From NCBI GenBank assembly GCA_964016885.1, contig OZ024741.1, positions 273,916,001 through 273,980,000 of the forward strand: a DNA stretch of 64,000 bases, given 5' to 3'. The notes under the pieces are model-generated. The model was given only the letters and a program-made list of their open reading frames with translations. It did no database searches and was not told the origin of the DNA. Origin of the DNA: Eledone cirrhosa. Its lineage: Eukaryota. This document shows, one piece after another, positions 1 to 64,000 of this stretch. How positions within the stretch are numbered: position 1 is the first letter of the stretch; every line of letters begins with the position of its first letter. The translations under genes were made by a program, and so were the position numbers.

Positions 1-370
1 GACACTACGGCTTAGTACGGGATGTTTGTTTACAAACACACCGAGCATTTGGTGAATCCATACGTACATGTATATATATATATACATACTACTGTATGTC
101 TGTATACATATATGTATGTACGTATACATACTTATATATATGTGTATGTATATAAGAAATCGAAAATGCTACTGGAATCTTTTAAGAATATTTATTTACT
201 TTATATATATGATGCTGTGTTTCTTTAAATGTAAACAAAAAATTGCCCTGGTATATTATATTTTTGTATGTTTAAGGTAGTTTATATCGTAATTAATTCT
301 GGTGAGCACGTAAATTAAAATATGATATAGTTAGTTGTGTTTCGGTTACTTTTCAATGTATTATATCCCA

Positions 371-571
371 GGTTCAATCGGGGGTAACCACAATAAGTAA
401 GGTACTCAATACATAGCAGAGTATAAATATTTGATATATTTAATCTAGAAATAGCTTCTACAGGACTAGAACTGATCCATTCGGAAGAAATCACAAGGAA
501 AGCCAGCCCTTTTCTGATGATTTCTACCGAATGAAACAGTTCTAGTCCCGTAGAAGCCATTTCTAGATTAA

Positions 572-576
<5 letters not shown>
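371..576. mobile_element. Hairpin-plus-tail module, probable Penelope-like pseudo-LTR remnant with a degenerate hammerhead
   Basis: Imperfect palindrome 435-576 preceded by a ~65 bp unpaired tail and followed by (TA)n. Same family as 39497-39684. Contains CTGATGA (514-520)...GAAAC...GTA. Confidence 0.65.
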
Positions 577-657
<81 letters not shown>

Positions 658-1254
658 AAGTAAGGACTGCGGGACTGCGTACGGTTTATTTCTTTTAATC
701 CCGTTTGTAAAATAAGTTGGATTACTTTGAATAAATAATGAATGAATATAACATAATTTATGTACTAAATTTCGTAACTAAATTTCGTAAACATTAATAA
801 TTTCAAATTGACATCTTTTCAAAGTTTCATTCACATTTCTACACTTCCGGTATATCGTCGCCACCACCACCACTTCAACTACCATATATATAGAAAGAGA
901 GAGTGTGTGATGAGAGAAATAGAGAGATTATGATTTTTTACACACTGACGCGTATGAATGTGTAGATACATACATCTATATGTATGAGTATATAACTATA
1001 ATCGCGCAAACACAAACACGGATATAATTCACACAAATACACATGCTTTCACACAAACATACATACATTCACACATATACATTTACACAAACACATACAT
1101 ACAGTCATGATAGCAGCGTTCGGTGAATTGGAAATGGGAGGGTAAAACAAGTATAACGTTTTATTTATTCATTAACTCTTTATTTATTTATTAACTCTTT
1201 TTTTTTTAAACTCATTTAATATAATGGTTACAGAACGAAAACACTAACAAATAT

Positions 1255-1445
1255 AATTGTTTCTACTTTTGGCATAAGACCAGCAATTATCCCAGTGTAT
1301 TACTGGTACTTTATTTTATCGACCCCGTAAGGATGAAAGGCAAAGTTAACCTCGGTGGGATTTGAACTTAGATCGTAAAGGGCTGTATCTCTATGCTGCA
1401 AAGCATGGCATCCGACCCTCTACCGATACTGCCAATCCACCGCCC
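1255..1445 (-). mobile_element. tRNA-derived SINE, octopus-type family
   Basis: Minus strand has an A-box-like TGGCAGTATCGG and B-box-like AGTTCAAATCC, then a conserved body GCCTTTCATCCTTACGGGGTCGATAAAATAAAGTACCAG. More than 12 copies in the window. Confidence 0.85.
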
Positions 1446-1454
1446 CTTTTAATA

Positions 1455-1636
1455 ATTATTTCTACTTTTGGCACAAGGCCAGCAATTATTCCAGTGCATT
1501 ACTGGTACTTTATTTTATCGACCCCGTAAGGATGAAAGACAAAGTTAACCTCCACGGGATTTGAATTCAGACCGTAAAGGGACGTAACTGTGTTGGAAAG
1601 CATGGCGTCCGACCCTCTACCGATACTGCCAATTCA
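1455..1636 (-). mobile_element. tRNA-derived SINE, tandem second copy
   Basis: Near-copy of 1255-1445, immediately adjacent. Confidence 0.85.
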
Positions 1637-1789
1637 ATATAATATATACAAAGGAAAGGGAATGGAAAAAAAAGAAAGAGAAAAAATACACAAGCACATA
1701 ATACATCTTAGACCACATAGAACAAAATGCAGGCGAAAGAGTGGGAAAAGGAGCCGCTACTAGAGCAAAAGATAGCAATATAGCGAGGA

Positions 1790-2245
1790 GACTGGGAAAC
1801 CTCTCTAATAATGTTTGAGGCAGGCCAGCACGCTCGCAGCGTTACCTGGGGTGATGGCGACGCAGAGGTGCTGGAACAACCAAGTGCCCTCACAAGCATC
1901 ACCAGTTACCTCTGTTTGGCGAGCCGCCAGTAAAGATAAGAATTTCTCTGTCAGTAGCTCGACTCCTCCAAACATTCGAACGCCACAGGCTGGATAATGT
2001 AGTTAACTGACAAAACACGGTATTTTAGGATTTTGTTCCGTTCAGCTGCGGATGCTATAGCTCTCGTCCTTACCTCTGCATCCAGGATGTGGGAAGAAGC
2101 AAAAGAATCACTAACTGTGACATCCCAGGTAAGGCACCTGCCTCTTGACCAGCACAGAGTAAGACCGTCAAGTCTTTTCCCATTAATTCAGGACAACCCA
2201 GATGGTTCCAAAATTGAGGGGATGTTTGCCTGGGCCAAAGCTCTT
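1790..2245 (-). mobile_element. 3' fragment of a CRE-like non-LTR retrotransposon (restriction-like endonuclease region)
   Basis: Minus-strand translation across stops and frameshifts: LEPSGLS*INGKRLDGLTL.WSRGRCLTWDVTVSDSFA...AASAAERNKILKY...QPVAFE...WLFQHLCVAITPGNAASVL. This matches the RPDG/WDVT/GNA motifs of CRE-type RLE C-termini. Confidence 0.75.
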
Positions 2246-2449
2246 AAATGGTAATAGGACAGTGTATGTATGTGCGCGCGCGTGAGTTTGTCGGCATTAT
2301 TAAATTAGAGACATGTGTGTGTGTCACTGTTTTTAAGTTAGACATATATATGTGTTTATCCCTTTCCTTCCTTTTACACACATATACATTAACACAAACA
2401 CACATACACATTACGTGATGGACGGGTGGACAAAAGTCCCTCAAATTTA

Positions 2450-3090
2450 TATACATGTGAATGGAGTTCTACTGAAGCAGTTAGAGAAGTTCAAGTATCT
2501 TGGAGCCGTGTTCATGAGTGATGGAATGCAGGAGGCTGAATTAAATGCAAGAATTGCAAAAGCTGATGCAGTAATGCGCCAGCCTCAGCATTCAGCAATC
2601 AGATGTAAAAGCCAAACACGCTGTCTTCCTGGTATTCCTGCCAACTCTTACCGAGGATCATAAATCTTGAGTCATGACCAAAAGAATACAATTGCAAATA
2701 AAAGCGGCAGAAATGGGGTTCCTCCGAAGGGTCTTTGGGGTAACGTTACTCGATAAAGAGCGTAGCTCAGAGACCAGAGAGTCACTCTTGGTAGAGCCGC
2801 TACTTCTCCGAATTGAGAGATCACAACTCCGATATTACGAGCATGTGGTTAGAATGTCTCAGTAAAGAATCGCTGGACACATTTTACAGGCAAAACCGAC
2901 AACCGGCAAGAGACCCAGAGGTAGACCCTAAGCAAGGTAGTTGCATAACATACATGAGCTTGGCTGGTCATGCTTTGGGATCCACCTGGATCAGTTACAG
3001 AAGTTTGCTACTGACAGACTCGCTGGAAGGAGTATTTGAGAAGGACTTTGCCCCCACGACCCTCTCAGAAATAAGTGGGTGAAGAAGATA
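2450..3090 (+). mobile_element. 3' fragment of an RTE-clade LINE (RT C-terminus)
   Basis: FKYLG, ELNARIAKA, AAEMGFLRRVFGVTLLDK, EPLLLRIERSQLR and RPRGRP motifs, frameshifted, ending in a short GAA tail. Confidence 0.9.
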
Positions 3091-3294
3091 TTGTCAATTT
3101 ACTTTTCAATTTACATATATCTATATGCATATATATTTGCGTATAATACCAATATGCAGACTACATATGCTAGCAGAAAACCACCTTCCGGGCGGTTTTT
3201 CTGCTAGTGTATATAAAAGGTAAACAGAAATAACAACACAATCGGTACAGTATATGGAAGGGATATATTACGTTAACGCTTGATATATATATAT

Positions 3295-3701
3295 AATTGT
3301 TTCTACTTTAGGCACAAGGCCAGTAATTACCCAGTACATTACTGGTACTTTATTTTATCGACCCCGTAAGGATGAAAGGCAAAGTTAACCTCGGCGGGAT
3401 TTGAACTCAAACTGTAAAGGGGCGTAACTATGCTAGAAAGCATGGCGTCCAACCCTCTACTGATACTGCCAATCCACCGCCCTTATTATATATATATATA
3501 TATATATATATAATTGTTTCTATTTTAGGTACAAGGCCAGCAATTATCCAGTACATTACTGGTACTTTATTTTATCGACCCCGTAAGGATGAAAGGCAAA
3601 GTTAACCTCGGCGGGATTTGAACTCAGATCGTAAAGGGACGTAACTCGATGCTTCAAAGCATGGTGTCCGACTCTCTACCGATACTGCCAATCCACCGCC
3701 C
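3295..3701 (-). mobile_element. Two tandem tRNA-derived SINE copies (3295-3482, 3512-3701)
   Basis: Same head and body as 1255-1445, separated by (TA)n. Confidence 0.85.
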
Positions 3702-4067
3702 TATATATAATAAGGAGTTGACGGACCCAGCATATTTATCAATGCCAGGTCCAGTTGTATCTCAGCGTACTCAATAGGTAATGTAGGATACATTCCCAGA
3801 GTATACACATAGTTATTCGCTTCAATACAACACACGTTGTAGGCTGACTATGAAGGATTGATGCTAGACCTCTGAAATCTTGCATGCACATGCATTAATT
3901 TCAACTCATCTTATTAATATCTGCATTGTTTCTTTCCAGGGACTATGTTGAAAAATAAACCTCATTTGGTCATTCCATGAGAGTATCTTGGTCAGACTAT
4001 GAACTTTTCAGCCGACTCTTTGATATTATATGCATTCATATGCACCTCTCTTATGAACCACACTATG

Positions 4068-4176
<109 letters not shown>

Positions 4177-5644
4177 TATGTATACGTACATACATATATG
4201 TATACAGACGTACAGCAGTATGTATATATATATATATACATACAAGCACACATATATATATGTACGTATGGATTCACCGAACATTTATTATAATGCTCGG
4301 TGTGTGTTTGTATGGAAGTGTATGTGTGTGTTTGTATGGAAGTGTATGTGTGTGTTTGTATATAAGTGTATGTGTGTGTTTGTATATAAGTGTATGTGTG
4401 TGCGTTTGTATGTAAGTGTATGTGTGTGAGTGTGTGTGTGTTTGTATATAAGTGTATGTGTGTGTATTGTAAAGTTAATCTAAAAATTGATGTACGATAA
4501 GAAAGAAATTGCAATAGGAATGGCTACACAAAGGAGAAAGTGTTCTGGAGGAAGGGTAAGAGTTGGAATAATAGGGGAGAAGGAGTGGAGTGTGGATGAA
4601 GTATGGGTGGAGTGTGGGCGGAATGTGAGTGGAGTGTGAGTAGAAGGAATTGGGGAGATAGCGAGATAAACGAGAAGAAAGGTGGTAGAGAAAACAATTG
4701 GGAAAAGATAGATAGGAACCCATCGAAAGAGAGTAGAGTAAATAAAAAATAAAATGAGAAATTGGAAGAAAGCAGACGAGAAAATGGTGGCGTTAAAGAT
4801 TAATTCAATAAGAGTCATACGTACAAGATGGACGGCTGGTGGGCTGACGAGAAAGACAGGATAGAGTAGAAGAAGAAGATATACAACAACTACAACATCA
4901 AGTATGAATAACAAGATTAAAGAGTTTTTCAATAAGGTGATACATGATGGCGAATTTTAAAAGTTATTTCAACTATCTCAAAACAAAGGAAAAAATATCT
5001 GAATAAATATAAAATGAAATAAGTTTGGAGAGAAAAAAAAAACACATATATATATAAAGAAATGTAACGGAATAATTTTCTACGAGAGAAGATGGGGAGA
5101 TGAAAGATTAAAAATAACAGTGACAATGACTTTATATCAATAACAACAACGATGATGATGGCGATGATGTTGTAAATAATAATAATAATAATAGTAATAA
5201 TAGTAATAATATTAATAATAGTATCAATAATAATAATGGTGATGATGATAAAATGATAAAAATAATAGTAATGATAATTGATGTTGTGTCAAAAGAGTGC
5301 AATAGGAATTTGGTAAATTCTGCGGAAAGAGTGATTTGCTCAAAGAAAACTTGATTGAGAAAGTTTGGATAGTAAGAAGGAAGGTCTCGGCTTGAACCTT
5401 GCCATTTCACCTCATCCGAGATCACGCATTTGCGAGATTTGGCAGACACATTTTGATGAGGTCACATGAGTTATACGTGATCTTGTCTAGCCAGGCTTAC
5501 AGCAGTATATTACAATATACAACATGAACGAAGGGCGCTAAACAGAATATATCTATATCTCTCTCTTCCCCTCTCTCCTCACCTCTCTCTTCTCCCTTCC
5601 CCTTCGGGTCCTTTCCCTCACTCTCTGCACATATATATGTATAT

Positions 5645-5701
<57 letters not shown>

Positions 5702-6054
5702 GAGAGAGAGGGTTATTGATGGATTAATACTGTAAAACCATTTGGAAAAGCTACGCCGCATCCAAGATATGCTATGCTCAACTGCAAAGTTCGTATATTA
5801 TATACACTGATCACAAATATGGATTAATAATACTGCTACAGAAATAATCTTCATATATAAAGGAACTATGGTGGATGTTTCGTGATGAGTTAACCCTTTT
5901 GATGTGAAACTGCCTGAAACCACGCATGATTCGATGATATAACACTGCTTGCTTAAAATTATTCATATTTAAATACAAAACTTCTTTCATAATGTTATGT
6001 AAGAAAATTTTACGTTATGCTTCAAATACCAGCTAAATAATGGTTTGTGATTGA

Positions 6055-6810
6055 AGCACAAGGTCAACAATTTTGGGAAGAAGAAAGTCGATTAAATCGA
6101 CCCTGTGCGTTACTTGTGTTTTATTTTATCGGCCCCGTAAAGATAAAAGGCAAAGCTAACCTCGGCGGGAAATTAGAATATAAAAGTTCGTAACTCTATG
6201 CCACGAAGTATGATGTCCGACGCATAAATTATTATTACTGGGAGTGGGGAAACTCAATTAAATCGACCCTAGTGTGTTACTGGTACTTTTTTTTTATCTA
6301 CCGTGTAAGGATGACCGGCAAAGTTAACCTTGATGTGATTTCAACTCTGAATGTAGAGGGTCGTAACTCTATGCCAAAAAGCATGCTGTCCGACGCTCTA
6401 CCGATGCTGCCAATCCACCACCCTCACATCAGTTAAATAATTGTTTCTACTTTTGGCACAAGGGTATTACTGGTACTTTATTTTATCGACCCCATAAAGA
6501 TGAAAGGCAATGATTTAGGTACAAGGCCAACAATTTTGGGGGAGGGCTAAATCGATTAAATGGACCCCAGTGTGTTACTGGTACTTCATTTTATCAACCC
6601 TGTAATGATGTAAGGCATCAGTTAAATAATTGTTTCTACTTTAGGCACAAGGCCAGCAATCACCCAGTACATTACTGGTATTTTATTTTATCGACCCCGT
6701 AAGGATGAAAGGCAAAGTTAACCTCGGCGGGATTTGAACTCAGTCCGTAAAGGGACGTAACTATGCTGCAAAGCATGGCGTTATACCCTCTACTGATACT
6801 GCCAAACCAC
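6055..6810 (-). mobile_element. Cluster of about five full or partial SINE copies
   Basis: Repeated TTATTTTATCGACCCCGTAAGGATGAAAGGCAAAGTTAACCTCGG body. Confidence 0.8.
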
Positions 6811-6881
6811 ATGAAAAAGTTACTTATATTATCATATCCTAAGGAATTCTCGATTATTTTCAAAACTGTTTGGAAATCATT

Positions 6882-8373
6882 AGCTGTCTTTCATGCGGTA
6901 TATGGTAACGAAAGAGTAGGTGGCTGGGTAAGTGAGAGCTGTGTCTTTCATGAGAGATATGGTAACGAAAGGGTAGCTGGCTTGGTAAGTGAGAGCTGTG
7001 TCTTTCATGAGAGATATGGTAACGAAAGGGTAAATGGCTTGGTAAGTGGTAGCTGTGTCTTTTATGAGAGATATGGTAACGAAAGGGTAGCTGGCTTGGT
7101 AAGTGATCGCTGAGTCTTTCATGAGAGATATGGTAACGAAATGGTAGCTGGCTTAGTAAGTGATAGCTGTGTCTTTCATGAGATATGGTAACGAATGGGT
7201 AGATGGCTTGGTAAGTGATAGCTGTGTCTTTTATGAGAGATATGGTAACGAAAGAGTAGCTGGCTTAGTAAGTGATAGCTGTGTCTTTCATGAGAGATAT
7301 GGTAACGAAAGCGTAGATGGCTTAGTAAGTGATAGCTGTGTCTTTTATGAGAGATATGGTAACGAATGGGTAGATGGCTTGATAAGTGATAGGTGAGTCT
7401 TTCATGAGATATGGTAACGAATGGGTAGATGGCTTGGTAAGTGATAGCTGTGTCTTTTATGAGAGATATGGTAACGAAATGGTAGCTGGCTTAGTAAGTG
7501 ATAGCTGTGTCTTTCATGAGATATGGTAACGAATGGGTAGATGGCTTGGTAAGTGATAGCCGAGTCTTTCATGAGATATGGTAACGAAAGGGTAGTTGGC
7601 TTGGTAAGTGATAGCCGAGTCTTTCATGAGATATGGTAACGAAAGGGTAGCTGGCTTGGTAAGTGATAGCCGAGTCTTTCATGAGATATGGTAACGAAAG
7701 GGTAGATGGCTTGGTAAGTGATAGCTGTGTCTTTCATGAGAGATATGGTAACGAAAGGATAGCTGGCTTGGTAAGTGATAGGTGAGTCTTTCATGAGAGA
7801 TATGGTAACGAAAGGGTAGCTGGCTTGGTAAGTGATAGCTGAGTCTTTCATGAGAGATATGGTAACGAAAGGGTAGCTGGCTTGGTAAGTGATAGGTGAG
7901 TCTTTCATGAGAGATATGGTAACGAAAGTGTAGCTGGCTTGGTAAGTGATAGCTGAGTCTTTCATGAGAGATATGGTAACGAAAGGGTAGCTGGCTTGGT
8001 AAGTGATAGCCGAGTCTTTCATGAGATATGGTAACGAAAGGGTAGCTGGCTTGGTAAGTGATAGCCGAGTCTTTCATGAGATATGGTAACGAATGGGTAG
8101 ATGGCTTGGTAAGTGATAGCTGTGTCTTTTATGAGAGATATGGTAACGAAAGAGTAGGTGGCTGGGTAAGTGAGAGCTGTGTCTTTCATGAGAGATATGG
8201 TAACGAAAGGGTAGATGGCTTGCTGATAGCTGTGTCTTTCATGAGGTAGCTGGCTTGGTAAGTGATAGCTGAGTCTTTCATGAGAGATATGGTAACGAAA
8301 GGGTAGATGGCTTGGTAAGTGATAGCTGTGTCTTTCATGAGAGATATGGTAACGAAAGGGTAGCTGGCTTGGT
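6882..8373. repeat. Minisatellite, 55-57 bp unit, about 26 copies
   Basis: Unit approx. AGCTGTGTCTTTCATGAGAGATATGGTAACGAAAGGGTAGCTGGCTTGGTAAGTGAT with no unique spacers. Confidence 0.95.
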
Positions 8374-8609
8374 GATAACTGAAATAAAGATTTCCCAGTG
8401 TATACAGCTCTGTTTCACACTTCATTCATCAGATTACTCGTATGCAACAGATTTGTTAAATATGATAATAGATCCTGCGTCTGTTTCGAAGATGAGCATT
8501 CAGTTGTTCTATCAATTGAACCTGCGACTCATGAATTAACGTGTATGTGGTTGAGTATTCCAAAGGACACGTGAATCTTTAACGTAATTCTTAAGCAGAA
8601 TCAACGAAC

Positions 8610-8820
8610 AAATATTTAGCATGGCTGTACATTTAAATTATAAATGAATTCCATCCGACGGGCTTCTACATAGTCCCTGTCTACCAAGTTTCGTTCACAA
8701 CAAACTTGAGTAGATCCGAGGCTATTATAAAGACACTCGCCCAGCATACCAAGTATTGGAAGACCAAACCCGAAACCTCATGATTGTAAAGCGAACATTC
8801 ATAACCACTCAGCTATTTCT
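8610..8820 (-). mobile_element. Diverged tRNA-derived SINE, second family
   Basis: Minus strand: TAGCTGAGTGGTTA (A box)...GGTTTCGGGTTTG...GGCGAGTGTCTT...TTGGTAGACAGGGAC...GAAGCCCGTCG. Confidence 0.55.
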
Positions 8821-9075
8821 GGGTCCCGTTTAACATAATAACGTGAGCGACTGTATGTTTGAAGTAGAAATACAGTCTCTTAAGGACCAGTATATTTATC
8901 TAGCCGAATACCTTTCTATTTGTTAATTTTTTTAGGGATCAAAGCTACGTGACATATCGTATCCCGGAGGAAGAAGAATTGTTTTCTATTCAGTAAGGCA
9001 TGGCTGTGTGATTATTGTATTCTGTAACCAAGCAGTTCCTGGTACAATACCACTTCATACCACTTTTGCCAAATG

Positions 9076-9200
<125 letters not shown>

Positions 9201-9304
9201 AGGGACTATGTTGAAAAATAAACCTCATTTGGTCATTGCATGAGAGTATCCCGGTCAGCATATGAACTTTCAAGCCGAACCTTATATAGTGAAGCTATCT
9301 GAAC

Positions 9305-9525
9305 GCCACGTTACAATGTGACAGAGACCAGTAACAGTGAAGACTGTCGCCACGTTACAGTGTGACAGAGACCAGTAACAGTGGAAACCGTCGCTATGTT
9401 ACAATGTGACAGAGACCAGCAGTGAAAGCAGCCGCAACATTACAATGTGAAAGGGACCAGCAGTGAAGACAGCTGCTATGTCAATATGTGACAGAGACCA
9501 GTAACACCGAAGACAGATGTTACAA
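9305..9525. repeat. Minisatellite, ~41-44 bp unit, about 5 copies
   Basis: GTTACAATGTGACAGAGACCAGTAACAGTGAAGAC repeated. Confidence 0.9.
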
Positions 9526-9639
9526 TGGTCGACAATTATCGACTGATTTGGACTGATTCAAGTACTGAGTCCCGCTCACACCAGATTTTATTACTCGTTC
9601 CTTCTCTCTACGATATACAACATAGGGCGGAGGTTAAGT

Positions 9640-10066
9640 GGGTAGATGGCCAGGAATATCACAGTTCTATGATCTCCAGACCATATAAGACGGAGGTTAC
9701 TGTGGGGAGATCTGCCAGGAATATCACAGTTCTATGATCTCCAGACCATATAAGACGGAGGTTACTGTGGGTAGATCTGCCAAGAATATCACAGTTCTAA
9801 AAACTCCAGACCACATAGGGGGTAACATAGGTAGGTAGATCTGCCAAGAATATCACAGTTCTAAAACCTCCAGACCACGTAGGGGGTAACATAGGTAGGT
9901 AGATCTGCCAAGAATATCACAGTTCTAAAACCTCCAGACCACGTAAGGGGTAACATAGATAGGTAGATCTGCCAAGAATATCACAGTTCTAAAAACTCCA
10001 GACCACGTAGGGGATAACATAGGTAGGTAGATCTGCCAAGAATATCACAGTTCTGAAAACTCCAGA
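9640..10066. repeat. Minisatellite, ~62-66 bp unit, about 7 copies
   Basis: GATCTGCCAAGAATATCACAGTTCT...CTCCAGACCA repeated. Confidence 0.9.
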
Positions 10067-10262
10067 GCACGCTATTTGTGAAATGGTATAGGACTGGAGT
10101 AGTTGCGTAGTGGTGTTGTAGAAGGTATGAACTGATGTGGTGGTGTTTTGTGGTTTGAGAAAGAGCCGTGTAGTTGTGTAGTGTGGTGATGTGGCGGTGT
10201 AATGGTAGGGTGTGGTGTGATTTAATGGAGTGGTGATGTGGTGTAGTGTAGTTTAGTAAAAT

Positions 10263-10370
10263 AATTGTTTTTACTTTAGGCACAAGGCCAGCAATTACCC
10301 AGTACATTACTGGTACTTTATTTTATCGACCCCGTAAGGATGAAAGGCAAAGTTAACCTAGACGGGATTG
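10263..10370 (-). mobile_element. Partial SINE
   Basis: 3' half of the common SINE. Confidence 0.8.
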
Positions 10371-10905
10371 TGTTGTTGTGTGGCTGTGTAGTGGTGTAGT
10401 GGCGTGGTGGTGTGGAGACGTGGTTGTGTGGCTGTGTGGTGGTGTAGTGGTGTAGTGGTATGGAGACGTGGTTGTGTCGTTGTATGGCTGTGTGGTGGTG
10501 TAGTGGCGTGGTGGTGTGGAGACGTGGTTGTGTGGCTGTGTGGTGGTGTAGTGGTGTGGTGGTGTGGAGACGTGGTTGTGTCGTTGTGTGGTTGTCTGGT
10601 GGTGTGGTGGTGTGGAGACGTGGTTGTGTCGTTGTGTGGTGGTGTAGTGGTGTGGTGGTGTGGAGACGTGGTTGTGTCGTTGTGTGGCTGTGTGATGGTG
10701 TAGTGGCGTGGTGGTGTGGAGACGTGGTTGTGTGGCTGTGTGGTGGTGTAGTGGTGCAGTGGTGTGGCTGTGTGGTGGTGTAGTGGTGCAGTGGTGTGGC
10801 TGTGTGGTGGTGTGGTGGTGCAGTGGTGTGGCTGTGTGGTGGTGTAGTGGTGTGCTGGTGTAGAGAAGTGGTTGTGTTGTTGTGTGGCTGTATAGTGGTG
10901 GTGTG
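10371..10905. repeat. GT-rich minisatellite
   Basis: GTGGTGGTGTGGAGACGTGGTTGTG units. Confidence 0.85.
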
Positions 10906-11273
10906 TTCGAATTAATGGAGATGAAGTTGATAGAGGTGTATAGGAGGTGTACTGTGCGGCGGGGGTGTCAGTAAGATAATGGCAGCTGGCGGCATGTAGT
11001 AGGGATGTACATGAAGTACGGGGTATGTGTGGCGTTTGGTGGAAGTACGGAAGGAAGTGAAGTGGAATGGAGTAGAGGGGTGTTCGGGTGAGGTGGTGGT
11101 GTGGTGTTGTCTAATTAGGAAATAGAATCTGGAATTCCTTAGACCACCGAACAATGTAGAAATACAATTAGGCTAAGTGGGTTGTATACACAGAGAACTC
11201 ATATATACAACACATATGTACAGTGTATGTATATACATATATGTATATATATATATATGTATGTATGTATATA

Positions 11274-11360
<87 letters not shown>

Positions 11361-11896
11361 GTATATATATATGTATGTATGTATATATATATATGTATAT
11401 ATGTATGTATATATATATATGTATATATATATATATGTATGTATGTATATATATATATATATACGTATATATATGTATATATATACGTATATATATATAT
11501 ATATATATATATACGTATATATATGTATATATATACGTATATATATATATATATGTATGTATATATATATGTATATATATATATATGTATGTATGTATAT
11601 ATATATATATACATACATATATATATACATACATATATATATACATACATATATATATATACATATATATATATGTATGTATGTATGTATTTATATATAT
11701 ATACACGCAAATATATTATATGAGAGTGTTAGAGTGTGTGGATGTGTGTGTACGTGGCTGCATAATATACATACATAAATACACACACACATATATATAT
11801 ATATATATTTGTTTATATATATATATATATGTATATATACACATACGCGTTCATGCAGACGTACACACCCATACATACATACATATTTATGTATAT

Positions 11897-11984
<88 letters not shown>

Positions 11985-12084
11985 AGGCATATGTGCAAAA
12001 ACATTTATTCATTCACGTATGTAAAAATGTACGTGTTTTTATATAAACTCAGGGATAGCGATAAAACGGAGCTGTTTCATTTAA

Positions 12085-12368
12085 ACTGTTTAAATCCCTC
12101 AACATACACTGCAGTGTTTAAATCCCTCAGCATACACTGTAGTATTTAAATCCTTCAACAAACACTGCAGTATTTAAATCCCTCAACATACACTGCAGTG
12201 TTTAAATCCTCCAACATACACTACAATGTTTAAATCCCTCAACATAAACTGCAGTGTTTAAATCCCCCAAAATACACTGTACTGTTTAAATCCATCAACA
12301 TACATTACAGTGTTTAAATCCCTCAACATACAATGTAGAATTTAAATCCCACCACATACACTGTAGTG
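12085..12368. repeat. Minisatellite, 28-29 bp unit, about 10 copies
   Basis: TGTTTAAATCCCTCAACATACACTGCAG repeated. Confidence 0.92.
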
Positions 12369-12519
12369 TGACACAGAATTTGGTTAATATAATTTTTCAA
12401 CGATGCAATAAACCTTGATTATAATAGATAAAATGGTTGCCACAATAAGTCAATAAGTGACCATCTTTAACAGCAGAAAGAAGTGCATTGATTATAAGAA
12501 AGTATTTGTTGTCGTTTTA

Positions 12520-12562
<43 letters not shown>

Positions 12563-12608
12563 GAAAGGTATAGAAAGTATTGTAGCAAGAGGCCAACAGT
12601 ATTCCATA

Positions 12609-12657
<49 letters not shown>

Positions 12658-12931
12658 GGGAGCCTCCTAAATGTCAAGTCGAGAGTAGCACATACGAGAC
12701 TGAGGTTAGATGGACATGCTGACCGACATCCAGAGTTGACACTGCACTCAGTGCTCCTGTAGGAGCCCCTGCATGGACACACTGGAAGAGGAAGACCAAG
12801 ATTCACATATGTTGATGCCCTAAGGACAGACACTGGTTTATTGGAGTCGCAGGACATGGCAGCGATGATGAGGGACAGAGACCGCTGGAGAGAGAGAACT
12901 CGTCCATGGATCTCTGGAATTAAACCCGCCA
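12658..12931 (+). mobile_element. RTE-like LINE 3' fragment inside (TA)n
   Basis: RLRLDGHADRHPELTLHSVLL*EPLHGHTGRGRPRFTYVDAL. Homologous to 53597-53835. Confidence 0.8.
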
Positions 12932-13261
12932 TATATATATGCGAGAAGGTGATGTAGTGTAGAAGATTTTAGAGTGCAGGCTTTATATTCCTGGATTCTG
13001 GAAATAAAACTTTTTTGGTGTCATGATGTATGTATATCACTAACACGCTATAACAGTCTGTCATTATATATATATATATATATATACATATGTATAAATA
13101 TATATATATATTCATATGAATATATATATATATATATATACATACATATAAATATATATATATGTATATATATATATATACTTATGTATATATATATATA
13201 TAATATGTATATATATACATATAATATGTATATATATACATATGTATATATATATATATAC

Positions 13262-13469
<208 letters not shown>

Positions 13470-13472
13470 TTA

Positions 13473-13527
<55 letters not shown>

Positions 13528-13528
13528 T

Positions 13529-13590
<62 letters not shown>

Positions 13591-13591
13591 A

Positions 13592-13646
<55 letters not shown>

Positions 13647-13649
13647 TAA

Positions 13650-13687
<38 letters not shown>

Positions 13688-13688
13688 T

Positions 13689-13776
<88 letters not shown>

Positions 13777-13784
13777 CTTATGTA

Positions 13785-13871
<87 letters not shown>

Positions 13872-13872
13872 T

Positions 13873-13943
<71 letters not shown>

Positions 13944-14058
13944 GTATATATATATATATATATCTTTGTGTATATAACTGAATCTGGATGTGTGTGAACT
14001 GTTGTCTCTTTCTCTCTCTATATATATATTTATAGGAGTGTTTTTGTCTGATAACATA

Positions 14059-14121
<63 letters not shown>

Positions 14122-14358
14122 ATACATATATATATACATATATACATATATACATATATATACATATATACATGTATCTATACATGTATACATGTATATA
14201 TATACATATATACATGTATATATACATATATACATGTATATATATACATATATACATGTATATATACATATATACATACATATATACATATATATACATA
14301 CAGATATACATACATATATACATATACATAAAATATATACATATACATACATATATAC

Positions 14359-14407
<49 letters not shown>

Positions 14408-14410
14408 CAT

Positions 14411-14455
<45 letters not shown>

Positions 14456-14865
14456 TACATATATACATATATATATACATATATACATACATATATACAT
14501 ATACTTACATATATATATAAATACATATATATATATATATACATATATATATAAATACATATATATATATATATATATGCATATATATATATATATATAT
14601 ATGCATATATATATATATATATATATATAATACATTCAACAAAAAAATGTAAGAAAATATACATATATATTTTCATGGACATGATTCCGTGTATCCAGAG
14701 ATGATGTATAGATAAATTTTACATAGAAACCAAAACGTCTTCAGCTGTGCCATAAGTGAGCAAAATATATATTTGTAAATGTATTTTGTATGTAAAAAAC
14801 ATACATATATACATAAAAACATATTTACATAGATATATACATACATATTTACATACATATATACA

Positions 14866-14897
<32 letters not shown>

Positions 14898-15038
14898 AAT
14901 ATATATATATACATACATATATACTTACATACATATATACGTACATATATACTTACATACATATATACGTACATATAAATATACATATACGTACATATAT
15001 ACATACATATATACATACATATATAGATACATATATAC

Positions 15039-15071
<33 letters not shown>

Positions 15072-15249
15072 CATATATATACATACATGAATATATACAT
15101 AAATACATACATATACAAATACATACATATATACTTACATACATATATACGTACATATATACTTACATACATATATACGTACATATAAATATACATACAT
15201 ATATACGTACATATAAATATACATATACATACATATATACATACATATA

Positions 15250-15305
<56 letters not shown>

Positions 15306-15815
15306 CATATATATACATACATGAATATATACATAAATACATACATACATATACAAATACATACATAGATACATACATACATAAATACATACATACAGCA
15401 TATATGCATATATACGTACATACATGCATACATACCTACATGCATACATACATACATCCATATATACATACGTACATAAAGATATATATATACATGAATT
15501 CATACATACGCGCGCGTATACATACGTACATACATATATATAGAAGCATAGATACTTGCAAACATACAAATATGCATACATACATAGCTGCGTTCATATC
15601 TGTGTGTGTGGGTGTGGGTGTATGTGTGTACGTATGTAGGTGTGCGTGTGTGTGTACGTATGTATATCTGTGCATGTATATGAAGGCGTATATATACACA
15701 CAGGGTATATACTGATGGCGAGCCGTTACAGTATTACAGTACATCTCATCTATCCCATATTTTCTACAATCTATCTTTAAACAAAAAACTGTCGTTTTAT
15801 AATTATATATATATA

Positions 15816-15855
<40 letters not shown>

Positions 15856-16219
15856 TATAAATATACTCATATATATATATATATATATACATTTATATAT
15901 ATAAATATAATTATGTGTTACTATATATATATATATATATATATATGAGCATCACTTGGGTTTATTTATTGTCTTCAATGCAACCTGTTTCATGGCTTGC
16001 ACTAAGCTACATTCAACATTAAATATCTCTTTGTCTAATCTAGAATGTGTATGTAAGGAGTTTGGAGAGTGTGTGATTTGTACACACGCAATCACACACA
16101 CTGATAAACACTGATAAAAACTGATGAACATATTTATATAGATGAATAAAGATTTACGCAGATAAACGTTACTCTAACTCTTGAACTAGAGTAACCGAAA
16201 ACGATATCTCGTATACCTA

Positions 16220-16269
<50 letters not shown>

Positions 16270-16271
<2 letters not shown>

Positions 16272-16622
16272 CATGGTGCCATGGGACGACAAGTGCAGAG
16301 AGATCTCCAGATATATAGCAATGCCTGTGCCGTGAAGGTTTTATAGTGACAAAAGGCACAGCACAAAGCCAGTCCCACTCTCTTAACGAAGATGATATTT
16401 ACCAAAAAGAAGAACAAGTCAACATCATTGGATATTATCAGGGTTGCAGGTGTTATATCAGAGTTTTCCTTCGCCTAGAATTCTGCCTTGACAAAGGCTA
16501 AGGGGTCATCTCTCCTGGTGATTTTGGATGGCCATTGACTCTTAAGAGCTCCTTTGCCCTTTGACAGGTTTTGTTTTTAGTCCTGCAGGATGTCTAAAGT
16601 CACCCTCCTCACCAAGAAACCT
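16270..16622 (-). mobile_element. Partial copy of a bipartite non-autonomous RTE derivative
   Basis: Near-identical to 16812-17162. Confidence 0.75.
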
Positions 16623-16645
16623 TACATACATACATACATATATAC

Positions 16646-17255
16646 ATGGTGGCTGCCAACTCGTTTTCGAGTACGGCCACTACTTTATATCCATGTAGGA
16701 GAACCCCTACCGATGCGCTGAACGAGTGTGACTTTTTAGTCCAGCCAGCGACTTGAAAACTCTGGTACAAACACTACACTTGTGACAATTATTGATACAT
16801 AGTGCTGGGCCCATGGTACCATGTGACGACAAGTGCATAGAGATCTCCAGATATAAAGCAATGCCTGTGCCGTGAAGCTTTTATAGAGAGCAAAGGCACT
16901 GCACAAAGCCAGTCCCACTCTCTTAACCAAGATGATATTTACCAAAAAGAAGAACAAGTCAACATCATTGGATACCATCAGAGTTGCAGGTGTTATATCA
17001 GAGTTTTCCTTCTCCTAGAATTCTGCCTTGACAAAGGCTAAGGGGTCATCTCTCCCGGTGATTTTAGATGGCGATTGACTCTTAAGAGCTCCTTTGCCCT
17101 TTGACAGGTTTTGTTTTTAGTCCTGCAGGATGTCCAAAGTCACCCTCCTCACCAAGAAATCCTGGTGGGGTTGCCAGTTTAGGCGCCAACGACCCGACCA
17201 TGAGACAGGTTGTACTGAGGTACATGTTACTAGTAGCACCAACTGGTGACCTGAC
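16646..17255 (-). mobile_element. Bipartite non-autonomous RTE derivative (putative 5'UTR joined to the LINE 3' end) with (TATG)n tail
   Basis: 16646-16828 is the reverse complement of the RTE 3' end at 18748-18930. The remainder is non-coding and related to 38765-39310 and 17830-18020. Confidence 0.7.
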
Positions 17256-17300
17256 ATACATACATACATACATACATACATACATACATACATACATACA

Positions 17301-17378
<78 letters not shown>

Positions 17379-17539
17379 TATATATATATCTATATATATA
17401 TATATATATATATCTGTGTGTGTGTCTGCATATTTCTCGTGCTATTCTTTTCCAAACCTGGCGGATGCCATCCCCTCTCCACGTCAGAACACAACCACTT
17501 ACTTCTAAAAAAAGGAGAGAGAATGTTATATATATATTT

Positions 17540-17586
<47 letters not shown>

Positions 17587-17589
17587 CAC

Positions 17590-17667
<78 letters not shown>

Positions 17668-18114
17668 ATATGCATATATATAATATATATTTCTGATGAT
17701 GGCAACTCGATTTCGAGTAATGCCATCGCTTGATACTTAAGTAGGAACATCACGGACGTAGCTTTTTAGTCCTGCTAGGGACTTGCCTATGGCCAGCAAT
17801 GCCATGCATCGCAATAAATATCACCTATCAAGCGATGCCTGTACTTGAAGCTTTTTCTAAGTGAGGAAAGGCTTTGCACGGAGTCAATCCCACTCTCTGA
17901 ACATTGTATGCATTTGCCCAAAGAGTGGAACTGATCTACATCATTGGACACAATGTCGTAGGTTTTATATCAGAGTGACCTTCTAGAGAGATGTCTTAAT
18001 GAAGACTAGGAGTCTCTCGCTCCATAAAAAAAACATACATGCATATGTACGTACGTATTATGTATGTATGTATGTATGTATGTATGTATGTATGTATGTA
18101 TGTATGTATGTATG

Positions 18115-18440
18115 TTTTCTCTTAATTTCGAGTATATTTTTTTGACCGGCCACCTTCCTGGTGGCAAGGTTGTAAAAGTTGTAAAAGAAAAGAAATTGTC
18201 ATCCCTTGAATCGCAAGAATGTTTTGCAAATTTTGAAGGTGCCAGCTATCGCAGCCATTTGCAGACTATGAATTAGGGAGCTGCGCTTTTTGTCCGCAAA
18301 TCCAAGTTCAGTCATGCTTTGGTCCAAGCGGGTTGGTATATAACCCGTAGCACCAATAATGATGGGTATGAAGCTAAAGGTGTATCTTGGATACTGGATT
18401 TGTAAACTCCTCATCAATGGTCCGTAGATGTCCTCCTTAT
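18115..18440 (-). mobile_element. 3' fragment of an RLE-type (R4/Dong-like) non-LTR retrotransposon
   Basis: KEDIYGPL...FIPIIIGATGYIP...LQMAAIAGTFKICKTFL* resembles RLE C-termini. Flanked by (TATG)n on both sides. Confidence 0.7.
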
Positions 18441-18495
18441 GTATGTATGTATGTATGTATGTATGTATGTATGTATGTATGTATGTATGTATGTA

Positions 18496-18930
18496 TGTTT
18501 GAGGAAACAAGAAGAAGGCACGCGACACTAAAAAGAGATGTCCGGAAAGGAATCCATGTTGGCCTGACCTGACATGTGAGACCTGTAATAGGGTTTGTCT
18601 GAGCATGGCAGGTCTAAAGAGTCACCTGAGAGCGCACAAGAACAGGGAAGCAGGCACCTGTGGAGCTATAAGTGTTCATCAGACGACGACATGTAATGTT
18701 TGTGGAAGGGTATGCAGGTCGAGTAGTGATTTCACACAACACCTTGGGTCACATGGTACCATGGGCCCAGCACTATGTGTCAGTAATTGTCACAAGTGTA
18801 GTGTTTGTACCAGAGTTTTCAAGTCGCTGGCTGGACTAAAAAGTCACACTTGTTCAGCGCATCGGCAGGGGTTCTCCTACATGGATATAAGGTAGTGGCC
18901 GTACTCGAAAACGAGTTGGCAGCCACCATG
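18496..18930 (+). mobile_element. 3' end of an RTE-clade LINE with three C-terminal C2H2 zinc fingers, 3' stem-loop and (ATGT)n tail
   Basis: FEETRRRH..., CETCNRVCLSMAGLKSHLRAH, CNVCGRVCRSSSDFTQHLGSH and [22 protein letters not shown]. Terminal GTGGCC-ACTCG/CGAGT-GCCAC hairpin followed by the microsatellite tail. Confidence 0.8.
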
Positions 18931-19564
18931 TATGTATGTATGTATGTATGTATGTATGTATGTATGTATGTATGTATGTATGTATGTATGTATGTACGTA
19001 CGTACGTACGGATGGATGTATTTATGCATGTATGTATGAAAGGATGGATGGATTGAGGGATGTACGTATATATGTATATGAACGTGCATATGTATGTATG
19101 AATATATATGTATGTATGAATGTATGTATGTACATATGTATATATGTGTGTATATATATGTATGAATGTATGTATGTATATATGTATATGTATGTATGTA
19201 TGTATATATGTATGAATGTATGCATGCATGTATGACCTATGTTGTTTATATGTACATGTGTGCCTGCGTACATGTGTATATTCACAGATATGTGTTTATA
19301 GTAAATTGTATATAATAAAAGTGTTATAACTGCTGTCTACATGATGAAGTTCTATCAGCAATGAAGCAACAAATATTTCTGGACCTGACAGGAACAGACT
19401 TTCATTAAGTGAATTATATGTGTTCTCACTGACAGCTGTAATATAGAAAGCGAAGATGGCCGACATTAAATCTTACCTATACATTCTTGTCTTCAACCAA
19501 TCATCCAATATTGATGAATATTGCACATTCTGATTGTTTGGTAGACGGAAGCTATGCTGGAAGC

Positions 19565-19620
<56 letters not shown>

Positions 19621-19819
19621 CGAAGGAAGTGTGGTAAGGAACCAGTAATCGTCGAAACGGCTTGAGCTCTGCCGTCGGGGTCTTGAACATTTTTCTATAT
19701 ATATATATGTATGTATGTATGTGTATATATGAAGAGAAGGAGAGAGAGAGAGAGAATATGTGGTTCTGAGACCGAGTATATCACTATTTATTGGAGTACA
19801 CAGTGCAGGGGAAGAGAGG

Positions 19820-20680
19820 GTATAAAACAAAGAATGTCTGTCTGTCTGTCTGTCTGTCCCCCTAAAACTCGAGAACCACCCAACCGATTTTTTCCAAACT
19901 TTACACATGTAATACTTATGGTCGTGTGAGTGTTTTGAGCAAAAATATTTGAAATGTTCAATGCGCTAGGGACCGCATTAGGCGAAAAACCGCATATTTT
20001 AGGCTTTAAAGGCTTTTTAGAGCCATAACGGAACAATAATCCAGGCGATTTCTTCAAAATCTGCATTACTTATGTCGTTTAAAGTGTTTTGAGCAAAAAG
20101 GATTTTCTCATTTTTGGGCCCCAGGAACCACATTTGGCGAAAAACCGATTTTAAAAGCATTTTGGTTGCGTTAGAGCCTGTAACTCGAGAAGTACCCAAC
20201 CGATTTTTTAAAAACTTTGCATATGCATTACTTATGTTTCACAAATTTTCTTGACTGAAAAAGATTTCAAATTTGGGCCCGGGGACCGCATTGTTTAGCA
20301 TTTTGGTTGCGTTAGGGCCTGTAACCTTAATAGTAACCAACTAAATTCCTGCATGCTCTCCACCACTGTAGTCCCACATGCTTACTGCTCTGTAACTATT
20401 GCTTTCATTGTACCATAGCACAACAAATACATGTTCGGTTTGTCGAATGCCTTTTTACTTAACCCTATCGTCTTGGCTTTCGTGGGTTGAACATTTTACT
20501 CTCAGGCACCCAATTAAGTTAAACCCCTGTTAATCTACGACGAATTTTTTTTATAAGCACAAAATGTAGACACCATCCCCAGGCCGAGGTATTCCGTACT
20601 TCTCTGTACTGTTTCAGAAAGGAGGGATTAACATGACAATCTATGTTTAGAATCCCGAGCAACGCCTGGCCATTCTGCTA

Positions 20681-20681
<1 letters not shown>
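19820..20681 (+). mobile_element. Non-autonomous Helitron-like element
   Basis: 5' (GTCT)n followed by AAACTCGAGAACC...AACCGATTTT...AAACTT, with internal tandem duplications. The 3' end has a GC-rich hairpin remnant CCCGAGCAACGCCTGG, then CTAG|T (20678-20681). Confidence 0.7.
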
Positions 20682-20716
<35 letters not shown>

Positions 20717-20739
20717 CGGTAGAAAACTGGAAGGTTATA

Positions 20740-21008
<269 letters not shown>

Positions 21009-21472
21009 GTCTGCGTGCGTGCATGCATATATTCATTTTATTAAGGCTAAATAGTGAGTCTTGTTAGTCTGGAGTTTAGCCTACTTCAGTATTGAGTACT
21101 CTTTCCTCTCGGCTGTCATCCAAATACGGTTACATATAGAAAGACTAGCGTCCGAAACGTTAAGGCACTCTTCCTGCTATTTCAAGCGTTAAACTAATAT
21201 ATTCCTTCATTATACTGTGCCATGCGGTTTGTTATTTCTGTTTACCTTTTACACACATATATATATATATGTGTGTGTGTGTGTCTGTGTGTATTTGGTT
21301 ATGTATGTGTGAGTGCGTGTGTGTGTGTATATATATACATATATATATACGGGCACACAAAATTACATATATAAATATCTATATAAACACATATACATAC
21401 ATACATTGTTTCCGTTTGTTGTCTTGTCCTATCTTTGTTAATTCTCTTAAATTTATATATTATGTATTATAC

Positions 21473-21507
<35 letters not shown>

Positions 21508-21788
21508 AACATATATATGTGTGTTTGTGGTGGGGATGTGGGATGTAATTTAATGGCCGGTGATTCAAATACCGTATATGATGAATTTCAAATATGTTGA
21601 AACCTCGCTCACAAACAGATTATGTAACTCGAAAAAAAAAACCCTAGCGGCCATTGGAAATAACACAAAACAAGATGGGGGAGATAATTTAGATAAAGCA
21701 TTTAATAATTCATGGTTGAATTAAGACAGATAAGGTAAAAGGATATTGGGGTTTCTGTTTGGAAGCATGTGAGAGCTACGTATATATA

Positions 21789-21832
<44 letters not shown>

Positions 21833-21964
21833 AATAGGATGATGCCTTAACCTGTTGTTTATTATATATGATATATATAAGAAGCTGTGTAACTTAGATG
21901 TATATAAAGAATAGTTGTAACCCCCCCCCCCCCTCTATATATATATATATATATATGTATGTGC

Positions 21965-22041
<77 letters not shown>

Positions 22042-22338
22042 TCATACACACACAGAGTAAATATATCAACCCTAAAGCAGCCAAAGAGATGGATAGATAT
22101 GTTTCTTTATTAGCCACAGGGGCACAAAAGAAGGGGACAAATACAAAGGGGGAAGTTTACATACAATAAAAACGTGTAAAATGTTATCACAAATGCAATT
22201 TAAAAAATTAATCGATTTTCCCCAATAGAGGGAGACAGTTTATATGGGTAACACATACCCCCGAAAAAATGTGCAACCCTCATCTCCAGGAGTACGAAGA
22301 GTTTGTACTCCTTTCCTCTCCTCCTCCTTTTCCTCAAC

Positions 22339-25300
22339 CTACAGGCTGATATAGAGAGAAGGCCCATTCACTCGGGCCATTCTCGCCACTTTCACCCACC
22401 TTTCATAAAACTTGCTGGGGTACAGCACCTCTCTCTCCATCCTGATTCTTCTTCCAAAGTGGTATTTGAAAAAAAGAATCAGTTGTTGGCCGGAGAGAAA
22501 GGTGTCTGACCTCAGCCCTTTCAACCTTGTCCACCATACAACCTCTTTCGCCATAGCTATCACACAAAGGAAAATCGCCTCTCCTTCGTTTTTGAAGGAG
22601 GGTGGCGGTTTGATCATGACAATGGACTCGGTGGTCAACTGGATTGGTCCCACCCGCGACAATAGTCGTTCTACATAGCCCCACAGGTCAGTGACGCCCG
22701 GGCAGTGTATGAATGCGTGCGCGATGGTTTCTTCGTCTCGCACGCACCTCGGACAGATCTTTTTTGCAGGGTCCCTGCCCGGGCGCCCATGTCTGTAGAG
22801 CTTGTCTCGAACTGGTAGAGCTCCTCGGTAGCACTGCCAGGCCAGGGACTTTTGGAAGTTGTCCATCGGTCCCGGGCGGAAGGTCCTACCGAACAGACTG
22901 GCCAGTTCATCTTCCTCTACGCCTAGAGTTTCACCGAGCGCGTCGTCGCACTTGCTGCGGACCAACCCTCTATAGAATGACGAAGTGGAGTCTCCACTGA
23001 TCGCCGGGTCCGCCTGCCAGAGGGCTGTGAGCGCCTGAGCACATTCGATGTGCCAGTCGCCCATTTTCCTCGGTCTCTGCTTGACCCAGGACTGCAGCTC
23101 GGTCAGCGAGACGAGTCGTGGGAAGGCTCGCCTCACGAACGGGGCCCACACCGGTTGTCCGGTGAGGAATACGTAGAGATGCCGCAGCCTGAGCGCGTGT
23201 TTGCGCATCGTCAACCACGGCATCCCCAGCCCTCCGTTAGAAGGGTGTTGGCAGCAGATGGATCTTCTCACCAAAGGAGCCCGCCTCTTCCAAAGGAATC
23301 GGAAGAGCGCGCTCCATTTTGGCGAGCGTTTTGGCTGGACAAGGCACGACGGTCAAGCGGTAGTAGATGGCGGACGCTATAAAAGTGTTCGCCACCTCCG
23401 CTCGACCTTTCAAGGATAGTTTGCACTCGGCCCACTTCTGGGTGAGTGCAAACACCTTGGCCGTCACTTCGTTCCAGTTCTTCTCCACCTGGAGGTCCGG
23501 ACCAAACCAGACCCCGAGCAGCTTTACCGGTCCTTCCGTCCAGCGTCCGACGACGCCATCGGAAGGCATCTGTCTGCCTCTCCACGATCCGAGTTGCAAA
23601 CCGATGGACTTGTCCCGGTTCAGCTTCGCTCCTGTGAGACTTTCGTATTCCTTTAGTAAGGTGCCGACTTCCTCGATTTGCGAGGCGCTCGACACCATGA
23701 CTGTCTCGTCGTCGGCGTAGGCCGACGCCGCTTTCCGCAGTCCCGGTTCCAGAGAGATGCCCTGCAATAGCTCCAGCTTCCGCAGTAGTGGCTCGAGAGT
23801 CAGTACGTACAGAAGGGAGGAGAGAGGGCATCCCTGTCGAATGGATCGCGTAATATGGAACGGCTCCGAGAGGTAACCGTTCACCTTGACCCTTGAGCAG
23901 ATGTTGCTGTTGTGCATTGCAGCAATCCAGCCCCTGAACACGGGTCCGAAGCCTGCCGCCTCGAGCACCGCATCCAGATAACGATGGTCAACCCTATCGA
24001 AAGCCTTAGACTGATCCAAGTTGATCAGGGCCCCACCGAAGCCGGGTTTACACCCTACCCTCTCTATGATGTATCGCATGAGATGGAGGTTGTCGTGTAT
24101 GGACCTGGTCGGGATCGCGCATGTCTGCGCTTCTCCCACCAGGTTCTCGACGACAAGCGCCAGCCTCTTTGCTAACACCTTGGCCAAAATCTGTAACTCT
24201 GTGTTTAGCAGAGTTATGGGCCGGAAGTTGCCTATGTCATCCCCCTTATTCTCGTCCTTCCTGATTAGTGTGACCACGCCCCCGGTTACAGAACTGGGAA
24301 TTCTCCCGTTCTGTTGCCAGTTGCAGTAGACCGCTTCCAGGAGACCGGAGAATAAGTCCGGCATTGCTACGTAAAATTCGTAGGGTAGACCGTCGAGACC
24401 TAGAGATTTGCGTTTGCCGCATTGGCTCAGCGCGGCCCCTATCTCAGTGGCTGAAATCGGCTTTTCGCAGAACTTCGCCTCGCTGACCGAGAGTCGCGGT
24501 AGGCCGTCGAGGTATGGACCGAAATCCATAGCCTCTCCCGGCGCGCCGCTCCCCCCGAACAGCCGAGCAAAGTGCCGCTGAAAAGCCGCACACATCTGCT
24601 TCGGCTCACGTATCACGCGTCCGTTTTGGTCCCTCAAAGACCGAATCGTGGACTTGTTGCCACTTTTTGCCTCCGTCACTCGGGCCCAGCTAACAGCTTT
24701 GGCTCCCTCGTTTCCCAGAGCACGTATTTTGCTACTGACAACGCAGCCCTCGTGCTTTGCGTCGAAGAACTGGTCCAAGGCCGTTCTCGTTGCTAGCACG
24801 CTGGCTACGTTGCCACTTCTAATTGCCTCTTCTACTTTATCTACCAGTTCCTTCTCGGTTCTATTTCTATCTAACGCTAATTCTTTACTAAAAACTATCG
24901 AGTCTAATCTAACTGCCCTCTTGAGAGAGTACCACCATCTGTTGTTGACAATGGCCCCTGTCAAGTGCTGTTTAACTAAAGTGCTAATCCGTCTACTGTA
25001 GGCTTTGCTTGTCGGTAACGACAAGTTCAGCTTCCAGTAGCCGGGTCCTTCTCTATGGGTTCTATCAAGGTTGGCTATGCAGGTCACTAGTTTGTGATCT
25101 GAATAGGCAACCATGAACATTTGTGGACAGCTTAACATGTCCCTATCCTTATTTCTAACTAGAACCCTATCTAGGTACGATCTAGATGTTCCGCTACGAT
25201 TACTCCACGTCCACAGTGGCGCAGTCGGAAAATCTAGTCGATATCTATCGGCCAGGTCAAATCGGTCGATTAACTGTTTGAGGCTGTTACACCCCCCCCC

Positions 25301-25790
25301 CCCTTTATCGGGACATGCTCCCACATAGTCCCAACGTGCATCTAGGATTCCATTCCAGTCCCCCACTAAAAGCAAGGAGCGGGACGTTCCCAGAAAAGTC
25401 TCTAGACGTTTGAAGAAGTCTGGCCGCTGTGTCCCGGATGGGGCATATGCGGCCATCAGCCTGAACGCTCCACCTTTACTACCGTCAACGTCTAGGACCA
25501 CCAGTCGACCCTCCGGGTCCAGATGTACCGTCTGTGTTACGAGGCCCAGGTGTTTCCGCAGCAAAACGGCAACTCCGCCCCCACCCACCCCCCCACCCCG
25601 GTTGACAGAGAGATGCGTAGATCTCAAAGTCATCGAAGATGGGGGCCAGCTGTCGCTCGCCGTGGATCCTGGACTCGCAAATGGCTACCACATCCATACT
25701 GTGCGACCTGAAGTCGTTTAAGAGTTTGTCCTGTTTCCAGGGCATCCCCAGGCCGCGTACGTTCACACATCCAACTCTTATATTGGCCAT
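22339..25790 (-). pseudogene. Tx1-like ORF2 (AP endonuclease plus reverse transcriptase), two frameshifts
   Basis: NVRGL, GDWN, SYLDR, SDH, WKLN, GLDGLPYEFY, FRPITLLN, LDQSKAFDRVDH, IRQGCPLS, YADD, GGLG and CPRC...ET..H....C motifs, spread over ORFs 25485-25790, 23237-25633 and 22339-23274. Confidence 0.93.
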
Positions 25791-25823
25791 GTTGGTGCTG
25801 AAAAGTTAAAAGAGGAAAAGAGA

Positions 25824-27646
25824 TCACTCACCCTTCGCCTCCTGGGGACCAGGCCGCACGATTTCCATGGGGGTGTTGGAGGGGTTGTCTGGATGCGTGG
25901 TGGTTTCCGGCGGGGTGGGGACGCAGATGTTTGGTGGGGTGGGGTCTGGTGGGATGGGGGTGTCTGGGGTGGGGAGGCATTTGAGAAGGACGCGGTTGAG
26001 TGGTTTCACGCAGGAATTCCCCACATCCTTCTCAAATGTTTCTTTTAGGGACCTATAAGTTTGTATAGGGACCCTAATCAGTTTTAGGTTCAGTTTTTTG
26101 CTATTTTTAATAGAGTGGGCGAAAGTTTTCCCTTCGGTGAAAACCGAAGGGTCGTTCGTGATGGTCTCCATTAGTGTTTTGTTTTCAGTGTTTATGTAAG
26201 TGTAAGTGTAATTTTCTTGTGTTGTGTTTGTTTTTGTCTGCAGTTCTTGTGTGTGCTTTCGTTTTGTTGTAGGTATTTTGTTTTCAGGAGGTGGGGGTTT
26301 TGTTTGTGATGTTTTTGTTGTTTGTGTTGGTGGTTGTATGTTTGTGGTAGTGTTTGCTGGTTTTTTCTTTTGTGATGTCTTTTCTTTCTTTTCGAGCGAT
26401 GGGGTTCTCCCTCGTCTTCACTGGGTGATGGCGAGATAGCCTCATCTGTTGTATCGTCTGTGTGATTGGGGAGGGGTATGTCTTGGGGAGCTGTTGTGTC
26501 TGTATGTGATTTTGCAGTGGTTTTAGGTGGAGTGGGGTTGGGTGGGACTGTGTTTGTTGTGGTTATTTTTGTGTGTTGGTGTTGTTGTTGTTGTGGTGGT
26601 GTTGGTGGTTGTGTTGTTTTGATGGGTGTCGGCAGAAGACCCTTTTTTTGGTTCATTAGTTTAGGACAGGAAGCCCTCAGGTGACCCATGCTAAAGCAAT
26701 GGTAACATTAAGGCCGCCTACCCTCAACCGAAAGGTTTATGTAGGTGAGTCCGTCCAGGAGTACACGCTGTGGGATCATAGCTATTCGCTCTGGGCTCAT
26801 TTGCACCAGAACTTCAATGCTAGTCCCATTGAATACATCTCTGGGGGACTTTCCTACTGACAGTATTCTGTCTTCATCAAAATTGATGAAGCCGCACAGT
26901 ATCCACCATATGTTCACCTTTGGTGTGACACTTGTGATTCTGATCTTTTGTGTCCTTTTTCCCATGTATGTAGGGAAAAAGGTGTACAGGTTGGATACAT
27001 TTGGCGACACAGAGTAATTTTGGGCCGTCAATTGATCCTTCATCAGTACCGAAATACTCCCAAAAAGTTTGCTTCTTTGAATGAATGCAATATCATTCAT
27101 TGAATCTTTGAAAACCAGTTCAATATCTTTCTGTGACAATTGGACTGGTTTTCGGGTAGAATTGGAAACTGTCCTAAAAACTATCGTTTTGAGAGCAGTT
27201 TCCTTGCGAATTTCTACCGGAGAATTGATGCTGAAAGCACCATTTTTTTCGAAGGTGACATATCTCTTAGCGTCCTTTAAAAGGTGTTCAGCATTTGTTA
27301 TGTCGAGATATATCAATTGTTCTTTCTTTTGAACTTTCTCCGCAAAGGAGATTTTTGGTTTCTTTGTGGAATCCGTATTGGTGGTGTTGTCATTATTGTT
27401 GTTATTGTTGTTGTTATTCTTGTTGTCACCGATGTTGGTATCATCCGTATTTTCCTTGGTGTTGTTGTTGTCTTTGATGCTGGTGTTATTGGCGTTGTCT
27501 TTATTTTTTTCTTTGTTGTTGTTATCATTGTTGCTTTTATCATCATTATTGGTTTTGCTGTTATTTTTGTTGTCATTGAGCTGTTTGGTGTCATTTGTGT
27601 TGTTTGGATGTGAATTCGTTTTTTTATTTTCATTTTGTCTTTCCAT
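25824..27646 (-). pseudogene. Tx1-like ORF1 (Asn-rich N-terminus, CCHC zinc knuckle)
   Basis: ATG at 27646. CYHCFSMGHLRASC follows an in-frame stop at 26708, with one later frameshift. Homologous to ORF1 of copy C (YMGKRT/HMGKRT). Confidence 0.85.
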
Positions 27647-27668
27647 CTCTATAGTATCTAGTGAAGAG

Positions 27669-27747
<79 letters not shown>

Positions 27748-27748
<1 letters not shown>

Positions 27749-30700
27749 TTCTTTATTAGCCACAAGTGCGCACAAGAAAGGGGGACAATACAAGGACATG
27801 CCGGGGATTTTATATACAATCGTGTAAAAATATTGAAACAAATAAATTCAACAATCGAAGCCCCAATAGGGATGAGGCGTTACAAATGGGTTGTTTAATA
27901 CCCCGTAGATAGAACAACCCTCAACTTTAGGAGCGTGTTATGCAAGTGCTCCTTTCCTTCTTTTGCTCTCATCTTCAACCTACAGGTTTATATACAGAGA
28001 AGCCCCAATCACCCGGGCCATTTTTGCTACATTCACCCACCTTTAAGTAAATTTACTGGCGTGCAGTGCCTCTCTCTCCACCCTGATTCTCTTTCTAAAA
28101 AAGTGAACCTAAAGAAGGGTATGAGTTGTTGTCCGGAGAGAAAGGCATCTGTCCTCAGTCCTCTCAATCTCGTCCACCATATAATCTCTTTTACCATAGC
28201 TACTATACAGAGGAAAACCGCCTCTCTTTCGTTTTTGAAAGAAGTTGACGGTTTGATCCTTACTATGGATTCGGCAGTCAACTGGATTTATCCCACACGC
28301 GACAGCAGTTGTTCTGCGTAGTTCCACAGGTCGGTTACGCCCGGGCAGTGTACAATTGCGTGCAAGACGGTTTCAATGTCCTGCTCGCATCTTGGAAGGA
28401 TTCCTGCCGGGGCGTCCGTGCCTGTAGATCTTGTCTCGAACTGGTAGAGCTCCTCGGTAGCACTGTCAGGCCAGGGACCTCTGGAAGTTGTCCATGGGTC
28501 CCGGGCGGAAAGTCCTACCAAACAGACTGGTGAGCTCGTCGTCTTCAACGCCCAGGGTCTCTCCGAGCACGTCGTCGTCCTTGTGACGTACTAACCCTCT
28601 ATAGAATGTCGAAGTGGAGTCTCCACTGATTGCTGTGCCCGCTTGAAAGAAGACTGTAAGCGCCTGAGCGCATTTAATGTGCCAGGTGCCCATCTTCTCC
28701 GGTCTCCGCTTGACCAAGGACTGCAGCTTCCTCAGCGAGATAAGTTGCGGAAAGACATATCTCACAAACGGGGTCCACACCTGTTGTTCGGTGAGGAATA
28801 CTTAGAGATGCCGTAGCCTGAGCGCGTATTTGCGCATCATCAGCCACGGCATTCCCAGCCCTCCGTTGGAAGGGTGCTGACAGCAGACGGATCTCCTCAC
28901 CAGTGGAGCCTGCTTCTTCCAAAGGAACTGGAAGAATATGCGTTCCATCTTGGTGAGGTATTCACGGGGACAAGGCACGACAGTCAAGCGGTAGTAGATG
29001 ACGGACGCTATGAAAGTGTTCGCCACCTCCGCTCGACCTTTCAAAGACAGTTTGCACTCTGCCCACTTCTGCAGTCCTGTTTCCAACTGGATGCCCTGCA
29101 GAAGCTCCAACTTCCGCAGTAGTGGCTCTAGAGTCAGTACGTACAGAATGGAGGAGAGAGGGCATCTCTGTCGGATGGAACGCGTGATTGCGAACGGCTC
29201 CGATAGGTAGCCGTTCATCTTGACCGTCGACCAGATGTTGGTGTGCATTGCTTTGATCCAGCCTCCGAAGACGTGTCCGAAACCGGTCGCCTTGAGAACC
29301 GCTTCCAAGTATCGATGGTCGACCCTACCGGATGCCTTAGACTGATCTAAATTAATAAGACCCCTACCGGAGCCTATTTAAACCCTACCCTCTCTATGAT
29401 GTATCGCATGAGGTGGAGGTTGTCGTGTATGGACCTAGTCGGGATTGCACACGTTTGGGCTTTCCCTACCAGGTTCTCGACGACAAGCGCCAGCCTCGTT
29501 GTTAACACCTTGGCCAAAATCTTTAACTCTGTGTTGAGCAGTGTTATGGGCCTAAAGTTGCTTAGTTCGTCCCCCTTGTTCTCGTCTTTCCTGATCAGCG
29601 TTGCCACGCCCCTGCCTGCAGAACTGGGAATTCTCCCGTTCTGCTGCCAGTTGCAGTAGACGGCTTCGAGGACGCCAGATAAAAAGTCCGGCATGCAGAA
29701 CTCATAGGGTAGACCATCTAGACCGGGTTACTTGCGTTTCCCGCAGTGCCCCAGAGCGTCCCGTATCTCAGTGGCTGTGATCAGTCTTTCGCAGAACTCG
29801 GCGTCCATGCTCGAGAGACGCGGCAGGCCGGCGAGGTATGAACCGAAGTCCATTGCCCCGTTCGGTGCACCGTCGCTCTGCTCGAACAGTTTCGCAAAGT
29901 GCCGCTGAAAGGCCGTGCACATCCGCTTGGAGTCAAGTTGGACGCGCCCGTTTTGGTCTTTCAAAGACCGAATTGTGGACTTGTTGCCGCTTTTCGCCTC
30001 TGCCGCTCGGGCCCAGCTTACAGCTTTTGCTCCCTCGTTTCCTAGAGCACGTGATTTACTTCTGATCATGCAGCCTTCGTGTTTCGCATCGAAGAACTGG
30101 TCCAACTGTTGCTTAACTAATCTACTTATCCGTTCACTGTAGGCTTTACGTGTCGGTAACGACATGTTCAGCTTCCAGTATTCAGGTCCTCGTCTATGTA
30201 TTCTATGCAGGTGACTAGTTTGTGGTCTGAATAGGCAACCATGTACATTTGTGGACAGCTTAACATCTTCTTGTCTCTCTCTCTAATAAAGAACCTATCT
30301 AAATATGATCTAGATGTACCGCTACGGTTTCTCCACGTCCACTGTGGTGCAGTCGGGAAATCTAGTCGATACCTATCGGCAAGTTGGAATTGGCGGATTA
30401 AATTTTTGAGGCTGTTGCACGCCCCTCTACTGGGACATGATCCTACATTGTCCCATTGTGCGTCTAGGATACTATTCAAGTCCCCCACTAAAAGTAAGGA
30501 GCGAGACGTTCCCAGAAAAGACTCTAGACGCTTAAAGAAGTCTGGCTGCGATTGCCCAGTCGGAGCATAAACGGCCACCAGTCTGAAGGGTCCACCTCCA
30601 ACACTGTTCACGTTTATGACTACCAGTCTACCCTCCGAGTCCAAGTGTACTTGCTGTATTTCGAGGTCCAGGTTTTTTCGAAACATGACAGCCACTCCCC

Positions 30701-30806
30701 CTCCACATCCTGGTTCCAGAGAGATGCGAAAATCTCAAAATCATTGAAGATGGGGGTTATTTGCTGCCTGTTGTGGATCCTGGACTCGGTGATGGCTATC
30801 ACATCA
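27748..30806 (-). mobile_element. 5'-truncated, internally deleted Tx1-like copy B (ORF2 only)
   Basis: APE and RT motifs in fragmented ORFs. The 3' end GCTAATAAAGAAATC runs into (TATC)n at 27669-27748. Confidence 0.92.
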
Positions 30807-30830
30807 ATAGATAGATAGACAGATACTCAA

Positions 30831-30861
<31 letters not shown>

Positions 30862-31569
30862 GATAGATTTCTTTATTTACCATAAAGGCAGTTAAATAGA
30901 TAGATAGATAGCTACCCAAATAGATAGATAGATACATAGAAAAAAAGAAAAAAGAAAAAAAAGAGAAAAAAGAGAAAAAAGAGAAAAAAGAAAAAAAAGA
31001 AAAAAGAAAAAAGAAAAAAGAAAAAAGAAAAAAGAAAAAAGAAAAAAGAAAAAAGAAAAAAGAAACAAACAAACAAACAAAGAAAAAAAGATAGATAGAA
31101 AGAGAAAGAGGATGGAGAAAGAAAGGGAGTCATATATGTGCACAAGTGTATATTTAATTTATTACGTTAGTGGCCTGAAGTAATTATAGACGTGAATGTG
31201 TGAAATATAGAAATATGATTGATAGTAAAATAACTTAAGAAAGCAAAAGTCCAGGAAAGGGAAAGACAAGGAAAACAATGATTATATCCCTTGGTAACAA
31301 CGAGCAAATCTGGTGACCGTCGCCATATTGTCAAACTGACCTAATGGCAGCTGACCTTATTATGCTGCGTGTATTAGCTTGTTATATGATAATACAGGGA
31401 TATTTACTTAACACATGCACACATATTCTCGCTCTCTCTCACTCTTTCTCTCTTCTGTTTCTCTCTCTATATATCATTTCTCTCTCTGGCTTTTCCTTTC
31501 ACTCTCACTCTTTCTAACGCAAATGTTTATGTTATATATGTATATACATATATATGTATATACATATAT

Positions 31570-31686
31570 AATTGTCTCTACTTTTGGCACAAGGCCAGCA
31601 ATTACCCAGTGCATTACTGGTACTTTATTTTATCGACCCCGTAAGGATGAAAGGCAAAGTTAACCTCGGCGGGATTTGAACTCAGA
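31570..31686 (-). mobile_element. Partial SINE
   Basis: Common SINE body. Confidence 0.8.
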
Positions 31687-31970
31687 ATGGCAAGGATATA
31701 TAATATACAATATATATATATATATATAATATATGTATATACATATATATAACCATATATATATATATATATATAACCATATATATATATATATATATAA
31801 CCATATATATATATATATATATAAATATATAGATATAGATATATAAATGTGTGTGTATATACATTACACACACACACGGATATATATATATATAAATGTA
31901 TATATATATTTATATATATATATGTATATGTATGTATATATATATTTATATATATATATGTATATGTATG

Positions 31971-32324
<354 letters not shown>

Positions 32325-32342
32325 TGTGTCTGTGTCTGTGTC

Positions 32343-32390
<48 letters not shown>

Positions 32391-32392
<2 letters not shown>

Positions 32393-35035
32393 GAGCTGCG
32401 GAAAGGCCCGTCTGACAAACGCCGACCACACCTGTTCACCGTTTAGGAAGAATATCTGGAGATGCTGCAACCTCAGCGCGTGTCTGTGCATCTTTAGCCA
32501 CGGCATGCCCAGCCCTCCAGTTAGAGGGTGCTGGCAGCAGATGGACCGCCTCACCAACGGAACCTGACCCCTCCACAAGAATTTGAAGAGGAGCCGCTCC
32601 AAGATGACGAGGCGCTAACGGGGGCAAGGGACGACGGTCAGACGGTAGTAGATGACGGACGCGATATACGCGTTCCCCACCTCCGCTCGACCTTTCAGTG
32701 ATAGCTTTCTCTCCGCCCATTTCTGGGTGAGACTGGCTACCCTGCCCGTCACCTCGTCCCCATTCTTATCCACCTGGTGGTCTGGCCCGAACCAAACCCC
32801 GAGCAACTTTACCGGTCCGTCCGTCCATCGCCTAACGACGCTGTTGGACGGCATGGACTTGCCTCTCCAGGTGCCGAGTTGCAAGCTCACCGACTTTTCC
32901 GGGTTAAGTTTTGCTCCCGTCAACCTTTCATATTCCTCCAATAAGTTGCCAAGCCCCTCGATTTCTGAGGTGTCCGACACCATCACCGTGATGTCGTCCG
33001 CATAAGCCGACACAGCCTTTCCGCGTCGCGGTTCGAGCGGGATGCCCTGCAACAGCTCCAGCTTCCGCAGTAAAGGCTCGAGAGTCAATACGTACAGAAG
33101 GGACGAGAGAGGGTACCCTTGACGGACCGATCCGGAGACCTGAAACGGTTCGGAGAGGTGGCCATTAATTTTGACCACCGAGCAGATGCCGCTGTGCATT
33201 GCAGCGATCCAGCTTCTGAAGACGGGGTCGAAGGCAGTCGCCTTGAGGACAGCCTCCAGGTACCGATGGTCGACCCTATCGAATGCTTTCGATTGATCTA
33301 AATTGATCAGAGCCCCACCGAAGCCAGGTTTACACCCTACCCTCTCTATGATGTATCGCATCAGGTGGAGGTTGTCGTGTATGGACCTGGTTGGGATTGC
33401 GCAAGTTTGCGCCTCCCCAACCAAATCCCCGACGACAAGCGCCAGCCTCTTCGCTAACAGCCTGGCCAAAATCTTAAACTTTATGTTGAGCAGAGTTATG
33501 GGCCTGAAATTGTCTAATATGTCCCTCTTGTTCTCGTCTTTCCTTATCAGCGTTACTACGCCATGGCTTACAGAACTGGGAATACTCCCGTTCTGCTGCC
33601 AGTTACAGTAGAGCGCTTCGAGGAGATTGGAGAACAAGTCTGGCATATTTACGTAAAGCTCGTAGGGCAGACCATCCAAACCGGGTGACTTGCGCCTCAT
33701 GCCGCCGACAAGGGCATCCTGAATCTCGGCTGAAGTAATCGGCCTTTCGCAGCGCCCAGCGTCGACCGTCGAGAGTTGCGGCAAGCCATCGAGGTAGGGA
33801 CTGAAGTCCGTCACCATCTCTGACCCGCCACTTCCTCTGACCAACCGAGCAAAATGTTGGCGAAAAGCCTCACACATCCGCTTGGAATCGCTCAGCTCAT
33901 TTCCATCTCGGTCCGTCAAAGACTGAATCAGGGTTTTATTACCACGCTGCGCCTCTGCCACACGGGCCCATCGAACAGCTTTGGTTCCCTCGTTTCTCAG
34001 AGCACGCGCCTTAGCTCTGACAATGCAACCTTCGTATTTCGCATTGAAGAAATTGTCTAATGGCATTCTCGCCGCTAGCACGTTAGTTGCAATGCCATTA
34101 CAAATAGCCTCGTCTAACTTATCTACCAACACCCCCTCCTTTCTATTTTTCTCTAACGCTACTTTTTTGCTAAACTCTATCGATATTACTATAATCTCTC
34201 TTTTGTTGACGACTCCCCCTGTCAACTTTTTCTTAACTAAATTGTTGACCTGGTCCCTGTAAGCCTTACGTGCCGGAAATGACATGTTCAGCTTCCAGTA
34301 ACCAGATCCTAACCTACGCGTCTTATCTAGGTCGACCATACAGATCACAAACTTGTGATCTGAATAGGCGACCGTTTTAAAACGTGGACAGCTTACACTA
34401 TTTCTGTCTATTTTCCTAATGAATATCCTGTCTATATACGATCTAGATGACCCTATGCGCTTAGTCCAGGTCCACACTGGCGCATTAGATAAATCTAGTC
34501 GGTACCTGTCAGACAGTTGGAACTGACTGATCAGGTTCTTGAGGCTTTTGCACCACCCGCTCCTATCGTATACTCCCACACAGTCCCAACGTGCGTCTAA
34601 GATGCCGTTCCAGTCCCCCGCTAACAGTAAAGGGCGAGACGTACCCAGAAAGGCTTCCAGGCGTCTAAAGAAGACCGGTCGTCCTGCCCCAGTAGGGGCG
34701 TAGACGGCCACCAGTCTAAAGGCACCACCTTCGTTATTGTTTACGTCCAGGACCACCAACTTCTCGTCCGGGTCCCGGAAGATCGACTTTACCTCGAGAT
34801 CCAGGCCTTTCCTAAACAGCACTCCTACCCCACCTCCCATTCCCGGCCGACTAACAGATGCAAAGATCTGATAGTCGTCGAAAATGGGGGCTAGTGCGCG
34901 CGTGTCGGAAATCCTGGTCTCGCTGACGGCAATTACATCCATTTTTAGAGATCTGAGGTCGTTGAGCAAGTAACCCTGCTTCCAGGACAATCCCAGGCCT
35001 CGAACATTTAAACTTCCTACTCTTAATACGGCCAT
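32391..35035 (-). pseudogene. Tx1-like ORF2 (APE-RT), 806-aa open segment
   Basis: NVRGL, GDWN, SDH, SPGLDGLP, KAFDRVDH, VRQGYPLS and YADD, then an in-frame stop at 32615 and truncation. Confidence 0.93.
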
Positions 35036-35065
35036 GTTGGCAGGCTAAAGAGAGAGAGGAAAGGT

Positions 35066-37044
35066 TTACTTACCTTCCGGGCTCTTGTGAAGGTCGGGTA
35101 GTTCGACCTCCATAGTTGGTGGGGTTTCTTTTGGGAACCCCTTTAAAAGTCTTGAAGTGGGTTTTACGTTCGGGGTTCCCACGTCCCGAGGAAAGCTGTC
35201 TCGTATCTCTTTGTATAAATCGAACGACATTCGCACCAGAAGCAAATCTTCCGGCACGCAAAACGTGCTCGATTTAAAAATTTCACCCTCTTTTTGTATA
35301 TCTTCCCTTTGTGCTACGAAGGCCATCAGTTCCTTGTTGGCTCTGCTGACGAGCACGAAGTTTTGTATGTTTTGTTGGTGTGATTTTATTTGTTTGCGTG
35401 GCTGTGGTGGTGATGGTTTTGATGGTGTTGTTTCGGTTGTGTTTGTTGTGAGTGCGGTGTCTGTGGTTTCAGATGTTTGTGTATGTATTTGTTCTTGCAT
35501 CTGTTTAGGTGTTTGCGTTTGGGGGATTCTGGTGATGGTGATGGCGGTGTTGATGTTGATGTTGTTGGGGAGATGTTTGTGTGGGTGGTGTCTGCATTTT
35601 TTATTGTGGGTGTTTTTGTGCTTTGTTGGTTTTTTTTTTCTTTTTGTGTTTCATTTTTTTGTATTTTGGGGAATTTGGGTTTTCCCTCATCTTGACTACT
35701 GGTAGATGAGGGGTCTGTGTCTGTAAGTGTGTCTGTGTGAGTGTTTATGTTTTTTATTGATGTGTGTATTTTTTTTGGTTGGGGGGGGGGGGGATTTGAC
35801 AACTTTCCTCGTTTCCCCCCTGGGTGGTCAATGTTGGTGGTGGTCTTTCTATCAGTGTTGTTGCAGGTGGTTTTGCCGGTGCTGGCGTTGGTTGTGGTCC
35901 TCGCCCCGGCGTCGGCAGCAGTGGAACCCTTCGACCCCTTACATCTTTCAGCAGTTGAGGGCAGAAGGCTTGTAAATGGGTTTTTTCCCCACAAACAAAA
36001 CAATGCGGCTTTTTAATATGAATGACCGTCCCATTCTGAAGGCGGATGTGGTCCGGGATTGTCTTCACATTTTCCGGTCTGATCTGGAGAAGTAACTCCA
36101 GGTCAACCCCGGACCAGTCCTCTCTGGCAGTTCTTGTCACTTCTATCGGGACGGTATCCGTCCCCTCCACAATCACATATCCCAGAAGCCACCACATGTC
36201 AAGTCCTGGTGGGATTCTGTGAATACGGAGACGAGTCGTTCTTTTTCCCATGTGGGAGGGATACATTATGACCTTGCTGGTTTTGCAAGGTGTCATAGCG
36301 TGTTTCATAGCGAGGGCTTCTGACTTAAACAGCACCGAAATGGTGCCGTACTGTCTGCCCCTCGCTATGTATTCGGTGCCATCCCTGATGCACCTCAGCG
36401 CAACTTCGACATCTGTTTGTGGAATTGAAGCTGTCCTTTTGGTTTGTGCTGAGATGCATCTACAATGCACCGTTCTGCGCTCCACTGCCTCAATAGCTTC
36501 TACCGGGAGAGTTAAGTTGGCCCAGGTTTGCTCTTGCTTGATGAGCTTCCAGGCCTGGGCCAACTTTTCATCTTCGTTTGAGAGATCCATGCTGAGGCAT
36601 GGCCTCTTTTTGGCTGCTGCCGCAGCGAAAGTGTTCTTCTTGTTGTCGTTGGTGGTGTTGTTGTTGGCGTCGTTGTTCTTGTTGGTGTTGTTGTTGTTAT
36701 CACTGTCGCTATTATCATTGTTGTCTTTGGTGCCACCGTTGTTCTCGGTGCAGTTGGTATTGTTGCTGTTGATATTGTCGCTATTTGTTTTCATGTTAGT
36801 TGTGTTGATATTGTTTTTGCATTTGAGGTCATTTTTTCTGTTATCTGTATTTTCATTGTTGCTGTTACTGTCATTTTTTTTCAAAATTAGAGTTCTCAGT
36901 GTTATCATTGCTGTCTTTGTTCACGTTGTTTCTGGTGGTGTTTGTTGTATCAATTTCTGTTAATTTAGCCGTAGCGCTCCTCTCAACTTCTACGTCGTTG
37001 TCGAACGACAGCAGACATTTCGCTGGGGGGCGTGGCTCAGCCAT
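35066..37044 (-). pseudogene. Tx1-like ORF1 with CCHC knuckle, frameshifted
   Basis: CFVCGEKTHLQAFC and an Asn-rich N-terminus. The C-terminus is homologous to copy A. Confidence 0.85.
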
Positions 37045-37045
37045 G

Positions 37046-37077
<32 letters not shown>

Positions 37078-37261
37078 CAATAATTTTTTAAAATGTAAAA
37101 AAGTTCAAATATTTGGGCCAAAAGGCCCAAATATTATACTTTCCCCTTCACAGGGCAAAGTCTTGTATGCCTTACACAGCAACAACAAATTCAATAAATA
37201 CGTTTTGACAGGTAAATAAATAAACTTACGAGAGAGATCGTTCAGACCCAATAATAATAAT

Positions 37262-37386
37262 AGTTGTTTCTTTTGGCACAATGCCAGCAATTAATCCAGT
37301 GTATTACTGGTACTTTATTTTATTGACCCCGTAAGGATGAAAGGCAAAGTTAAACTCTTTGCTGCTAAGCATGGTGTCCAACCCTA
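37262..37386 (-). mobile_element. Internally deleted SINE
   Basis: Common SINE body. Confidence 0.75.
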
Positions 37387-37564
37387 TAAGAAGAGGAGAA
37401 GGAGGCGGAGAAGAAGAAGACGAAGATGAAAAAGAAGAAGAAGAAGAAGAAGAAGGTCAAGGAAACTTCAAGTGTCTCCTTATAGAACGTTGTAATTAAG
37501 GAATTAATAATTAAATATTTGTTATACTCGGAACAACGTACATTTTGATATGTACTATGTTATT

Positions 37565-37652
<88 letters not shown>

Positions 37653-37751
37653 ATATATCCTGGCCTTGGTTTCAATCCTGGTCAAGAGGTATATGTAACA
37701 TTTTTTATTTTACAACAAATAGAAAAAATGAAAAGATTTACCGGGAATCCT

Positions 37752-37822
37752 ACTCCCGACCAGGATCGAACCAGGATCACCACCGTCTATGATTCCTCCA
37801 ACTTGGCCACCGAGACAGCTAG
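37752..37822 (-). mobile_element. tRNA-like (Pol III A/B box) remnant
   Basis: TGGCCAAGTTGG ... GGTTCGATCC on the minus strand. No convincing cloverleaf. Confidence 0.4.
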
Positions 37823-38182
37823 AAAAGTACAGTGAAAATTGATAATTATAAACCTACTTTCAAAATCAAAGTTTAAAAAATGCGGTGTCGTTCATGGCTT
37901 CCCTAGAACTATTAGTAATATTTTATTATAGTTTAGATTTAGGGCCAACTTCTGGTCATTAATGAAAGTCTCTGGATTTCGCAAAATACATAATATATTT
38001 TATTGGAGAAGGTAAGATATTTTTCCGCAAAAATTTGGTTTCACTGTTTTGTTTCCACTTATGTATTTTTCGAAAATGTTATTTATTCATTATAAAAATT
38101 AAATGATAGCATTCTATATGTAAAAATATTGGTTGCCAGGAGATGAAGGGGGCCCACTTACATATAGAATGCTATATATATG

Positions 38183-38299
<117 letters not shown>

Positions 38300-38318
38300 T
38301 ATATATATATATATATGG

Positions 38319-38350
<32 letters not shown>

Positions 38351-38367
38351 ATGTGCGTGCGTGTGCG

Positions 38368-38431
<64 letters not shown>

Positions 38432-38443
38432 CATATATACATG

Positions 38444-38480
<37 letters not shown>

Positions 38481-38662
38481 CCAGTGGGTGTAACTAGGAG
38501 TTACTTCAGGTTCACCCGGGTGAGCACTCGATGTTTAGGTTCACTTCTGTGATGATGTGTAGAGCTATACAGAGTGTAAAATATAGAAAGGATAAAAAGG
38601 ACGATTGATTATTCCTTCATTGCATTTATTGAATAAAGGAATAATCAATCGTCCTCTTTATC

Positions 38663-38667
<5 letters not shown>
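38481..38667. mobile_element. Tail-plus-hairpin module in (TA)n
   Basis: Palindrome at about 38586-38667. The tail 38481-38585 is homologous to the reverse complement of 58005-58117. Confidence 0.7.
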
Positions 38668-38757
<90 letters not shown>

Positions 38758-38764
38758 TGTATGT

Positions 38765-39496
<732 letters not shown>

Positions 39497-39684
39497 TTAT
39501 TCCGGGTTGAATTGGAGGTAACCACAGTAAGTAAGGTACTCAATACATAGCAGAGTATAAAAGTTTTAATATAGAAGAGCTTCTACAGGACTAGAACTGT
39601 TTCAATCGTGAGAAATCATCTGGGAGCTCCCTGATGATTTGTCACGATTGAAACAGTTCTAGTCCTGTAGAAGCTCTTCTATAT
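39497..39684. mobile_element. Tail-plus-hairpin module with a degenerate hammerhead
   Basis: Palindrome at 39569-39684. Same family as 371-576. Confidence 0.7.
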
Positions 39685-39705
39685 GATATTGATATATATA
39701 TGTGC

Positions 39706-39791
<86 letters not shown>

Positions 39792-39794
39792 TAT

Positions 39795-40887
39795 ATACAT
39801 TTGGGCTTTATCGTGACGATGGTCTAATACTTTTCCATACCACCATAGTCCATAACTTAGATAGATTTAGGAAAGACTTAATAAAAACCTTCGCTAGTTT
39901 TAATCTTAAAATTACTATTGACACTAACCTTTCCAATGTAAATTTCCTAGATATAAACCTAGATCTGCCTACTGCTTCTTATAAACCGTACCATAAACCT
40001 AATGATAATTTAAAATATATAAGTAAAGGCTCTTGCCATCCTCCTATAATTTTTAAAAATCTTATCCCTAATATTAGCCGTAGGATCTCCACCCTCTCTT
40101 CCTCAGAAGCTATTTTCAATAAGGCATCCTCTACTATAATAAAGTGCTTCAAAATAGCGGATTTAGCGAACCGATTAAGTACATACCCAACAATACTAAC
40201 TCTTTTACACATAATAATAGGAAAAGAAAAATAATCTGGTTCCCCCCACACACACACACACACTCTTTAACAGTTAAATGTAATGTAGGCAAAAAATTCC
40301 TAGAGCTCTTAGATAAACATTTCCCTAGAACACATAGATACTATAAGATCTTCAATAGAAATTGTGTCAAAATCAGCTACTCCTGCGGTCCCTCTATTAA
40401 ATCTTATATCCTCAATAAGAAATCACCCAGAGAACATAAAAATTGCTTCTGTAGAGTCAAAAGTGAATGCCCATTACAAGGTAAATGCAACACCAAAGCC
40501 ATTGTATATGCGGCTAAAGTGACAACCACCAGCAACAACCTACCAGCCACCAGTGAACGATATGTGGGTATGACACAAGACAAATTCAAAACGCCTTATT
40601 ACTCACATGACGCATCTTTCCGACATCCTGAAAAAAGATTTACAACAGCTCTGGCTAGCAGAATATGGGATTTGAAAGACCAAGGTATCCAATATAAATT
40701 AGATTGGTCAATTTTGAACCAATCTAAAGAATATGCAAGAGGAACAAGGAGATGCGCACTCTGCATAAGTGAAAAATATTGGATTTTACAGAACCTTATA
40801 TCACCAAAAAACTTGCCTAAATGCAAAAACAGAAATGTTCACCAGTTGCCCACACATGAAATCACACTTGCTTTCCAGCTCATATAA
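39795..40887 (+). pseudogene. Penelope-like RT C-terminus plus GIY-YIG endonuclease, frameshifted
   Basis: GLYRDDGL, NFLDI, YKPYHKP, SCHPP, RKRKIIWF, KIFNRNCVKISYSC, CFCRVKSECPLQGKC, IVY...YVGMT and CALCISEK. Confidence 0.9.
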
Positions 40888-41353
40888 ACTTAACTCACTT
40901 TCAGATACTTATCCTCCATAAACTCTTGTTCTTCACTTTCCTTAACTTACCTTCTTTACAGACTTCTCTTTCTGATTTACTTTTATTTTTATTTTTAACT
41001 TTATTTTTACTTCACATCCCCCGCCCCCCTGCTTTTTGATTCACTTACTTTATATCTTCAAAATTTTACATATTTTAATTCCACCTTTTCTTTCACTACC
41101 TGATACCACATGTCACTTGTGTTTTCAACTCCAAATATATTCTGTTGTCCCTCAGCCGCTTTTATGTATGTTTACTTGCGTATAATTTGTACTCATTTAT
41201 TCATACGGCTGATTTTTATATTGTATGTATGCGTGTAAGTGTGCATATGTGTGTATACGTGTTTGTATATGTATACGAATGAATTCGTATGTGCGCGTGT
41301 ATGTGTATATGTGTGTGTGTATGTGTTTTTTTTATATTTATGTTTTTTACATA

Positions 41354-41400
<47 letters not shown>

Positions 41401-41510
41401 TCACGTGCGTGCGTGTGATTAGATGTACATGTATGTATACATATGTGTATCGTGTGTATGTATGCGCGCTTTTGTGTGTATGTACGCATGTATGTGCTTT
41501 TGTCTGTACG

Positions 41511-41543
<33 letters not shown>

Positions 41544-42160
41544 ATGCGTATGAACCTCTGTATGTTTTCTACTTTTTATTTATTTTTTCTAGTGTTACTT
41601 TATAATTGATAATCCCTCCCTCTTACTTTCTCTTTGATTTAATTTTTTTATTCATATATATTATTTTATTTTCATATTTTATATTTTTATATTTGTATCG
41701 ACCTTCAGCCGGACACTGCTTTGACTGATACACTCCCTTCCCTGTATATATCACATACATGTATGTGGTTGCGCGTGAGTGTATGTTTATATGCGTGCTC
41801 TCATCCTTGTATGTGTATATATTTCAATCCTTAGTCCCTGAGTCTGTATGTACGCTAACTCTATTATCTTAAAATGTTTTCAACATATATTATATACGTA
41901 TTTGTGGTTACACATACACTGATATGCTTGCCCTCATGTATGTACTTACGCACACATTTTTTCACTATACACATACATTTGTACATACACACATATGTAC
42001 ATTTTTAGGTGCATATACACACATTTATACACATACCCTTACTATATTTCCTTATTTTATTTTTATATATCTCTTGCATTACTTTTATTTATATATTTTT
42101 TTTGCCCGTTAAACTTTTGCCTTTCTTGGGGAGATTTTTCAAATATTTCACTATGTTTTA

Positions 42161-42238
42161 AATTGCCTTGTCTGACGAACGAATGCGGACGTTTCTTGTA
42201 TTCGTCTTATTCGGGAAACCTCTGGTAATGAGGTAATT
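42161..42238 (+). ncRNA. Type I hammerhead ribozyme
   Basis: Stem I AATTGCCTTGT/ATGAGGTAATT; CTGACGA 42172-78; stem II CGAAT/ATTCG; GAAA 42215-18; stem III ACC/GGT; GUA site 42225-27. Confidence 0.8.
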
Positions 42239-42355
42239 ATATTGTATTGTTTATTATACATTAAATTTAGCTCTGTAACTTACATAGAGCACTCTTCAAT
42301 CCTATGACTTTTTCAATTTTCAACGGAAACTTCAATACTTATATATATTATATAT

Positions 42356-42465
<110 letters not shown>

Positions 42466-42532
42466 TGATAACAATACATATATGATAACAGAGCGAACGT
42501 TAGTAACACTGTCATCTTTGCCCGTCTGTCAA

Positions 42533-42549
42533 CAGCGCCATCTATTGGC
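42533..42549 (-). promoter_or_regulatory. Candidate CTCF-binding motif
   Basis: GCCAATAGATGGCGCTG resembles the CTCF core (CCASYAGRKGGCRS) and lies in a short unique island. Motif only. Confidence 0.4.
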
Positions 42550-42637
42550 TGTTGGCCAAATGAACCTTATAGCAACAACCACCTTTCAGTAGAAGGTATG
42601 TTTATGCAGGAATTAATAACTTAATGAATGACATGGC

Positions 42638-43775
42638 ATTGGTGGTGATGGTGGTGGTTGTGGTGGTGGTGTTGTTGTTGGTGGCGGTGGTGGTGGTGGT
42701 GGTTGCGTTGGTGGTGGTTGTGGTGGTGTTGGTGGTGGTGTTGGTGGTGGTTGTGGTGGTGGAGGTGTTGGTGGTGGTGGTGGTTGTTGTGGTGGTTGTA
42801 ATGTTGGTGGTGGTGCGGGTTGTGGTAGTGGTGGTGGTGCTGGTGGTGGTGTTGGTGGTGGTGGCGGTGGTGGTGGTGTTGTTGGTGGTGGCGGTGGTGG
42901 TGGTGGTGTTGGTGGTTGTGGTGGTTGTGGTGGTTGTTGTAGTGGTGGTGGTGCTGGTTGTGGTAGTGGTGGTGGTGTTGTGGTGGTGGTAATGGTAGTG
43001 GTGTGATGGTAGTGGTAGTGGTGGTTGTGGTGGTAGCTGTAGTGGTGTGGTGGTAGTGATGGTGGTGGTGGTGGTTGTGGTGGTGGTGGTGGTGGTAGAG
43101 GTGATCGAGGTGATGGTGATGGTTGTGGTGGTGGTGGTGTATTGGCAGTAGTGTTGGTGTTGTTGTTGGTAGAGACGGTGTTGTTGTTGATGGTGGTATT
43201 GATGAAGGTGGTATGATGATGGTGGTGGTGGTGTTGGTAGTGTTAGTAGTGATGGTGGTGGTAGTAGCGGTGATGGAGGTGGTAGATGTGTTAGTAGTGG
43301 TGATGTTGGAGGAGGCACTGGTAGTGATGGTGGTGTGTTGTTGGTGATGATGTTGTTGATGGCGGTGTTGGTGATGGTGTTGTTGTTGGTGTTGGTGATG
43401 GTGTTGGTGGTGGTGTTGTTGTTGCTGGTGGTGTTGGTGGTGATGTTGGTAATGTTTTTGGTGGTGTTGTTATTGGTGGTGTTGTTGTTGTTGGTGGTGG
43501 TGGTGGTGATGTTGCTGATAATGTTGTTGTTGTTGGTGTTGTTGTTAATGGTGGTGATGTGGTGGTGATGGTGGTGGTGGTGATGTGGTGGTGGTGATGG
43601 TGGTGGTGGTGATGTGGTGGTGTTAGTGATGTGGTGGTGGTGGTGGTGATGGTGGTGGTGGTAGTGTGGTGGTGGTGGTGATGGTGGTGGTGGTGATGTG
43701 GTGGTGTTGGTAGTGATGTGGTGGTGGGGATGGTGGTGGTGGTGATGTGGTGGTGGTGGTGACGGTGGTGTAGGT
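42638..43775. repeat. Degenerate (GGT)n/(GTT)n trinucleotide field
   Basis: Direct inspection. Confidence 0.95.
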
Positions 43776-43904
43776 ATGGTCACGTGTCAGTGACCGTCAC
43801 ACTCGGCTAACAACAAGTAATTAAGCAAAAACAGGCCGCAGAGTAAGTAAAACGTCAGTTGAGGGTGAAACTGTAAATATCCGACTGGAATAATATCATC
43901 TCTG

Positions 43905-43984
<80 letters not shown>

Positions 43985-44005
43985 TACTGACAGACAGATA
44001 GACAA

Positions 44006-44041
<36 letters not shown>

Positions 44042-44124
44042 ACAAACATAGAGAGAGATGGAGAAAGAGAGATAGAAAGAGGTAGAGAGAGAGACAGTGA
44101 CAAGAGGGAGAGAGACAGTGAAAA

Positions 44125-44165
<41 letters not shown>

Positions 44166-44179
44166 GAGAGAGAGATAGA

Positions 44180-44625
44180 GATAAACAGACAGAGTGAAAG
44201 AGAGAGCTAGACAGACAGAGTGAGAGTGAGTGAGAGAAGAGATAGATATATAGAGACAGACAGAGTGAAAGAGAGAGGTAGATATACAGAGACAGACAGA
44301 GTGAAAGAGAGAGATAGATATATAGAGACAGACAGAGTGAAAGAGAGAGATAGATATATAGAGACAGACAGAGTGAAAGAGAGAGATAGATATATAGAGA
44401 CAGACAGAGTGAAAGAGAGAGATAGATATATAGAGACAGACAGAGTGAACGAGAGAGATAGATATATAGAGACAGACAGAGTGAAAGAGAGAGATAGATA
44501 TATAGAGACTGACAGACAGAGTGAGAGGGAGAGAGAGGGGGGAGAGTGAGAGAGAGAGAGAGAGAAAAAAGATAGATATATAGAGATAGACAGAGTGAAA
44601 GAGAGAGATAGACAGACAGAGTGAG
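44180..44625. repeat. 36-bp AG-rich minisatellite
   Basis: GAGACAGACAGAGTGAAAGAGAGAGATAGATATATA repeated about 9 times. Confidence 0.9.
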
Positions 44626-45015
44626 AGAGAGAGAGAGAAAGAGAGAGAGAGATAGACAGCCAGAGTGAGAGGGAAGGAGAAAGAGAGGCGGGTGAATGTG
44701 GGAGGGAATGAGTTGAGACGAGGTGGTCGTGATGTGGAGGGGGTGTTACCTAACTAAGTGTAGGTGTAGTGAGGTGGGTGGAGGTGTAATATTGAGAAAT
44801 ATTGACTGTCCCCTATTGAATATTGTTTCGACATGGTCCCAGTTGTGTTGTAGAGATAACATTGGGGTTGGGGTTTGTTGGGGGTTTTGTGGCGTGCAAG
44901 GGCGGCAGAAATATGAACTGACCCCTCCCAACGACCACCCCAAACAAGCAGACATCCTGTAACCCCATAACGTGACCGGAGTGGAATTTGTTGAATATTA
45001 TCAATATATATTAGG

Positions 45016-45077
<62 letters not shown>

Positions 45078-45118
45078 TATATATATATATAGTATATATA
45101 TATATATATATTAAATAC

Positions 45119-45167
<49 letters not shown>

Positions 45168-45175
45168 ATATATAT

Positions 45176-45247
<72 letters not shown>

Positions 45248-45255
45248 ATATATAT

Positions 45256-45292
<37 letters not shown>

Positions 45293-45425
45293 TATATATA
45301 TATATATAGTATATATATATAGTATATATATATAGTATATATATATAGTATATATATATAGTGTATATATATATATATATATATATGGTATATGTATATG
45401 GTTTATATATATGGTATATATATAT

Positions 45426-45462
<37 letters not shown>

Positions 45463-45488
45463 TATATGTATATGGTATATATATATAT

Positions 45489-45529
<41 letters not shown>

Positions 45530-45730
45530 GTGTGTGTGTGTATAAAATCACTGACGAAGGACTATTTTTATCATATGTAACCCATGTGCAAACCACGCAG
45601 TATTCTTCTTTCTTCTCATGTTTTTTTATATATATATATATACATGTGTGTATAATATATATATTATACACACACACATGTATATATATATATATATATA
45701 TATATTACACACACACACACAGACACACAC

Positions 45731-45802
<72 letters not shown>

Positions 45803-45842
45803 GAAAGGTATAGAAATTGTTTTAGTATGTATATATATATAT

Positions 45843-46036
45843 ATAGGAACCAGTAAGACGCCGACGGCTGATCTCAAGCCGTTTCGACGGCTAATTCTGA
45901 GTCCAGAATTAGCCGTCGAAACGGCTTGAGCTCAGCCGTCGGGGTCTTACTGGTTCCTATTACCCACTCTACTACCCCAAGTATTGAGTACTTTGGTGCG
46001 TTATGGTCCACCTGGTTCCTTACCACATTTCCTTCG

Positions 46037-46038
<2 letters not shown>
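45843..46038. mobile_element. Hairpin-plus-tail module, same family as 58610-59729
   Basis: Near-perfect palindrome 45843-45960 and tail 45961-46038, with (TA)n on both sides. Confidence 0.8.
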
Positions 46039-46288
<250 letters not shown>

Positions 46289-46350
46289 ATATATATTTAC
46301 AATATATATATATATATATATATATATACATGTGTGTGTGTGTCTGTGTG

Positions 46351-46385
<35 letters not shown>

Positions 46386-46419
46386 CATACACATATATAT
46401 ATAATAAGTTATTATTATT

Positions 46420-46605
46420 ATGATTGGCAGTATCGGTAGAGCGTCTGACGCCATGCTTTGCAGCAAAGAGTTACGGCCCTTTATGATATGAGTTCAAATT
46501 CCGCTGAGGTTAACTTTGCCTTTCATCCTTACGGGGCCGATAAAATAAAGTACCAGTAATGTACTGGGTAATTGCTGGCCTTGTGCCTAAAATAGAAACA
46601 ATTAT
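46420..46605 (+). mobile_element. tRNA-derived SINE
   Basis: TGGCAGTATCGG, GAGTTCAAATTCC and the common body. Confidence 0.85.
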
Positions 46606-46776
46606 TATGTACACAGCTATAAACAGATACACATTTTAGGCACGCATAAATGATGCATGCATAAATAATACATAAGATACGTACATACACACATATACAC
46701 AGAAACAGAGGCGCAGACACTGATACATACACACACACACACACGCACACACATACACATCCAAACACACAAACTC

Positions 46777-46808
<32 letters not shown>

Positions 46809-46860
46809 GTAAAATAAAGTTAAATAAAAGTCAAATGATTAAAATTTAGCTTCGTTTATT

Positions 46861-46915
46861 ACTGCTATATATATTTCAGTGACAGCCATCTTTGGCTGTG
46901 ACCTCTTCAGGCAGT
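46861..46915 (-). ncRNA. Minimal type I hammerhead ribozyme
   Basis: ACTGC-CTGAAGA-GGTCACAGCC aaagat GGCTGTCACT-GAAA-TATAT-ATA|GCAGT. Confidence 0.8.
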
Positions 46916-46981
46916 TTGAATTAGTATCTATATATATATATTAGTATCATATATATATATATTAGTATCTATATTAGTATC

Positions 46982-47066
<85 letters not shown>

Positions 47067-47211
47067 GTAGAGAGAGAGAGAGGTAGAATACCGACAGCAG
47101 CGCCAAGCACGCATTGAGTACTCCCATGATTAGTGGTCTCTACGGTCTCAGCGCCACACACTTTCATTCTCACTCTCTCTATCTCTTTTCTCTTTCTCTC
47201 TCTCACTCTCG

Positions 47212-47242
<31 letters not shown>

Positions 47243-47268
47243 CGTCCCCCCCCCCCCGTATCTCTCTT

Positions 47269-47303
<35 letters not shown>

Positions 47304-47787
47304 TGAGAGAGAGAGATTAGTAGATACATAGATAGATAGAACCAGTTTAAAGCTAGTTAGACCATAACTCAACAGAGTACTCGATACTTGGGATAGTAGA
47401 GTATGGTAATGTTTTAAAGAGTCGGGGCCGGATGCCTGAGTCTTTGCCGTTTCAACAGCTATACATATAAATTAGAGGTGTATATGAAGAGATATGAGAT
47501 ATCTTTAGGTATAATAAACACATATATGGCTGACAATGAATGTTTTAAGCTCTTATGTCATATCTACGACAGATGCTGTGTGAAAGCTCCTGATACTAGT
47601 GTTTCAGGATTATGATCCCTCATCAGTGGCGTTTACTTAATTAGTACTAAGACAAAGAGTACGTTATAGCTATAGCTGATATATTTTCTGTGCATAAAAC
47701 TATTCCTGGAGAGGTTCATTTGTATATAGTGTTATAGTGTGAGGTTAACGGGATAGGATTAATTATCAGTAGCACTAACATCGATAG

Positions 47788-48001
47788 GATACCCAGGGGT
47801 AAACCTCGGGTAAGATGGTTAGATAACATCCATGAGCTTGGTTGGTCTCGCTTGGGTAACCAGCCGGAGCAGTTGGAGATAGTTGGAGACTGTCAGGACC
47901 CGGTGGAAGGTGTGTTTGAGGACTCTGACACCACCACCACCTCGACCTTCTCGGGCAAAGAAGAAGAAGAAGAAGAAGAAGAAGAAGAAGAAGAAGAAGA
48001 A
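47788..48001 (+). mobile_element. RTE LINE 3' end with (GAA)n tail
   Basis: PRGKPRVRWLDNIHELGWSRLG. Homologous to 2910-3090. Confidence 0.8.
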
Positions 48002-48841
48002 CCCTTAGGGGTGGGGGGGGGGGGCAGGTACCTTTATCTACTTTTGTCGTCTCTCTAAAGGTAATCTACTTAATTTTTGTTATATAATCATTGACACTTA
48101 TTACAATGATTGTTTTGCTTTTTGGACGTTCACATTTTCAAATTTATAAAAGAATAAATACACATACAAATATAAAACTCAACCTCTTTTTATTTCTACC
48201 AGATTTAAAGTAAAAAAACAGCCGGGAACTCTAAAATGAAATGGAGGGTAGCAACAGACGAGGCCGGCAAGAAATAAGCGAAAACAACTATTTTTACGAT
48301 TTTTAAAGATATTATGTAATGTGATAATACCTCGGCAGTTCAGCTGAAGTAAAAAAAAAATATTTCAAACATTTAATGACTCTTTCTCATATATCTTTTG
48401 AGTGCGGAAATTAAAAGAGAAAATGTCATTACCTTGGATAATCTAAAATTTGATTTATTTAAAACAGTCAACACTGGGGAGGAGGACCTCGTTCCTCCGC
48501 CCCAAATTAAAAGAACTTTGCTCAATTGCGTTGCTACGGCAGTACACTGGTATATATATATGTGTGTGTGTATGTGTGTGTGTGTGCGTGTGTTCACGCG
48601 TGTGTGTGTATATGTATATATATATATATACTATATACTATATACCATACATATATATATATATGTCTGGAACGAGCTGTTGAAATGGCAAAAGCTCAGC
48701 CGTCGGGTCCCGACTCTTTATAATATATATATATATATATGTGTGTGGGTGTGTGTGTGTGTGTGTGTGTGTACGTGTGTGTGAGCGTGCGGTGTGTGCG
48801 TGTGTGTGTACGTATATATATATATATATGTATATATATAA

Positions 48842-48935
48842 ATGGTGGCTGCCAACTCGTTTTTGAGTACTGCCACTACTTTATATCCATGTAGGAGAAC
48901 CCCTACCGATGCGCTAAGGGGTCATCTCTCCCGGT
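48842..48935 (-). mobile_element. Ultra-short deletion derivative of the bipartite RTE element
   Basis: Sequence of 16646-16719 fused to sequence of 17037-17059. Confidence 0.75.
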
Positions 48936-49349
48936 ATATATATACACACACACATACACATATATATATTTATATATCTCAATCAGCCGACACAAACCTA
49001 CATTTGGCGCAAAATCAATTTTTAACATTCACATAACCTCTACCGACCAATCAAAATTGTTTTGACCACAAGAATTTTTGCAACACGAATTGGCGCGAAA
49101 CTTATTTTAATACATCTGGAGCCACTTTTTTCACATAAAACATGTAGAATTTCCAAAACTAATCAGATTAGAGCAAACATCACGGGCGCTCTATCTCAAA
49201 ATTATTTTTGAAAAGCATTAGAAATGCGCAACCGGTAAAACTTAAAACCAAAACTGAATACTAACCAATACTTATTACTAATTTTTACTTATTCCTAATT
49301 AAACTATTTTTCACTGGGAACAATTTGTCAGCATTTTCTTTTCCGTTTA

Positions 49350-49408
<59 letters not shown>

Positions 49409-50212
49409 AATTAGTATATCTACCAACATATATATACAGATGTATACCTATGCAAGCAAATATATAGGTTTTGTCTTAGTAACTTTGTGGTTCAATGCAA
49501 GGGGATGCAGAACAATTATATGAAAAACGTAAAATAAGAAAATTATAGTAATTAGCTTACTTAAATTTCACTCCAACTAATTAGTTTATATATATATATA
49601 TATATAATCAGTTACAACAGTGACATATGCAAATACTTACGATTCGATAGGTTTAACACCAATTCCTACAGTCTGTTATATTGTAGACTGAATGAGTTGG
49701 TATTAAACCTAACAAAACGAAGTCTCTGCATATACCACACTTTATACATAAATAACTATTTATACATAGCACGTTCCACAGACCAAGTGCATTAAACCCT
49801 TGGATATTTATCCCAACGCTCTACTATAATATATATATTTTATACATAACTAATCGATTGAAGCCGAAAAAAAAAAAAGAACAAGACATTTCTACACAAT
49901 TAATCAACTACACTTGTGCTTTACCGGATAAAAATAACATTCTTCTTCTTAAAAAATCTCTACAAAAGACCTTTTAATTTCTTTTTGCTGAGAAAATAGA
50001 TGTTTTATTTAGCACAATTAAGTAACTACTTTGTGTGTGTGTGTCCCCTGAGATATATCTTTTTTTTTTTTTTTGTAATTTCTTTACTGTATTGACTACT
50101 ATTCTCGTGTTTTGGGGGGACTCTCGTCATCCAAATCCTGACCATGCTTTAGTATTATGTACTAATATGGAAGTTGAAATGCGTGCAGACATAAATTAAA
50201 TGATTAGAAATA

Positions 50213-50326
<114 letters not shown>

Positions 50327-50339
50327 TATATATATATTA

Positions 50340-50414
50340 TATTTCATCTGATGAGCGATATCAGACGTTACTGTTAGAATCGTCTAACTTCGCGAAACCT
50401 TGGGTAATGAAATA
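50340..50414 (+). ncRNA. Type I hammerhead ribozyme
   Basis: Stem I TATTTCAT/ATGAAATA; CTGATGA 50348-54; stem II GCGA/TCGC plus AGACG/CGTCT; GAAA 50394-97; stem III ACC/GGT; GUA site 50404-06. Confidence 0.88.
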
Positions 50415-50441
50415 ATTATATTGTGCTGTTTATAACATAAT

Positions 50442-50500
<59 letters not shown>

Positions 50501-50546
50501 TTTAAAATATTAATAAATAAAGACGTTCACATAATCAAAATATATG

Positions 50547-50609
50547 TTTTATTATATATATTTCGGAGGTACTGTGCTGTTTTTTTCAGTACGTCCTCAT
50601 CAGATAAAA
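50547..50609 (-). ncRNA. Minimal type I hammerhead ribozyme
   Basis: TTTTAT-CTGATGA-GGACGTACTG...CAGTACCTCC-GAAA-TATAT-ATA|ATAAAA. Confidence 0.82.
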
Positions 50610-50859
50610 TACATGAATTGATGTATGACATACCTCAACTGTCTTGATGGTTCAATTCCAGTCTTTCTCTCTTTCTCTTTCTCTCTCTCTCTCTCTATAT
50701 ATATATATAGAGAGAGAGAGGTGGGAGGAGAGATTTGTAAAATCCCGACTGCGGCGCCAAGTGGTTTTGGCTTGAGTGTTCAGCAAGCCTTTCCGAGGGA
50801 GTAGTAATATCAGCTATTAAATGGAGGATATATATATATCTATCCTCCATATAAAAGAG

Positions 50860-50960
50860 TGGAGGCATGTAGAGGTAAGAGTGTTGGACTTACGATCATA
50901 ATGTCGTGTTCGATTCCCAAGTTAGGTTGTGTGTTGTGTTCTTGAGCGAAACTATACTCA
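50860..50960 (+). mobile_element. Diverged tRNA-derived SINE head
   Basis: GTTCGATTCCC B box, then GTGTTCTTGAGCGA. Related to 51335-51475. Confidence 0.55.
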
Positions 50961-51334
50961 GTTGAAAATGAGAATCACCAGTAACTGGGAGTTTAACCCT
51001 GCGATAGAAGGAGTCTATCACTTCCACGAAGCCGGGATAAACAAAGGCCTGGCGAACCTGCTGGCTTAAAACAGACTTTGGACTGTTGGACTATATGAAT
51101 GACTTCTACAGGACTAGAACTGTTTCATTTCTGTTTCCCAAATTCCCTCTCATGAGCCATAGAGGAAAGCATTTGTTCGAAATACCAGGCAGAGGAATAG
51201 AACCTAAAGCAACATAATTGCTAAGCGAACTTCACAAAGTCTTTCATACATATATAGTCAGTCGATCGACTTTCGTCCAATCGGACCGAGGAAACAATGT
51301 TTCCATGGGTCTTTCCAATTGCTAATACTATCTA

Positions 51335-51472
51335 TCGGTCGCAACTCCAGGTAGAAGGAGCAAAGTGAAATAAAGTGTCTTGCTCAAGGACATAACGCAT
51401 CGCCCGGTCCTGGAATCGAAAACACAACCTCACGATTGCGAATCCAATTCTCTTACCACTCAGCCACGCGTC

Positions 51473-51475
<3 letters not shown>
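51335..51475 (-). mobile_element. tRNA-derived SINE
   Basis: TGGCTGAGTGG A box, TTCGATTCC B box and TGTCCTTGAGCAAGACAC body. Confidence 0.7.
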
Positions 51476-51539
<64 letters not shown>

Positions 51540-51678
51540 TATGTGTGTCCTCTCAATAACAATATACACTAACCCCGACATATTGACCGTAAACCGATTC
51601 CTTTTATATTATCTTTACAAGTTATATATACGAAATTTCATATATATATGTGTGTGTGTGTGTGTGTAATGTATGTAC

Positions 51679-51763
<85 letters not shown>

Positions 51764-51767
51764 CTGA

Positions 51768-51800
<33 letters not shown>

Positions 51801-52356
51801 TATATACATATATATACATATATATATATACATATATATACATATATATAAATATATATATAAATACATATATATAAATATATATATAAATACATATATA
51901 AATACATATATATATATACACACATATATATACACACACAACTATGCAATCATACATACATACATACATACATACATACATACATCATACATACATATAT
52001 ACATATATACAGGAACACTTCTATGTGTATATGTTGTTTACACTAAAAAATGGTAGAGGTCAGAGTTCAGTTAAATAACACAAGATGCTCCACCTTGATC
52101 CCCCCACCCTACTGCCAGACAGATGTTATAAGGGTGTGGTGGTGGTGGTGGTGGCTGGCTGGCTGGCTGGCTGGTTGGCTTTGACAGGTGCTCCTCAAGT
52201 GGTCATATTCTCATGTCGCCCTGGATACGTGACAGACCAGCTTCCGTCAGTTAAGCTATTTGTAACTTTGACCTTCCCCCTCTCCCCGACATGTTTGAGT
52301 TAAGTTGACAAGATCCGTTAGCGTCTGTTGACAAAATGGCGTCGTCCTACAATGTC

Positions 52357-52389
<33 letters not shown>

Positions 52390-53280
52390 ACGCACACACA
52401 CACACACACACATACATAAAGCCACATTTGTACAACTCAAACGCACGCACAATCATACAGCCACAAATGCGCACACACAAACACACAACAACACACACAG
52501 TCATACATGCACACACAGAACCACGAACGGACACACACAAACACACAACAACACACACAACCATACATGCACATACAGAGCCACCGACGTACACACACAC
52601 AACAACGCACACAACAACACACTCAGCCATACATGCACACACATAGTCACCAACGCACATGCACAAACACATAACACACACAGACCCACATGCACACACA
52701 CAGCCACCAACGTATACACACAAACACACAACACACACAACCATACATGCACAGACATAGCTACCAACATATACACACAAACACACAACAACACACACAA
52801 CCATACATGCACACACAAGCGATAGCCATACGCACAGCCAAACACGCAAATACAATAACACACAACAATAAGCACAGCTACACATGCACACGCAAGTACA
52901 TAAACACTCATATGCCTCAAACACACACACACACAAACACAGAACAACACACATGCACACACAAGCACGTAGCTACGCACACACACAAACACACAACAAC
53001 ACACATGCACACACAAGCACGTAGCCACGCACACAGTCACCTAACAACATACATAACCACTCAAGCACACACAAGCACATAGCTACACACACACTCGCCC
53101 ACGCACTCCCAAAACCACACAAGATACATAGCCACACACAAGCACACACATAGCCTCGCGCACACAGCCACATATGCATTCACGCAAACACAAAACCATG
53201 CACACAACCACACACGTACACACAGAACTATTCACAATCACATACGCCCGCCCTCTCACGCACACATAAAACCACACCAA
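52357..53280. repeat. AC-rich degenerate minisatellite (~60 bp unit at 52450-52820)
   Basis: CCATACATGCACAC...ACACACAAACACACAACAACAC repeated. Confidence 0.85.
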
Positions 53281-53596
53281 TAACGTAGCTAGCGTTTGTT
53301 CCACCCAGGGCAGCCCTTCAGTTTGCCGACCCTGCGCCACAACAACAAATACATATTGCTCTTAATATTTAGTTATCCACCTTTATTTATCGTTTTGTGG
53401 TATTTATATGGTCTCTGCCTTTGGTCGTTTTTCTTGGTGTCACACTTTTTAACTGTTGTGTTTACTCTGGACAGTAATGTATTAACATAACCGCTCTATC
53501 GAGTGCTTTGTGATTGCCTCAACCTCAAACAACTAAGGCAGGTACAACTTCAATTCAAACCTAATATAATATACATATATATATATATATCTATCT

Positions 53597-53835
53597 AGGG
53601 CGGATAAATTTCCCGAGATTCATGGACGAGTTCTCTCCAGCGGTCTCTGTCCCTCATTATCGCTGCCATGTTCTGCGTCTCCAACAGACCAGTGTCTGTC
53701 CTTAGGGCATCAACATACGTTAACCTTGGTCTTCCTCTTCCAGTGTGTCCATGTAGGGGCTCCCACAGGAGCACTGAGTGCAATGTCAACTCTGGATGTC
53801 GGTGAGCATGTCCAGCTAACCTCAGACTCCTCTGT
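53597..53835 (-). mobile_element. RTE-like LINE 3' fragment
   Basis: SLRLAGHAHRHPELTLHSVLLWEPLHGHTGRGRPRLTYVDAL...DRDRWRELV. Confidence 0.8.
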
Positions 53836-53838
53836 GTC

Positions 53839-53898
<60 letters not shown>

Positions 53899-54294
53899 TA
53901 AAACATGAGAAGAAACAAGAATACTGCGTGGTTTTCACATGGGTTACATATGATAAAAATAGTCCTTCGTCAGTGATTTTCCAACCATCATTGGTATTTC
54001 ATCGCATTAAAAATCAGATACCTCAAGTTGGTGCGAGCAATAACTAAAAAAAGTTTTTGGGACCAGAATTCGCGTAAGGCGAGGGGGACAAGTAAACAAC
54101 ATAAAAGGATAAAAGCAAACCGAAGATAGGAAAATAAACAAGCAACATGGTTGTCCGGTCAGCATAAGCTAGATGGATTACATGAGCGAGAGAGGTACAG
54201 ACCGTGTTGATGTGTGTGAGATGTGAGCAAGAAGAGACCCACACAAGCCAAACGGGAGGAAATATAGATATAGATATAGATAGATAGATAGATA

Positions 54295-57200
54295 ACTTTC
54301 TTTTTATTTGCCACCAGGGCATCAAAGAGTGGGACAAGTACAATGGGGGGAGTTTACATAAAAAGGCGTCCTCAATAAGGAGGCAATAACAAAATATAAA
54401 AATATAAAAATATAAAATATAACAAAAATAAATTGAATAACAAAATCCTCAATAGGGAGGAGGCGCCTTGGGGGGTCGCACCCCCCCCCCTAAAAAAAAA
54501 GTGTGCAACCCTTCTCCTCAGGAGCACAGAGGGAAGGTGCACCCTTGATCTTTCATCTTCCTCACCTACAGTCTGATGTAGAGTGAAGGCCCATTCACAC
54601 GGGCCATTCTCGCCACTTTCACCCATCTTTCATAAAAACGGCTGGGGTGCAGCACCTTTCTCTCCATCCTGATCCTTCTTCCGAAATGATATCGGAAGAA
54701 ACGGACCAGTTGTTGGCCAGAAAGAAAGGTGTCTGATCTCAGTCCTTTCAGACACGTCTACCATACAACCTTTTTCGCCATGGCTATTACGCACAGAAAC
54801 ACCGCCTCTCCTTCGTTTTTGAAGAGAGGAGGCGGCTTGATCGTTACAATAGACTCGGTGGTCAACCGGATAGGTCCCACCCGTGACAGCAGTCGTTCGA
54901 CATAGCCCCACAGATCGGCAATGCCCGAGCAGTGTACCAATGCGTGTGCAACGGTTTCCTCGTCGCACACGCATCTAGGACAGACCTTTTTCGAGGGGTC
55001 CCTACCCGGGCGCCCGTGTCTGTAGAGCCTTTCTCGAACGAGCAGAGCCCCTCGGTAACACTGCCAGGCCAGGGACCTTTGGAAGTTATCCATAGGTCCC
55101 GGGCTGAATGTCCTACCGAACAAGTTGGCCAGTTCGTTTTCCTCCATGCCTAGGGCTTCTCCGAGGGCGTCGTCGCACCTGCTAACCACTATCCCTCTAT
55201 AGAATGACGAGGTGGATTCTCCACTGACAGCCGGATCCGCCTGCCAGAGAGCCGTGAGCGCCTGGCCACACTCGGTGTGCCAGGCGCCCAGTTTTCTCGA
55301 TCTTTGCTTGATCCAGGATTGCAGCTCGGTGAAAGGCTCGCCTCACAAACGGGGCCCACACCGGTTGACCTGTGAGGAACACCTGGAGGTGCCGTAGCCT
55401 TAATGCGTTTTTACGCATCATCAGCCACGGCATCCCCAGCCCTTCTTTCGAAGGGTGTTGACAGCAGATGGATCTCCTCACCATAAGAGCCCGCCTCTTC
55501 CAAAGGAATTAGAAGAGTACGCGCTCCATTTTGGCGAGCGTTTCCCTTGGGCAAGGCACGACGGTCAGGCGGTAGTAGATGACGGACGCTATATAAGTGA
55601 TCGCCACCTCCGCCCGACCTTTCAGGGACAGTTTTTCAAACACTCTGTTCGTTACCTCACTCCAGTTCTTCTCCACCTGGAGGTCTGGTCCGAACCAGAC
55701 CCCGAGCAACTTCACCGAGCCCTCCGTCCAGCGTCCGACGACGCCATCGGAGGGCATCGATCTGCCCCTCCACGTGCCGAGTTGCAGACCGATCGACTTG
55801 TCCCGGTTCAGCTTAGCCCATGTAAACCTTTCGTACTCCTCCAGTAAGGTGCCGATCGACCCGATTTCCGAAGCCATCGACACCATTACTGTTACGTCAT
55901 CGGCGTAGGCCGACACCGCTTTCCGCAATCCCGGTTCCAACGGGATGCCCTGCAACAACTCCAACTTCCGCAGCAGTGGCTCTAGAGTCATTACATACAG
56001 TACAGAAGGGAGGAGAGAGGGCACCCTTGTCGGATGGACCGCGCGATTTCGAACGGCTTCGAGAGGTAGCCGTTCACCTTGACCCTAGAGCAGATGCGGC
56101 TGCAGTGCATGGCATTGATCCAGCCCCTGAAAACGAGTCCGAAGCCTGCCGCCGCTAGCACTGCATCCAGGTAACCATGGTCGACCCTATCGAACGCCTT
56201 AGATTGATCCAAGTTGATCAGGGCCCCACCAAAGCCGGGTTCGTTCCCAACCCTCTCTATGATGTATCGCATGAGGTGGAGGTTGTCGTGGATGAACCTG
56301 GACGGGATAGCTCATGTCTGCGCATCTCCCACCAGGTTTCCCACGACAAGCGGCAACCTCTTTGCTAGCACCTTGGCCAAAAACTGTATTTAGCAGAGTT
56401 ATGGGCCTGAAATTATTTATATCGTCCCCCTTCTTCTCGTCCTTCCTCACTAGCGTGACTACGCCCTTGGTCACAGCACAGGGAATTCTCCCGTTCTGTT
56501 GCCAGTTGCAGTAGACCCCATCGAGGAGATCGGGGAACAAGTCCGGCATAGCTAGATATAGTTCGTATGGAAGACCATCGAGACCCGGGGATTTGCGTTT
56601 GCCGCATTGGCTCAGCACGTCCTCTATCTCGCACTCGCAGGACTTCGCCTCCCTGTCCGAGAGACGCGGCAGGCCGTCGAGGTATGGACCGAAGTTCACT
56701 TCCTCAACCGGTTCCTCGCCCCTTCCGAACAATCTGGCAAAGTGCTTTTGAAAAGCCTCGCACATCTGCTTAGGTTCAAGGATCACCCGTCCATCCTGGT
56801 CTCGCAAAGACCGGATAGTGGATCTACTCCCTCTTTTGGCTTCTGTCAAGCGGGCCCGGCTAACAGCTTTGGTCCCCTCGTTTCCCAGAGCACGTATTTT
56901 GCTTCGGACGATGCAGCCTTCGTGTTTCGCGTCGAAGAACTGGCCAGGGCCGTTCTCGACGCTATCAGTCTGGCCACGTTGCCACTTCTAATTGCCTCTT
57001 CTACACTATCTACCAACTCCCTTTCCTTCCTATTTCTATTTGAGGCTAACTCTTTACTAAATTCTATAGAGACTACTCTAATCTCTCTTTTGAGAAATCC
57101 CCACCACCTGCTGTTGACGATGTCGCCCGTCAACCGCTCCTTAACTAAAGTGCTAATCCGGTCCCTGTAAGCCTTACTTGCCGGTAAGGACAAGTTGAGC

Positions 57201-57365
57201 TTCCAGTAACCGGGTCCCTGTCTATGCGTTCTGTCAAGGTTGACCATGCAGGTCACTAACTTGTGGTCTGAATAGCCAACCATGAGCATTTTTGGACAAC
57301 TTAAAAAGTCCTTATCCTTATTTCTAACTAAGAACCTATCTTGGTACGACCTAGATGACCCGCAC
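54295..57365 (-). mobile_element. 5'-truncated Tx1-like copy D (ORF2 remnant)
   Basis: SDH, WKLN, SPGLDG, KAFDRVDH, RQGCPLS and YADD. The 3' end AATAAAAAGAAAG runs into (TATC)n. Confidence 0.92.
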
Positions 57366-57712
57366 ATGTTGTTTTTCATTTCAATATATTGTAAATTTCC
57401 GGTTGATTGGTTGGTTGGTTGGTTCAATCGCTGGATGTTTGTTTATATATTGTCAAAGCTCTTTCCTCACACAAAAACAAGATGCTGTATGACAGAACAA
57501 AGGAGAAACACAAAATAAAAACCAAGTCATTGAGGAGGTCACAGAATGTGTGACGAAAGAGATTTGATAAACAACCATCCGGTTATCGAACCTGATGACA
57601 GCATGACCCTCCCCAAGTATAACAATATCTGTTTCAACACACGTTTTCAGATAAGAAATCTTACAAAACAAATTCAAAAACGAAGTATATATATATATAT
57701 ATATATATAATA

Positions 57713-58589
<877 letters not shown>

Positions 58590-58609
58590 CTCTTGAAATA
58601 TATATATAT

Positions 58610-59724
58610 AACGAAGGAAATGTGGTAAGGAACCAGGTGGACCATAACGCACCAAAGTACTCAATACTTATGGTAGTAGAGTGGGTAATAGAAACGAGTA
58701 GGACCCCGACGGCTGAGCTCAAGCCGTTTCGACGGCTAATTCTGGACTAAATGAACATTTTTATCCTGGTATATGAATAGCCGAGCTTCTCAGGGGGTAA
58801 TTCCATATATGGTAAAAGTGATTGTCACAAGGATTGGTCAAAAGTTTGTTGTTGAGACACATAATTCTATCATGGCAATTTGTGGAAGGAAGGGGTAGCT
58901 GAACCTGCCAGTAGAAGAAAGAGGGAGAGGGAGTGGAGGAAAACCAGTCGTGCGTTGATAGTGCCAACTACAGCAGGGCAGGAGGTCAAGCAAGTATACT
59001 AGGGAGGGGGAGGCGAAGGAAGTCGAAACAATAAGTAAATCAATATGGAGTAAATATATAGAAGAATACCAAGAATGTTAAAAATATAAAAAAACAATTT
59101 CTGGTTACTATTCCCTAACGACAGTCATCAAGTCTCTCACTGGTACTGCTAAACTATAGAAAAGTTTACTAGGTGGGACGGAATTGTAATGAGACAATTT
59201 TATGAGTTAGTAGTAATCAACCGAGTTAGTAGTAATCAACACTACTGCCAATACACCACCACCACCACAACCATCACCATCACCTCGATCACCTCTACCA
59301 CCACCACCACCACCACAACCACCACCACCACCATCACTACCACCACACCACTACAGCTACCACCACAACCACCACTACCACTACCATCACACCACTACCA
59401 CTACCACCCCCTCCATAGTATACTTGCTTGACCTCCTGCCCTGCTGTAGTTGGCACTATCAACGCATGACTGGTTTTCCTCCACTCCCTCTCCCTCTTTC
59501 TTCTACTGGCAGGTTCAGCTACCCCTTCCTTCCACAAATTGCCATGATAGAATTATGTGTCTCAACAACAAACTTTTGACCAATCCTTGTGACAATCACT
59601 TTACCATATATGGAATTACCCCCTGAGAAGCTCGGCTATTCATATACCAGGATAAAAAATGTTCATTTAGTCCAGAATTAGCCGTCGAAATGGCTTGAGC
59701 TCAGCCGTCGTGGTCCTACTCGTT

Positions 59725-59729
<5 letters not shown>
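58610..59729. mobile_element. Large fold-back element (probable Penelope-like inverted pseudo-LTRs) with a hammerhead-like motif in each arm
   Basis: Arms 58688-59010 and 59407-59729 are nearly identical. Tail 58610-58687; (TA)n on both sides. Confidence 0.8.
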
Positions 59730-59796
<67 letters not shown>

Positions 59797-60045
59797 TCTT
59801 GAAATATATATATATATATCATAAATCATGTCCTTAGAATTATTAGATAAAATATATACCATTTCCTCTCCCAATTAGCATAATTAACCATATAAAAAAT
59901 CAATTAGACCAAGCTATAAGAATAAAGGCTCCTATGAAGAAATTTCCGACAAATAACCGAAAGCGGCCTCTTCGCGGTGGCCCCGATAGAGTATTTATCC
60001 AACATTTCAATAGACATTTATATATATATATATAAAACTATTGAA

Positions 60046-60123
<78 letters not shown>

Positions 60124-60129
60124 TATATA

Positions 60130-60736
60130 TAGAAGTTGTTACACAACAGTTAGTTCACCATACCGAAAACAATTGTTTCACCTTAGCGGATCCTCAGTTC
60201 GTAATGGGCATGGTTATACGGAGCAGGAAGGACAACCGTACGAACGCGCATGCGCAGAAATCGGTCACTTCACACAGGCATCGCTAAAATGCGTGCGAGG
60301 TGTAAGGGAGATAACTGCGAAAGTCCGAAAATTGTTTAGTTGATAAGAAAATATATTGATGTTATTACAATAATTCATTCAATCGGGAGCTTTGTAGTTA
60401 TGCAATAGGTGTTTCGGGACGTGTGGACAACGTGTTAAAAATTCATTACTCGTGTTTAGGCAATCACTATTGCATAATCTCTTTAGAACATTTATTCGTT
60501 CGTCAATACACAGTTATCTCCCTTACACTCCTCGCACGCATTTTAGCATTGCCTGTGTGAAGTGACCGGTATCTGCGCATGCGCGTTCATACGGTTGTCC
60601 TTCCTATTCCGTATAACCATGCCCATTACGAGCTGAGGATCCGCTAAGGTGAAACAATTGTTCTCGGTATGGTTAACTAACTGTTGTGTAAACACTTCTA
60701 CCAAACTCGTCCCATGGACTGAGTGCTCTACCACTA
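60130..60736. mobile_element. Fold-back element (~190 bp arms) with a one-sided tail
   Basis: 60130-60318 pairs with 60510-60700. The tail 60701-60736 is shared with 20745-20780. Confidence 0.75.
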
Positions 60737-60930
60737 GGGATATTACCTTCCACTGTTCTACCTTTATATATACAAACTGCCGCCCCACGCACCCAGCTCT
60801 AGGTACGTTACTAACCAACATTACCGCCGCCGCCACCACTATACACACACATACAGCACACACACGTAAACCATCGTTTCTGTCTGTTGTTCACACAACC
60901 GTTCACCTGATACCTAAACAACACCATTGA

Positions 60931-60983
<53 letters not shown>

Positions 60984-61039
60984 CATTAATATCGTCAACC
61001 TACACCAACGCCATTTCAATGGTGTATGCCAGGACAATG

Positions 61040-61240
61040 CAAGAGTAGTAGAGACTTGTGGTGTTCTTGATCCTAGGGTCACCTCCCTACTCACCACCAT
61101 CGGCACAGAGTTGGCTACCCGCATGTGTGAGCCTCGAGAGCTGGAATGGCTCTTCCAATGCGTCTCCCTCACCATACTCCGGGGGAAACGTCTTCTCTAT
61201 TCTGTCCGTCGGGACCGTGGGGTAACCAGCGTGTGGGCTC
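61040..61240 (+). mobile_element. CRE-like non-LTR 3' fragment
   Basis: VVETCGVL...LLTTIGTELA...EPRELEWLFQCVSLTILRG(N), the same motif class as 1790-2245. Confidence 0.65.
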
Positions 61241-61247
61241 CCATTTG

Positions 61248-62445
61248 CATATAATAGTGAGAGAGACGGAGGCAGTGAGTGAAAGAGAGAGAGAACATCA
61301 ACCATATAATAGGGAGGGAGGGGGAGAGTGAGGGAGACGGAGGCAGTGAGTGAAAGAGAGAGAGAACATCAACCATATAATAGTGAGAGAGGGGGAGACG
61401 GAGGCAGTGAGTGAAAGAGAGAGAGAGAACATCACCCATATAATAGTGAGAGAGGGGGAGAGTGAGGGAGATGGAGGTAGTGAGTGAAAGAGAGAGAGAA
61501 CATCAACCATATAATAGTGAGAGAGAGGGAGAGTGAGGGAGACGGAGGCAGTGAGTGAAAGAGAGAGAGAACATCAACCATATAATAGTGAGAGAGGGGG
61601 AGACGGAGGCAGTGAGTGAAAGACAGAGAGAACATCAACCATATAATAGTGAGAGAGGGGGAGAGTGAGGGAGACGGAGGCAGTGAGTGAAAGAGAGAAC
61701 ATCAACCATATAATAGTGAGAGAGGGGGAGAGTGAGGGAGACGGAGGCAGTGAGTGAAAGAGAGAGAGAACATCAACCATATAATAGGGAGAGAGGGGGA
61801 GAGTGAGGGAGACGGAGGCAGTGAGTGAAAGAGAGAACATCAACCATATAATAGGGAGAGAGGGGGAGAGTGAGGGAGACGGAGGGAGTGAGTGAAAGAG
61901 AGAACATCAACCATATAATAGGGAGAGAGGGGGAGAGTGGGGGAGACGGAGGCAGTGAGTGAAAGAGAGAACATCAACCATATAATAGGGAGAGAGGGGG
62001 AGAGTGGGGGAGACGGAGGCAGTGAGTGAAAGAGAGAACATCAACCATATAATAGGGAGAGAGGGGGAGAGTGGGGGAGACGGAGGCAGTGAGTGAAAGA
62101 GAGAACATCAACCATATAATAGTGAGAGAGGGGGAGTGTGGGGGAGACGGAGGCAGTGAGTGAAAGAGAGAGAGAACATCAACCATATAATAGTGAGAGA
62201 GGGGGAGAGTGAGGGAGACGGAGGCAGTGGGTGAAAGAGAGAACATCAACCATATAATAGTGAGAGAGGGGGAGAGTGAGGGATACGGAGGCAGTGAGTG
62301 AAAGAGAGAACATCAACCATATAATAGTGAGAGAGGGGGAGAGTGGGGGAGACGGAGGCAGTGAGTGAAAGAGAGAACATCAACCATATAATAGTGAGAG
62401 AGGGGGAGAGTGAGGGATACGGAGGCAGTGAGTGAAAGAGAGAAC
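61248..62445. repeat. Purine-rich minisatellite, ~55-67 bp unit, about 19 copies
   Basis: GAGACGGAGGCAGTGAGTGAAAGAGAGAACATCAACCATATAATAG repeated. Confidence 0.95.
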
Positions 62446-62515
62446 ACACAAACAGTTTTTTCTCAATATCCATCTGGCCAGCATTCACGTATGCCACCAT
62501 GTCAGATTGTTATAG

Positions 62516-62636
<121 letters not shown>

Positions 62637-63064
62637 CGTGTGCATGCGTGTGTGTATCTGTGTGAGTGTGTTAGAGAATGGGTGTGTGAGTGTGTGTATG
62701 TGTGTGTGAGTGTGTGTGTATGTGTGTGTCTGTCTGTGTGTGAGAGAGTGAGTGTGTGTGTGAGTGCGTGAGTGTGTGTGTGTGTCTGTCTGTGTGTGAG
62801 TGTGTGTGTGTGTCTATCTGTGTATGAGTATGTGTGTGTGTGAGTGTGTGTGTATGTGTGTGTCTGTCTGTGTGTGAGAGAGTAAGTGTGTGTGTCAGTG
62901 TGTGAGTGCGCGTGTGTGTGTGTCTGTCTGTGTGTGAGTGTGTGTGTGTGTGTCTGTCTGTGTATGAGAGAGTGAGTGTGTCTGTCTGTGTGTGAGAGAG
63001 TGAGTGAGTGTGTCTGTCTGTGTGTGAGTGTGTGTGTGTGTGTGTAACAACGCAGATGCAATGA

Positions 63065-63185
63065 ATTGGCAGAATCATTAAAACGTCAGAATATATTGCA
63101 ACAATCGTTCAGGCTTTCTGTACTCTCTTCAAATGCCACAAACATCAACTTTGCCCTTCGAGGTCGATAAAAAAAAGTACCAGTT
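63065..63185 (+). mobile_element. Diverged SINE
   Basis: TTGGCAGAATC...TTCAAAT...AACTTTGCC...GGTCGATAAAA...AGTACCAG. Confidence 0.6.
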
Positions 63186-63206
63186 CTGTCTGGGTTGGAT
63201 TTAGAC

Positions 63207-63745
63207 CAGTCATGGGCAACATGCGACCCACTAAGCTTTCTGAATCACCTAAGTGAAATCTAAGTCACCTAAGTGAAATCTCTCTGATATTTTTACCCAA
63301 ACTCTTCAGTCAGCCTATGAACGTTTCCTCCGACCCTCGTACTTCTCTGTGGTGATTGTTTTGTGATGATTCAAGAAGCTGAAGTGGATTAAGCCGGCTG
63401 CCGACCTCCAAACAGTCACTATAACCTTCTTTCGGTGTAATTTCAGCTTTGGAAAGTGTTTAGGGCAGTCATGGGCAACCTGCGGCCCGCGAAGCCCGCC
63501 TAAGTCACCTAAGTGAAATCTTTCTGATTTTTTTACCCAAAATTTTCAGTCGTAATTTATCTTTCTACCATTTTTACGATCGAGGAAAACAACGTGTAGG
63601 AATTCTGAAGAAACAAATCAAAACAGCCTGAGTTACCACCCTTTTATTTTAATGTGGGCACGAATGTAAATTAGCGTTTGCGGCCCGCCTGATGATGAGC
63701 CATATCTCATGCGGCCCACTTCTCGCAAAAGGTTGTTCATGCCTG
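63207..63745. mobile_element. Non-autonomous hAT (Charlie-like) element with an 8-bp TSD
   Basis: TIRs CAGTCATGGGCAAC / GTTGTTCATGCCTG. ATTTAGAC is duplicated at 63199-63206 and 63746-63753. Confidence 0.85.
63335..63465 (-). pseudogene. mariner transposase fragment
   Basis: PKHFPKLKLHRKKVIVTVWRSAAGLIHFSFLNHHKTITTEKY, a typical mariner catalytic-domain segment. Confidence 0.8.
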
Positions 63746-64000
63746 ATTTAGACCTTGGGGTTCCCTGGGGTTTTCAGGTTTTTTGTGGGTGTGCTCATAC
63801 ACGAAAAATTAGAATAAACAACAACCCCTCAATTTTACATATCAAAGTTAGCTTGGCACAAGTAATTGGAATTGAAAAGATATACATACAGGTATTAAAT
63901 TCAAAAATTCTAAACATCCTAGAACTAAAAATTTCAGCTGAGGACACAAATAAATTGCTACGGCCGTCGTTGGTAGGGCCCCTACTGCAGGGGGCCCGGA

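What the first reader, a model, noticed from the sequence alone, without database searches (positions are those of the whole stretch)
25791..25835. Shared splice donor plus acceptor cassette at the Tx1 ORF1-ORF2 junction (also 35036-35076)
Seen on the minus strand: copy A has AAGG|GTGAGTGA-tctcttttcctcttttaacttttCAG|caccaacATGG and copy C has GAAG|GTAAGTAA-acctttcctctctctcttTAG|cctgccaacATGG. In both, a consensus 5' splice site overlaps the ORF1 stop, and a polypyrimidine tract plus YAG lies 7-9 nt before the ORF2 ATG, although the ORF1 proteins are very divergent. Joining the two sites directly would excise only 34 or 29 nt and is out of frame in both copies, so a simple ORF1-ORF2 fusion is not supported. 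Inference: the sites act separately. The acceptor could make an ORF2-only mRNA from an upstream or host donor, and the donor could splice ORF1 downstream. This would be a splicing-based control of ORF2 expression, unlike the re-initiation described for mammalian L1.
Basis: partly seen in the sequence, partly recalled or inferred. Interest (0 to 1): 0.72.

Follow-up and report, generated by a model that had tools for sequence, protein, structure and literature searches.

The report
Working splice donor ends LINE ORF1
A large group of jumping genes (Tx1-like LINEs, likely of an octopus) keeps a splice-start signal on the stop codon of its first gene, and one sister copy is seen joined from exactly that signal to a host exon 22 kb away in a likely RNA data set; the supposed splice-end signal beside it is not conserved and is instead predicted to be half of an RNA clamp around the second gene, which likely decides whether that gene is cut out.

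Summary
Half right. Both motifs are at the stated places, but only the donor holds up. A donor lies on the ORF1 stop in 22 of 22 families with an intact junction (17 match at least 8 of 9 consensus bases), in different reading frames. A contig from a run that is probably RNA joins a sister copy exactly at this donor to a host sulfotransferase exon across a 22,483-nt GT-AG intron. The 'acceptor' is labile: AG in 8 of 22 families and in 1 of 30 close relatives of copy C. No genomic copy or contig shows its use. The pyrimidine tract is predicted to pair with the purine-rich 3'UTR just after the ORF2 stop (native -37.6 vs cross-family -31.9 kcal/mol, 16 elements), covering much of the donor. Best reading: a helix-gated donor that makes ORF1-only mRNA, as in Ty1/copia (0.5). 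Splicing to the element's own ORF2-stop AG was not seen. Earlier scan notes found the donor and helix elsewhere in this genome; none of those shown reports spliced RNA.

The parts
25826..25834 (-). Copy A 5' splice donor AGG|GTGAGT, phase 1; ORF1 stop TGA at 25826-25824
   Evidence: 28 of 30 family copies
25791..25823 (-). Copy A 33-nt spacer: pyrimidine tract (predicted 5' arm of the long-range helix), CAG at 25800-25798 (AG unpaired in the predicted helix), CCAAC start context
22339..25790 (-). Copy A ORF2 (endonuclease, RT, zf-RVT), frameshifted; ends in TAG followed by G
22294..22338 (-). Copy A purine-rich start of the 3'UTR, predicted 3' arm; duplex with the junction -43.9 kcal/mol
22106..22111 (-). 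Copy A AATAAA just before the TATC-repeat target
25824..27670 (-). Copy A ORF1, 5'-truncated at a (TATC)n run, frameshifted, with a CCHC knuckle
35068..35076 (-). Copy C donor AAG|GTAAGT, phase 1; ORF1 stop TAA at 35068-35066
35036..35065 (-). Copy C spacer; its TAG (35047-35045) is absent in 29 of 30 close relatives but present in sister family C'
32390..35035 (-). Copy C ORF2, cut off by a microsatellite; no ORF2 end or 3' arm follows here
35066..37045 (-). Copy C ORF1 (frameshifted; start approximate)

Best explanation
The ORF1 stop of these Tx1-like LINEs carries a working 5' splice donor, and the pyrimidine tract after it is predicted to pair with the 3'UTR just past the ORF2 stop, a clamp that likely gates the donor so the element makes both full-length RNA and an ORF1-only spliced mRNA. 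SHOWN: the donor is conserved across frames, and one sister copy uses it into a host exon (the run is inferred to be RNA). PREDICTED: a 35-45-nt helix that closes ORF2 as a 3.4-kb loop, puts the ORF2 start next to the ORF2 stop, and covers 5-8 of donor positions -2..+8. INFERRED: while ORF2 is being transcribed the donor is free for U1. If it commits to a downstream acceptor (most likely the YAG|G at the ORF2 stop, otherwise a host exon on read-through), ORF2 is removed and ORF1p is made in excess. If the 3' arm zips first, the RNA stays unspliced, serves as template, and ORF2 is translated by re-initiation. The AG before the ORF2 ATG is a freely varying unpaired spot in the helix.
For: Donor in 22 of 22 intact-junction families, with conservation limited to positions -2..+6. 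The ORF1 stop falls in phase 1, 2 or 0, so protein coding does not explain it. X4 contig 11 leaves the element at the donor; the foreign 27-mer has one genomic site, behind a pyrimidine tract and CAG; a same-strand copy lies 22,483 nt upstream and matches 9 of 9 listed variants, against at most 5 of 9 for the other copies among 117 scored. Duplex: native -37.6 vs cross-family -31.9 kcal/mol, permutation p 2e-5 (not corrected for relatedness); best of about 130 own-ORF2 windows in 12 of 16 elements; shuffle z -1.8 to -6.4. ORF2 ends in TAG in 14 of 16 elements, TAG|G in 13. A stop would return within 1-2 codons after the hypothetical ORF2-stop join in 5 of 7 families with a clear phase. AATAAA/ATTAAA is scarce in ORF2 (0-3 per element), so pure protection from early polyadenylation is less needed there.
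Against: No join to the element's own ORF2-stop AG was seen: 0 genomic copies (searches list 20, 23 and 10 copies that depart from the donor, all point changes or deletions), and none among X4's 28 contigs at the junction. One lineage (f27, f31) keeps the donor but ends ORF2 in TAA. Families 9 and 14 would gain a tail of up to 28-43 codons, and C' copies differ in phase. The one observed splice comes from a copy with most of its 5'UTR missing, a premature ORF1 stop and a broken ORF2, and it happens despite a predicted helix (-34.6), so the clamp is leaky or that copy is atypical. Sister-pair swaps favour native pairing weakly (6 near pairs p 0.16; all 8 pairs p 0.04). It rests on one contig in one run whose type is not on record.
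Confidence: 0.5

Rival explanations
1. The donor is a U1 docking site that normally does not splice. It supports elongation or blocks early 3'-end formation, and the helix later releases U1. Splicing into host exons is leakage.
For: Many families also carry GTRAGT near the 5' end of the 5'UTR, ahead of an A-rich ORF1 that often holds AATAAA/ATTAAA. There are no spliced retrocopies. U1 at the EVD donor suppresses premature termination (PMC5580714 section 8, read).
Against: ORF2 holds few poly(A) signals, none in several families. It does not explain the ORF2-stop TAG|G bias.
Confidence: 0.27
2. The conserved thing is a translation-control helix (termination, re-initiation, throttling of ORF2), and the donor likeness is a by-product of stop codon plus stem.
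For: The helix's inner end joins the base before the ATG with the base after the ORF2 stop (pairs in 12, 14, 11 and 9 of 16 elements at positions 1-4). CCAAC-ATG-G is conserved.
Against: GT..GT stays fixed while the stop moves between frames and while its pairing partners change. The site works as a donor.
Confidence: 0.15
3. One reading: the spacer AG is an acceptor for an ORF2-only mRNA from a 5'UTR or host donor.
For: Family A keeps a pyrimidine tract and CAG (28 of 30) and has a 5'UTR donor.
Against: AG is absent in 14 of 22 families. There is no joined retrocopy, although such an RNA keeps ORF2. X4 contigs are unspliced there.
Confidence: 0.08

Closest known systems
Tx1-clade LINEs that target microsatellites (Kibi (TC)n, Koshi (TTC)n; PMC4494074, passages); L1-Tx1 families of Octopus vulgaris (13 recently active families; PMC13282606, passages)
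   Same: Two ORFs, endonuclease + RT + zf-RVT ORF2, CCHC ORF1, insertion into microsatellites, many young copies.
   Different: The passages read do not mention a junction donor or a spacer-3'UTR pairing; targets here are (TATC)n and (TAT)n.
Arabidopsis Ty1/copia EVD spliced shGAG RNA (PMC5580714; abstract and section 8 read)
   Same: A conserved U1-type donor at the end of the structural gene; splicing gives structural-protein-only RNA; U1 also guards the full-length RNA.
   Different: EVD is an LTR element with one polyprotein and a short intron coupled to early termination. Here there are two ORFs, the intron would be all of ORF2, there is a long-range clamp, and the internal product is unseen.
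Human L1 splice donor G98U99 and SpIREs (PMC5860796, passages)
   Same: A conserved functional donor in a LINE that is mostly unspliced.
   Different: The L1 donor is in the 5'UTR, is explained by a RUNX3 site, and leaves about 1.8% spliced retrocopies. Here it sits on the ORF1 stop and no clear spliced retrocopy was found.

Membership tests
Tx1 clade (L1 group) LINE | ORF2 with APE endonuclease, RT and C-terminal zinc-binding domain | tested here: met
   PF03372, PF00078, PF13966
Tx1 clade (L1 group) LINE | Separate ORF1 with RNA-binding domains and CCHC knuckle | tested here: inconclusive
   CX2CX4HX4C in sequence; no Pfam hit; atlas look-alikes zf-CCHC 0.92 and ZCCHC3-RBD 0.89 are leads only
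Tx1 clade (L1 group) LINE | Target preference for repeats | tested here: met
   (TATC)n and (TAT)n flanks and tandem arrays in the copies read
Tx1 clade (L1 group) LINE | RT phylogeny groups with named Tx1 references | not tested
   No named references held; nearest hits are unnamed (about 40%) or a fish protein with ZCCHC3-RBD domains (27%)
U2-type 5' splice site | MAG|GTRAGT match (consensus recalled) | tested here: met
   17 of 22 families at 8-9 of 9, all 22 at 7 or more
U2-type 5' splice site | Used in a GT-AG join | tested here: met
   One sister copy, one contig, run inferred to be RNA; not shown for the two window copies
3' splice site before ORF2 | Conserved YAG | tested here: not met
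   8 of 22 families; 1 of 30 family-C copies
3' splice site before ORF2 | Used in RNA or retrocopies | tested here: inconclusive
   None; RNA coverage is thin
EVD-like subgenomic RNA strategy | Short spliced RNA using the element's own acceptor and 3' end | tested here: inconclusive
   Not seen; ORF2-less RNA would rarely retrotranspose, and only contigs were available

The most novel reading that the evidence does not exclude
A LINE clade in which all of ORF2 is a regulated spliceosomal intron: a donor on the ORF1 stop, an acceptor on the ORF2 stop, and a co-evolving RNA clamp that sets the ratio of ORF1-only mRNA to full-length template. Thousands of copies would also act as portable donors that capture host exons.
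Probability: 0.4. Interest if true: 0.82.

Novelty: new variant of a known kind. Interest (0 to 1): 0.66.

Why it matters
How LINEs make much ORF1p and little ORF2p from one RNA is explained for mammalian L1 by re-initiation (own knowledge). A conserved, working donor on the ORF1 stop plus a long-range clamp would be a second solution, convergent with Ty1/copia, and can be tested with one long-read data set or a minigene. Separately, more than 4,000 copies reach the ORF2 start, and most sampled copies carry the donor. One of them is shown to splice into a host sulfotransferase exon, so the clade can rewire host transcripts.

Tried and rejected
(1) Direct 34-nt or 29-nt micro-intron: out of frame in both copies, 0 excised family-A copies. 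(2) ORF1-ORF2 in-frame fusion through AGs in the first ORF2 codons: phases do not agree across families (read). L158 is a deletion ending 1 nt off a donor-to-CTTAG join, ambiguous. (3) My first idea, a local hairpin of ORF1 end and pyrimidine tract: weak (mean z -1.08, chimera p 0.105; 4 of 22 families p<0.05, clade-mean p 0.048). It is clear only in f14, f16, f26 and f30. The long-range duplex gains 10-24 kcal/mol over local folds in 16 of 16 (no control for that figure). (4) No RNA holder was listed; run types are not on record. Contig depths cannot rank parts, so the 3'UTR excess in X4 and the 115 vs 8 depths at the junction are not used as evidence of levels. One search hid 165 joints, so a donor-to-ORF2-stop join in X4 is not excluded. 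(5) The first metagenome scan was empty. The second gave 16 loci, 7 with a junction, at 26-31% identity; none has a full donor at the ORF1 stop by eye, two are weak. (6) The host gene's N-terminal exon was not found in 200 kb upstream. (7) Dropped rows: 12 of 34 junction clusters (truncated or deleted single copies and variants of counted families). L119 has a weaker donor and a repeat-expanded spacer; L136 lacks donor and spacer, unresolved. 3 of 19 elements picked for the duplex test had no ORF2 end found, and f10/f10b and f6/source are near-duplicates. (8) Paper searches (listings only) showed no paper on an ORF1-stop donor in Tx1. Subscription journals and Repbase reports are not covered, and no supplements were read.

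Full report
OBSERVATION. Copies A and C are damaged members of two families of a two-ORF LINE with endonuclease, RT and zf-RVT domains. Family A has many young copies with an intact 1145-aa ORF2, a 638-aa ORF1, a 33-nt spacer and (TATC)n flanks. The genome is 3.0 Gb. The nearest named relatives of a host gene are from Octopus bimaculoides and Argonauta, so an octopod is likely.

COPY-LEVEL CHECK. Among the 30 best relatives of each window copy, family A keeps the donor in 28 and the CAG in 28. Family C keeps the donor in 23, but the AG only in 1, the window copy; most read TTTAAC. The sister family C' has TTAG, so copy C may retain an older state.

FAMILY-LEVEL CHECK. A pattern anchored only on the ORF2 start gave 4155 genomic matches against 2 for the control. 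From these and neighbouring elements I took 151 distinct junctions in 34 clusters and kept 22 families with an intact junction. All 22 have a donor-like site 25-53 nt before the ATG. The locating pattern fixed four positions, so the fairer figure is 17 of 22 at 8-9 of 9 consensus bases, against 20 such sites in 120,799 nt of antisense strand. Conservation is sharp from -2 to +6 and drops outside. The ORF1 stop is read in phase 2 in most families, phase 1 in A and C, and phase 0 in young C', so neither codons nor the stop fix these letters. An AG between donor and ATG occurs in 8 of 22 families and differs between sister lineages on the tree. Seven distant relatives (26-31% identity) from metagenome contigs lack a full donor by eye.

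THE DONOR IS USED. In run X4 (type not on record; 88 Mb of contigs against about 1.4 Gb for three other runs of that study), contig 11 follows an ORF1 end, stops matching at the donor boundary and continues with 27 foreign bases. These occur once in the genome, at G000:C3:35,004,768, directly behind a pyrimidine tract and CAG. They open a 375-codon Sulfotransfer_2 exon (E 9e-41), close to where similarity to the O. bimaculoides protein begins. A same-strand copy lies upstream with its GT at 34,982,285, an intron of 22,483 nt. It matches 9 of 9 listed contig variants and the 30-nt loose end on the other side; the best other copy among 117 scored matches 5. The joined form is not in the assembly, so X4 is inferred to be RNA. 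The join puts a stop one codon after the ORF1 frame's end and does not fuse to the host frame. Limits: one contig, one run, and a copy that has lost most of its 5'UTR and has broken ORFs. Where the transcript starts is unknown.

THE ACCEPTOR IS NOT SEEN IN USE. There are 0 copies with the 34-nt excision among at least 559 family-A-type junctions. The acceptor-side search gave 4 hits, all variants or deletions. X4 contigs over the spacer (family 3/6-, 9- and 11-like) are unspliced. For comparison, spliced copies are about 1.8% of full-length human L1PA1-6 (PMC5860796, passages).

WHAT THE PYRIMIDINE TRACT IS. I first tested a local hairpin; support was weak. Earlier scan notes suggested pairing with the 3'UTR, which I then tested on 16 single elements. 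Native duplexes average -37.6 kcal/mol against -31.9 across families (permutation p 2e-5, relatedness not corrected). They beat every one of about 130 own-ORF2 windows in 12 of 16 elements, and composition-matched shuffles by z -1.8 to -6.4. Family-specific letters match across the arms in f9, f14 and f26. Sister-pair swaps are less clear (6 near pairs p 0.16; 8 pairs p 0.04). The helix's inner end pairs the bases before the ATG with those after the ORF2 stop, its outer end covers 5-8 of donor positions -2..+8, and family A's AG falls in an unpaired spot. Window copy A gives -43.9 kcal/mol with 22338-22294; copy C has no 3' arm here.

WHERE THE DONOR WOULD GO INSIDE THE ELEMENT. ORF2 ends in TAG in 14 of 16 elements and TAG|G in 13 (more copies). 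A join there would restore a stop within 1-2 codons in 5 of 7 families with a clear phase. No such join exists in the genome for families A, 9, 11 or C by the patterns used: one search gave 0; some searches listed 20, 23 and 10 point changes or deletions, against 539 and 802 copies with G at +5, of which 100 each were listed. Joins with G at +5 could be missed in families 9 and 11. ORF2-less RNA would seldom be copied, so this is weak evidence against. The join was also not among the joints shown for X4.

MECHANISM AND COMPARISON. It works like Arabidopsis EVD, where a conserved donor makes GAG-only RNA and U1 protects the full-length RNA (PMC5580714, abstract and section 8), but it is not a member of that system. 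The elements fit Tx1 by domains and microsatellite targets (PMC4494074 and PMC13282606, passages); placement by RT tree was not tested. Six paper searches (listings only) showed no description of this junction. Earlier scan notes reached the donor and the helix on other DNA of this genome; those shown report no spliced RNA, and a word search for a host-exon join found none. The observed join is what this report adds.

Noticed in passing
L072:2789-2800 and other 5'UTRs (L064, L108, L138, L140, L188, L190): A second GTRAGT donor-like site about 30-70 nt from the element's 5' end in many families, ahead of an A-rich ORF1 that often holds poly(A) signals.
   Followed up: partly
G000:C3:34,974,595-35,005,900 (L171-L175): Two tandem sulfotransferase catalytic exons with the spliced Tx1 copy between them; the downstream gene's N-terminal exon was not located.
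   Followed up: partly
L138 and L130 spacers (families 26, 30): The spacer holds a perfect 9-10-nt antisense copy of the donor, a local hairpin that could alternate with the long-range helix.
   Followed up: partly
window 27751-30805 (-): A 5'-truncated family-9-like copy sits head to tail with copy A in the same (TATC)n run; mixed-family tandem arrays are common (L062, L066, L072).
   Followed up: no
L122 (- strand, position 410): A family-A copy 5'-truncated exactly at the ORF2 ATG, next to (TATC)n; single case.
   Followed up: no
L158 (G000:C2:135,302,699): Deletion from the ORF1 end to ORF2 codon 28, 1 nt off a donor-to-CTTAG join.
   Followed up: partly
L068, L070, L191 junction (family C'): ORF1 frame runs through the donor in phase 0 and stops at the spacer TAG.
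   Followed up: partly
ORF2 about +271 in families C', 26, 30, 31: A further strong donor-like site inside the endonuclease coding region.
   Followed up: no
window 39671-40887 (+): RT-like and GIY-YIG-like ORF fragments, probably a Penelope-like element (recalled resemblance, not tested).
   Followed up: no
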